From: Azolla caroliniana | Taxonomy: Eukaryota > Plantae > Polypodiophyta | Direction: 5' to 3' | Assembly (NCBI GenBank): GCA_043228905.1 | Contig: JBHGNT010000013.1 | Coordinates: 18,538,001 to 18,602,000, forward strand | Length of the DNA stretch: 64,000 bases | Part shown: positions 1 through 64,000 of the stretch, piece after piece | Numbering within the stretch: position 1 is the first letter of the stretch | How the letters are laid out: each line of letters starts with the position of its first letter | Program-made: the position numbers and the translations under genes | The notes under the pieces: model-generated | Database searches by the model: none | What the model was told of the DNA's origin: nothing | Seen by the model: the letters and a program-made list of their open reading frames with translations, nothing else

Positions 1-14
1 ACCTATGGGACCAC

Positions 15-43
15 AAAAATATGTACCATTTCTCGATTTGTGC
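15..43 (-). pseudogene. 3'-terminal fragment of U6 snRNA
   Basis: Reverse complement GCACAAATCGAGAAATGGTACATATTTTT matches the plant U6 3' end (…CAAATCGAGAAATGGTCCAAATTTT) and the U6 copy at 56070-56173. Confidence 0.65.
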
Positions 44-164
44 ATTTTAGAGGCAGGGATATATTTTTAGTGTCAATGGAAGACCAATTGGCAATCTATG
101 AGAGAGGGGCTGGCCCATGGCAAGGATCGAACTTCAGATCTCACAAATTTATGACCTTGGTCAT

Positions 165-275
165 AGGATGTAAACATCCAAGCCAATAGCCAAATAACAT
201 TGTCCGATGGGGACCAGGAAGATCTTGCGTTCAGCCCCCTACACATCTCAGAATGGCATCTAGTGAATTAAGAAA
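165..275 (+). mobile_element. Degenerate partial copy of the tRNA-derived element found at 46339 and 55488
   Basis: ATGGGGACCAGG…GTTCAGCCCCCTACAC…TGGCATCTAGTGAATTAAGA aligns by eye with ATGGAGATCAGG…GTTCAACCCCTACATT…TGGCATCTAGTGAATTAAGA at 55520-55582. Confidence 0.65.
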
Positions 276-880
276 AAAAAAGAACGTCTGGTGTAATAGA
301 GAGGCAGGCGTGCATGAAACTCGGGCTTTAAACCCAAGGGGCGGTCCTCGTGACCGACGGAACGGAGCGTTCCAGGTGTGTTCGTTGGGGCGGGTGGGCG
401 GGCGGGCATCATTACGTGGTGGCCGCGGTGGGCCGGCTTTTCCTAGATGAATGATTTTTACTGGCACTACCCAAAACGTGGGAGGCGTGTCTCTGTACCC
501 ACACCTCCCCCTGTATGTATATATATGTATATATATGTATGTGTATTTTTACTCTATTTCTCTTTTGTCAAATTGTGTTTTATTTCCTTTACATCAGTAG
601 AGCCAGGAAGAAGAAGGAAAGAAGAAAAGGAGGAAGGTAGAGAAGCCTCGTCGTGATCCCTCCGCCATGTCTCTCTGAAGCCCTTCCTTCATTCCTTCGT
701 CCCCTTCTTTGCCCCATCCATTCCTGCTCGGGCAGACAGCAAAGGAAAAGGAAAAGGAGGAACCTTTCACAACCAAGTTAAAAAGAATTGAAGGAAGAAA
801 CCTGAAGAAAGGAAGCGTGTTCCTTCTTCCGAATTCAAAACTTCGTTTTCATCATCCCGTAGTTTTTGTTGGGAATAATC

Positions 881-3800
881 ATGCAGAATCTTAGCGCTGA
901 TGGAATCCCCAGTGCTGAGGATCAAGAGAAATGGCTTGCAGATGCAATGGCCCTTGTGCAGCGCCACGCTTTTTACTTGCATCGAGCTCTGGTATATGCT
1001 GCATTTTCTCTCTTCATCGTTTCATCTTCTTTCTAGTGCATTATTTTTTGTAGATCCAAAGAACGAAATGATTTAGTCATAGTGCTCATACTTTTAGAGA
1101 TGATGGAGATATTTCCATTACTTGGTAATTTAATTCATGACAAATATAAGTGTACCATCTTATTGCTATCAGGTAGATTCTGATTTGTCTAGATCTAAGG
1201 AAGAAAGAATTTAAACATTAAGATTGAGACTTTTGGAGATGAGAGCATATGTTTTGTTCCGTTGCTTGCTGATGCAAGCCATATCAGAATAAGAATTACC
1301 ATTTCTTTTTCCTTTATTAGAAGCCATAAAAAAGATAATTTCTCCTGCTATTTTGGTCATGCTGGCCAGTCATGGTTATGTCTAAGTTGTAAAATTGTAG
1401 AATTTGATTTGTATTCGATCCAAGATTGGAAAGAGTTAAGCTTGGCAATCAAGACTTTGAAGATGAAGAAAATGGTATTGATGTTGTGGCTTGCAATCAA
1501 GTGCAAATATTTCAATGTCACCAACTAGCCTCTGATGTTTATATATCCAAAGAAGGAAAGGATGTTAATCTTAAAACTCAGCGTTTAGTGTTGAATATAG
1601 AGACCTAGATGGATGTTGTCTTTCCTTTTTAATTGAGACTGAACACGAACATTTTCTCAATTATTTAGCAGTGTAACACTTTTCATAGTGAAGTGTAACA
1701 CATCATGCTAATAAATAGCTTCAGATTAGTAGAAGTCCAAGGAATGAAATGTTCAAATCTCAAGATTGAGAGTTTGGTTGTGAAAGTATATGATTCCTGC
1801 ATTTAATCGACAATGGAAGTCATGTCACAGTTGAGTGTGAACATATTGATTCTAGCAAGTATCTTCTGATTTGTAAAGATAAAACAAAAGAGATTATTTA
1901 GAATAAATAAGTCTCAGACTGTGGAAATGATGATGGAGACCTAAAAGGATTTAATTGCGTATGGCGGACACTTTGCATTGGGAACTAAATATTAGAAGTT
2001 TAATCACTAAATACGATGCTTGCTGAAGAATTTTTTTGAAACACCCCAACCTGATCACACGCAACCTGAATACAAAATAACTTGTATATTTTATAGAGAG
2101 TCAAAAGATGTCATTCATCAAAATTCTATACAACACACCATTAAGTATATTTCTGTTCTATTTGGCGAGAAATAATATATGCTGAACTCTGGCTAGATAA
2201 AAAGGTTTTGAGTAGCATTATGCAATTTAAACATTAATCTGAAAGTGTTGCGCTCAACTACGAATTTACTGACCAGGCTATGATGATGAGTCTGCAGATT
2301 TTTCTTGAACTTCTTGAGTGGACAGCTCAAGGGGTGAAGTTTGCACGTCTAGGTTTTCTCTACATGTGCATGCTATAGGTGTCTCTTGCAGCGTTTTCAT
2401 GACCCTTTGTATCCTGTATCCATAAATTCAAACTCTTGGTATATGAAAATAGAGCTGGCAGCACACTTCTTATTTCATAGTAGCACTGGAAAGATCAGTG
2501 TCATAGCTTTTGGTCCTTGGCACTAATGTGTGTCGCTAACATTGATCACTTAGGTTCGAAGAATGAGAGTGTGATATGTTTGAATTAGATCTAGTTTTTG
2601 CAATGGTTCTAAATGTTTCGTCATGATCAATTTTGTATCATGTGTTCTTACTATCTTTCTGATATGATTCTCCAGCATTATGTTTACTAAAAAGGGATTA
2701 TTCCAGAATATTTGTGATTCTGCTGCTTCATTTCATCAAAATGCCAAAGAAAACAATAAATATTATTAGTGACAAACTGTCTCAAGCTCAAATATTTTAC
2801 CATACAATATGAGTGTGTCTTTGCTCATAAATGTTACTCATGATGTTGTGACAGAGAATAGATAAAAGTGGGAAAACAACAGATGCTGCCTGTTAGTAAC
2901 AGTAATATTGTCTGGATTCTGTTATGTTGATGTGTGCATTTTTCTAGTGAAGGACCATGCCTAACTATTCAATAGTGTTTCTACAATTTCTTCAATCATG
3001 AAGGAAAGGGTATTAGAAACCTCATAAGGATGAGAGTCAAATCAAATCCAACATTCTAATGTGATGAAGTAAACTACTTCAACCATGAAGGAAACAATAT
3101 TAAAAATGTCATTGAGAAACAAATAAAATCTAGCATTCCAATGAATGCAGCTAGCCCGATATGTTTTCCTAAGAACAGAATCCTTTATCATGCCTCAAAG
3201 AGAGTTTTTCTATAAAGTGCCACCAGCTCATTTCTATGCACTTGTGCATGATACATATCACAGTACGTGAATACAATCTTTCCACAATGTCCAGGGCCAT
3301 ACAACAGACGATTGCATGTTTAAATGTAAACCCATTATTGAAAATGGTGGCCTTATGATGTTTTTTCTCTCTGCTACTTTTGTTGACACTGAAAATGTTA
3401 AATGAATGTGGTCTTATTTCTTTCTATTGCAGGATAGCAACAATTTACGAGATGCACTGAAGTTTTCAGCTCAAATGCTTTCAGAGCTGAGAACGTCAAA
3501 GCTCTCACCTCAGAAGTACTATGAGCTCTGTATCCTATTTCCAATGTGGCAAGGAGTACCTTTCTGTATATGATAGGGTTTATCTATGTCTATAAATAAT
3601 TGTGTCTGTTCGATGGATAATTGAGGATATATGCACTGTATACATATAGATATGATTCAGTCTGGAGGAATTTGAGTTTCTTCTTTTACTTAAATGTTCT
3701 TTATCTCAGTTTTATGCTGTCTATCTTTTTGGGAAATAACTTGACATACTCAGATATGAGAACATTTGATGAGTTGCGTATGCTGGAAGTGTTCTTCCAA

Positions 3801-6800
3801 GAAGAAACAAAAAGGGGCTGCACTAATGCTTATCTTTATGAACTTGTTCAACATTCAGCCAACATACTACCCAGACTGTGAGTCTTCTGGTCAATAATGG
3901 ACTTCAAGAACAATCTAGTACCACCCTTGCTTTCACAATTGCATTGTCATGTACACTAGTTCTCTCTATGTGCAGATACCTTTTGTGTACGGTAGGTTGT
4001 GTGTACATAAAGTCAAAAGAAGCGCCTGCAAAGGAGATCCTTAAAGATCTGGTGGAAATGTGCCGTGGAATACAGCATCCGGTACGCGGACTTTTTCTTA
4101 GAAGCTATTTATCTCAGATTAGCAAAGACAAGCTACCAGATTCATCTTCAGAATTTGAAGGGTAAAAACGCATTCCTTTGATTACCCATTTTTGCATGCA
4201 TATGTATAGACCAACTTAGCCATAACAATTTTTTCTGAACAGGGAGGGGGGAACTGTTGTTGATGCTGTGGAGTTTGTACTTCAAAACTTCACTGAAATG
4301 AACAAGTTATGGGTGCGAATGCAACATCAGGTGAGTATTGGGACGCAAAGTATTGAGCTGATGACCTTATTTCAAAGCTAAGCTGTAGGTGTAGTACACC
4401 GGTACTGGTGCTGATCACTGCCAGGTTGGGCAGGTTAGGTCTGGGTTAGCTTGCAGGGTTCTGCTAAGGGTAGGGAAGAACAGAACACATAATGTCTCCA
4501 AAAGAGAATAATGGCTTATGAGACCTAACAAAGTTTACAAGTGTTGATGTTCGCTTGTCAATGCGAATAACACAAGAAACACAAGATTAACTAAAAGGCT
4601 TGAGCATGTGTGACCACCACCAATCGGGTTTGGCCTGATCACACATGTTTTGTGCTCATGCTGCAGTGTTATACTGTAGTGATCCTATTGTGGCAACTCC
4701 CATATTGGAAGTTTTCTGTTCTGCAGGGTCCTGCACGGGAGAGAGAGAAGCGGGAGAAAGAGAGGAGCGAGCTTCGTGATTTGGTAACATTATTATTTGT
4801 CATGTATAAAAATTATGATTCACTAATAGATGACTAACTATATCCTCTGCATGAACTTGATCTTTATAAACCTTACCCTTGCATGTATGCTAGACAATAA
4901 TACTGAGATGCACCACATTCAAAATCCAAGATTGCCGCCAAACATAATTAATGCTATGTGTTCAGATTTTGTAGCCTTTTGAGTTTTCAGGTGGGGAAAA
5001 ATTTGCACGTATTGAGTCAGCTGGAAGGAGTTGACCTAGAAATGTATAGAGATGTCGTTCTTCCACGAATTCTGGAGCAGGTACTATAAACTTTTATTTT
5101 ATTAACAATATAGTTAGGAGGAAGTTGCAAGGCGAAAGCTAATGAGTGGGAATCTGGGTTTCAGGTAGTCAATTGTAAGGATGAACTTGCCCAGTATTAC
5201 CTTATGGATTGCATTATTCAAGCCTTCCCTGATGAATACCATCTGCACACGCTGGAGACTCTTCTTGGAGCTTGCTCTCAGCTTCAGGTAAGGTATATTC
5301 ATGGCTGCATAATTATTCGTTCCAGTTTATTCATTCAGATAATTGGGTTGTTATGCAGCCAACAGTGGATGTTAAAACAATTATGTCACAGTTGATGGAT
5401 AGACTTTCGAACTATGCAAATTCTTCACCTGAGGTACATGATTGGTCTCAATATCAATGGTTAAAGCTTAATATTTACGAGAAATTTAACAACTCAATGG
5501 TTGCAGGTCCTCTCAGATTTTTTGCAAGTTGAAGCTTTCTCAAAACTTAGTGATGCTGTAGTAAAGGTATTTTAGGAATGGGTGAGCATTTGGTGAGATA
5601 AGTGGCGATTTAAAATCTTCTAATGTATGGAATGGTAGGTAAAAAGGCTCTTTCATGTGTGCCAGGTGATAGAGGCCCAACCAGATATGCCATTGGTTGG
5701 TGCCATTGGTCTACATGTTGCACTTTTAAAATTCACACTCCATGTTCATGTTGACCGCCTTGATTATGTCAACCAATTATTGGTATGAATTCCTTCAATG
5801 CTTCATGCCTTTGAGGATATAAGTGACTTGCATTTGTACATTATATAGATGAGAGATTGTTTTTGTTCATGTTATTCCAGGGTGCATGTGTCAAGAAGTT
5901 GGAAGGGTTTGGCAGAGTCAAGGACAGTAACGCTACCAAACAGATTGTTGCACTGTTGAGTGCTCCTCTTGAGAAATACAATGATGTCGTTACTGTGCTT
6001 AAATTGACAAATTATCCAAAGGTGATGGAGCATCTTGATTATAGGACAAATAAAGTGATGTCAGGTTTAATAATCCAGAGTATCATGAAGAATGGCACGT
6101 TGATTACAGAAGCTGATAAGGTGACAGATATAAATAACCTTTTGAATATTTCCATGATCAATCAATGTGCTAATCGTCACATTCTGCAGGTTGAAGCACT
6201 CTTTGAACTGCTCAAAGAGGTTATCAAGGATAGTGAAGGTGTTCCTGCACTCGATGAGGTTAGTGGGTGCAAGATGTGAGTATGACATAGATGTCAGATA
6301 CATATTTCTAAAGTTTCCTAATACCATTTGTCTCTGTAGCTTGATGAGGAAGACTTCATGGAAGAGCAAAATCTAGTTGCTCGACTCCTTCAAATGCTAG
6401 TGAACAATGATAATGATGAAATGTTCAAGGTAAAGACTGTAAATGGCAAGCAATCCTAAATTTTTAAGGGTTAGTAACCATGGCAGGCAACACAGAACCA
6501 TGGAAAATTTTCCTTGGTCTGTTTATTTGTTAGTTGTGGAGTTTGTTGTACTGTACGTATGCATGGTGAAGGAAAAAGAATGTAAAACTTCCGTTGAAAT
6601 CCTGTTTGCCATCTGTTTACTTCCATCCACTATTTTGACTCTGTATTTCTCTTTATTCCAGATACTAGTGACTGTAAGAAAACACTTTCTGAAAGGTGGT
6701 CCAAAAAGGCTTGGCTACACTCTCCCTCCTCTAATTTTCTCTGCTCTTAAGGTTGTAAAAATTTGTATGAATAACATTACCTTCCACGTATCTCAGCAAC

Positions 6801-9800
6801 TAATATCTCTTAATGATATGCAGCTTGTGAGATTGTTGCAGCACCATGGGGAGAATGATGAAGTGGACGAGTCTGCACTTTCATCTCAGAAAGTTTTCCA
6901 ATTTCTACATCAGGTAGGTGTTTTTTGTGTAGTCAGTATTAATGTGTTTATTATGGTTCCTTTGTATATTCTGTTATGGATTTGTAGACACTGGATGCAC
7001 TTTCATCCGTACCTGCCCCAGAGCTTGCATTACGTCTCTACCTACAATGTGCAGAGGTGATAATGCAACCTAACTTCATTGCTGTACTTGAATCTTTATA
7101 TTTTGACATTCATGAGTTTAGACTGGGTAATTATTGTGAACATTTTTAAAAATTGCTTTCATTTAAGAGATGTTAATACATCTTCTTTCTTCACTTTTCT
7201 GCTAAAGCAGGCTGCAAATGACTGTGATTTGGAGCCCATTGCATATGAGTTTTTTACACAGGCATTTGTGCTTTATGAAGAAGAAATTGCCGTAAGTTGA
7301 ATTTGTAGTATGGTGGGAGTCAATCAATGTCATCGGTAGTTCTGATCTTGCATATTATTTCCTAACAGGACTCAAAAGCACAGATTACTGCTATACATTT
7401 GATAATCGGCACTCTTCAGAGGATGCATGTATTTGGGGTTGAAAATAGGGATACACTAACTCATAAAGCAACTGGCGTGAGTGATTTTTATATCCATATT
7501 TATTACTCTTAGAAAGTAGACGTTTTCCAACTTTTTTTTGAATGTTTTTATCGAATTGCAGTACTCCGCTAAGCTTTTAAAAAAACCAGACCAATGCAGA
7601 GCAGTGTATGCATGCTCACATTTGTTTTGGGTTGAAGCAGAAGAGGGTGTAAAGGATGGCGAGAGGTACCATCATTTCATGGGTTAAGTTATTGTGCTTT
7701 GATCTGTGTTTAGCTCTAACATATAAATTTTTGTTAGGGTCTTGCTTTGCCTCAAACGAGCCTTGAGAATTGCAAATGCTGCTCAACAGATGGCAACTGC
7801 AGCAAAAGGAAGCAGTGGCCCAGTCACACTATTTGTGGAGATTCTGAACAAGTATAAATAATATTCCCTTTCATTAGTATAAGTATTTGGCAAGATTCCA
7901 CACATATTTCTTTGCATGGATGCATGTGGATTTAGATAAGTATGTATTAGAAAGAAAGTAAAGAGAGCCAAAATAGTTATGAAATTCATGATTAAGCATA
8001 GAGGTCAAATGGGAGAAGGGTGAAGAAATGAGAAAAACCGGGAAATTGGACATCATCACTATGGATTCATCTAATGTAGTCTATCAGGAGAACCTTCAAA
8101 TATGCAAGAGCATTGTTGGCAACTGCATGAGGTTTGGGTGTACAATCTTCTTTCTGAAATGAGGATGGATATAGGGAGTTGCTAAACAGGATTCCGACAT
8201 AAATGAGTATATGGACTTTATATTGATTTTCTGTTCTTAGAATATAATAATTTCATCGTCCACAAGGATTCCCAATGTGACCTATGGAACCAAATTAACA
8301 TATCACCTTGTATGTGTCTCCTTCCTAAGAAGGGGGGTTATTACTCAATAGTAGAAACTCTTGATGTGGAAATGATGCCCTTACATTTGTGCTCACGCTT
8401 CTTGTAGGGATTTGAGTATGATAGTTAAATTATCATGTCTAATAAGTCATCATACTTCTCGTGATTTGAGTTATATGGTGAGCATGCGAGAAGTGATATT
8501 CATCCTCCACAAGGTTTTTCGTTGCGTGCATTGTGTACCGTTGGTCTATGGTGATGATGCCATGAAGCTACCTCAACACCTAACTTGTGTTAGAGAGTTC
8601 GGAGAAGTGTTCAGGCTCTCTATGAACCAAGGCTCATGCAGGCAGTAAGATGTGGTTGTATGCATTCTGGCATTTTTACTTTGTATTGGGGCCAACAATG
8701 GGTGCTGACATTTGCTATGTAATTTTCCAATTTTGACATTTTAGCATCTTGCGACTGCATCCGTAGTGCCTTGATTGATCTGTCCTCAATGGCTAAATAC
8801 ATCAGAGCATCACCTGAGAGCTCCGATAGATCCTTTACTCTACATCTTTTAAACCATTTCATTTTGTCAAGCACAGAACCAGATGAGAGGATTTTGCTCT
8901 TATCGGTTTTTGTACCTCACATCCTATGTTGCAAGATTGTTTTGACAATCTGTGATCAGGTATATTCTTGAATTTTGTGATATACTTGCATACTCTTTGC
9001 ATGGCTAGTGTCTCTATGGGCACCTATTTCTAATACCATGACAAGATAGGATGTTGAGGATTTCACCCCCAATTGTCTACATAAGAACAATTTGGATTTT
9101 CTCTATTTCATTCCATGCACTAAGTGAGATAGTGCCATCCCACACTTCCACTCCATAAAACAACACTTGGACCACCATAGAATTGAATAACAACACTCTC
9201 ACTTCCCATCTTTGAGTATCGTGTTGGTTGTACCACTTGTATTGATTCTCTCTTGTATGTAAAAGTGGGCTAGTATCTCAGTTTAAATTGCCTTTATTGC
9301 CATAATTTTTGTTTTGTGCAAATTAACAATTAGCCCTCTAATTTGACAAAATGTTTCCATTACATCAAGTGTTGCATATAATCCAAAGTATTTGACAATA
9401 AAACAACATCGTTGGCATGTCTCACATAAGTTTTGGGCCAATTAATCCTTCTTTTTTTGCAAACTTGTTTACGATTTCTTCAACTTTATCAACACATAGA
9501 CCAAAGAGTGTGGGTGAAAGTGGACACCCTCACTTGGCCCCCATGTTTCTCAAGAAACTCTTCCATTTCCAATTGGCACCTAACTTGCTTATGTAATTGT
9601 GCTACAACTGCTCTATACTCTAATGAGATACCAATATTTATCAATTTGCTCCAAAGTTCGCTCAGTACAGTTTGAAAGGCTTTCTTGAAGTCACATAACG
9701 ACAACAGAGTGTTTTCCCTTGAAATTGACTTTCTTCCATGATTTCTCTTAGGGTAACCAAATGATTAGTAGTGGAATGACTATGTCTAAAGCCAGCTTGA

Positions 9801-12800
9801 CCAAGTGCTTATTTGTGATGGTGTTAAGCCCATAAGCTAATCTTTTGTTCCATGATAGTGCTATATAAGTTGGCCATAATCAAGCTAACCATGACAGTTC
9901 AATATCTGGATACCAAATTTTTATACCGTCCTTTATGGATTGGTTTAATCCAATTCATGAGCCAATCTTTCAGAAAAGCCTTGCTCGATAACTGCTATCC
10001 ATTGACGAGTTTGTCGTCTTGTCCATTTCAAGATCTCGATTGGTATTAAAGTTGCATCCACTGCTTTGCTATTAGCCATCCTTTTGCTCTTTTATCACCA
10101 ACTTCAATAGACACACATGCATTATATGGTGTTTCCATACTCAATGTCATAGGCATATCCCAACATGCATATAAAGCATATGTACATATTGTTATTGTTC
10201 CATCTCTTCTTTGTGAATCTGCCCATTGTATTTTCTTTATTTCACTTGAGTTGTCTCCATGTTAGGTTGGATTGGAGTTTAACAGTTTTGTTTCCTCCTT
10301 TTTTTTATTTGATAATATTGCCTCTTTCTCATCGCCAATATTCAATATGGATACAATGATAGGGATTTTTCATTTTTATATTTTGTGAACTTCAACATTT
10401 TGAGATGAGCCTTGAACTCTTGATCAAAACAAGATTTACATGGGAAACTAAGCGTTTGATATCCACCCACATGTGCACCAAAATATCAATGCCGTATCTT
10501 GAGAATGACATCCTTCAATTTCTTCCAATTGTTTTCACATCTTTCATAGGAGAGAAGTTTGGGACATAACTCTCAATCTCATTTGCAAATAAACTAACTT
10601 TATGATAGCAAGGTGTATTAATGTACCACTTTTCCTTTTGTACTTTAATGTATTGGTCAATGGCAGACATAAAATTGAGGGTGAAAAGCCCACTGCACCG
10701 AAGGATCTAACCTACAGATCCTGTAACTCAGTAGATTGTTTTTACATAATTGAGGTAAGTATGGGAGAACATCATATCTTTCTTTTGGGGATAGCTCATC
10801 ATTTATCCAACTTGACCATTGTTGGTAGGATAAAATAATTTCCCAAACCTCAGAATTCCAAACGATTCAATTAGGATCCATTATGCAAAGATTTGAGTTC
10901 ATTGCTTTTACAAACCATCCACTGCTGAAATTGCAGTCCTTGTGGTAGCCTCATCAATGTTACCGACTGAGTAAGATGCTTGTTCAGGAAGATTTTCTGT
11001 TTCTCCAAAAACAATCACCTGAAATCATTTGATTGTTTCTTGTAGACTAACATATATATATGGAGAACCAGTAAAGATTTCTGCTACAAAGAAGGGTTAC
11101 AATAAGAAACATTCTATCTTTCAAGTTCTAGCTATATATTGTAATTTGTTTCTTCAAAAGATCTCAAACATTGATATATCAAGAATGGAGAGGCCTCTGA
11201 AGAAGAAAGAAAGAAAGAAAGAAAGAAATATTAACGTCCTTTAAGAGGCCAAAATGGCCTATAAGACCAAATAAGAGATTACATCTTAAGTGTTGTCTCG
11301 TCTTTGAGAACAAATCAAAATAAAATAAATATCACACAATAAATATAAAAGTAAATAGCATGAAAAGAAAAGAAAAGAGGAAATCTGGTTTTTGGCACAT
11401 ATGAGATCCTCAAGTTAGGTATATTGTAGCTTTTGTCTTCGAAAGATCTCTAGCATAGGTCGATCCAGAATGGAAATGTCTCCGAAGCGAGGGAAGCACC
11501 TACGATGGCGGGAGATACTGGCTTTTATCTGTCGATGACAAGGGTTGTGGTCCATGGGGCCGGGGCCTACGTGCATGGCAAATTGCCATTGCCCGATCAA
11601 TTGTAACCCCTTTGTTATATCCTGGTCTGGATCCCATTTCTGTATCATGGGGTTGACTTCTAGCATTAGGAGTGATGGGGCTAAAGAAAGTTGTGATTGT
11701 TCTTTGTGGATGAGCTTGTGTGGCTGTATTCTTCAACAACTTTTCCCGATGTCTCTTGAGCTCTAGCAAGAAAAGTCCTAGGCATCGTTGGTCCTCATAT
11801 TCCATTACCTTGCGTAGTGGGCCAAAGCCTTGTTTAAAGAGGCAATGGTATCTCCCTCTGATTTCATAAAAGACACTACAATGACAAACATAGTGTTCTT
11901 CAGATTCCACTCCTTGATGACACAATTGGCAAATTCTCTCTTCTAGAGGTAGTCGTGTATATCTGCCTACCTCAATTTGTAGCTGATGTGATGAAGTTCG
12001 TAGCTGCCCTATCACACTACGCAACGCATAGGATAGATGTATGTCCATATAAGGTGGTCTGATGACAAATCCATCCTCCGATGTATGTAAGAAGTGTGTC
12101 TTATAGTGGGCCATCTTTGTACCAAGTGGTATTTTGGGGCTGATCCATGTTATCTTGTTTTCCAAGTTAATAATATCAGTTCGGATCACTCTATTCTTTT
12201 CCACATTGGTCATATTGAGATGGGGACAGTCCAAGCTATATTGGAACAGGGGCAGTGCATTTATACTCATGCCATGTGACTCAAACCCTTGCTGCATTTC
12301 AGCATACCAACAATGAGTGTCTCCATTTTCAGCCAGTTGTCTTGATGACATAAGTGCCAACCTTGGGTACCTTCGTTTAGGGAGCTCCCAAAGATGTTGG
12401 ATAAATGTCACTAATCAGAACAATGCCTCAGTTATTATAGGTGCTGCTCCCATCTTTGCCCGGATTATATCGTGGGGCACTGATGCTTTGCTCCTTATCA
12501 TGCGAGCAATCATTGACACTAAAGGTCTCTCTAAATCTTTCCAATGATTTGCCTTGTTAAGACTCGGTCCCCATGTCTCTACTCCATAGAGAAGAGTTGG
12601 TGTGACAAGCGTATCAAATAACCATAGCTTAGTCCGTGGGTCTTGGAATTGCAAATGTGCACATTGTCTCTTGAGAGCACCAAAGGCTGCATATCCACGA
12701 GAAAGTCAGGCACAAGCGGCCTCCTGTAAGGAGAACCTACGTCCTGTAAATGTTACTCCTAGGTATGTGTAGGAGCGTGTGTATTCCACCTTTTCCTCTC

Positions 12801-15800
12801 CCAAGAAGAATTCTGGTTCTGATCTTGTTACCCATGCTTGAGTGGTGTTAAACACCATCACTTTAGTTTTATTCATGTTGATTGACAAACCTTTGTCCGT
12901 ACAAAATAGTTTTAAGGCATTTAGATGTCTTTGTAGTTCCTCTGGAGAGTCAGAAATCAGCACAATATTATCAGCATATAGTAATATCTGTATAGCTATA
13001 CCTGCTAGGTGTGCTCCAGAACCACCAAATCTTGCTATGTATTGTGATACTTCATCTATATAGAGACCGAAGAGTGTAGGGGATAGTGGGCATCCTTGCT
13101 TCGCGCCAATTGTGCTAGCCACCACCTCTGACAAGCCCTTAGGAGACCGAACTTTTCCTGACACCAAAGGCTTCTAGCCGCTGCATAAGCCAAGCACGTG
13201 GCACAGTGTCAAAGGCTTTTCGGAAATCCACAAAGCAGCAATAAATCCTCTTATTGTGGGCTCTGCCCTCCTCAATAAGGGCCCGGAGGGTGAATATGTG
13301 ATCCAAGGTTGCGAACCCCTTCCGAAATCCTGCCTGTCCAATTGAATGACAGCCATTTTGCTCTGCCCATATACTCAATTCTGATTCTAGAATCGAGCCA
13401 TATAGTTTAGCCAAGTAATGGCCAATCATGATTGTCCTATAGTTGCTTGGCATCATGGGGTCTCCACTCTTGAGGATTGGCACAATGGTATGCTGAGTCC
13501 ATCTAGTAGGAAAACCTTCACACATGGCTCTATTGAAGCTGTGTGCTAGCAATGGGAGGATGGTGTCACGGGCATAGATTGGCACAATGGTATGCTGAGT
13601 CCATCTAGTAGGAAAACCTTCACACATGGCTCTATTGAAGATGTGTGCTAGCAATGGGAGGATGGTGTCACGGGCATAGATAAAGTGTTCACCCACCAAT
13701 CTATCATGATCTTGGGCCTTCCCAAATTGTAGCCGATCAATGGCATTTCTTACATTTTGTGGTGTAAAGAAGGTTGATTCATGTGGGCGTGAGGCATTCG
13801 GGTGGGGAAGAGGAGGTTGCCCCGGGATATCATATAGGACCTTTGCATATTCATGCCACACCTGAGGTCAGGTCAGTTGTGTGGTGGGTGGCCTCTCATT
13901 AAACATTTTCCATGCTCTTTTACTCTCTCGTCCTAGAAACAAGCGATACAAATGATCTTCAAATTTAGCCAAACACAATCTCTTCTTCTTCCTTACGAGG
14001 CGTTGGAAGGTTGCTCTCGCTTGGTTGTGTGTATAAATGCTCCGAGTTACATCACGCTGCAAGCATCTCCTTGTATCACGACATTCCTTATCATACCAAC
14101 TATTTTGTATTACTCTACCGAGTTTGGGGGGATTGGCCGTTGTGTGAGGGAAGGCATTTGTGGCTGCTTTATGCAATGATTTGGATAAACCTTGGGTAAG
14201 TTCTTCAAGGGGTGAGAAAGGATCCAAATCTAGCATGCCATTGTATACACCACAACTATAGACATCAATTGTCTCGCGAGTGAATAGATACTTAGTCAGC
14301 CCACTCTCCTTAGCATATACATCCTTTGTGCATCCATCCTTTACCTCAAAGTGTAGATATGCATGATCAGCTGCCAAGGCAATAGGTCTTCCCGATATAG
14401 TGAACACTTTTATTTCAGGTATAAGAGATGGAGGTCCCATTAGATAATCGACTGTGCTTGCACCCCCTTTTGGGTGCCAACATGTCAAAGCATCTGATCC
14501 AGGCCATTGAGTCAAGCCATTATATATCACAAATCCATGCGCACTTCCCAAGGCTAGAAAGTGTTTTCCATATTCAGTTATAGCACTCATATCTTGAGCT
14601 TTTCTCTTTAGACCAACCTCTTCCGCCATAACTTCTCCATAAACAGCCTCGTTGGTGTTAAATATAGTTGTTTGTTCATCCTTGGTTCGTGCATTAAAAT
14701 CTCCTAATAGTATTATGTCCCCCATAACTTATGATATCATCATATAGTGGTAGATATGGTGATTCACCTAGAGGTGAAAACCTTGAGTAGGCAAGTGGAA
14801 AGTAGCAATTTGCAATATATAGCTCCCTAAGATCCCCTCTTTTTATGCGTATCCACATGTAGCGTGCATCCACATCCTTATGGACAACATGCACTCTACC
14901 ATGGAGCTCCTCTTTGTATAGCATAACCACTCCTCCCGAACCTCTAGTGCTTCCTCGTATCCGAGGTCGGGGGCGACATATTGACTCCCATCTATATCCT
15001 TGTACCTCGGGGAGTTTGCTAGCCATGCATTGGTGAGTCTCTGTATACATAGCAATATCTGTGTTTTTCAATGTATCTTCAAAATATCCGACATCTGTCC
15101 GTAGAGAGCCGTTGCAATTCCATATGGTCATGCGTAGCGTCTCATAGGCCATATATCGTCATGCGGTTCTCTTCTCTGTAATAATAACCTTGCCGTCTCT
15201 ATATACGGCCCATTTACCTTCCTTTCTTGCATCAAGCACTCGTGGCATGTTTTATTTGCGGTTTGCCACTTGGGCTGGAGTGAGATTGTCGTCTAAGTAT
15301 ATCTTTTCACCCTTGAGTGCCTTTCTTTTAGAGAGGAAAGCTTTTTTCTTGTCAATATCCATGATGCGGATGATAAGGGCTTTAGCTTTAGACTCATCTC
15401 TTCCCACCCTCCACGTTGAAGCAAATGGAATATCTGATGCTCCAATCTTTGTTCCGAGATTCTTGGCATCTTCTTGTGGACTTTGCAACGCACGAGCTTT
15501 CCTCTTGGCTGCTTCTTCTAAAGTAGCATTCATCATTGCCATCCTATCCATGGATGTTCCTTTTTGCTTTTCTTACTACCTCTATCCAAGGAGCATTTGC
15601 TTTAATTTCATTTTGGGCATGCTCAGCTTGAGCTTTGGCATCTTTGGCCATGTTTGCATTTCCTTCGTGACATTGGCTTTCACTGTAGAGATGCATCTTT
15701 TCACTGCTTCTTGTCCTTTTTCGAAATCCACTTTTATAGCTCCTAACTCAACCTTACTTGAGGATATTTCATCCTTAAGGTATTGTGTCATGTCATCCTT

Positions 15801-18087
15801 GAGCTCTAAGCGTGATTTTTCCACATGGCTTATTATGTCTTTCCGCATCTCTTCTAATAACTCAGCCTTGAGAGAGGCATACAATTTTGATTTTTGTTTC
15901 TCTATCTCTTTTTTCATTTCTTCTTTTAGTGCTATTTCGATATCTTCTCTAATAAGATTGATCTCTTGCGCAATCAAATGGCGTAAAAAATTATGTTTCC
16001 CATTTTCGACATCAAATGGAATGTCAGATGGGGCCTGCGTTCATGGTGCCTTGTGCGCCCTTCTGACGCTATTCAGGGTGCTTCCATCCCGTCCTTTTCG
16101 TCTATGATATCTTCTTGTGGTCTTCAATGGGTCTGGACCCTCGTCATGCGTGTTAAGATCCATCTTTTCAGTGTCTGTCCCTTCAGACTCCATGGTGTCT
16201 TAGGACAGCAGGTATAGGAGATGTTGAGGGCAGAAAGAACAATATAGACTCTAGAAATTTTTACTGGGCAGAAAGCATAGAGGAACAAATTTGGCAGAAG
16301 ATACAAGAAATCAGATTTGGAAGAAAACGCACAGGATCAGGCATTGCAGAAAACACAGAGGACAGACATTTCAGAAAAGACAGACAGAGCCAAAACCCTA
16401 AACGCACACCAGAGAAAGGAAAAGGTTGAGATAGCGTTAGAGACAAGGGGTGAAACAGTGAAGAGAAGTTCTGAGTTAGCCCGTGTAAGTAAGACAGAGA
16501 GAAGACGTGAAGACAACAAGGGTAGGCACAGTTTTCTGGAACTTGCCCAAACCCTAGAAGTGATTTCAGACACCAATCTGTTGCATATACAACAAAACAG
16601 GTTTAGTCGTTTCATATATTGTTGTGAGATTCATACTGCTGTGATACTCTCTGAGACTAGAGCCTTTCATCCAAAAAGGTGAAAGCTCTGTAATCTGTTT
16701 GTTTTGTAATTACGTGGTTGGGATCCCATTTATGTGGCCCTTGATTGAGTTGTACCATGAGTAAGAGTGATGGGGCTAAAGAAAGTTGTGATTGTTCTTT
16801 GTTGAGGAGTTTGTATGGCTGTATTGTTGTGCTTCTGTGTCTCTCAAGCTCTAGCAAGAAAAGCCCCAATCATTATTGGGCCAAAGCCTTATTTCATAAA
16901 AAACAGTACAATGACAAACTTTATGTTCTTCAGAGAAAGAAAAAAAGAAAGAAGGATATATTAACATCTTTTAGGAGGCCAACATGGCCTATAAGACCAA
17001 ACAAGAGTCTGCATCTTAAAATGTTATATTGTCATTCAACAACAGACCAAAGTAAATGAACTAAACGAAAAAGTAAATAGAAAGAAACTAAGACGTGATT
17101 AAGAATTACTTCATGTATACCATGTAAAATTCGGAATGTTGAGATTTGACTAAATATCTCTAGCATAGATCAGTCCAGAATAAAGAGGGCTCCAAAGCGA
17201 TGAAGCACCTGCGATGGTGGAATATAATGGCCTATCTGTCAATGACAAGGGTGATAAAGTCTTGGTCCACAAGGCCAAGGCCTACGTGCACGACAAATTG
17301 CCATTGCCTGATCTATTGTAACCCCTTTGCAATGTCCTGGCCAGGAGGCCATTTGTGTAGCACTTGATTGACTCGTAGCATAAGGATGATGGGGCTAAAG
17401 AGAATTGTGATTGTTGATTAGCTTGTGTGGTGGTATTGTTGTCCTTCAACAACTTCTCAATGTGTCTCTTGAGTTCTACCAAGAAGAGCCCCAAGCACCG
17501 TTGGTTCAAAGCTTTTCTTCAAGAGACAATGCTATCTCCAAAACAGTACAATCGCAAACATAGTGTTTATCAGATTCCACTCCCTGATGACACAATTGGC
17601 AAATTCTTTCTTCTAGAGGTATTCGTGCATATCTGCCTACCTTAATCTCTTACTGATGTGAAGAAGTTTGCAGCTGTCCTATCATACTGCACAGTGCACA
17701 GGATAGTAGATGTATGTTGATATATAAGGGCCCAATGATCAATCCATCCTCCTATGTGTGTAAAAAGTTTGTCTTATAGCAAACCATCTTCCTACCTAGA
17801 GATGTAGGGCTGATGCATGCTATTTCAGAGGAAAGAAAGAGATATATATTTACGTCTTTTTATTGTTTCTCTGCAGGTATTTGTACTATTTTGAACATGG
17901 CAATCAACATATAACAAGCGGTGTCATCCAGGGTCTTATTGAACTAATTATGACTGAAATACAAAGTGAACATGTTACCCAGGATTCACTAGTGGATACT
18001 TTCTTGGCTAATACGTTAAGATATGTTAGGTTTCAGAAACAGAAAGGGGATGATATGGCAGAGCGATATGCTGCTATCGAAGTGTAA
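881..18087 (+). CDS. VPS35: Vacuolar protein sorting-associated protein 35 (retromer cargo-recognition subunit), about 22 exons
   Basis: Exon 1 881-991 reads [37 protein letters not shown]. Exon 2 from 3433 reads [32 protein letters not shown]. Later exons carry [67 protein letters not shown] and [20 protein letters not shown]. Penultimate exon ends at 7851; last exon 17877-18087 (YLYYFEHGN...RYAAIEV*). GT-AG borders read by eye. Confidence 0.97.
8250..10900 (-). mobile_element. Old, heavily degenerate LINE (RT-region relic) in the VPS35 last intron
   Basis: Minus-strand fragments such as [29 protein letters not shown] and a DVVFIVK (ADD-like) segment, with many stops. 8480-8632 is similar to 57850-57985. 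Confidence 0.7.
11500..15152 (-). pseudogene. LINE ORF2 (AP endonuclease, reverse transcriptase, Cys/His finger), broken into 6 ORF pieces
   Basis: ORFs 14694-15152, 13868-14725, 13139-13861, 12706-13167, 12415-12654 and 11500-12411 are collinear parts of one polyprotein. Confidence 0.92.
13475..13681. repeat. 102-bp tandem duplication inside LINE ORF2
   Basis: 13475-13576 and 13577-13678 differ at one base; duplicates 34 aa ([13 protein letters not shown][I/S][20 protein letters not shown]). Confidence 0.95.
15159..16193 (-). pseudogene. LINE ORF1 (coiled-coil nucleic-acid chaperone), disrupted
   Basis: ATG 16193 ([12 protein letters not shown]…) is in frame with ORF 15582-15977 across one TGA. 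It continues after frameshifts into 15252-15551 and …[17 protein letters not shown], ending 6 nt before the ORF2 ATG. Confidence 0.75.
16715..17860 (-). mobile_element. Cluster of older 5'-truncated 3' fragments of the same RTE-X-like LINE family
   Basis: 16715-16925 and 16933-17825 match 11210-12150 (GATGGGGCTAAAG, AGGCCAACATGGCCTATAAGACC hairpin, GAAAGAAA tail). A very short terminal remnant is at 17830-17860. Confidence 0.88.
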
Positions 18088-20783
18088 ATGATTCATTCGT
18101 GTATATTAGGTTAGTTTTTTCTTGCTGGAATTTTTATTTGCTCAGCAGTGAGGCAATCTTATCTCAACTCAGGCTTTATGTGGAAAGAGTAGTATTTGAA
18201 CTTCTGTAGTCTACTACATGATCTATTGTTTGGAATTTTAACAGTAACATTTTTTTTGTAATCATTTACTCTCGAATTAAATGTGCTGGTGTCATTTGAC
18301 TTCTAGCTGTCGGGTAACAGTTCAAATTCTGTATGGATATTCTTTGTATAGTTGAGAATTATGACTCTACAGCTTTTCTTTATGCAGTGACCTTTGGATT
18401 TTTCTTTGAAAGATGAGAAGTGGTTTGATAACTCATAAATGTAAATTATTATTGTTGTTATCAGTGTTATGGCACTTCTACAATCCAGGATTCTATTTCA
18501 AGTCATTCAGTCATGAAACATAATCATTGTTTCAAGATTGAACCTAGTCATTAATCGAAAATGAATTCTTCTTTTACAGAATACAGAATATGTTGAACCT
18601 TCTATTATCAATTGTTTATGTGGTGACAGTTTTTGCATATGTGCAATCTCTCATGACTACTGAGCCCCATCCATGTTGACCAAGTGTTATTAACAGCTAT
18701 TCATGACAAATTGGATTGCAAACGTGTTTCTTTCACATGCATTTTTTTGTGCTGGCACAAAATGTACCAGCACTAATTGGTTTTTCTTCCAATTAGTTTA
18801 CTAAAGGTTGGACAGTTTAGGGAATACTTGCAATGTTTTCTTACTGACTGTAATGTATATTACCCCAGGAGAGTAGGTCAATTAGTTTCACATCCATTGA
18901 ACGAATTCCATCCTCACTAAGCTCTGCATGGCAATGTTCTATCTACACGAGGGGTCTCAATTGATAGGTATATCAGTATCTATACTCATGTCATGAATGT
19001 TAAAAATCACATTGGAGGCCTAAAACCACGATTGTTGATAATGCAATTCCTACTGAAGAGTAAATGTAGCCACTGTTTTGAGGATATCTTGAATGTATTG
19101 TAAACCCAACTCCATTATAATAGCAAAGGTCGAGACAATAATATCTTGCAAAAGTTCCCTTTGTGCTTCACGATCTACAGTTTCTATTATTGTTTACTTT
19201 TATGAGATTATATCCAATTGAATGCTATAGAGAAATTGTACAAACATTGTAGTTACTATTAATACATACATGCCAAATTGATTGGAACCTACATGTAGGC
19301 TACATGATTGAGGCATCAAGAGAACCAAATCCTAAAAATATAGTAAGCTTATTTTTTATGATAATGTGACCATTGTTTCTTAATTAGACCTTGATCACTT
19401 GTACTATTGAGGGTATTCAAACCAATGTTTCTATCGTCACTAGCAGTTGTTCTTTATTAGTGACATACATGTTTATAAACATGAGTATCTATTGGGAAAA
19501 GAGTCAATTAAAGTGTGGCTCTACAAAAACGTCTATGCTCAATATTTTACAAAAGGATTTCCATATTTTTGGTCAAATGTTGTTGTATTCACCATTTGAA
19601 TGGGGATTTAGTGAATAGTGACTTGATTCTTCTTTAATTTTAAGAGTTTATAATCCTAGGTTAATTATCAAGGTTAGGTTGTTATACCCATGGGTTGATT
19701 AGATATAATATTGTGAGGGATTGCTTTGGAAACACAATTGGTGTTTCAATGTCAATAACAAGCCATTTATTTGAGCTAATGAGTTCCAAAATGGTATAAT
19801 CTCAATTATTCAATCCATATATTTTATGTCAGAATTTTGCTTCACTATGAGTAATGAGTGGATATACATTTTACAACAGTAGACATACTCTTAAAGTTAA
19901 GGTTAGTAAATGGACAAAGATAGATATACATACACTTATACAGACAACACTTAATAAGAATATGCTTAGTTTCTGTTCCACAAAAACCTGGGGTACACAT
20001 AATTTGCCTTTGATCACTTTTTGCAAATTAACGTTTTGGCATGCTATATATATGCATAGTTTACCTACACTTGTTTCTTTTCTGAATCTATCCATATGCC
20101 GAACCCCCAGAGTGCTTTATAAAATAGCATAAATACAGGTCAATATATTATCATCCAACTAGCACCAATTATAGAGGTCGCCGCCTTTCTAGGGCTCAGA
20201 TATAAAGGAAAAAGTAAAATGTAAATTGCTGCTCTTGCTAAAAGTAAAGTCCCTGTGGGACTGGTTAAAGTTGGAAAGATGATTGTATTCATAGCTAAAA
20301 ACAATTTCTCATAAATTGGAGCTACAAAATAACATGCATCAAATAGCTATATTGCAAAATCCACAGGAAAACGTTGTGCTGCAATTTTGCTTCAGCTTCA
20401 AGTGGAGGCATCCATTAAAGTTATTTGCTAACATTACCAAAAAGGGTCTTCGACCCTGGTGCCTTCGGAATACCCTTGCACAAGATATCATGAAGCTCAA
20501 TACATGATCCTGGGCCATCCACACATGCACAAAATTGGAACTGAATTGCCAATGTTGCAATACCATTGATTACTGACGTTGAAGTATTGAGGCAAGAAAT
20601 ATCATATTATTGAAATCGACCTTGATTGCACTTACAAAGTTGATTATATGAAAAATACCACAAAAATTTGTGACTGGATCCGTCATTTCATGGTATGGAA
20701 GGAGATCATACAAGCCATGCGACAGCTTGTAATTATTGACATGAGTATAAACTCCCTGTCCATGTACATGGAGAAACTACTTT

Positions 20784-22428
20784 CTAGTGCACTATGACAA
20801 CATTTGTACGCACTTTTTTGGGCTCTTTGAAACGTGCAAGTTCACTGAGCTCTACCACCGCGTCAACAAGATAATCAAGCCTTATAGCCACCTCTACTAA
20901 TAATGTTGCAAATGTTCCCAATGAGAGGGCACTTGCACTCTCTATCACTCTCACTCTCACTGCATCTTTCAATACTTTGCGACCATCATCTGGCCACGAG
21001 TACAACCTTTTAAGATACCTCTGAGAAGCGTCATTTGAACCAACAATATGTGGTTGAACAAATGTGCCCAAGTGGTTTCCACTTCCATTCCTTCTCTCTG
21101 GTATCACACTAATGGGGAGCTCTTCCAACTTGTCTTCTTCTAACATCCCGGAGTCTTGATGGACTAGCAAGTACGAATACAGGTATAAGCTATGTTGCAA
21201 ATGTTCGACCGCATCATGAACACCCTCCAAAATTGTAGCAGAGTCACCTTTTTCCATGTAGCGGACTTGATTACCTAACTTCCGCAAAACTTCAGCACAT
21301 TCTTTACTGACTCTACAGAGCTCGGTGGCAAATATCATGCGGGTGGGCATTGGGGCCTGTTGAGAATATCCAGGTGATAAGGTTAGAAAAGAAATTAAAT
21401 AGATTATGTATCATTCCAACAAAAACAAAAAGGATTATGCACCGTTTCAACAACAAAAGGTGTTTATCATTATCAAAAAAGATTTGCATCATTTCCAAGG
21501 ATTAGTTTAGGACAGGAAGACTTATCCCAGTGGTTTGGACCCTTGTCCTTGTGAAGCACACTAATACAACAAAAAAAGGTATCATCCGACAAAGCTTTTA
21601 AAAAGGATATGTATCTAATGTTCCAAAAAAAGGAAAAGGGGTATCATTCTCAAAAGAAGCTTTCACCATCATTTTAATTAATTTTTGAGTCGTAATATTT
21701 AAGATTAAGATCAAATCTACGGACTCAAAGCTTAAAGGTTAAAATCAATCTAGGGATCAACTATTTAAGGTCAAGATCAATATACGGAACAACTATTCCA
21801 GGTCAAGATCCATCTAGACAACTAGTAGTTAATATGAAGATCAATGTCGGGATCTTATATTTAAGATTAGGGTAAAGAGAAAAAATATTTGTTTCAGTAC
21901 AAACTTACTTGTATAGCTGATCTAAGGCATCCATGGAGAGCGACAACAGAGTATGTGCAATGTCGTAGGATGGACCCAACTTTCACATACTGGTGCCACG
22001 GATATCTCAACAAACGGAATCTACCATGTGGAGGTTCCCAGCTGGCAAAACCTGCCTGGTAAAAGTATATATATGTATTTACGTATTTATGTATATGCAT
22101 ATGCATATGTAGTATATGTACAGACATATGTGTGTGTCTGTGCATTTGTATATACATAAGTATATAAGTAGACAATATATTGAGATTTTGTACTTTGAAA
22201 AAAAAATTATTCTAACCACAGATTCCTCCTTGCTTGCTGAGACTAAAGCCAACCTATAGCCTTTGTATACAGGATCATCATCAGCTAATCCCATCATGAT
22301 TTTCGAAGGAACTCTTTCAAGTATAGTACCTCGTAGATATTCATTCACACACACTGCATATATTTGTTGTTGAATTATTTTAAAATATATAATATACACT
22401 CGTGAAAAATTAATCCAAGATTTTGCCC

Positions 22429-22491
<63 letters not shown>

Positions 22492-24476
22492 CTAGCCAGT
22501 TTGAAAAATGAATATTCATTCTTTCAATAAATCAAAAAGAAACAAGATTAAACATACAAACAAGATTAAACATACCTTCTAGAGACTCGGCTAAACTGTC
22601 GAAATTGTTTGAGATGAAGTCATGCAACTCTTCACCAGCCCATGACGGAAAAACAAAGATATTGACACTCACACCAATGGCTGCCCCTAACAGAATAATG
22701 AGGAACCTATTGATGGCAATGTTCACAGGGTCACCTTGTCGATACTCGGCGACAATGATAATGCTAAAAGTGATGAGGAAAGTCCTCAACCCAAACTCAT
22801 ATGACTTCATGCTTTCGGAAAGTTTTGCAAACGTAACCACGCCACCTGTATGTGAATTCAGTTCAGCACATCTTCCTATATGTGTGTTTGTGCGCATGTG
22901 AATAAAGAGAAATATATATATATATATAAACATCTTTTAAGACCAAACAAGAGATTACATCTTAGGATGTTGTCTCGTCTTTGAGAACAATAAACCAAAA
23001 TATATGTAACCAACTAAAAATGTAAATAGAAATAGAATGAGACGTGACTAAAGAATCTCCTCATCTAGAGAGAGAGAGAGATTTGGAAAGAGACTCATAA
23101 TAAGCCTGCTCATAATACACCTTCTGATGGCCAATATATATATTTATATGATTGTTGTGATGTGTTATATATGTGTATGTATGTAAGCCATGAAAAACAA
23201 GCATACGTTTCACATTATAACACATTATTACTAATATCGATATAATGCATTCACACATATATGCATTAAGCTATACAGATATGAAAATAGCATAAGAAAA
23301 TGTGGAAAAGATCTTGCATCATGTATAGCTACATATGAGAATTGTATGTGATTGTACGTATATAGTTCGCAATACATGCATATACGACACTTATCTGCAT
23401 CATATATGCATGTCATACAGTTTCCAATGACATGATTGATAGATGTGTAAATGCGTGAATCATTATGCATAATGTATATATATGTAGGTTGTGATGCATA
23501 CACATTATATCCACCACATGTGATATTATATTGAACATATGCCTCACTGGATAAATTGAATATATGTATCCCCCACGTTTTATTAGGCTGACACACTACG
23601 TATCTAAAACATACGTATGTGTCCAATGCCTAAAACACATTATATATCAATCCACCATCAGGGAAAATAATATAATGTGTAAAAGTACATAGATTACGTT
23701 GTGCAAACATCTTAATGCATAGATATGTAATTATAAGCCATGATGCATGCAGTATAATTAAATCTTTGCATATGCAATATAATGTATTATCCGCAACACA
23801 TGATTGAATAGGCTTATATTGCATATGTAAAGATATATATAAATTTTAGTTGTATGGCCATTTACGATGGGATTGATGCAAAACTTGGAAGAATATTGTT
23901 AATTTCCATACCTATGACAAATGTGCTCACACCAACAATGATCGGATGAAAGATACCCCCAGACATGTGAGCCAGTTGGGCGATCACTACTGCAAGAAGC
24001 CCAGCCAACAGAGTTCCAGTGCCTCTATTGCAACCCTTGCTCAATGTAGCACCTAGTTGTTTTGTATTTTGGTTTTGGTTTTTATTGAAACACAATATTA
24101 CTAAAAGCTTATTACCGTCTTTCATAAAATAGAAGATATGCATATGTATATACATGTACACATACACATATAGATTGAAAGAATTTATTCAAAATGAAGA
24201 CATACCAATAGTGAATTCAAAGACGACAATGACAGTCATGATGGCCCAGATGACATGGGTGCCGAAAATCAAGTATGGTGCATCGAGAAGAACCAACAAG
24301 AGAACTAAAGTGAGTGCGAGGGCCATCTTCAAAGCGTGTATAGACTTTGAGAGATCCTGTCTAAAACTACTGGCAAAGGAAGAAAAGCATGCTGTCAAAG
24401 CATAGATACCAAATTTCTGTCCACATGTGGTCCTTTTAGAAGGACCCATTAAAGGAGAAGAGTTTTGATCATCCAT
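20784..24476 (-). CDS. ALMT: Aluminium-activated malate transporter (ALMT) family anion channel, at least 6 exons
   Basis: HALKMALALTLV…WAIMTVIVVFEFTIG|ATLSKGCNRGTGTLLAG, YEFGLRTFLITF…RFLIILLG…VFPSWAGEELH, YKGYRLALVSASKEES, FASWEPPHGRF…YPWHQYVKVG (WEP motif), SALSLGTFATLLVE…LVDAVVELSELARFK. True start uncertain. Confidence 0.93.
22434..22487. repeat. (TA)n microsatellite
   Basis: Uninterrupted TA run in an ALMT intron. Confidence 0.95.
22905..23065 (-). mobile_element. 3'-end fragment of the RTE-X-like LINE in an ALMT intron
   Basis: TAAGACCAAACAAGAGATTACATCTTAGGATGTTGTCTCGTCTTTGAGAAC matches 11262-11311. Confidence 0.85.
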
Positions 24477-24499
24477 ATGTATATGTATATGTATATGTG

Positions 24500-24556
<57 letters not shown>
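24477..24556. repeat. (ATATGT)n hexamer microsatellite abutting the ALMT ATG
   Basis: About 13 units of ATATGT directly adjacent to the CAT at 24474-24476. Confidence 0.9.
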
Positions 24557-25137
24557 CTTATATGTATATGCAAGTATCAATGTATGTACATGGTATAACT
24601 CCTATATGTACGTGGAATCAGGATTTCTGTTGCATCTAACTAGGTTCTGTGAATCTGTTCCTCTGATTCTTCATTCTGAAAGCATGAATCATACAGGGAG
24701 CAGTCTGTTTGCCTGTCTCTGCTACGTTGAGTTCCATATTGGGTGTATGCGTGCGTGCGTAAATGATAATGTTTTTTGTCTTCTCGTTAAATCTCTCTCT
24801 GTCTCTCTGCTTCTTTTTTTAAAGTTTCAATTCCTAGAAACGCTGCTGCTGCTTTTTTGCTTTTTGCGTTTTTGTGGGTTTAGTAGGTGTTAGGAAGAGG
24901 AGGAAGAAGTAGTAAAGTAGGACAGATTGAGAGAAAGAAAGAAAGAAAGAAATTAACGTCTTTTAAGAGAGAGAGAGAGAGAGAGTACTTTTGTGCCGGG
25001 CCCGCGGACTCTATGGCTCACTACCCTTGTGTCGTGGAAGATGTGGCCGCATTGTGGCCTTTGACTCTGGACAAACACCACACTAAATGTCCGGGCAAAT
25101 GTGAGCCTTGCATGACACACACAAGCAGCATTGGGGC

Positions 25138-25565
25138 TAACAATCGACAACGGCTCGGTTTCAACCGAACCAAACCGTGAATCCATGGCTTAACGGGTTA
25201 AACGGTTCGGTTCAATTCAAGCTCAAGTTCAAGTTTTTTAAGAGTTCAGTTTAGTTTGGGGGGTGAATGGTTCGGTCTCAACTGTTAGAAACCACGGTTT
25301 AATGGTTTTTCTATTTTTTAAAATTTTTAAAAAATATTTAAACAATCTTTTCATTTTTAAGCCTAAATCTCACTTTTAAGGAAAATCTTTAAATTTTGAA
25401 TTTTGACCTAAGTTAAAAACCGAAACCAAACCACAAAACCATGGTTTTTACGGTTTGGATTTTATTAAATGGTTTGGTTCAAATGGTCTCATGGTTCAAT
25501 TCAAGTTCTACAAATTTTAAGGGTTTAGTTTTGACACTCTGAAACTGAACTGTTGTCAATTGTTA
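25138..25565. mobile_element. hAT-type MITE upstream of ALMT
   Basis: TIRs TAACAATCGACAACGGCTCGGTTTCA and TGAAACTGAACTGTTGTCAATTGTTA. 8-bp TSD ATTGGGGC (25130-37) and ATCGGGGC (25566-73). Many AACCG/CGGTT subterminal motifs. Confidence 0.88.
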
Positions 25566-25819
25566 ATCGGGGCAGTCTTTCTCTCCCCTCACCCCCCCCC
25601 CCATATAGAAGGCCAAGAGAGGTGGTCCTCAAGATACATGAGTAGCTATAGAGTTTTAACCATTATCTATGGTCCTATGTATGTGGCATAACCTTTTTTA
25701 TAAATATTTCCAATTTTTGAACAAGTAAACTACTATGTCCAATCTATATGTAAAGCATTAACTTCTTGCAAGACCATCTTAAGTCTCCTATGTAATGTAT
25801 CGAATATGTATATATAAAT

Positions 25820-25851
<32 letters not shown>

Positions 25852-27599
25852 TTCCTTTGCATAACATTAGTGTTCTAACTCTTTACAAAATCGACATAGG
25901 CACTTTCCCAAAATAGGAGTGAAAACAATAACCTCTACCTTTTAAAGTGTTCTTTAGAAAATCTCTTCATCTTTAGCTTTAAAGACTAAATAGTTGACAT
26001 TATTAATATTGACAATTGTTTTTGAAACTAAGGAATTGTAGTTAATGCTAATAATAGACACGAAATACAATAGTTGAATCGCAACTATGGGATGAAATTA
26101 CCGCCAATCAAGATTTCACAATAGTTGAGATTTTCACATTACAACTGAGAGACAGAGAGAATCTTCATACATGATGATATCTAGAGGTGGAGATACCATT
26201 AATTGAGATCCAAATGTCATTTTGTAATTTAACTTTCGAAGGGAGTCAAATTCCAATATTGTCGTGATTTAACTTACAAAAGGATTCACACAAAAAACAG
26301 ACTAGTGAACTAGGCACTCCAATTAGCTAGCTTTACTACAAAAATAGTGCGGAAATGTACTTTTCATAAGGTAATAGTAGTAAATACAACATCAAATGGC
26401 AAGACGATCATGAATATTTAATATTCTCATTCACATTCAGACTCTTACTTCCATGCAAAAAGTTTATCCTTTCATGTGATGATATACATCTCGCTAAAGT
26501 GCCTCCTCCATACTACATGTTGCACATATCCTTCGAGGGGCATATATCTAAATAGAGATACCCATAGATTCCCATGAATTATCGTACGACTAGTAGATTA
26601 ACATGGATATATCTATCTAGACACAAGCACATAGCCATCATACCTCTTACAAAGTCCATGCATGAGTACATAGCCACACACAAAAACGTATACACATTCT
26701 TAAGATACCACTTGATTATCAAGGAAAAACACATTCAAATCAATAAGTTGAAAAGTTAGTATAATCTCACCATATAACACACAAAACATATGCATGCATC
26801 GTTGATCATGTGCATTCACATAGCAATGTGGTGTCCCATTCTCTAGATTCTTGGCAATTGTTGAAGTATTTACTATTTCAATATGCTTTCATGACATCTG
26901 CAATGCCATTACCAAGTATCAGAAATTACTCCACTAGAGTGTTCCAAATATGGGACAAAGAATCAAATTAGTTATTCTTGAGTAAATCCATCAATAGAGT
27001 CTAGGAGTTGTTAAGGTTGTTAAATTTATTTGCTCACCGAGATGGCAATAACTGGTGAGCCTGATGTTGTGATTCGTAATCAACAACAATTTCGAGAAAT
27101 TTTGGAAAAGAGAGAGGTCTTCACCTCTTTTGGAGAGAGAATAAAGTTATGCTCCACCAAGATAGTTTTTTCTACCCTCGTCTTGGAACAACCCTACGTG
27201 AAGGCTTTTGATACTCGACTTGTTGGTTGATGTGGGTATGAGGGTTATAATCTATTGTAAGAATTCGTTGTAGCCTTTGGGCATCTTTCCATTAATACCA
27301 AGGTGAATCTTTATTTATTTAATTTAAAAAAAAAACATTTGCTAATAAGTTGCGACCAAGTGGCAAATAGAAACCTCACAAAGTTAAATTTGGTTAAAAT
27401 ATTTAAACAACTTTGAATTGTGCATGTGAAGTATTGCACCTCTATCTCTCTTTTTTTCATTGCCTTGTATGCCTCTGTCTAGGGTAAGTTGGGATAGACA
27501 ACAACTCTATCGTGTGACTAAGGTTGGTAGTGCTTAATGTTGTTTGCGTTAAAACAAATGTCATGTTGATAGATGAAAGGTTTGGATAAAGATGCGAAG

Positions 27600-28050
27600 T
27601 TTATGAGTATCTAAGAAGTGATACATGGCTCTTGTGACCAAAACATCCCAATACTAAAGTAGAATCAACCTCTTTCAACCATAGTCACGAGAGACAGTTC
27701 ATGGAAGGCAAGATAGGGCAGATGCTAGATATACAAAGCATCAACAAACCAAGAGCCTAAGACAACTAGAGTTCATTTGGGGAATACAACATTTTTATGG
27801 TAAATGAGGAATTTATTCAGATATGGTTGCACAATAAGATACCCCTATTGACCAACATAGCCTCAACAATTATTATTCTACCAATATCAATCGTATCTTC
27901 GAACGTGAATAGTGTACTATTTATTTACACAAAAGGTGCACACATGTATAAAGGATTGCTTACATATTGGACAACTTTGGTACTTGAAATGTTGGAACTC
28001 TCAATCTCCATTCTTTCCATCACGTCAATAAAGGAATTGTAACTTTTAAG
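27600..28050 (+). pseudogene. Possible hAT transposase C-terminal (dimerisation) relic
   Basis: ORF 27797-28042 W…KIPLLTNIASTIIILPISIVSS resembles the hATC P-x-L-x2-IA-x3-L-x-LP-x-S-x-AS-ER pattern; degenerate. Confidence 0.3.
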
Positions 28051-28196
28051 GAGACTTTAGTAAAGTTGCATATATCAATGTCATTGGGATAAAATGAACT
28101 ACATAGAGATAAATACATTAACTTATACATCAAGTCAACCTCTTGCTTCTTCTACAAGTACATCAAGATAGGCATCATCACTATGTCAAACATTAA

Positions 28197-28471
28197 CACA
28201 CACAACCTAGGTGGGGGTTATCTTTCAATCCTTCATGTGATATGTATACCGTATGAAACTAGGAAGAATTACCCACATAACATGATGATACTTGATTTGT
28301 ATCTTAAATCTACTTCTCCAAAGCTAGTTATCACCCACACACAACCTAGGTAGGGGTTATCTTTCAATCATTCATGTGATATGTATTCCTTATGAAAGTA
28401 GGAAGAATTACCCACATAACATTAATGATGCTTGATTAGTATCTTAAATCTGCTTCCCCAAATATAGTTAT
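28197..28471. repeat. Two-copy ~139-bp tandem duplication
   Basis: CACACACAACCTAGGT.GGGGTTATCTTTCAATC…TAGGAAGAATTACCCACATAACAT…GTATCTTAAATCT occurs at 28197 and 28336. Confidence 0.9.
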
Positions 28472-29680
28472 GATTATGCTCTTGGGCCTTTGGTGACAAC
28501 AATAGTATCGAGTTTTGCAATAAGAGCACATAATTATCCTAAATTTGTTTACGAAAATCATGAAGTAAAAGCAAACTTTTTTCACTCTATAAGACAAATA
28601 TGAACATTGAGGATGTAAAGAAGATCAAGCTTCCCAATGGAAGTGGATTAGAAGATCGAGTCACCAACCTTGTTAAGTTATTTTACTTCATTATTTTGAC
28701 TTTGTTTAAAGTTACATCTTCCATATGTCTTATGGTTATCACACACACGCATGATTTCATTTAATCTCCAAAACACATATCTCAGCATGGGAGCACAACG
28801 ATGTCAAAGTACATTATGGGTCCTAATACTTAGCAAGAGTAAACTAATATGAAAATATGTGCCAAAGAGTCAATATATTATGCATACCCAATGTTATTAG
28901 TTACCCCCGTGTAAATGCTTGAAAAGCCCATGTGAATATAATAGACAAACGCATAAACAATTCGATTTTAAATCTTTATTCAGGTGGTCACCAAAAGGTA
29001 TAAGGAAAAGAGAACGCAAAATTATCTTTATAACCGTTTCTAGAAGCTCCAAATTTCCATGAGATAGTCCATTAAGTTTATTAGTTTCCCCCAAATAACC
29101 TTTAGCTATTCTCACTCCTTATTAAAGTTAAAAGCTTGACAATATGTTAATCTAAAGTATATTCACATAGAGAAAACAAAACCTAGTTTTTCAAGCTTCT
29201 TAAATTCAAATGCATGAAGCAACAAGTAAACTAAACCCACTGATTTTGGGGATGATTTCTTGATTTACTATGCCAAATATGATTCACTTGTAAAATGAAA
29301 CATCCATTTGAATATTGTGTAAGCTTTCCTTCACAACACATGAGTTTTATAAGAGGGTTCAACAAAGGGATTTTTAAGACATCATGATGTAATATTTACA
29401 TGTTAAAAGATACTATTAAAAAGGCACCATGTGGACATCATGAGTTGGAAAATGATGTTTTATTCATCAAACAATTTCACAAGATAAGGTCCATTTATGT
29501 ACCTTGAGTACACACAATATAGGGAGAAACAGTTTACATGAAGATACAAGTGTGCACTTCCTAGAGATCTATAGTCACCTCAACCTCTTGTACTACAATG
29601 GTTCCATGTGTGAGTATATCTAAGTGAAGTATCTCTCTACTCATATGAATGACTTTTGTTGAAAAGGATCTCCAATCATA

Positions 29681-31115
29681 TCAATAACTTTGATCAAATC
29701 GTTTTGGTATCTCGAATCCAGCTGTGTATGCAATAGGAGGCCCATTGTCAAAATAAGCACTAGTGTTGTAGTTAGGATTGAAACAACACATTGGCACTAT
29801 ATTATTATTATTGTGTTGAGTCCCATGGACATCCAATGAAGTGGCCATAACATAGTACACCATACTCAACCCACATGTGAACATGGATAATGCCGCCCCA
29901 CCTCCAAGTACTCCTGATTTGATTATGTAACAACTCTTAGCCATATTATTGTTATCGTTCTTATTATTCCCTTCAACGTGGCCATAATAATATTGCTCGC
30001 CAAATTTTAATGCAACCCCTTCTAAAAGCAAGAAGCAAGCATTCACAAATGTTATCCTACACGTGATAAGAATATGAAAGTTAGCACTAAAACCATGTTA
30101 TACAATAATTCATTAACCACTCAAATAGAAAAACTATCTGAAATGCCATGAAGCTTTTCTTTATTGCCTAATTCTTTTTCCAAAGTACCTATTGTCAAAC
30201 ACATCTCACATTCTCCCATCTTTGGGGGCACTAAGGACATTAGGGCAAATAACGGAAATTTAGGGGCATTTGGGAAAATAGGGGAAACCTAGGCTCATAT
30301 AAGGAAATAATGGGAAAATGATAGCGTTTTGAAAATTCATGGAAACTTGGGGCATTTGGAGAGTTTTTCCCATGGAGTCTACCATTTGAACATGGCAATT
30401 TGAGTACAAGCATGAATCATATCCATTATAAGCTAATGAGATTAAGATCAATGTAAACTCATTATACCATGATAGTACCAAACAAAGGATGGCCACTCTT
30501 CTTGTTGGAGTGGAATGATGAGTATGAATGGTTTTGTTCTTGTTAATGGAACAACAAATGCAACCACCACATATATTAGAGATGAACTGGGAGAGAAGAA
30601 GAGATGATGCGGCGAGTAACCCTATCACCCATGAAGGATTGTTTTTAGGGTAGAGACAATTGTCCCCTATCACCAACACTTGATCCACCTGAAAATAGTG
30701 GTAAAAAATCATGTCATAACTTGTGTTATTAGGTAACCAAGCATATTATGTTACACACTAAATTAATTCGTGCTAATTAGTGCATCTAACCAAGTTACCT
30801 AACTCAAGGATATTGATTGTGCACTATGAATGACACATTACATCTCATCACTTATAATGCATCTAATGTCGTAATACAATAAATTAATATATAGATTATG
30901 AAAGTAGTCACACATTAAGCGAAATACATAATTCCTCGAATGATGCATTTATTACTTTATGTTACAAGGCATTTAATGTGCAGTGGAGGGCATCCAAGCT
31001 ATAAGTTTTCAATGTGAGATGTTACCTTAATGTGCTTAATCTCTGCAACAATGCCTAATATGGTGGCTAGCACCCCGAAGAATCCAATAGAAACGCAAAT
31101 GAACAAGCGAAGCAT
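29681..31115 (-). CDS. DUF1218 / MODIFYING WALL LIGNIN-like small membrane protein, 3 exons
   Basis: Exon 1 31115-31026 MLRLFICVSIGFFGVLATILGIVAEIKHIK. Exon 2 ~30688-30468 VDQV…CLYPKNNPSWVIGLLAASSLLLSQ…GGCICC…AILCLVLSW. Exon 3 ~30056-29681 ITF…LLLEG…CYIIKSGVLGGGAALS…YY. Confidence 0.85.
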
Positions 31116-34100
31116 GTGGGATCTATCTATTAGGAACCATCAATCTAGAGGTCAGAATGTATTGAGAATTAATGCTTGTTAAGTAGGGTAGAACTCATGA
31201 GAGACGAAGAGCGAGTTTAGTAAGTGAACCCTTTCAAGTTTAACTAAGGTAACTTCTATTGAATTTATCATTTTCAATCTCACGTTCTAGAATAAGTTTC
31301 ACTTATTTTTACCAAAACTATTTACAAGGAAAACCCTCTCTCTCTCTCTCTCTCTCTCTCTCAACAATCTATGTGACCTCAAAATCTTACATGTATAAAT
31401 AATGAGATTCTTTAGTCACTTTTTTATTTACTTTTTATATAGTTATATTTATTTACGTTTGTTGTTTTCAAAGAGTAGACAAACACTTGAGGATGTACCT
31501 TTGGGCATCATAAAAGACGTTAATATCTATTTATTTATTTTCTCTTTTGAGGCAATGTTGAAATTAACCCATACGTCTTCATCCAAATCTCATTAAATTC
31601 AACTACGTAATTGTTGGATGATAAACGAGATGCCCTCATCTCTAGCTACCAACAGATTTCAAGTTCACTATAATGTTCTTTCCTAGGGAACCCAATTTTG
31701 AACCGTTGTGAATCCATGACAATGACACATGCAGTGTTGGCCATTACAATTATTAGAGAGAAGGGTTCATTGCTACACAATAATTGGTAGAATTCCATGA
31801 TTGTTTTGTCTTAATAGCTTCTCATGAAGCTACAAAAGAAGTCCAAAGTCATCGCTCAATATTCTAATCAAGTAACCTTTTTTGCTGTTCACGATATATC
31901 TTTGAGATTTGTACATGGATAGCATAAGACAAATGTAAAGATAATAACAAATTTTTTCCATGCCCATAAGCATGGTCAAAGTTCTATGGTAATTTTGTTG
32001 TAGGTTGGGTAGAATTGAGGTTACAAAAACCTTAAGCTTTCAAGGTTTTGATCGGTAGACCAATTTGGGTAATCGCAATTAACTTATGTAAGTGTATAGA
32101 GAGTACTATGATGAGTGGCATCTTAGAAAATTTGTTTCCCAACAAACTTCGTTCTCTCTATTTCTTGGTTGTCACGGGGACAAAGTATAGTAGCTACTAG
32201 GCATTCTCTAACTAAAAAACAAATGTTTTATTTTCTTTGTTCGAATATTGTTTATAAATATCCATGTAATGATTTCAATGTATGATATGTGTTCTTGCAT
32301 TAACGAGGCCTAATAAACATTTTTCAATATAGTGTATATTTTACACATCCACAATCGTAACTTGAACATGTGTCATATCAAATCCAAGTTTTGGTAGGGT
32401 ACTTGTAATTCAAGGATATGATCATTAAGGAAGTTTTAAATAATTTGCTAGAAAAGTTGCATTCTAGCTTTAAAGATTTTAGAAACAAATGGCCTACATA
32501 GCTTTAGCATACAAGATCCAAATATTTAGTAAGACCATCTTTGGAAACCATCCATCAAGAGTTGTCCAATTATATCGGTGACATGATGGGGTTTTGAAAA
32601 TCTTTCGGACGGGCTAATCGTGCCACTCATTTTAATTTGGATATCCCCAAAATGACACTTTCCCAAATGATCTAAACCAATCTTTATTGGAAAAATTAAA
32701 CGTGTGCATAATATCTATACAATTTTTTTAAACCATTAATAAGTAAGATGATACTTGGAATTTACTTGTCAAGCATCATTGACTTGTGAGATGTTACATG
32801 AAGGGTTTTGGTGAATTCTTCATTGAGCCCCATTTCGAATTGGAGTTTCAAAGAATGTGAAACTTTTTTGGATTTCATATTCCTAATCCGTAGTTTTAAC
32901 CTCCACCATATCATGAATTGCTAGTATAATGCTTTCATATAGGTTTATGGAGGTGAGGCAAGGTTAAATTGTCATAGTCGAATTATTTATTTTGCTTAGA
33001 TATGTTAATGGCCTTATAACCACTATGACTAACTTCAATAAATCATACATATAGAATCATGGATAAAGTATAGGAATTTATAAAAGCTCCCTCTACCTTT
33101 TCATCATCAAAATATTGACTCTATGTTGATAAGTACATAGTTAAATAGTTATAAGTTGTCCCTACAGGGATTTGTACATAATTGTCTCATTTGTAAAATT
33201 TTATAACTAATGGAAGGAGTTTTTTTTTGGGAAAAGAAGAAGAAGAAGTTATAAGTTACGACTCACGAGAATGTATACCTCGTTTTAGAAAAAAGTAGAA
33301 AAATATGTTTGTTAACTGATGTAAATTTCAAGTTTACCTTGCACACAACCTATATAACATTTGATCAGATAGAACAAAATGAAGACTACATTTCCAGTGA
33401 GAGAACAAAAAAACAACGAAGATGTTCCACGAAGAGCCTTGCATGTAGTCGATCACCTTGTTAAACTATGCCATAAAATATATATGCTCTTATAAAGAAG
33501 AAATAACATGGGTAAATTGTACAAGTTTGTTAATTGTAAGTATCGATAATGTATCTCATTGTCTATAGCATTGCAATGATGTTGAGTAAAGTGTTAGTTT
33601 ATAAAACAACTAACTATTTCCTCCCTTAAATCGAGATGCTTACATATTCTCCGAATCCAATGTGAAGTAGCAAGTCAATGAGATTGGTTTGTTGTTACAC
33701 AAGTGGAAGACCAAATATTAATATACCTATACTTATCATTATATATGTGATTAATTTAGAAGTTTACGGTAAAGTTTATCACCAAATATTTGCTTCTTTG
33801 TTGACATTCTTGAGGCTCCTTGTCTTTGTATCATAAACTTTCAAACTAAAGAGGTTGTGCCTGATAACTAGCATTTGGAGAAATAGAAGTAGCCTAACCA
33901 ATTGCACAAATATCATTTCTATTTTACAATGAACTCTAATTGATTGACAATTGGAAAGGTTTTATATGATTAATTATACATTTTTACATATTCTTCCATG
34001 AACAACAAGTGAGCATTTAATGCTAATTACTATGCATGTCGACAATTAGTACATATGAAAATATCTAAAGTTCCCTAAGCTATCTAAACTTGCTTAAAAT

Positions 34101-34866
34101 ATTACTTCAATTTGGTTCCATCTACCAAGAAAAAATATTGTTTTCTAAATGACTACTATGAAATCCAATCAAATATGCTACTTTTATGATCAAGCTAGAT
34201 TTCTTAGCATCTCACATGTGCATAATACATATTGAACAAACAAACTTGTGTCTTAAGTCTACCAAATTGGAACAATATTGGAATTAATTAGCACTAATCT
34301 TGGATTTCTACTATAATGGGATATAAAATCAGCTTGCTTTAAGGTCCAAATAAAGATAATGTTGACAAGGATTGAAAGCTTGAAAGGTTCTATGGAAAAA
34401 AATTATATTTTTTCTTGGATGTGGATGGATTTGATTTCTCGCTCCAAAAATTCTAAACAATGTGTTTACATACAAGCTCTATGGCTAAGCCCTTACTACC
34501 TCAGAAGTTGAAGCTACAATTCCTTTTCTTTTGTTCCTCCATTAAAAGTTTTGCTGATATCAACATGAACATGTTTCCTTCCATCCTTTATATTTCATTT
34601 AAGGTATGTATCAATGGTGTCAACAGAAATCCTATATGAAAATAATTTCATATGTTATTGGAACGTGAACTATGTATGTGATAAGACTTGCCAATAAGCG
34701 AGCGATCACTAAGGAGTGTCGGGCGGTTTTCTTAGGTCGATCCTTTCATGGTAATTGGTCTCATCCTTACGAGCTTTTCATTGTAAGGTACTTGTCTCGA
34801 GACTTTTCCTTGTCTTCTCAAGTTACAATGTGGAAAATACTAAAAACTAAAAACCATGTACGTTTT

Positions 34867-37065
34867 TCACAAAATATTTGATAGAAGCACCAATGCACCT
34901 GTATTATACGGATCTAACTCAAGCAGCCCAGCAATAGCTGAGGTTGTTAGCACAAGGTTATCATTTATCTTGCAAGTACCAAGCAAAGAAGCCCAACTTG
35001 TCACATTGGGTTGGCAAGGCATCTTTTGAACAAGTTCCATGGCTTCCTCAAGGAGTCCAGCACGCCCTAGTAAGTCCACCAAACATACATAATGCTCAGA
35101 CACGATACAAGTGCAATGATACAACCTCATGAACTTGAAAAAATGGATTCCTTCATTCACAAGGCCTGAATGGGTACAAGCTGATAGAACCCCGACAAAA
35201 GTTATATGGTTCAGGTTTATTCCATCCTGCTGCATTTGATGACAACTATGAAAAGCATTGGCCGAAAATCCATACTGACCATAAGCAATTATCATCGTAT
35301 TACAGAGAGCGGTATCGAGGCAAGTCATCTCATCGAACACGTGGCATGCATCATCCAGACTACCACACCTTGTGTACATATCCACAAGTGTGCTCCCTAG
35401 GAAAAAACTTGATTTATACCCCATCTTGAGTGCATACCTGTGGATGCATTTTCCTTGTTCTAGCATACCCCATTTAAGGCATGCTTTCAATATGGCAACA
35501 AAGATTACCTCATCTGGCTTTACAGAATCACTTTCCATTTGCCAAAAAAGTTGTATGGCCTCGTCTGGAGTAGCGTGCTCAACATAACCAGCTATGAGTG
35601 AGCTCCATGACACAATGTTCCTTTTTGGCATTGTATTAAAAACATGCCGACCATCTTTTACATTACCACATTTCGAGTACATGTCGACAATCGCACTTCC
35701 AACAAGCAGCTCCAAGTCCAGCCCATTTTCGCAAACTTGGAAATGGATTTTCTGTCCTATCTCTAAACTTCTTGAGTCTGCACATGCCTTGAGAGCACTT
35801 ACAAATGTCGTTGAATTAGGGCTTGTTCCGTCTTTGACTCGCATCATCATGTGAAACAATGCCAAGGCATCGGTTTGGAAGCCATGATGGGTGTGACCCG
35901 CGATCAATGCACTCCAAGACACAACATTTCGAGTTGAAAGCAATTTGAATACATGGCATGCATCTATAAGGCTCCCACATTTGGCATAAACATCAATAAG
36001 TGTGTTTTCTAGAAAGCAACCCCCCAATGTTAGCGCTCTCTTTGTAATATGCCCATGTATCACTCTTGCCTTATCTAGATATTCACTACTTATGCAAGAT
36101 TTTAAAAGATTCAGAAATGTAACTTCATTCATGTATACACATCTTGTTTCCATCACCAAAAAGAGCTTAAAAGACTCGTCGGCGCACTTGTGCTCTCCAT
36201 ACCCGGCAATCATAGCACTCCAAGTGACGATGTCAGGCTGAGTAATGTTATCGAATACACAGCGAGCATCCTTTACACACCCACATTTAGAATACATATT
36301 GATCAGCGTGTTTCCAACACTTAGACTCTCTAATTTGTTCCTTATAACGCAATCATGGATTTCTTTTCCCTCTCTAAATACCCTCCCCTTGGCACACGCC
36401 TTGAGAGCACTAACACATATGGCTTCATTAGGGATTACATGATTATGATCATCTTGCATCTTCCAGAAAAGTTGGATGGCTTCATGTGGATTCCCATGAA
36501 GAGTACATCCAACAAGCATCATATTCCACATCGCAATCTTACGGCATGGAATCTGGAAGAATATAAACAATGCATCATCCATGGACCCACACTTTGCATA
36601 CATGCTGATAAGCGAACTCATCAAGTTCATATCCATTATATGACCATGTTTTATGACACATGCATGCATGGCCATGCCACTTCTGAGACTTGAAACTTGA
36701 GCACATGCTCCTAGGAACATAATACATATATGCTGATTTGGGGTCAAACCTTCACTTTCCATGTCCCCAAACAAGGTCATTAATTCTTTCCATTGCCCAT
36801 GTTCTTTACATCCTTCAAGCATGCACTCCCACGTACAGGTATTCTTCTCCACCAAACCATTGAAGAAATCATGGGCTTGGGTCATGCATCCACGTTTCAC
36901 ATACAAATCAAGCATAAGGTTGTTCAATGAGAGATCTGCCTTGAACCCATTACTCGTTATATGGAAAAAAGCTCTCTTTCCCTCGTCCAATGCATTCATA
37001 TTGATACATTTCTGAAGGAAAGAACCATAGCTCTGGATTTGGGCAGGGCTCAATATCTTACTCAT
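34867..37065 (-). CDS. PLS-class pentatricopeptide repeat protein (organellar RNA-editing factor type), ends in a partial E domain, no DYW
   Basis: Single 732-aa ORF of repeated P-L-S triplets (LISMYAKCGS..DA..F, VVSWSALIAG, PNxxTFVSALKACA). Ends HYVCLVDLLGRAG…MPCQPNVTSWASLLGTC…LLELDPYNTGALVLLSNIL*. Confidence 0.95.
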   Translation of the reverse strand: MSKILSPAQIQSYGSFLQKCINMNALDEGKRAFFHITSNGFKADLSLNNLMLDLYVKRGCMTQAHDFFNGLVEKNTCTWECMLEGCKEHGQWKELMTLFGDMESEGLTPNQHICIMFLGACAQVSSLRSGMAMHACVIKHGHIMDMNLMSSLISMYAKCGSMDDALFIFFQIPCRKIAMWNMMLVGCTLHGNPHEAIQLFWKMQDDHNHVIPNEAICVSALKACAKGRVFREGKEIHDCVIRNKLESLSVGNTLINMYSKCGCVKDARCVFDNITQPDIVTWSAMIAGYGEHKCADESFKLFLVMETRCVYMNEVTFLNLLKSCISSEYLDKARVIHGHITKRALTLGGCFLENTLIDVYAKCGSLIDACHVFKLLSTRNVVSWSALIAGHTHHGFQTDALALFHMMMRVKDGTSPNSTTFVSALKACADSRSLEIGQKIHFQVCENGLDLELLVGSAIVDMYSKCGNVKDGRHVFNTMPKRNIVSWSSLIAGYVEHATPDEAIQLFWQMESDSVKPDEVIFVAILKACLKWGMLEQGKCIHRYALKMGYKSSFFLGSTLVDMYTRCGSLDDACHVFDEMTCLDTALCNTMIIAYGQYGFSANAFHSCHQMQQDGINLNHITFVGVLSACTHSGLVNEGIHFFKFMRLYHCTCIVSEHYVCLVDLLGRAGLLEEAMELVQKMPCQPNVTSWASLLGTCKINDNLVLTTSAIAGLLELDPYNTGALVLLSNIL

Positions 37066-38637
37066 AGCTTATACAATCAGAGGTACGATGGTAGCTTCTC
37101 ATCATCTTCGTCATCATCTTCAGCAGCAGCATCTTCTTTTTGGTCGCCACTGGACGGTTTTGTAAAAGACATTGTCAGTAATAGTCTGTTGTGCATCTTG
37201 ATGAAATCAAATCTTGTTCACCATGCCAAAAGTAAAGACAAATCCTGTCTTCTATTTTTGTTTCCTGGTCAAGGTTCTCCAAGACCTTTATGAGAACTTG
37301 TAACTTGTAAGTTGTAACAAATTTGTCATATAATATGTTGTGTGTGTGACCTTTCCGAGGTTTTGTCACCGAATTCTCCGGTGGGAATCGGGGTGTTGGG
37401 ATGCCAAATTATCATCGGGTTTTCATTATTTCTTGTTGAATGCCCTTCCTCAACCCGACAATACCCTCAAGTTTTTGTCCCCGAAATGCCCTTCAATCTC
37501 AAGCACTTAACTACAAGGGCAATCATGTCTTGATTAATTCACTCTTTCGCGAAAGTGACACTTGTTTATACATGTAATGATAGGGTGGAGTTCAATTTCA
37601 AACCTTATCTTGATCATTGTGAAATGAGTAAATTTGTTCAAAATTATTGAAAATTCATGAAAGGATTTCAATGTTTTCTTTATCGCAATACTTCTCACTC
37701 CCATCCAATCGTGCAGCAATGGCAAAAAATTCCCACATCTCCATTGCCTTGGGGATGCTATCACGTGCAACTCCCATAAACATGATACAATCATTTACTA
37801 AAGCTTGTGCAATGTACTGCTTTTCTTGATGGCATCCTCAATCCCATAAATTCTTTATCCAATGTCATATTATGCAACTTAACAAGAATAGGATGTGTGA
37901 CTATAGCAAATACCATCTGACTAACTAGACATCCTTGTTTATTTGATAGTAATATTGGAATAGGTTGGGTTACTCCTCCATTAAGCATTAGATGTGAAGC
38001 CAAAACCTCCCCTCTTGTACATATTAACTCGTGCTCTCCAAAACTCATATGACCCATCAACTGACTTGGAGAAGACCAACCCATGGTAGCATATGCCTTT
38101 TCAATATCCAATTGCAATATGATTAATTCACTCCATATAATGTTCAATTGTCATTTGTACATTCAAAAAATTATACAAAACATATATCTTATTTCCAAGA
38201 AAGCATATTGAGCATCGTGGATATAGATTGCGCATTGACAATCTCGTGCACGCTCCCACATAAGGCAAACTCATGTTTGCACACAAACAAAATTGTGTTT
38301 TTTTTTTGCAATGTGACTTGTTGTATTGTTGCTTATTTTTCTTGACCTTTTATACTAATGTGTTGTTTGGGAGTACAATAAGTTTTTTATTATTATCTTC
38401 ATCACTAAATGAAGCTATTGCATCCTTGTTGCAACTATGATACCGATTGCTAGAGTTAGTACATCTTACATAAATGTATTATACAAACTAATGGCACTAG
38501 GAATACCAAGAATCACAAATGAGAGAAAGAAATATATATTAATGTCTTCTAAGGTCAAATTTGGTCCAGGAGACAATTGGTTTACAACAAAAATGGGGTG
38601 TTTTTCCAATAATCAATTTGATATTTGATATTGTCTT

Positions 38638-38710
38638 TTCCATTGTCGGGAGTTGAACCCGAGTCTCTTGGGTGAGAGCCCAGTATCCTAACCAACAATA
38701 CTACAATGGA
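38638..38710 (-). tRNA. tRNA-Glu(CTC) pseudogene
   Basis: TCCATTGTAGTATTGTTGGTTAGGATACTGGGCTCTCACCCAAGAGACTCGGGTTCAACTCCCGACAATGGAA matches plant cytosolic tRNA-Glu(CUC), with mostly CpG-type transitions. Confidence 0.85.
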
Positions 38711-38713
38711 AAA

Positions 38714-38785
38714 CACCAATGTCGGGGATCAAACCCAGGTCACCCGCATGACAAGCGGGAATACTCACCACTATACTACAACAAC
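38714..38785 (-). tRNA. tRNA-Asp(GTC) pseudogene
   Basis: GTTGTTGTAGTATAGTGGTGAGTATTCCCGCTTGTCATGCGGGTGACCTGGGTTTGATCCCCGACATTGGTG matches plant tRNA-Asp(GUC). The B box is mutated from GTTCGA to GTTTGA. Confidence 0.87.
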
Positions 38786-39397
38786 TTCGAGAGAGAGAGA
38801 GAGAGATTGTTAAATCATCATTTGTAGCAATGACATTCATTTGGAGAGTATTGATTGGAGGTTTATCTGTGGGATTGTTTCTAAAGAGACACAAACTAGT
38901 AGCATGCAAATGTTTATTTATTTTTGTCTTGTTCAAGTGGAACATGATACTCATCGTGTTCATCAAGTGTTTGATTAGCGATCAACTTTGGGTTACATTT
39001 TCCAAATTTGGCAAGTGTTTTTTTGCATTGTTATTTTCCACAAAAGCAACACATGTTTGCACAATTCACACAGCTCGATTTGAGTAAAAGATGGAGATAA
39101 TTTTCTTTTATATGAGATATTGGGGATTGCATGATAATTGGAATATGCGGGCAGTGGAATGCATTTGTATTTGATGGTAGACACGGAGTTGCAAAACACC
39201 TAAATAAGTTGAAGGGACTATTATTGTGATAAATTTGTTTATTGGAGTAAGTGAAAATTCTTTCCTCGGATGTTGCGCTTGTCTTGCCTATTAGTGATTC
39301 GACATGTCCCACTACCATTGTGGCGGTGACACCACTCAGGTATGGTACCAACGTGTGTTTCTCACACACATCACTTAGTATAATCATGCGTTTGCAC

Positions 39398-39438
<41 letters not shown>

Positions 39439-39829
39439 TAATACATGTTTTGACACAATTATGCAAAAAAGCATTTCAAGGATTCCTCCAACAAAGGCTA
39501 ACTAGTCACCACGCACATCTTAGACCTAACTTCTATCCTTCTACAAGTATGACATAAGGGCTCAAAATTGAGCAAGTCAAATGGCCTTTTCACCTATTCG
39601 ATCGATGTGCATGAGGGGGGGGGATACATGAATGTCAAGAATAAAGAAAAAATATTGCTTGAAAACGGACGAAGCAAAAAGGATAACACACATGAAAAAG
39701 CTCAATGTGCAAGAAAGGTCGAGAACAAAGGTACTAGATCGATTGGAAATGGAAGGGACGGAAAGGAGAAGTAAAGCAAATGAGACGGCATATGTATATG
39801 CATGAATGATGGAGAGGTTAGAACTTAGG

Positions 39830-39942
39830 TAGGAATTGGCAACGGTTTGGTTTCGGCTTAACCCGTTTGGCCTTGTCCAAACCAAACCGGTTAAGCCTAA
39901 ACTGGTATGGGAGTTTCCAAACCTGAACCAAGCCGGTTCCTA
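39830..39942. mobile_element. Very small hAT-like MITE just upstream of SUVH4
   Basis: TIRs TAGGAATTGGC and GCCGGTTCCTA with internal AACCG motifs; same TIR family as 46170-46781. TSD is poor (AACTTAGG vs AATTGGGG). Confidence 0.6.
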
Positions 39943-40282
39943 AATTGGGGGGGGGGGCTAATTCTGTAATTTTGGAAAAAATGGGAGTTACGTTTACTTC
40001 CGGAAATAATTACTCTCTAAACTTTCCCGCCATTTCTCTGCGTGTGTAGAGAGAGAGAGAGAGAGAGAGTGACATTTTTTTTTCGCCTTCTTCTTCCGCC
40101 CTTCAAGCTTCACCATCTCCAGCCTTCCCTCACCGAAGAAGAAGAAGAAGAAGAAGAAGAAGACGAAGACTTGGAGGAGAAGACAATTCATTTGCCTGCT
40201 GCATTTCTTCGTCCCTTCAAGCTTCCATTGTTTCATTCTCTCTCTCTTTCTCTCTCTCTCTCTGTGCTCTGGTTTGGACAAA

Positions 40283-43200
40283 ATGCCGAGGAAACGAAAA
40301 GCTTCTGAAATGGCAATTGCATCTTCTCCTTCGGAACTCGTAGATGGAGAACAAGCTGCTGCGTCTACCATGCCCTCAGAAACGCAAAATGTACCCTCAG
40401 AATTAGCGAATCAAACTGAAGCAAAGACATCAGTATCTGTGGAAGCAGCAAATATAATTGAAGAGAAGGCATCAATGCCCGCAGAAACGAAAAATCTAGG
40501 CCGAGAAAAGGAAATTGCAATTGCACCCGTAGATACCCAGTATCTGCCCATTTCTCATTCCATGCCTCAACGTCGGAGTGCTAGGATCCAGAACATATCT
40601 TCAAAGCAAGAGTTAGCAATTCCAGAACAGCGTCACCACAGTGAAAAAATCACTGGCGATATGATGCTGTCCAAGCTACAGAAGGAAATTGGAAAAGAAG
40701 AAAGTATTGATCTTTGTAAGAAAGCCATGGAATGTGAACCAACAGAAGAAAAAGAAGATGATGAAGAAGAAGAAGAAGAAGAAGGTGTTTCAGTTGAGAT
40801 CAGGAAAGCAGAGAAGACGAAGAGAACTCTTTCAAAAATTAAAGAACTCGCAGCTTCACATGTTGTACTTTCTGACGATTTCTCTGTGGTTCACACAGAC
40901 GATCATGAAGCAGGAAAGAAAGTGAAGGATACTCTCAGGCTTTTCAACACATATTACCTTAGATTTGTTCAGGTTAGTGGCATTCGTTCCCCATAGAAAA
41001 AGTTTAATTTAAAATCGTAAGAAGCGTAGAATGAAACATATATTAACGACTGCTGATAAATGTTTTCATCAAAGGATAATATGGTAGTATTATGGCACAA
41101 TGAAATACATATTAACTAAACTATTGCTGACGAATGTTTTCATCAAAGGATAATATGGTAGTATTATGGTACAATGAAATACATGTTAACGATTGCTGAT
41201 AAATGTTTTCATCAAAGGATAATATGGTAGTATTATGGTACAATGAAATGCATATTAATGATTGTTGATAATTGTTTTTGTCAAAGGATAATATTATGCT
41301 GGAATATCATACCCGTAAAGCATTCTCATATGTGGGATTATATTATGACTCAATTGATGCTTGCGCTAATGAATACCTCTTGCTTTGTAAAGGTAATTGC
41401 TGTCATTCAACAACTTTTCTCTATGTATCTTTAGTTCTAACAAGAAGAGTCTTAAGCACTTCAGTGAACAACTAATGTGAGGGAAACAACTTCAGTGTAA
41501 GGGGATTATCTTCTTGATTTGTTGATCGAAAGGATGATGGGACCATGGTCCAAATACATGTGCTCTGCTGTGCTACAAAATGTTACTGTCTCCTATTTTG
41601 TGGCCCCTTTTGAATGTTGTGGGTGAAACCCAACATGTGTAGCCCTTGATTGACTTGTAGCATGCGAGTGATGGGGCTAAAGAAATTTGTTACAATCCTT
41701 TATTATGAGCATTTTGTTGTATTTTTGTCCTTGGACAATCCCTCTTTGTCACGTAATTTTTTGCAAGAACCATTCTAAGCATCATTGATATTCATATTTC
41801 ATTGCCTTGCAATGTCGGCCAAGACATAATGGTATCTCTCAGCTATTTTGTATAAAAGAATGCAATGCAAACGCCATGTCTCTCCCATTCCAGATCCTGA
41901 TGGCACAATTGGTAAAATCCATCCTTCTGTAGTTTTTCATTCATATGTGCCTGTATCAATTTAAATAATGTGAAGAGGTCCTTAGCTGCTCTATCACACT
42001 ATGGAGCACAAGATATAGATGTGTATCCATTTAAGAGGGCTTGATCATAAATCCAACTTGTGATATGTGTAGAAAGACGGTCTTATACTGGGCCATCTCC
42101 CCATCAAGAGTTCTTATGGGGTTGGTAGTTCTCCAATTTAATCATGAGCTCAATTCATTGTATATTCTTTTCTACTTGGGTCATGTCCAAAGTGTAGACA
42201 ATGCAAGCTATATTGGAACACAACTTGGATGGCAAAACCTGAATTCTTGCATCATGGTGGCATGTCATCCATTTTCACTCCATATGCATTAAATCATCCA
42301 TGATGTGGAAACCTAGTTGTTCTTCCTAATGACACAAGTGGCAAAATTTCCCTCTTGGAGTTAATCATGCTTATCTGCCTAGCTCAATCTCTAACTGATG
42401 TGATGAAGTTTGCAGTCGCTCTATCACATTGCACAATGCATAGGGTAGATGTATGTCCATATAAAATGGCCCGATGATGAATCCATCCTTTGATGTGTGT
42501 AAAAAGTGTCTTATACTGGGCTGTCTTCGTACCAAGTGATATTTTGGGACTGATCCATGGTATCTTGTTTTCCAAGTTAATAATATTGGCTCGGATCACT
42601 CTATTCTTTTCCACTTTGGTATGTGTAGATGGGGACAACCCAGTCTATATTGGAACAGGGCATTGCATTTATGTTATGACACATGACTCAAACCATTGTT
42701 GCATTTGAGCATACCAACACCAACAATAAAAGTCTCCATGTTCAGCAAGTTGTTTTGATGACATAAGGGCCCAGCTTGAGTGCCTTTCTTTAGGTAGCTC
42801 CCAAAGCCGTCGAACGCATGCCACTGTTTGGAATAATGCCTCAATGATTATAGGGGCTGCTCCCATCTCTGCCTGAATTATATCACGGGGCACCAATGCT
42901 TCACTTCTTATCATGCAGGCAATCATTGAGACTGAATGTCTCTCTAAATCTTTCTGGTTATTTGCCTTGTTAAAACTCGGTCCCCACATTTCTACTCCAT
43001 AGAGAAGAGTTAGTGTGACAAGTGTATCAAATAGCCATGATTTCGTTCGTGGCTCTTGGAACTGCAAATGTGCACAATGTCTTTCAAGAAGCACCATGGG
43101 CGGCATATCCATGAGAAAGTCAAGCACACAACTTCCCATAAGGAGAACATAATAGGTGTGTCTATGTGCCACCTTTTCCAATCCCAAGAAGACTTCTGGT

Positions 43201-46200
43201 TCTGATCCTGTTACACATGCTTGAATGGTGTTAAAAACCATCACTAATGTTTTATTCATGTTTATTGACAAACCTTTGACTGTACAAAATAATTTTAAGG
43301 CATTTAGATGTCTTTGTAGTCCCTCTGGAGAGTCAGAGATCAGCACAATATCATCAGCATATAGTAATATTTGTATGCCTATACCCATTAGACATGCTTT
43401 GAAACCCCCAAATTACATTTGTAGTGTGATACCTCATCTATATAGCGACCGAAGTAAGTGGGTGATAGTGGGCGTCCTTGTTCTACTCAAAAATAAATAA
43501 AAATAAAGATATATTGAATCTTTTAAGAGGCCAAAATGGCCTATAAGACCACAAGGATACAAAGAGAGATGATCCACAACAGGAAGAGGAAGTACGTTGT
43601 CGGAAAGAAGATGCCAAGGAGAACACCGCTGTCAAGAAAAAGAGTAAAAAGAAAGAAGAGAGTGACGAGCCTAGGAAATCAAGGAGACCAGATCTGAAAG
43701 CTATATCACAGGTTCATCTATAGAACTAGAGTTTATGTTTCGGTTTACATTTTTATAAAGTTGAAGTTGTCTTTTGCTGAGTTCTTATTTGTCGTAAGTA
43801 GATGAAAGCTGATGGGAAGTTGCTTTGTAACTTGAAAACCCTAGGGCATGTTCCAGGTGAGATTCTATATTAACTGAATGCTTAAATTTAAGATAAATAG
43901 CATGCTTGTTATTTTATATGCCATGGCGTAAAGCAACCTCTACTTTGTAGGTATTCATGTTGGAGATCATTTCTTTTCAAGATGTGAAATGATAGCCGTT
44001 GGACTCCATTATCATTGGCTTGCTGGGATTGATTTTATAGGGGCTGCGTATAAAAAGAAAATGGTAAGTTAATGAATCCGTTTTTATGTCATTTCTTTTT
44101 GTCTCTATGTTGTCAATCCTTGAAAGAAACTTTGTTACAGATGAAATGGAAACTTCCTGTTGCAAGTTCTATTATTCTCTCTGGCTTGTATGAGGATGAT
44201 ATAGATAATGCAAATGAGGTTGTTTATACGGGTCAAGGAGGCCAGGATCTCTTAGGAAGCAAACGACAAATTGCCGACCAAATCATGGATAAGGGAAATT
44301 TAGCTTTGAAGGTAAGAAAATGCTAATGGTGAATGAAACGTTCCTTTGTAGGAGACAAGCCTGGTAATTGCAATGATCTAGTTTTTTCCACTAAAATATG
44401 ACGGGTTGATATAATAATGAACTCTTCGTCACACTTGCCGCTTGTGTCTTGAAACTTGCAACACTATACCACTATGTTTATCAATTTGAATTTCAGAATT
44501 TTGATAAGTTGACCCTGCTAATTATATAAGTAATACTTAACCAGAAGTCTACTAACGCAATGCATTTATCCTGTTTAGAATACATTAAGCTCTGTGATTG
44601 ATTAATTTCATCTTTCACAGAATAACATGGAACAAGATCTTCCTGTCAGATTAATTAGAGGTCATAAGACGAAGAAGAGTTATACGGGAAAAGTCTATAC
44701 GTATGATGGGCTATACAAGGTATGCCTATCTTCTTTTTATTGGTTTATTTGATTATATAAGGTATTTCTCACTTTTTATGGTTATAAGAAGAATTTTAGC
44801 ATTATTTTATGCAAACAATTTCCCAATGTTAGTGTTTTATCATTGACAGTTCCAATTATTTTTATAAACGTTCACTTTTTGAAGGGCAATGCTAATTTTT
44901 TCATTGTCTTCTAGAAAACAATCTCAGTATCAACATTGGAAATGCATATTTTTGGTGCAAATTAATAGTTTGCCTGACCTCAAACTAAAATTAGGATAGT
45001 TTTTTATTATCATTGTCAGTTTCAGTATTTATCATTAGCATCATCTGTTTTGCTTGAAAAGATATCAGTATCAACAAGGTAAATCCATCTTTTAGGAGCA
45101 AATTAATATCGTGCAAATCTTAAACTCAAGTTCACAGAAGTTTCTATAATGACTGCAATATCAAACCCACTGTTTTGAGATGTAAACCCACTACTTCAAT
45201 GCTGCAAGGCACAAGCTTTATCACTGCTCCATCATTTTTTTGTATATATTTCAATTTATAAGCAATAATTTTGATGGCATCTAATGTCCCTTATATGATG
45301 CACGGCAATGCTCTCACATTTTTCGTATGACAAATTGTCTTGTTTCTTTATGATAATCGCAGTTGTGTTTTCAAGAAATAATCATACATGCTACACTTGG
45401 AATATAACAAACAATGGGGTTTTGAAGGGCGAATAATGCAGTAAAGGTTTCTGTTATCTGCTATCTGTTAAGGATGTAAAAGGTTTCACAAAACATTATG
45501 GGAGATCTGGCTTAAGGAATAGGCATTGTAAGAAAGGCAAAGGAATATCCAGTTAAGGAGTGCTTAACTCTCTCCTGAATATGAAACCCTTGGAACCTTT
45601 GAGGGACAAGGTGCTTCTACACAGATCCGAGAAACCCTGAACAGAATTTTGTTTGTTTGATACACTTGTAGCCTCGTCTCTTCTACCATATGGATACACT
45701 TGAGGAGCAAAGCTTCTGTGCTCCATTTTATATTCTGGGCTGGACTAGAAGCAGCCCCAATAATGATTGGGGCGATATTCTGATCAGTGACGTCTACCAT
45801 TTGGATTTGGGAACTCTCAAAGCAAAGATTGCAATATTGGCGCTTGTGTCATCAAAATGACCAACATAACTCGGAAGTAATCATTGTTGGTATACTGAAA
45901 TTTGGAAGTTTCATTTCGATCACATGGCATAAATATAAATGGACTACCCCCATTCCAATACACTTTGGATTGTCCACTCTTATATGGATACATATCTGTT
46001 TCACCTGCTCTACAGTGTTATAGGACAATTCGGGAGCTGGCCACATTAGTTAGAGATTGAGAATGACACATTCATGCAAAACTATGGACGAACAGATTTA
46101 CCAATCATGCCATTGGGATGTGGAATCAGAGGAATAATATATTTGCTATTGGGACGATGACATTGTCTCTAGGAGTTGGCAATGGTTTTTAAACAGTTCC

Positions 46201-49200
46201 GTGGTTAGGTTTGGGCTTGAGCTTGCTTAATCAGTTTGAATGCTTGGTCGGTTTGGCTTGAGGCATGCTTAACCAGCTCAAACCAGTCAAGCCATTTATA
46301 TACTATTCAATAGCACGCGCCTGAGAGAGAGAGAGACTAAATGGATGTAGCTCAGTTGGTAAGTTTGCCCAATGGAGACCAGGAGGTAATGAATCAACCC
46401 CCTACATTCCAGTGGCATCTAGTAAATTAAGAGATATGTCTGGAGTAATAGAGAAGTGAGAAATTGGGCGTCGAACCCAAGACATAAGTGCTAATAGTGT
46501 AACAACTTACCACTAGGGTAAGCTAATTACGAGGGAGAGAAAGAGAGAGGTTGTCCATTGGAGACCAGAGGTCATGGGTTCGACCCCCTATATTCCACCA
46601 GCTAAGTACAATAAGAGGAAAATAAATAATAAAGATAATCACCACTAGGGTAAGCTAATCACAATAAGAAAGAAATAAAGATAATGACATTTTTTGACAG
46701 AGAGAAAAGAGAGAAAAATAAAGATGTCACATCACTAGTCTTAAGCTGGTTAAGCTGAAACTGAACCATTGCTGATTCCTAATTGTCTCTTTGAAATAAA
46801 GCTTTGATGCACTCCAGAAGGTTATGGAATACAAATACTATCTATGCTTGGGACTATCCTTAATTGAAATTAAGAGTCATACAGGGACCTCATTAGTAAT
46901 GAACCATCACACCCTTCTTCAACACTATCATACCTCCTTGTCATGCTACAAGTTAATTAACGGTTACACATGTAGGCTCTTGACCATACCATTTGAAAGG
47001 GGTCACGTCATATCAAGTAATAACAATATTTCATGCACATAGAGAACCTTGGCCCTACCACCCTTGGAATGTATTTACAGCAATCCTTTGAGTAATGAAG
47101 AAGATCATTTCATTGTTTTGTGGATTAATAACTGCATCAATCTGAAGTAGCAAGAGCCACATGTGTAAGGATCTTTTGTAATATCTTTCAAAAAGAGACT
47201 TAAGTTTGAACTTTAAACCATCTCCCACTAAATGACTGTGAGGAGTAGGTCATGGTGCCAGCTAACTTATTGCTACTTGGAAGTGAGAGATCTATCATAT
47301 AGTCCATATAGCATCAAGACTCAATAGGCAAATTTCTCTCCATAAGAACTTTCACACAAGGATGCAGAAAATTCCATAAACCTTGCTTGAGGGATTCTCT
47401 GACCTCAGGCCACGTCACACCCAACTACATTTGGGATAATGACAAACGCAGTACTTGATTCACAAGCTGAGTATGACAAGTGTGCATAAGCTTGGCAGTG
47501 AAGTCCAAACGCACACACATGTCAGTCTAGATGATTTTGTGGCAAGCCTTGTCCTGTCTTGTTCACAACCCTAATATTCGTCTAGTCTTCTCAATCGATC
47601 TTTAATTGCGTGAATGGTAGGTATGCTGATATTGATGCGATGCATTTGATTGGGTATTTATCAGAACAAACACTTTTGTCAGCTTCTCCCTTTGGACGAG
47701 GGACCTACCTACCACATTTTCTGGTCTAATTATTCTTCATGCTCATGGGCAATACCTAGGAATTCTAACATTAACATGCTTTTACCCCATGTTGATAACG
47801 AATAACGTAATAAGAGGATGTTCATTTTTGTAGGAGTAAATGATGTTTGGAAAATCAACTTTTTATAATAAGGTGTAATGGTAAATCATGCTGCTAGTTT
47901 TTATTCAATTTTCTTATGAATGACAATCATCTTGTTGAACTGTTCTGAAATCTGTTTGCGGGATCGAAGTGCCAGGTTTTATTACATGTCTCAGTTAAAT
48001 GAAACTCAATACTGACGTAATATTCCAGGTTAAGAAGTTTTGGGCTGAAAAGGGCATATCAGGATTTACAGTGTTCAAATTTAGTCTACATCGGATGGAA
48101 GGGCAGCCTATGCTCACAACAGAGCAAGTTAGTACACTCTGCAGCCATCACAGACCTCACTGTATTTATGCAGTGTTTATATTCTATAAAAGTTACATTT
48201 CTTTTTGTTATGCAGGTTCACTTTATTTCTGGTCAAGTTCCATCAAACCCTTCTGAATTAAAAGGGTACGAATGCATAGCCACTTTAGCTGATTCTGTTG
48301 ATGTATTTTGTTTGACTAGCTAATAACCATTCCTTGCTCTAATTGATCCAGTTTTTTGTGTACGTGATTTCATTTGTATGTTACAACTGAAATTGCTGTC
48401 TCATCTATGAGAAAAATGGAAGATATTGTACACGAAAGTGCTTAAAATAAAAGCCCTTAAAGTGAGTTGCTCTATGATACTGAAACTTGCATCTTGTAAA
48501 GAAATAGATCATGGTCCGGTCCAGGATGGAGAAATAATGAAAGTGAAGGAAGTTCCTCTATATGCGATGATGCTGAAATATTGTTACTTAGGTCATCATA
48601 TTTATCCTCTTTAAATCAAGCCACTAGTTGTAACCGTTGTTTCCTGGATAGAAATGATCCCTTAATTTGGAGGTTGATATTAAGTTTAAAGACACATTCT
48701 AACTCAAAGTTTGAATGTACTGCCCTTTTTATTTTTAATGTGTTTTCCTTGAGTTGCAGGCTTGTATGTGCTGATATAAGCAATGGTTTAGAGGAGATTC
48801 CAGTGCCAGCTTCTAATGTTGTTGATCCTATACCTTCTAGACCTGGTAAAGTTCACTTTTCCATGTTGTGTTCTTTAATGAAATGTTATATAAAGCATGT
48901 GGAAGATACAGGCTAGCAATGAGTGCCATTTTTTGTTTTCTCTTTGGAGATGAACATCCTATGCTGGAACAAAATGATGGAGAGAAATTATTTTTTATTG
49001 TTTGAATCCTCCTTTTTTATTACATGCTCTGAATATTTATGCAATGGAGACTTCTGTTTTTCAGAGTTAAGATACTTAGCTGTAAATGAAGTATCAAAGG
49101 AGGTACCAGCACCAGTCCCTTCAAAAGGATGCAGCTGCAAGGGAGAGTGCTATGATGTAACAAAGTGTTCTTGTGCCAAACTGAATGGGAAAAAGTTCCC

Positions 49201-50931
49201 ATATGTCTCACGGAATGGTGGAAGGTATGCCTATAGTGAAGCATCACTCGTAACTGTATGTTTTAATTGTAAATCATAATGAAATATTTATCTTCAATTT
49301 ATAAGATCATATGCTTCCGATTCATTATATACGTGCAATGTATATAATAATAATAGTATTTCTTTACCTCTATATGGTCTAATAGGACACACTGGCAAGA
49401 AAATATCCCCGAGAATATGTGTAACAATGTTAAGACCCTTTCTTGGATCACTATCCGCTATCTCAATCAACATCTGATAGAGTTATGGTCATGTAAATAC
49501 TTTTTGTTATCCTACCATTGCCTGCTAGGTCAGCCTATTAAGATCACCCAAACTTTGAAACACAGACTTGTGGAGCCTATGGATGTCGTCTATGAATGTG
49601 GTCCACATTGTGGATGTGGACCTACTTGCTCGAATCGGGTTACTCAACGTGGCATGTATTATCGCCTTGAGGTAAGACAACCCATGCTGTTCTATACAGT
49701 TTTCTTCTACCATTCATGCACTGCTAGTTTGCATGTTTAATGATCACATATATATTATGTACACATATTCAAACATGATCTCTATTAGATTTTCAAAACT
49801 GCAAATAAAGGCTGGGCTGTAAGGTCTTGGGATACCATCCCAGCAGGTGCACCAGTATGTGAATATACTGGTGTGCTGATGAGAACTGCTGATGCTGACA
49901 ATATTGGTGACAATGAATACCTTTTTGAGCTGGATTGTCTACAAACAATTAAAGGTGTTGGTGGGAGGCAGGTACATGATTTCAAAATATTGAAATTTTT
50001 TTACTATTCGTTTGACTCTTTATATATTTTACCACAATGAATTGTTTTTTTTACATTGGATTTTCTTCATCAGAGGAGAGATTTGTCAAAGAGTAACGAG
50101 GGTGATGCCTTGAATGACGAGTATAGGGATGTCCCTGAGCAGCCTGAATATTGCATTGATGCTGGTTCATGTGGTAGTGTAGCCCGGTACATCAACCATA
50201 GTTGTGAACCTAACTTATTTGTGCAATGTGTGTTGAATGATCATCATGATCTAAGCAGACCTCATATATGGTTCTGTGCTGCAGATACAATACATCCATT
50301 AGAGGTATGCCTTTTGCTTATAATTGTATTCATGATTGATCTCAAGGTGACAATGAAATAGATTTATAGTTCATGCATTTTTATTTTGTGCAAATGAAAT
50401 GGCTTCAAATAGCAACTCCATGGTTTATGCCAACAGAATGCTTAATATTTCAGATATTGTTTTCATGCACAAAGCACCTGGATGGTTTAATTTTACTTCA
50501 TTCAAAATGTTTTCCCTTGGATCATGATTATGTCCTCTATGATGCAAATGTGTGTACATGGTGTACTTACAGAGTGGCATGATATGCCTAATGCTAATAT
50601 GAAGTTCCAGGAATGAATCAAAGATCATGCATGAATATGTTTTCTTCTTTACCTGTAGTGTCTGGAGTTCTTGGAGACTTTTTCTCATTTATAGCATGTA
50701 TTCTGTTTTTTCCTGTTAGAGAATTATTTGACGATACTGATTTGAGTTTTGGTTTTTTTTGAATATGCGATTATTACAAAATCATTATACTAGTTGCTCT
50801 TCATTTTGTTTTTTTGCCAGGAGTTGAGTTATGATTACGGATATGAACTTGATAGTGTTGTTAAGGATGGAAAAGTCAAGGTTTTGCCTTGCTATTGTGG
50901 TGCTCCTGCATGCAGAAAGAGGCTACATTAA
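40283..50931 (+). CDS. SUVH4: SUVH4/KRYPTONITE-like histone H3K9 methyltransferase (SRA-YDG, pre-SET, SET, post-SET), multi-exon
   Basis: Exon 1 40283-40972 ends VKDTLRLFNTYYLRFVQ. Then RRPDLKAIS, HVPGIHVGDHFFSRCEMIAVGLHYHWLAGID, SGLYEDDIDN…YTGQGG, PVRLIRGH…YTYDGLYK, pre-SET CSCKGEC…VYECGPHCGCGPTCSNRVTQRG, SET KGWAVRSWDTIPAGAPVCEYTG…ARYINHSCEPN, and ELSYDYGY…CYCGAPACRKRLH*. Confidence 0.95.
41031..41300. repeat. ~69-73-bp minisatellite, about 4 copies, at the start of SUVH4 intron 1
   Basis: ATGAAA(TA)CATATTAAC…TGCTGATAAATGTTTTCATCAAAGGATAATATGGTAGTATTATGG.ACA repeated at ~41031, 41100, 41173 and 41243. Confidence 0.9.
41520..43550 (-). mobile_element. Stacked fragments of the RTE-X-like LINE in SUVH4 intron 1
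   Basis: ORF 42669-43388 ([30 protein letters not shown]) and ORF 42384-42638 match the 11.5-13.1 kb element. Older copy at 41520-42340. 3'-end hairpin copy at 43492-43550. Confidence 0.9.
45700..45985 (+). mobile_element. Degenerate fragment of the same LINE family, plus orientation
   Basis: GAGCAAAGCTTCTGTGC…GCAGCCCCAATAATG…TTCTGATCAGTGACG…TGGGAACTCTC corresponds to RSKASVP…AAPII…LWELPK of ORF2. Confidence 0.7.
46170..46781. mobile_element. hAT-type MITE in a SUVH4 intron, carrying tRNA-derived cargo
   Basis: TIRs TAGGAGTTGGCAATGGTT and AACCATTGCTGATTCCTA. Perfect 8-bp TSD ATTGTCTC (46162-69 and 46782-89). Confidence 0.9.
46339..46665 (+). mobile_element. tRNA-derived double-headed element: one full copy plus an internally deleted partial copy
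   Basis: GGATGTAGCTCAGTTGGTAAG A box…CCCCTACATTCCAGTGGCATCTAG…TCGAACCC…CTTACCACTAGGGTAAG, flanked by GA tracts. Partial copy 46549-46665 has GGTTCGACCCC. Confidence 0.8.
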
Positions 50932-53456
50932 TTCGAACTTGGCATTTTGTTCACATTTGAAACACTTTAGAAGTCTCTGCATGGCCTCTTCATGAATAAT
51001 GGAATTCAAGGGTAAATCTATTTTCCCTCTCATTTTTTCTATTATTATATATTTGTTCGAGGGCATGATGGTTGTTCTGACCGAAGTTCAATAAAAAAAC
51101 TTCAATCTTCACAATCATGCCACTCAAGAAGGTTCTCCGATCTGCGGGTTAGTTGAGAACAACACTTGTATCATTTCTATTTAATACAAAGATCAATGTC
51201 TTGGTCTTGTAATTTATGCATTATTGGTGGTTAATTGGGACTAATTGCTGTAATTGCACAAGTTTATTATATATCTATGAAGGATGTTCTTATCTAGCTC
51301 ACTGGACTGTTGTCTGAGAAATAGAATGGCTTGTAGCTAATTATTTATCTTAATCCTGGGCATTCTGAAAGACCTAGGGCTTGAATGTTTTGTGGATATT
51401 TGGTTGACTTCCTGAACATTATGTGTTGTGTTTGCAAAGGTTGATGAGGGCTTCAATCGTCATCAACCTTCTCTGACCTCATATGCAGACAGGGTGCATC
51501 GTCTATGGCCACAAATATGTTCTAACCTGATTGATTGCTACTGATAAATCTATCTCCCACACAACAATGGTAATAGTAATGGTTTGTGTGTGTGTCGTGT
51601 GTCTATATCTATATCTGACAGGCCACATTTGGACAGTATTTCAAGTAATTCCAACGAAAGGCCACTTTTCTAAGGTAACCTAGTTCAAATTCACGAATTC
51701 ACACTTGCACCTTTATAGAGAGCATTACTCCATCAATGTCTCAAAACACCATTATATGGCCTGACGCAATATGCAACATCACCTTGAATTGATCTTACAA
51801 TAGTGACAAATCAATAAAGTTCTTCAAAGCTAATGCAATTTGGAAATCTGCTAGTGCTTTCTCGAAATTTTGTTTTAGAGCATAAAACCTTTAACAATGA
51901 ATATAACCAACTCAATTTTATATCAAAATGTTCTTCTATCAGTAAAAAGAAGAGATATAGATCTTCCCCTTACTGATTCTACTATTGACTACTCTTGCAT
52001 TGCTAGAGACCTAGACTGAATAAAGAGTATCTAAGGTTTTTTATATGATATTGACTTTCATTATAAGATTGTTTCATTGTTCTATTCAATGATGTCTCCC
52101 AAAATTGGAACTGTTTAATAGATGTTGATAAGTTTCAAGCCACAATTGACATAATCCCAGTCCATTGAATTGCTTCTTGTGAGTGATTTTTTCAATATCT
52201 ATAGGGTGTCATATTTTTCCTACCAAGAAGGGCAATTCAACATTAAAACTATGTTGACATAATTTAAAAGATGAGCAAACTAGAGATATACTTAAAAGAC
52301 ATTCTTTTACACCTCTTTGCTTCCATAAATATTTTAATTCATATAATCATGCATGGAAGCTAGGGAGGAATCTTCATGTAAAATCATAGCAACACTGTGA
52401 ACTCATTGGGGTGATCACTGCTATAAAATTCCCATCCATGGCCATAAACAGATACTATATAATCAGTAACCGAACTCTGCCAAGCCATTGATAAACTCAT
52501 CACAATCAAACTAAGCCTCTCCATCATCAGGCTGAATATATAATGATCTCATTTGAGAATCAATAACAACATACAGTTGGCAGAATCACTTTGTCAATTT
52601 AAGTGTTCATAATTACTTGCACCATAAATGCAAACTCTAGATGCCTCTGGCTACTTTAGTTCTTGACATAAACTTATTACTATCATACGTCTCAGCAATA
52701 TTTTTATTTTCAGTGCTCTCATATTTACATTTCTCTAAAATTCCACCAAGCTCAAGCAAGTATTCATAACTATTCTCTTCATGAATTGTCATCACTATTA
52801 CTTGCATAGGTGATGTCTTGGAAGTAATTTTCAACTTCATCATTAACATGTATGCTTTGGAAGAATCATTCTTATGATCTTCAGCATACTAGTTCATGAC
52901 CTGCTACCTTGTATCTGCAACATGCTTGTTGCTGCCTTTGTTTCAAAACAACTTGAAAATACAAGTCTTATTGTTTTGTCAATCAGCTATCTTGTCTCTG
53001 CAAATCATTCAGGAGGGAAACACAAAGTCCTCCTTTGATACATTAATATTTTTGCACTCTCTTTCTATTTCCATCGATGAGTATCGTCACCTTCTTTATA
53101 ATTTGGAGTGAATGTCAGATATAGATGGTTCATGAAGAAATAACACCAATCAACAGATATAGACTGTCTTCTCTTTAAACTAGGAATACATCAGTTTGAA
53201 ACATCACTAATATCATCACTGATTGATGCAGTCGTCTTTAGTTTCATTGATTTGCTTCAGGTAATTCAAGGAACGGTGGTTCTCTAAATACCTTGGATGT
53301 TATAAATGATGTGTCTCACTGGGTGTTCTGATATGAGAGACAGTAGAACCAAATAATAGCTGCTACCACAAAGTAGGATGAAACAAAAATAACAATGGAA
53401 AACCACAACCAAGGTCTAGAGTTTCGATTTCTGAGAAAAATGATCCGGCCCCATTT

Positions 53457-55244
53457 TCATTTAACCACACCATATAGATTAGTCAGCATTGTGTATGGTC
53501 CTGTATTATTTGGATCTAACACAATTACATGCTTTGCAGCCCGTTCACCCCTTTCGAGATCACTCCGATATCTGCATGCACTCAGTAATGCTCTTATAGA
53601 TACTGTGCCATAAGGAATCGGCATGCTATTTAAAACGTTTTCTGCTTCATCAAGCTTTCCAGTTCTTCCAAGAAGGTCAATGACACAATTAAAATGTTCA
53701 CAAGTTGGCATCAAACCATAGTCTTGATACATTGACCTTAGAAAATCACATGCCTCATTGACCATTGCTAACCTACTACACATGGTTAAGATGCTTGTGA
53801 AAGTAATAAGATCTGGTAATGCTCGGTTGGATTGCATCCTTTTATAAAGTTCCTCAACATTTTTGGCCTCCCCATGTAGTGCATATACATCAAAAATGGC
53901 ATTCCATGAGACCGTATTGCGCTCATGCATTCCGTCAAAGACCTCTTGTGCCTTTACAAGCTCACCACATTTACCATACATGCTGATGAGAGCATTGCAA
54001 ACTAGAATATCTGTGTGCTGGCCGCTGATGATAATCAAGGCATGCATTTGTATTCCTTTTAACAAAGCTGTTCTAGAAGCACATGTTGACAGAATGCTAG
54101 AAAAAGTGGTCTTATTTGGTACCACTATCCCTTGAGATTGCATGTCCGAAAATAACTGGAAAACGTCATCTACCTTGTGGTAGTAGGAACAGCTAGAAAT
54201 CATAGCATTCCATGAAACCAAATCATGCATCGGCATTGTATCAAATACATGATGTGCCTCTGTTAGGTTTCCAAATCGTCGATACATTCCAATAAGAGCA
54301 TTTCCTAAGCTTATATTCGAATTCAAGGTTAGGCTCTTCACGATGCGAGCATGCATCTGTTTCCCTCTACATAAGCTTTCTTCTTGACTTGATGAAGAGA
54401 ATGCTGAGATAACATTGAGAAAAGTCACATCAGTGGGCATTATACTTTCCTTTAACATGTGAGAGAACAAGCAACTGGCATGAGAAGCTTTGCCAGAACG
54501 AGCATAAGCTGAAATCATGGTGTTCCAAGAGATGACATTTCGTTCTGGCATGACCCGAAACATCAATTCAGCATCTATTATACACCCACACTTACCATAC
54601 ATATCTATCAAGGCTGTATTCACCATGACATCTATGTCAGCGGCATCCAATCCAGTGAGGTAAGCATGGACATGAAGTCCTACTCGTAAAATTGTATGAT
54701 TTGCACACATATGGAGGATGACAACAAAAGTGATGGTGTTTGCCATGGCACCCTCTTGCTTCATTTGTTCGAACATTTGAAAAGCTTCTTGTGAATACTT
54801 GCTATGCTGTATAAGCACAGAAATGAATGCATTCCAGGAGGCCACATTCTTCACATTCAAACCATGGAAAGCAATCCTTGAACAACAAGTCGTAGGATCG
54901 CATCTACCGTACATGCTAATGATGGCATTTCCTAGAATTACATGTGAATTCAGGTCTCCTTCCATGGCAAGGGAATGTAAGAACTTGCCATAAACCATGT
55001 CCGTGCTTCGAGAAAAGGAGGAGAGAAGGGACAGAAGAGTTGACTCATTAGGAAGGTAACACTCCTGCAACATCCTGTTGTAGGCTTGGAAGGAGACTTG
55101 TTTGCTCTGCTTGCTGGTTTTGGAATGTGAAGAATTGAGATGGTTAACAGGGAAAGATCCATGGCTGCTGTCTAGAAGGAGGTGGGTTTGTGTGAAGGAT
55201 CCATGGCTTCTTCTTATAACTAGTCGATATCCATGTCTTCTCAT
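53457..55244 (-). CDS. PLS-class PPR protein with N-terminal targeting peptide, ends in a partial E domain, no DYW
   Basis: 595-aa single ORF with an R/S/H-rich N-terminus and PLS repeats (ALIDMYGKCG, VISWNTMISAYA). Ends HFNCVIDLLGRTG…ALLSAC…LDPNNTGPYTMLTNLYGVVK*. Confidence 0.95.
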   Translation of the reverse strand: MRRHGYRLVIRRSHGSFTQTHLLLDSSHGSFPVNHLNSSHSKTSKQSKQVSFQAYNRMLQECYLPNESTLLSLLSSFSRSTDMVYGKFLHSLAMEGDLNSHVILGNAIISMYGRCDPTTCCSRIAFHGLNVKNVASWNAFISVLIQHSKYSQEAFQMFEQMKQEGAMANTITFVVILHMCANHTILRVGLHVHAYLTGLDAADIDVMVNTALIDMYGKCGCIIDAELMFRVMPERNVISWNTMISAYARSGKASHASCLFSHMLKESIMPTDVTFLNVISAFSSSSQEESLCRGKQMHARIVKSLTLNSNISLGNALIGMYRRFGNLTEAHHVFDTMPMHDLVSWNAMISSCSYYHKVDDVFQLFSDMQSQGIVVPNKTTFSSILSTCASRTALLKGIQMHALIIISGQHTDILVCNALISMYGKCGELVKAQEVFDGMHERNTVSWNAIFDVYALHGEAKNVEELYKRMQSNRALPDLITFTSILTMCSRLAMVNEACDFLRSMYQDYGLMPTCEHFNCVIDLLGRTGKLDEAENVLNSMPIPYGTVSIRALLSACRYRSDLERGERAAKHVIVLDPNNTGPYTMLTNLYGVVK

Positions 55245-55444
55245 TATAATGAAGGATTTATTTTGGTTTGTTGGCTTTTTCAGTCGACATGAAAGAGTTT
55301 CATGAGTGATCTCGTTGGCGGTAGGACATTATAACAAATAAATATATCTCAATCGGCAAAAGCAAGACGTACATTGGTAAAACAAGAGGGCGCCTGCCTC
55401 AATGTGTGATGACCATTGGCATGTGGGTGACCATGTTCGTATGC

Positions 55445-55486
<42 letters not shown>

Positions 55487-55487
55487 A

Positions 55488-55887
55488 TATGGATGTAGCT
55501 CAGTTGGTAAGGTTGCCCAATGGAGATCAGGTGGTTGTGGGTTCAACCCCTACATTCCACAGTGGCATCTAGTGAATTAAGAGATATATAAGAAGTATAT
55601 AATAGAGAGGTGAGGAAGTTGGGTTTTGCACCCAGAACACAATGCTTGTAGTGCTAACAACTTACCACTAGGGTAAGGTAATTACGATAAAAGAGAGAGA
55701 TTCTACTTCTGGTTGTGGGTTCAACCGCTACATTCCACAGTGGCATCTAGTGAATTAAGAGATATATAAGTAGTATATAATAGAGAGGTGAGGAAGTTGG
55801 ATTTTGAACCCAGAACGCAATGCTTGTAGTGCTAACAACTTACCACTAGGGTAAGGTAATTACGATAAAAGAGAGAGATTCTACTTC
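55488..55887 (+). mobile_element. tRNA-derived double-headed element with a 178-bp tandem duplication, between (GA)n tracts
   Basis: A box TAGCTCAGTTGG, B box GGTTCAACCCC; reverse-strand TAGTGGTAAG…GGTTCAAAATCC. 55532-55709 is repeated at 55710-55887. (GA)n at 55446-55483. Confidence 0.82.
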
Positions 55888-56069
55888 ATCTTCAGAGGTC
55901 AAACATGACTTGTGAGACCAAAAATATTACATTTCACGTGATACCTTTGAAAGTGAGTAGTGAATCTTGATGTTCAAGAACTTTACCGATGAATGTTGTA
56001 ATTGAGAATACACATTATGGTTGTGAGAGAAATTCGTGGAAGGATTGGGCTTGGTTAGAGAGAGAGAGA

Positions 56070-56173
56070 GTTCCTTCGGGGACATTTGATAAAATTGGAA
56101 CGATACAAAGAAGATTAGCATAGCCCCTACGCAAGGATGACACACACAAATCGAGAAATTGTCCAATTTTTTT
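56070..56173 (+). pseudogene. Full-length U6 snRNA copy, probably non-functional
   Basis: GTTCCTTCGGGGACATTTGATAAAATTGGAACGATACAAAGAAGATTAGCATAGCCCCTACGCAAGGATGACACACACAAATCGAGAAATTGTCCAATTTTTTT. The ACAGAGA box is mutated to ACAAAGA. Upstream is (AG)n, not USE/TATA. Confidence 0.93.
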
Positions 56174-56232
56174 ACTTGGGCCAGAACAATATTGGGATGG
56201 TTGACCTCCCGGGAAGTCTTGGTGTTGCACCC
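56174..56232 (+). pseudogene. 3' half of 5S rRNA fused directly to U6
   Basis: CTTGGGCCAGAACAATATTGGGATGGTTGACCTCCCGGGAAGTCTTGGTGTTGCACCC-TTT matches plant 5S nt ~60-119, including the mature 3' end and the C-box region. Confidence 0.88.

Positions 56233-56236
<4 letters not shown>

Positions 56237-56292
<56 letters not shown>
56237..56292. repeat. (AG)n microsatellite
   Basis: Perfect AG run. Similar runs at 24966-24986, 31336-31362 (TC), 38789-38806, 39399-39436, 40027-40049 and 55446-55483. Confidence 0.95.
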
Positions 56293-56295
<3 letters not shown>

Positions 56296-56616
56296 CTTGA
56301 TGGTTGGGGAAAGGGGGGGAGAGAGATTTTCTCTCTTTGTAGGCTAAAAGGGAAGTTGACTTGGCAATTTTTGCAACTATATTGTAAGGGGATGTTGTTC
56401 CAAAATGAGGTAGATTTATATCATCTAGTATTACAATACTAACCTTGCCATATCGCTACTAATGAATTAGTGGAGATAGCAAGGGTTGTATCATCATCTT
56501 GTTTTAATAACAAATATAGATTTACGAGAAAAAAAAGAGATGTTATTATTGTCGACGGATGTTAAATATGACCTATGAAACAAAAACTATAACATTTTTC
56601 ACAAAATACATGTGAA

Positions 56617-56870
56617 TAGCAGTTGGAAATGGCTCGTTTGAAGCCTAAATGAAGCTGCTAAATAGTTTCTAAATAGTTTGGTGACTCGGTTCAACTCTGT
56701 TCAAGCTTGAGCTTCATTAACTAGTTTAGGCATGAACTGAACAAGTTTGGGCCACATAGGTTGACACTTAACTAGTTTGGTTCAAGTTTGAAAACTAGTT
56801 AAGGCTTAACAGAGTTGGTTTAGTCAATGCCACATCGGTTAAGTTGAAACCGAACTGCTGTCGATCCCTA
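56617..56870. mobile_element. Degenerate hAT-type MITE
   Basis: Ends TAGCAGTTGGAAATGGCTCG and CGAACTGCTGTCGATCCCTA. 8-bp TSD CATGTGAA / AATGTGAA. GGTTCAA/TTAAC motifs as in the other MITEs. Confidence 0.7.
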
Positions 56871-57639
56871 AATGTGAAGGTGTGTAGCAACTCTTGATGT
56901 TCAAGAACTTTACTAATAAACGTTGCAATTGGGGGTGCATGTAATGAATGTGAGAGAAATTTGTGCAAGGATGTGGGGAAAGCATAGTCAAATATGATCA
57001 AAGGCAAAGAACACTATCAAATTCTGATACTCAGAATCCTAGACTTGTTTACAATGAAGTGTGTACAATTGACTACTCTCATTGCTTGTGCCCCAATGTC
57101 TTGTCTCACATAGCATAGCGGGAGAGATGTAAATTTATGAACTAAATCATGATTACAAATATGGTTTACATGAAGGCATGTGTGCTAAAATAAAATGAAA
57201 AGCTTCATGAAAATGACCAATTAGTAATTAGAATGATTATTAAATTCGTTTTATAAGCATGAAATGCAAGCTATGATGTATAGAATGAGTGATGGTGATG
57301 GAACATGATATCAGATGTTGACTTGTGAAAGTGGGGTGAGGTTATGATGAAGGTCATATCAAGTGCATCAAGGTGGCATCTATGGGATGGGCATGGCCAA
57401 CAATGGTATTCAAGAATTGGTGTTGGTATGGTTCATGTGCCTCATATATTCTTGATAGTCACATCCTGCATTGTCCATTGTCATCAACATTCCTTTGTTC
57501 ATTCAACAATGGAGGTCTGGGCCTTTGGAGGAAGTCCATGATGAGTGTTTGCCTCTATAGTAAGGTGTTAATTTAAGGGTTTATTCTTCAACGCATGAGT
57601 TGAACTAGTGTAGGAGATAATTGGATTACAAGAGCAAGA

Positions 57640-58010
57640 GATGCATCTTCCTTAGATACAACCTAGAGTTAATTAGATAAGATAAGATTTGACTTTTTAT
57701 TTAACATCCACAAGGAGGCCAAATTTGATTATGGAATTGAATAAACATATCATCTTATGTGTGACTCCTTAGGAACAGGGGTTTATGATATTTAAATTAT
57801 CATCCTCATCTAAAAAGTCATCATACTTCTCATGAATGACATTAGATGTTAAGCACGAGAGAAGTGATATTCATTGTATACCATGCATACCTTCATTCTT
57901 AGGTGATGATGTCATGATACTACCTCAACACTTAACTTGGGTGAATGAGTTTGAAAAAGTGTAAGGGCTCTTCAAGAGCCAAGGATAATGGGGTGGTAAA
58001 ATGCAGCTCA
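57640..58010 (-). mobile_element. Fragment related to the 3' part of the old LINE at 8.3-8.65 kb
   Basis: GAGAAGTGATATTCAT…GGTGATGATG.CATGA..CTACCTCAACAC.TAACTTG…GGCTCT…CCAAGG is shared with 8488-8632. Confidence 0.7.
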
Positions 58011-60186
58011 TTGGTTGTAGAATTTATTATCTAGCTAAGGAAGATGATATCTTGACTTGATGATACTTAGTCAAGATGTGGAATTTGATGAAGGCCTTTA
58101 TACCTTGGATGGGAGATTCAAAAGATTTAAAGGAAGATACCAAGAATTATCAAAAGGTGGAACATGTGCAAGAGTTGAAATAAGGAAAAGCTGATAAGAA
58201 TGAGGATCTTGTGAACCCTAAGTAACTTGATTCAACTCAAGCTCATGGAATGCTACTTCTAAGTGTTGGGATTAACTCCATATTGTTGAACTGAGTCCAT
58301 AGGCAAAAACATTATGTTTGACTTTTTGTGATTTCTTTACATTCAGTTTCAGTATAGTTAAGTCTATTCGGCAACTTCATTTCATTCTAGTTAGTTAAGT
58401 TCTTTGTGAGAGGTTTAGAGTTAGCTGGTAGTAATTAACATCTTGTCAGTGGCTAGGAAGCACTTGACACTTATCCCTTCCCACATCGTTGGCAATAGGG
58501 TAAATGTCAACCTAAGCTCCCAATATGATGATCTTGATGTGAGAGGAAGAACTCAACCGAATGAGAAGTGTAGGAAGAATCTTACACACATTTCTGTCAT
58601 TATTGGGGAGTTTGGGACGACATCTCCCTGCTGTTGAAAACAAAGATGATAAACGAATAATGACAAATAAGAAAAGAAAATGAATGAAGATACTTGTTCA
58701 ATGTTCTTACGCAATTATAAATATGAATAAAAATGCAATGTACTATAAGGTATAATTGGTATATACTGAATATTATATATAGAATAAATATTATAATTTA
58801 TAACTATAGCTAAGTATAAGTTATGGTTGTTATATATAACAATAACTATATAGCAAATATACTAATAAATTGCATGGAAAGGCTTCGATGGTGGTGTAGT
58901 TAGGAGTGTCATTAAAGTGGTGTGATAAATGATGAACATGTTGAGGTGTATTACATATTGTATTAGAGATGTTAAGTTGAAAAATGTTGTGTTGGCACTT
59001 ATGTCACCTCAAATCATATCATGTGGCAATTGGGTACCCCTTATCTTGTTTATGTTGATGGCAAGCGTGCTTGTCGCATGCCATACCTAAGAAATATAAC
59101 TTCGTTCATACATGCTATGTAAGCTTAAATGAGATTTTTGAGGCGCCATGATTATGTGAGATAGTGGTAATACTTGTGACGGTGAAGGAAAATAGAACAC
59201 AGTAGGAAAAATCAATTTGTTTATATTCAAACTAACTATAATTATAGATAAAGTATAACTATAACATAAATACTGCTACATACGCAATCTAATTATTATT
59301 ATTGTATGTAAACTATAACTATGTATTACTATATAGCAATACTATATCTAGTATGATGATAATTATATATGTTCTTTAAGAAGGAAATAATTTCAATATA
59401 TTGATATTTGATGAATTTAATATAGAGTTCAATCTCTAAATGGCCCTCAATCCAGGTTTAGTACAAAATATGCCCTTCTTGACTTAAGTTTTTAAATTTG
59501 AAACATTAATGACAAATATTCAATTATAAAGATATTAAAAAAAGAAAAAGTAATCCTTTTTATAAAGTTAAAAAAAGCATAAGATAGTTTCAAAGAAATT
59601 TTCCATTAGATTTTGGTCTTTGTGAACAAACAAAGCCAAAATCTAATGTGTAAGATCTAACTTTTGCGTTTTAGGTGCTCAATCTAAGACAATACTGAAA
59701 AGTTTCTCATAGACAATATTTAATAGTATTTTCTCTAGTATTCATGGGGGAAAAAATAGAACAATTAAGCATATTAATACATATGTGATCAAGTATTTTA
59801 TTGATAGTGATAGCAAAAAATATATAAAAACAACAAAAATGAACATTGATTACACGCGTAATTAGGGAGTGATGTTAAAAGCTTGAAGGGGTTAAATAAC
59901 CTCAATCTCTCTCTACACACTTAAACTTTAAATTAATGCAAAGTTTAACTATGCTGAGAATGTTAATACAAATATCTTAATCATACATCAAGATGAAATA
60001 TATGAGGAAAAAATTGATAGAAACATGTCACATTTAATTATCAATAACCAAACCTTCTTTACTCTTTACTATGCAAAACACCCCCTTTACACTTGAGATA
60101 AAATTAAGCATTAGAAATTCTTAAATGTGAATGAGGTTCAAGTTAGCGAACAAGAACAAGAACAAAAGATGCAACTTTCGTATAAG

Positions 60187-60316
60187 GTTAATAAAACCAA
60201 CAAACGCAAGGAAATATGCAAAAGGTTCTCAATTGTTTTTAAGAATGCCACTATTTTTTTCCATTAGTTAATAAAACCAACAAACTCAAGGAAATATGCA
60301 GAAGGTTCTCAATTGA
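60187..60316. repeat. ~49-bp direct repeat (period 80)
   Basis: GTTAATAAAACCAACAAAC.CAAGGAAATATGCA.AAGGTTCTCAATTG at 60187 and 60267. Confidence 0.85.
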
Positions 60317-60321
60317 GTGTA

Positions 60322-61743
60322 CAGTAGACATTCGGTTAAGTGCGTGCCCACTTAAATGTGCCATTTTATTAAGTGCTCTTTTTATAGAGGTAAAAAAAGA
60401 GATCATAAAAATTTCATTATTTCATGATGAAATTACATAAAACCAAATTGAAACTATATTCTAAACATTCAAAAAACAACAAAATGATCAACATTTAATA
60501 AAATTGATGTTGTGAACCACAAAATGAATTGAACTTAGATCTTGCATTCCTATCATTGCATAGGTTGGGTGAGGGTCAATGAAGTGAAAACTATCGATTG
60601 GTTAATCAATTAATAGCTCATTATGTGGACTCATATTAGGGGAAAGCTATTAATTGATTAATCGCTCATTATGTGAGCTTACATAAAGGAAAAACTATTA
60701 ATCGATTAATAGCTCATTATGTGGACTCATATTAGGGAAAGCCATTAATCGATTAATAGTTCATTATGTGAGCTCACATAAAAGAAAAACTATTAATCGA
60801 TTAATAGCTCATTATGTGGACTTACATTAGGGGAAAGCTATTAATTGATTAATAGCTCATTATGTGGATTCACATTAGGGGAAAGCTATTAATCGATTAA
60901 TAGCTCATTATGTGAACTCACATAAAGGAAAAACTATCAATCGATTAATAGCTCATTATGTGGACTCACATTAGGGGAAAGTTATTAATTGATTAATAGC
61001 TCGTTATGTGGACTCACATTAGGGGAAAACTATTAATCGATTAATAGCTCGTTATGTGGACTTACATAAAAGAAAAACTATTAATCAATTAAAAGCTCAT
61101 TATGTGGACTCACATTACGGGAAAGCTATTAATTGATTAATAGTTTTTCTTTTATGTGAGTTCACATAAAACAAAAACTATTAATCGATTAATAGCTCAT
61201 TATGTGGACTCACATGAAGGGAAAGCTATTAATCGATTAATAGCTCGTTATGTGGACTCACATAAAAGAAAAACTATTAATCGATTGATAGCTCGCTACT
61301 CTTAGGTATTTTTGTAGCACTATCTCAACCAAGTACGTGGATCGTTTCTCTTAAACCACATGCCACAATTCAAACTAACGACATCACGCACAATCTCTAA
61401 ACGATTACAATCTAAAATATATAGAGAATCAGGCCATCTAAACTATCCACAAGACCTCCCTTCTCTTCAGAATCTTTCTCTCGTATTCATAGCATAGACA
61501 CCAAAAAATAGACATAAGAAAGAAAGGTGGTGAGTGACATGGATTGCAGCAGCGTGGGAGCGATTATAGCAGCAAGGAGGGCCTCAACGATGGCTGTTGG
61601 GGTTGGGCTTTCTCAAAATTAGAACAGGAAAGAAAAAATTGGGATTTTTTTTATTATTACTAAAAAAGCCCTAAATGCGCAGCTCGGTTAAGTGCGCACT
61701 TTTCCCTTGCGTTCAAAGTGCGCACTTAACCGAATGTCTACTG
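60322..61743. mobile_element. Non-autonomous Tc1/mariner (pogo-like) DNA transposon
   Basis: Perfect 23-bp TIRs CAGTAGACATTCGGTTAAGTGCG and CGCACTTAACCGAATGTCTACTG, with TA duplicated on both sides (60320-21, 61744-45). No transposase ORF. Confidence 0.92.
60598..61296. repeat. 48-bp tandem array (about 15 units) built from two palindromes
   Basis: Unit CTATTAATCGATTAATAG-CTCA-TTATGTG(GA/AG)CTCACAT(TAGGGGAAAG/AAAAGAAAAA). Confidence 0.95.
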
Positions 61744-62911
61744 TATATTAAATAACTATTTCCATTAGTTAAGTCAATGTACATAGGATAATATACACTT
61801 ATATCTTACAGGCCAACTTGCATGGAGAAAAGAAAACAACATGTATAAAGGAATCAACAAAAACTCCTAATCACCACATCATCCACTGAGCACAGAATTA
61901 CTCGGCCGCATACCCTCAACGTGACCCTCACACAACCCGAATTTAGCATAGATATCCTCCAATCTCTTCACATGGCAACACCCATCTATAGTTAGCTACA
62001 CTCGGAGGGAACAACCACTGTGGTGGTTGATAAATCCATTTTACTTTGTCATCCACCATCTGCAGTATCGAAGAACCTCTCCATTTCAGAAGGAAACGAG
62101 CTCTAGCTTCTTCACTCGCGTTCGAGGGCCATGGGTGCCACTTATCTCTTATTAGCATGCACCACTACCTTTTCCTTCAAGCATGCACTTGTTCTTTATT
62201 TTGCAATGGGTGCCATGTTTCCAACAAAAAGTATGTAGACTTGTTCACATTTATCGCACGCTTCTTTATCAGCACTTATGTATTGTAGCTCATATTTCCC
62301 CCTGTATTGCCTTTCGTGGGCATTAGATGCTCGACCCTTTTGTTTCAATGGTCAACTCTTACAATTTGAGATAATATTCTTCATCTTTTTTTCTTCTTTC
62401 TAGTGGTCACCTTGACTAGAATCTCGACCTATTGTAAAACTTGAGTTTTTGGTACTTTTCTCCTTTTGAGCATGCCACTTCACAACAATTTGAAGGGATG
62501 GGTGTTCGGCATTCCTTAGTCACAACGATGTAATGTTTATTACCATTGAAAAACTCTTCATTAATCTAACTCTAAATCTCTCATGAAGAACTAAGATTGA
62601 AAATAAGTTACCCAATAGAATTAACTACATTTAGAAACTAAATGTAAAGAAATGACCCTAAAGGGTCAAATTGCATCGTTCTTCAATTAATAGTAATCCC
62701 TTCTAACAAAAGTGCTTACGACCTTAAGATAGATGACATAACCTTTAAGCGAAGTTCATTATTGTAAGTTAACATTAGAAATTAATTAGAGAAAGAGAAA
62801 AAAGATATCTAGATTAAGTGATGAGAAAGTGAATAAGAAGTTGTACCAAAATTATTTTGTGTCTGTCATAACCAACAAGGTACGAGGCATGAACATCAAA
62901 TAGTGTATGTG

Positions 62912-64000
62912 TGTTAGTATTAAGAATTAGGTAAGTAATTAAGGGTTAATTAGTACCTAATTATGTGAGTAGTTGATATGCGGAAGATTAAGTGATATGT
63001 GTGTGTGTATGCGTGTGAGAGGAAGAGAGAGAGAGAGGAAGTTAACACTTATAAACAACACAAGATGGGGGATGAGTAACTATATTAAATTAGCATTATC
63101 ATCATGAAATACAAAAATACCTACAATGAGGTATATATAAATCTCATGTGCAAGGGTGCACATGTGTGAGGATAATATAGGTACAAAAGTGTAAGTCCTA
63201 TATTAAATGTACTTAGGAGTGGAGGATCTAGAATATCCCACTTAAGTACAAGGTCCTATTTAAGGCATTATAGTCAACACTTCTAACTAGATTCTATCTA
63301 AGTAACTACGAAGTTACATGGTTGACTAACTAACTAAACTAAGTTGAGCTTGATCTCTCAACACGCCCCCTCAAGCTCAAGTGTGAGGCGTCCGACATCT
63401 GCTTTGGCTTTTGTTGGCTTTGTGTGCTTTCGTCCGGGCTTCGGCTTTCTTCGCCGTGGCAATCTCGATTCATCACCCTCAAGCCGGTGACGAAGGAGCA
63501 GGGACTTTTATACCGACACGGTATAATTGGGAAGCTAGTCAGATATATCGATGCCGACTAGGCTGGTGATTGTTAACCGTTCTGCCGGAAACACCTTCGA
63601 TATGCCTACAAGCTATCGGTATCAAGGGAAGTGTAATCGTGAAGACTTGTGCACGGAGGTGTCGTTAGGGGAAGAACACGGAGAGCCTACCCGGAATAGA
63701 GCCCGGGTCGTATACGTAGTTGAGACCTTAGAAACGACGACACATAGTTGCAAACAACAAGAGCTAATAGATATGTATTACTGCAATAGTTAGCGAGGAT
63801 TACAAAAACATGGCCCACAGTCGGTAGCCTTACAAAGCTCTTATAACTATGAAACGACCTCGCCTAGGCTCCCGATATCTCTCTCCTGCCGAGGTACGCA
63901 GACCTCGGTTTATATACTTCTCTTCCTTCATACAGTGCCGAGCGGTCGGCTGACTGTGAGGCTCAAAACTCGGCGTTTTACCTAACTCTCCCTTACCTAC
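62912..64000 (-). mobile_element. 3' end of an LTR retrotransposon (Copia-like): 3' LTR ~62912-63363, PPT, and internal region running off the window
   Basis: Minus strand reads TTGAGGGGGCG (PPT) then TGTTGAGA at 63363. Candidate other LTR end is TGTTAG at 62912. Internal part is CpG-rich with no pol ORF visible. Confidence 0.7.

What the first reader, a model, noticed from the sequence alone, without database searches (positions are those of the whole stretch)
56057..56292. U6 snRNA-5S rRNA chimeric copy embedded in an (AG)n microsatellite
Seen: a complete U6 (from +1 G to its T7 tail) joined with at most 1 nt spacer to the 3' half of 5S rRNA (ending at the mature CACCC-TTT), with (AG)n on both sides and no U6 USE/TATA upstream. 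Established: full-length U6 fused to a 5'-truncated partner RNA is the architecture of mammalian U6/L1 chimeric retrocopies, attributed to LINE template switching or to ligation of the U6 2',3'-cyclic phosphate. Inference: this is a retroposed fusion of two Pol III RNAs, or a U6-headed, 5S-tailed SINE-like family; I do not know of one described in plants. Changes are mostly C>T/G>A, consistent with methylation decay.
Basis: partly seen in the sequence, partly recalled or inferred. Interest (0 to 1): 0.8.

Follow-up and report, generated by a model that had tools for sequence, protein, structure and literature searches.

The report
One-off U6–5S fused retrocopy in fern
A full copy of the U6 spliceosomal RNA is joined directly to the back half of 5S ribosomal RNA inside an AG repeat of a plant genome (likely a fern), likely a dead, one-off product of a retrotransposon's copying enzyme, a kind of accident known from animals and fungi and not a new spreading element.

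Summary
U6 is full length at 56070-56173 (Rfam 100.5 bits). It is joined with no spacer to 5S positions 60-119 plus two T (42 bits, E=4e-12), between (AG)7 and (AG)28. Both outer ends match RNA ends: no U6 promoter upstream, no 5S spacer downstream. The halves are about equally decayed (8/102 and 6/59), mostly C>T/G>A. The junction is in contigs of two runs from separate studies, once in each (1 of 37, 1 of 59), and in neither of two further organisms: real, with no sign of an amplified family, and not Cassandra. Best reading: a dead chimeric retrocopy made in one event (0.8), a template jump somewhat likelier than RNA ligation. U6 heads on a shared LINE-like 3' end occur in other plant contigs (4 distinct loci among 125) and perhaps at this window's start. 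I found no U6-5S or plant U6 chimera in ten literature searches; this scan has noted similar U6/U2-5S one-offs in other genomes. The odd points are the lack of any LINE or poly(A) tail and the AG-repeat site.

The parts
56057..56070 (+). (AG)7, left part of the microsatellite target; its last G is also U6 +1
56070..56173 (+). Full-length decayed U6 snRNA copy with T7 tail (56167-56173), no upstream promoter, G>A change in the ACAGAGA box
   Evidence: Rfam 100.5 bits; 93/102 to the plant majority and USE test; TATA test; the box name is recalled
56174..56235 (+). 3' half of 5S rRNA, positions 60-119 plus two T, ending three T into the terminator run; no 5S spacer follows
   Evidence: other 5S contigs of the same runs continue past 56235 with TT and spacer (table 7)
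56236..56236 (+). One extra A between the 5S end and the AG run (untemplated base or remnant of a short A tail; inferred)
56237..56292 (+). (AG)28, right part of the microsatellite target

Best explanation
This is a full U6 copy joined directly to the 3' half of 5S rRNA inside an AG repeat, likely a dead single-copy retrocopy made in one event when a LINE-type reverse transcriptase likely jumped from one RNA to the other. Inferred steps: (1) a LINE endonuclease or a break opens the (AG)n tract; (2) the (CT)n strand primes cDNA synthesis on the 3' end of a 5S RNA (ending CCC-UUU, perhaps with one or two added A); (3) synthesis reaches 5S position 60, the end of a cleaved 5S or a stall; (4) the enzyme jumps to the U tail of U6 and copies it to +1; (5) the cDNA is sealed at the G that U6 +1 shares with the repeat; (6) the copy has no promoter and decays, mainly by C>T/G>A change. 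Shown: the anatomy, the missing promoter, the decay pattern, the junction in two runs. The shared core (one RNA-derived insertion, however joined) I put at 0.8; the jump at about 60:40 over ligation.
For: Both outer ends coincide with RNA ends: U6 starts at +1 with no USE or TATA, and 5S stops inside its T run whereas other 5S contigs of the same runs go on into spacer (table 7). Direct, same-sense join with 0-1 base of overlap. Equal decay of the halves, 8/102 and 6/59, Fisher p=0.77 (raw counts 9/102 and 10/59, p=0.14). Changes in U6 fall at 5 of 18 CG/CHG sites, 2 of 29 CHH and 2 of 55 A/T. The layout matches three of the five listed features of chimeric retrogenes (PMC2104539). U6 chimeras are reported with L1, L2 and RTE-type LINEs (PMC4476161). 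U6 heads joined at different points to one LINE-like 3' end with a (TAAG)n tail occur in other plant contigs: L005, L085, L087, L067=L100; the three with a full U6 head lack a TATA-like word. This window holds an RT-encoding LINE (RVT_1) and a second U6 3' piece at 45-16 on the minus strand (15.5 bits against at most 7.2 in 20 shuffles) whose next 13 bases match that LINE's 3' end with 2-3 mismatches.
Against: No LINE 3' end and no poly(A) tail, so nothing shows how the RNA was recruited or names the enzyme. A target-site duplication cannot be read inside (AG)n, and none lies outside it. The window's LINE has the opposite polarity: its tail is (TTCT)n and its short copies follow (CT)n on their sense strand, while this insert has (AG)n on its sense strand. 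The LINE match of the second U6 piece rests on 13 bases, and an unrelated site (8293) matches as well. Ligation gives the same product (PMC6789731). One 5S contig in run X3 (record 19) differs from the insert at only 2 of 61 places and does not cover the U6 side, so the donor may have been a variant 5S copy and not the mature rRNA. The empty site was not seen.
Confidence: 0.5

Rival explanations
1. Same dead retrocopy, but the RNAs were ligated first: U6 with a 2',3'-cyclic phosphate was joined to a 5'-OH fragment of 5S by an RNA ligase, and the fused RNA was then reverse transcribed in trans.
For: Shown for human U6 with L1 and other RNAs through RtcB (PMC6789731). Plant tRNA ligase repairs breaks with the same two end types (PMC3964908). 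Full-length U6, clean join, no overlap needed.
Against: The T run is 7 (6 if one A mutated), at or above the 4-6 T of human ligation products. The enzyme shown to do it, RtcB, is ascribed to metazoans, archaea and bacteria; I did not test whether ferns have it. No RNA evidence was obtained.
Confidence: 0.3
2. DNA-level joining: a U6 copy and a 5S 3'-half were brought together by two successive insertions or by a rearrangement in the AG tract.
For: 5S 3'-halves exist as DNA: short tandem units that restart at about 56184-56195 in runs X3 and X8 (tables 5 and 5c). The X3 contig with only 2 differences (record 19). Microsatellites are repeated landing sites in this window.
Against: Those 3'-halves start 10-21 bases further in and carry spacer; the insert carries no spacer and no U6 flank. 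No AG or other bases lie between the two parts. Equal decay. No 5S in 125 U6 loci and no U6 in 28 5S loci.
Confidence: 0.1
3. A member of a U6-headed, 5S-tailed SINE-like family, comparable to crocodilian SINEU.
For: SINEU shows that snRNA heads without an internal promoter can amplify (PMC4494074). Contigs collapse repeats and a filter leaves some records out unseen, so copies could be missed; no whole genome was available.
Against: 1 of 37 contigs (X2, depth 9.8) and 1 of 59 (X3, depth 4.6) cover the U6 side, at depths like or below other low-depth contigs of those runs (8-21 in the listed pieces); 0 of 35 and 0 of 9 in two further organisms; no U6-like loose end among those shown (24 not shown). 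No hit for the junction pattern in metagenome contigs or in this scan's index. The T7 run would stop Pol III before 5S (established knowledge).
Confidence: 0.06
4. The 5S part is a Cassandra LTR fragment, or the junction is an assembly artefact.
For: Cassandra occurs in ferns and carries 5S-like sequence (bioRxiv 2023.07.14.548913). Only 28 bases of the U6 side were laid on contigs.
Against: Cassandra's 5S region covers A box, IE and C box in mid-LTR and never lies at the LTR end; this piece starts at position 60, runs to the mature 3' end and has no LTR flank or partner (only one significant 5S hit in the window). The junction is in one contig in each of two runs from different studies and organisms, with 3 and 1 differences.
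Confidence: 0.02

Closest known systems
U6/L1 chimeric retrocopies and other chimeric retrogenes of mammals and Magnaporthe (PMC2104539 abstract and background read; PMC6789731 passages and section 18; PMC11838501 passages)
   Same: Full-length U6 ending in a T run, joined directly and in the same sense to a 5'-truncated second RNA; unique junction; no further spread.
   Different: The 3' partner is 5S rRNA, with no LINE sequence and no poly(A). In the human 5S/L1 chimeras of PMC11838501 5S is the non-LINE part, 3'-truncated and often antisense; here it is the 3' partner, sense and 5'-truncated. Host is a seedless plant; the site is (AG)n.
U6-L2, U6-RTEX and U6-SINE chimeras of platypus and Anolis (PMC4476161 passages and section 10)
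   Same: U6 heads formed with non-L1 LINEs whose insertion starts from a simple repeat, with short or no target duplication; the L005-type loci and the piece at window 45-16 look like these.
   Different: That section reports that such stringent LINEs make chimeras only with their own or their SINE's 3' end; this insert has neither.
SINEU and SINE3 (PMC4494074 passages)
   Same: Short retroposed unit with an snRNA-derived head; 5S-derived sequence.
   Different: Those are multi-copy families; SINEU heads are U1 or U2 and SINE3 has 5S as head with its promoter. Here one copy is seen, U6 is the head and 5S is cut at position 60.
Cassandra TRIM (bioRxiv 10.1101/2023.07.14.548913 passages)
   Same: 5S-derived sequence outside the 5S arrays of a plant; present in ferns.
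   Different: No LTR, no full A box-IE-C box core, and the piece runs to the mature 5S 3' end.

Membership tests
Chimeric retrogenes (U6/LINE type) | 5' part is a full-length copy of a cellular RNA | tested here: met
   U6 model 1-105 of 105; feature list from PMC2104539
Chimeric retrogenes (U6/LINE type) | 3' part is a 5'-truncated copy of another RNA | tested here: met
   5S positions 60-119
Chimeric retrogenes (U6/LINE type) | Parts joined directly in the same orientation | tested here: met
Chimeric retrogenes (U6/LINE type) | Flanked by short direct repeats | tested here: inconclusive
   (AG)n on both sides could be a duplication or a split repeat; no other duplication at the ends
Chimeric retrogenes (U6/LINE type) | Truncation points vary between copies | not testable with these tools
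   only one copy seen; no genome held
U6/L1 chimera in the strict sense | 3' part is a LINE 3' end with its tail | tested here: not met
   3' part is 5S, followed by one A and (AG)28; self-comparison shows no match of it to the window's LINE
SINE (SINEU, SINE3) | Many dispersed copies with one fixed structure | tested here: not met
   1 of 37, 1 of 59, 0 of 35 and 0 of 9 contigs cover the U6 side; contigs collapse repeats and are filtered, so not final
SINE (SINE3) | Intact internal Pol III promoter in the head | tested here: not met
   snRNA genes have no internal promoter (PMC4494074); 5S is cut at position 60, inside the A box (box position recalled)
Cassandra TRIM | 5S core with A box, IE and C box in the middle of paired LTRs, never at LTR ends | tested here: not met
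   for the definition; single significant 5S hit, no LTR flanks
Working U6 gene | Upstream USE and TATA box; intact conserved core | tested here: not met
   USE 5 mismatches against 2 or fewer in 74 of 89 controls; TATA-like word absent against 83 of 89; changes at positions invariant in 95 of 95 loci

The most novel reading that the evidence does not exclude
This fern lineage has a reverse-transcription route that primes at (AG)n/(CT)n repeats directly on the U-ending 3' ends of Pol III RNAs, with no LINE tail or poly(A), and so routinely deposits Pol III RNAs and fusions of them into microsatellites. The U6-5S insert, the tRNA-Asp-TTT-tRNA-Glu pair and the tRNA-headed repeat, whose four heads all start within 6 bases of such a run, would be products of it. 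Seedless plants would then offer a large natural set of U6 chimeras for telling template jumping from ligation in a lineage that uses a different RNA ligase.
Probability: 0.25. Interest if true: 0.55.

Novelty: new variant of a known kind. Interest (0 to 1): 0.3.

Why it matters
By itself it is a dead fossil of about 165 bases with no likely function. It extends U6-headed chimeric retrocopies, described in vertebrates, to a seedless plant, and shows a partner (5S rRNA) with neither a LINE tail nor poly(A), which the standard model does not explain well. The human ligation route uses RtcB, and plants use another tRNA ligase (PMC3964908), so a census of plant U6 chimeras could bear on the open question of ligation versus template switching. 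One copy does not decide it.

Tried and rejected
No whole genome was held, so copy number rests on run contigs. Rfam on the whole window and on 1.2 kb missed the 5S half; only the truncated-end search found it. The junction pattern found nothing in metagenome contigs; the 5S motif found nothing in viral contigs. Runs X8 and X10 have no contig on the U6 side, which is no proof of absence. Four of 24 listed runs were laid, and only on the junction and the 5S part: the 5' part of U6 and the left flank were not checked against reads, and no RNA run was laid; the five RNA-labelled holders had only 0.04 of the words. The junction region folds no better than shuffles (z=+0.84), so no new joint structure is suggested. 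The Atlas search did not give the LINE's clade. The ALMT-like query gave no organism names. A key early paper on chimeric retrogenes (Buzdin 2003, recalled) is not held. No supplements were read; the chimera catalogue in the supplement of PMC11838501 could bear on novelty. I rejected Cassandra, a working U6 gene and a natural U6-5S gene linkage (no complete 5S, no spacer, no promoter).

Full report
Observation. The sequence at 56057-56292 reads (AG)7, U6, the 3' half of 5S, one A, (AG)28. Rfam places a full-length U6 at 56070-56172 (100.5 bits, E=6.5e-25); the T7 run ends at 56173. Rfam missed the 5S half in the whole window and in 1.2 kb and found it only when the stretch began at the junction (model 61-120, 21.4 bits, E=0.0072). 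To test it properly I fetched 28 loci with a plant-type 5S motif (6 of 6 checked were full Rfam 5S genes). A profile of the 18 distinct full genes finds 5S positions 60-118 at 56174-56232, 42.0 bits, E=3.6e-12 over the whole window, against at most 7.8 bits in 20 shuffles. The A at 56174 aligns with G60, so there is probably no spacer, and the overlap between the parts is 0-1 base.

Host. A VPS35 exon of the window is 85% identical to Adiantum and Marchantia proteins, 80% to Ceratopteris and 72-75% to seed plants; unnamed proteins reach 88-94%. The host is a seedless plant, likely a fern; earlier notes of this scan on the same genome say the same. No whole genome is held.

Ends and decay. I fetched 125 plant U6 loci, 95 with a full-length U6. 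The window's copy matches their majority at 93 of 102 positions; 7 of the 9 changes are C>T or G>A, one of them a natural variant (25 of 95), and one hits the ACAGAGA box (name recalled) at a position invariant in 95 of 95. Changes fall at 5 of 18 CG/CHG sites, 2 of 29 CHH sites and 2 of 55 A/T sites. Upstream, the best USE match has 5 mismatches in 10, against 2 or fewer in 74 of 89 controls (11 had 3 and 4 had 5), and there is no TATA-like word at -36..-21, against 83 of 89 controls; both motifs are recalled. The 5S part differs from the majority of 31 rows at 10 of 59 positions; 4 of these are shared with one divergent row (L152) and are probably lineage differences, and 4 of the other 6 are C>T or G>A. 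The halves are equally decayed (8/102 and 6/59, p=0.77; raw 9/102 and 10/59, p=0.14), as expected of one insertion. In the laid runs, other 5S contigs align from 56174-56176 to 56235, continue upstream with the 5' half of 5S and downstream with TT and spacer (table 7). The insert stops three T into that run. Both outer ends are therefore RNA ends.

Reality and copy number. Of 24 listed runs I laid four on 56146-56242. In X2 (organism A) one 264-base contig covers the whole stretch with 3 differences; in X3 (organism B, another study) one 103-base contig covers 56146-56231 with 1 difference. Each has 28 laid bases on the U6 side plus 17 that run past the stretch. They are the only contigs on the U6 side: 1 of 37 (depth 9.8) and 1 of 59 (depth 4.6), while summed depth on the 5S part reaches tens of thousands. 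X8 (0 of 35) and X10 (0 of 9) have none, which is no proof of absence. No U6-like loose end is among those shown (24 not shown). Contigs collapse repeats, depth is not a copy number and a filter drops some records, so this is strong but not final evidence for a single locus. The 5' part of U6 and the left flank were not checked against reads. The junction pattern is absent from metagenome contigs, and no 5S lies in the 125 U6 loci.

Context. U6 chimeras are not rare in plant DNA. L005, L085, L087 and L067 (=L100) carry U6 joined at different points to one 3' end with a (TAAG)n tail; L042 (=L045) has a U6 3' piece on a similar end. The three with a full head lack a TATA-like word. That this end belongs to a LINE is inferred from the tail and from a motif shared with the 3' end of the LINE in this window, which encodes a reverse transcriptase (RVT_1; clade not determined). 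The window has a second U6 3' piece at 45-16 on the minus strand (15.5 bits against at most 7.2 in 20 shuffles); its next 13 bases match the LINE's 3' end at three places with 2-3 mismatches, but also an unrelated site with 2, and the window ends there. Four Pol III-type heads in the window (U6, two tRNA-like repeats, tRNA-Asp) start within 6 bases of one of 12 AG/CT runs of 14 or more bases; chance is about 0.002 per head, a post hoc figure. A fifth, 5'-truncated copy of the tRNA-like repeat near 200-340 has no such run. Against this LINE as the agent: its tail is (TTCT)n and its short copies follow (CT)n on the sense strand, the opposite polarity to the U6-5S insert.

Mechanism. Most likely one target-primed event: the (CT)n strand primed cDNA on the 3' end of a 5S RNA, synthesis ran to position 60, the enzyme jumped to the U6 U tail and copied to +1, and the product was sealed at the G shared with the repeat. 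All of these steps are inferred. The alternative, ligation of U6 to a 5S fragment before copying, is shown for human U6 through RtcB (PMC6789731; passages and section 18) and is chemically open to the plant tRNA ligase (PMC3964908; passages). The T7 run is at or above the 4-6 T of human ligation products, a slight point for the jump. I put the single RNA-derived event at 0.8, split about 60:40 for the jump. DNA-level joining (0.1) has some footing: tandem 5S 3'-halves exist in X3 and X8, and one X3 contig is within 2 of 61 bases of the insert's 5S part; but those halves start 10-21 bases further in and carry spacer. A SINE-like family (0.06) and Cassandra or artefact (0.02) fail their tests. 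The joint region has no unusual fold (z=+0.84).

Comparison. It works like the chimeric retrogenes of mammals and Magnaporthe and meets three of their five listed features, with one inconclusive and one untestable (PMC2104539; abstract and background). It is not a U6/L1 chimera in the strict sense, having no LINE part. In human 5S/L1 chimeras 5S is 3'-truncated and often antisense (PMC11838501; passages), unlike here. U6 chimeras with L2 and RTE-type LINEs are known in platypus and lizard, always with the LINE or SINE end (PMC4476161; passages and section 10). The word 'plant' does not occur in the main text of those three papers. Ten searches (listings only, except for the papers named) showed no U6-5S chimera and no plant U6 chimera; the library lacks most subscription papers, one early key paper is not held and no supplements were read. 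This scan has noted a U6-5S-SINE-tail and a U2-5S-retrotransposon one-off in other genomes (not checked by me).

Verdict. Real, correctly described, most likely a dead single copy of a known kind of accident, with an unusual partner, host and site. New variant of a known kind; interest 0.3.

Noticed in passing
window 16-45, minus strand: A second U6 piece (3' 29-30 bases ending in T5; 15.5 bits against at most 7.2 in shuffles). The 13-14 bases after it resemble the 3' end of the window's LINE, so it may be a U6/LINE chimera cut by the window start.
   Followed up: partly
L005, L085, L087, L067 (=L100), L042 (=L045): U6 copies in unnamed plant contigs joined at different points to one LINE-like 3' end with a (TAAG)n tail (L042 to a similar end); L067 holds the junction twice in tandem. 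They look like plant U6/LINE chimeras, which I did not find in print.
   Followed up: partly
window 55484-55700, 46337-46549, with partial copies at 55710-55887 and about 200-340: A repeat of about 215 bases with a tRNA-like head and, by eye, a second tRNA-like piece in reverse orientation; both full copies start right after an AG run and end in (AG)4, the same polarity as the U6-5S insert.
   Followed up: partly
window 38638-38785, minus strand: Decayed tRNA-Asp joined by TTT to decayed tRNA-Glu, 3 bases after (TC)9; either a decayed tandem gene pair or a second fusion of two Pol III RNAs.
   Followed up: no
window 11204-16100 (minus), fragments near 16930, 22900-23067, 24929-24965, 31396-31547, 43480: A broken LINE with a (TTCT)n tail; two short 5'-truncated copies directly follow (CT)n on their sense strand and a third lies about 35 bases after one.
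   Followed up: partly
runs X3 and X8, laid on window 56184-56235: Contigs in which the 3' part of 5S repeats in tandem after only 11-36 bases of spacer.
   Followed up: no
L126-L153: 28 contigs in bacterial genome records, 27 of them under 700 bases, carry plant-type 5S rRNA genes, apparently contamination.
   Followed up: no
window 55948-56049 and 56875-56977: The left flank of the insert has a 79% identical copy 0.9 kb downstream; that copy does not continue into an AG run, so it is not an empty site.
   Followed up: partly
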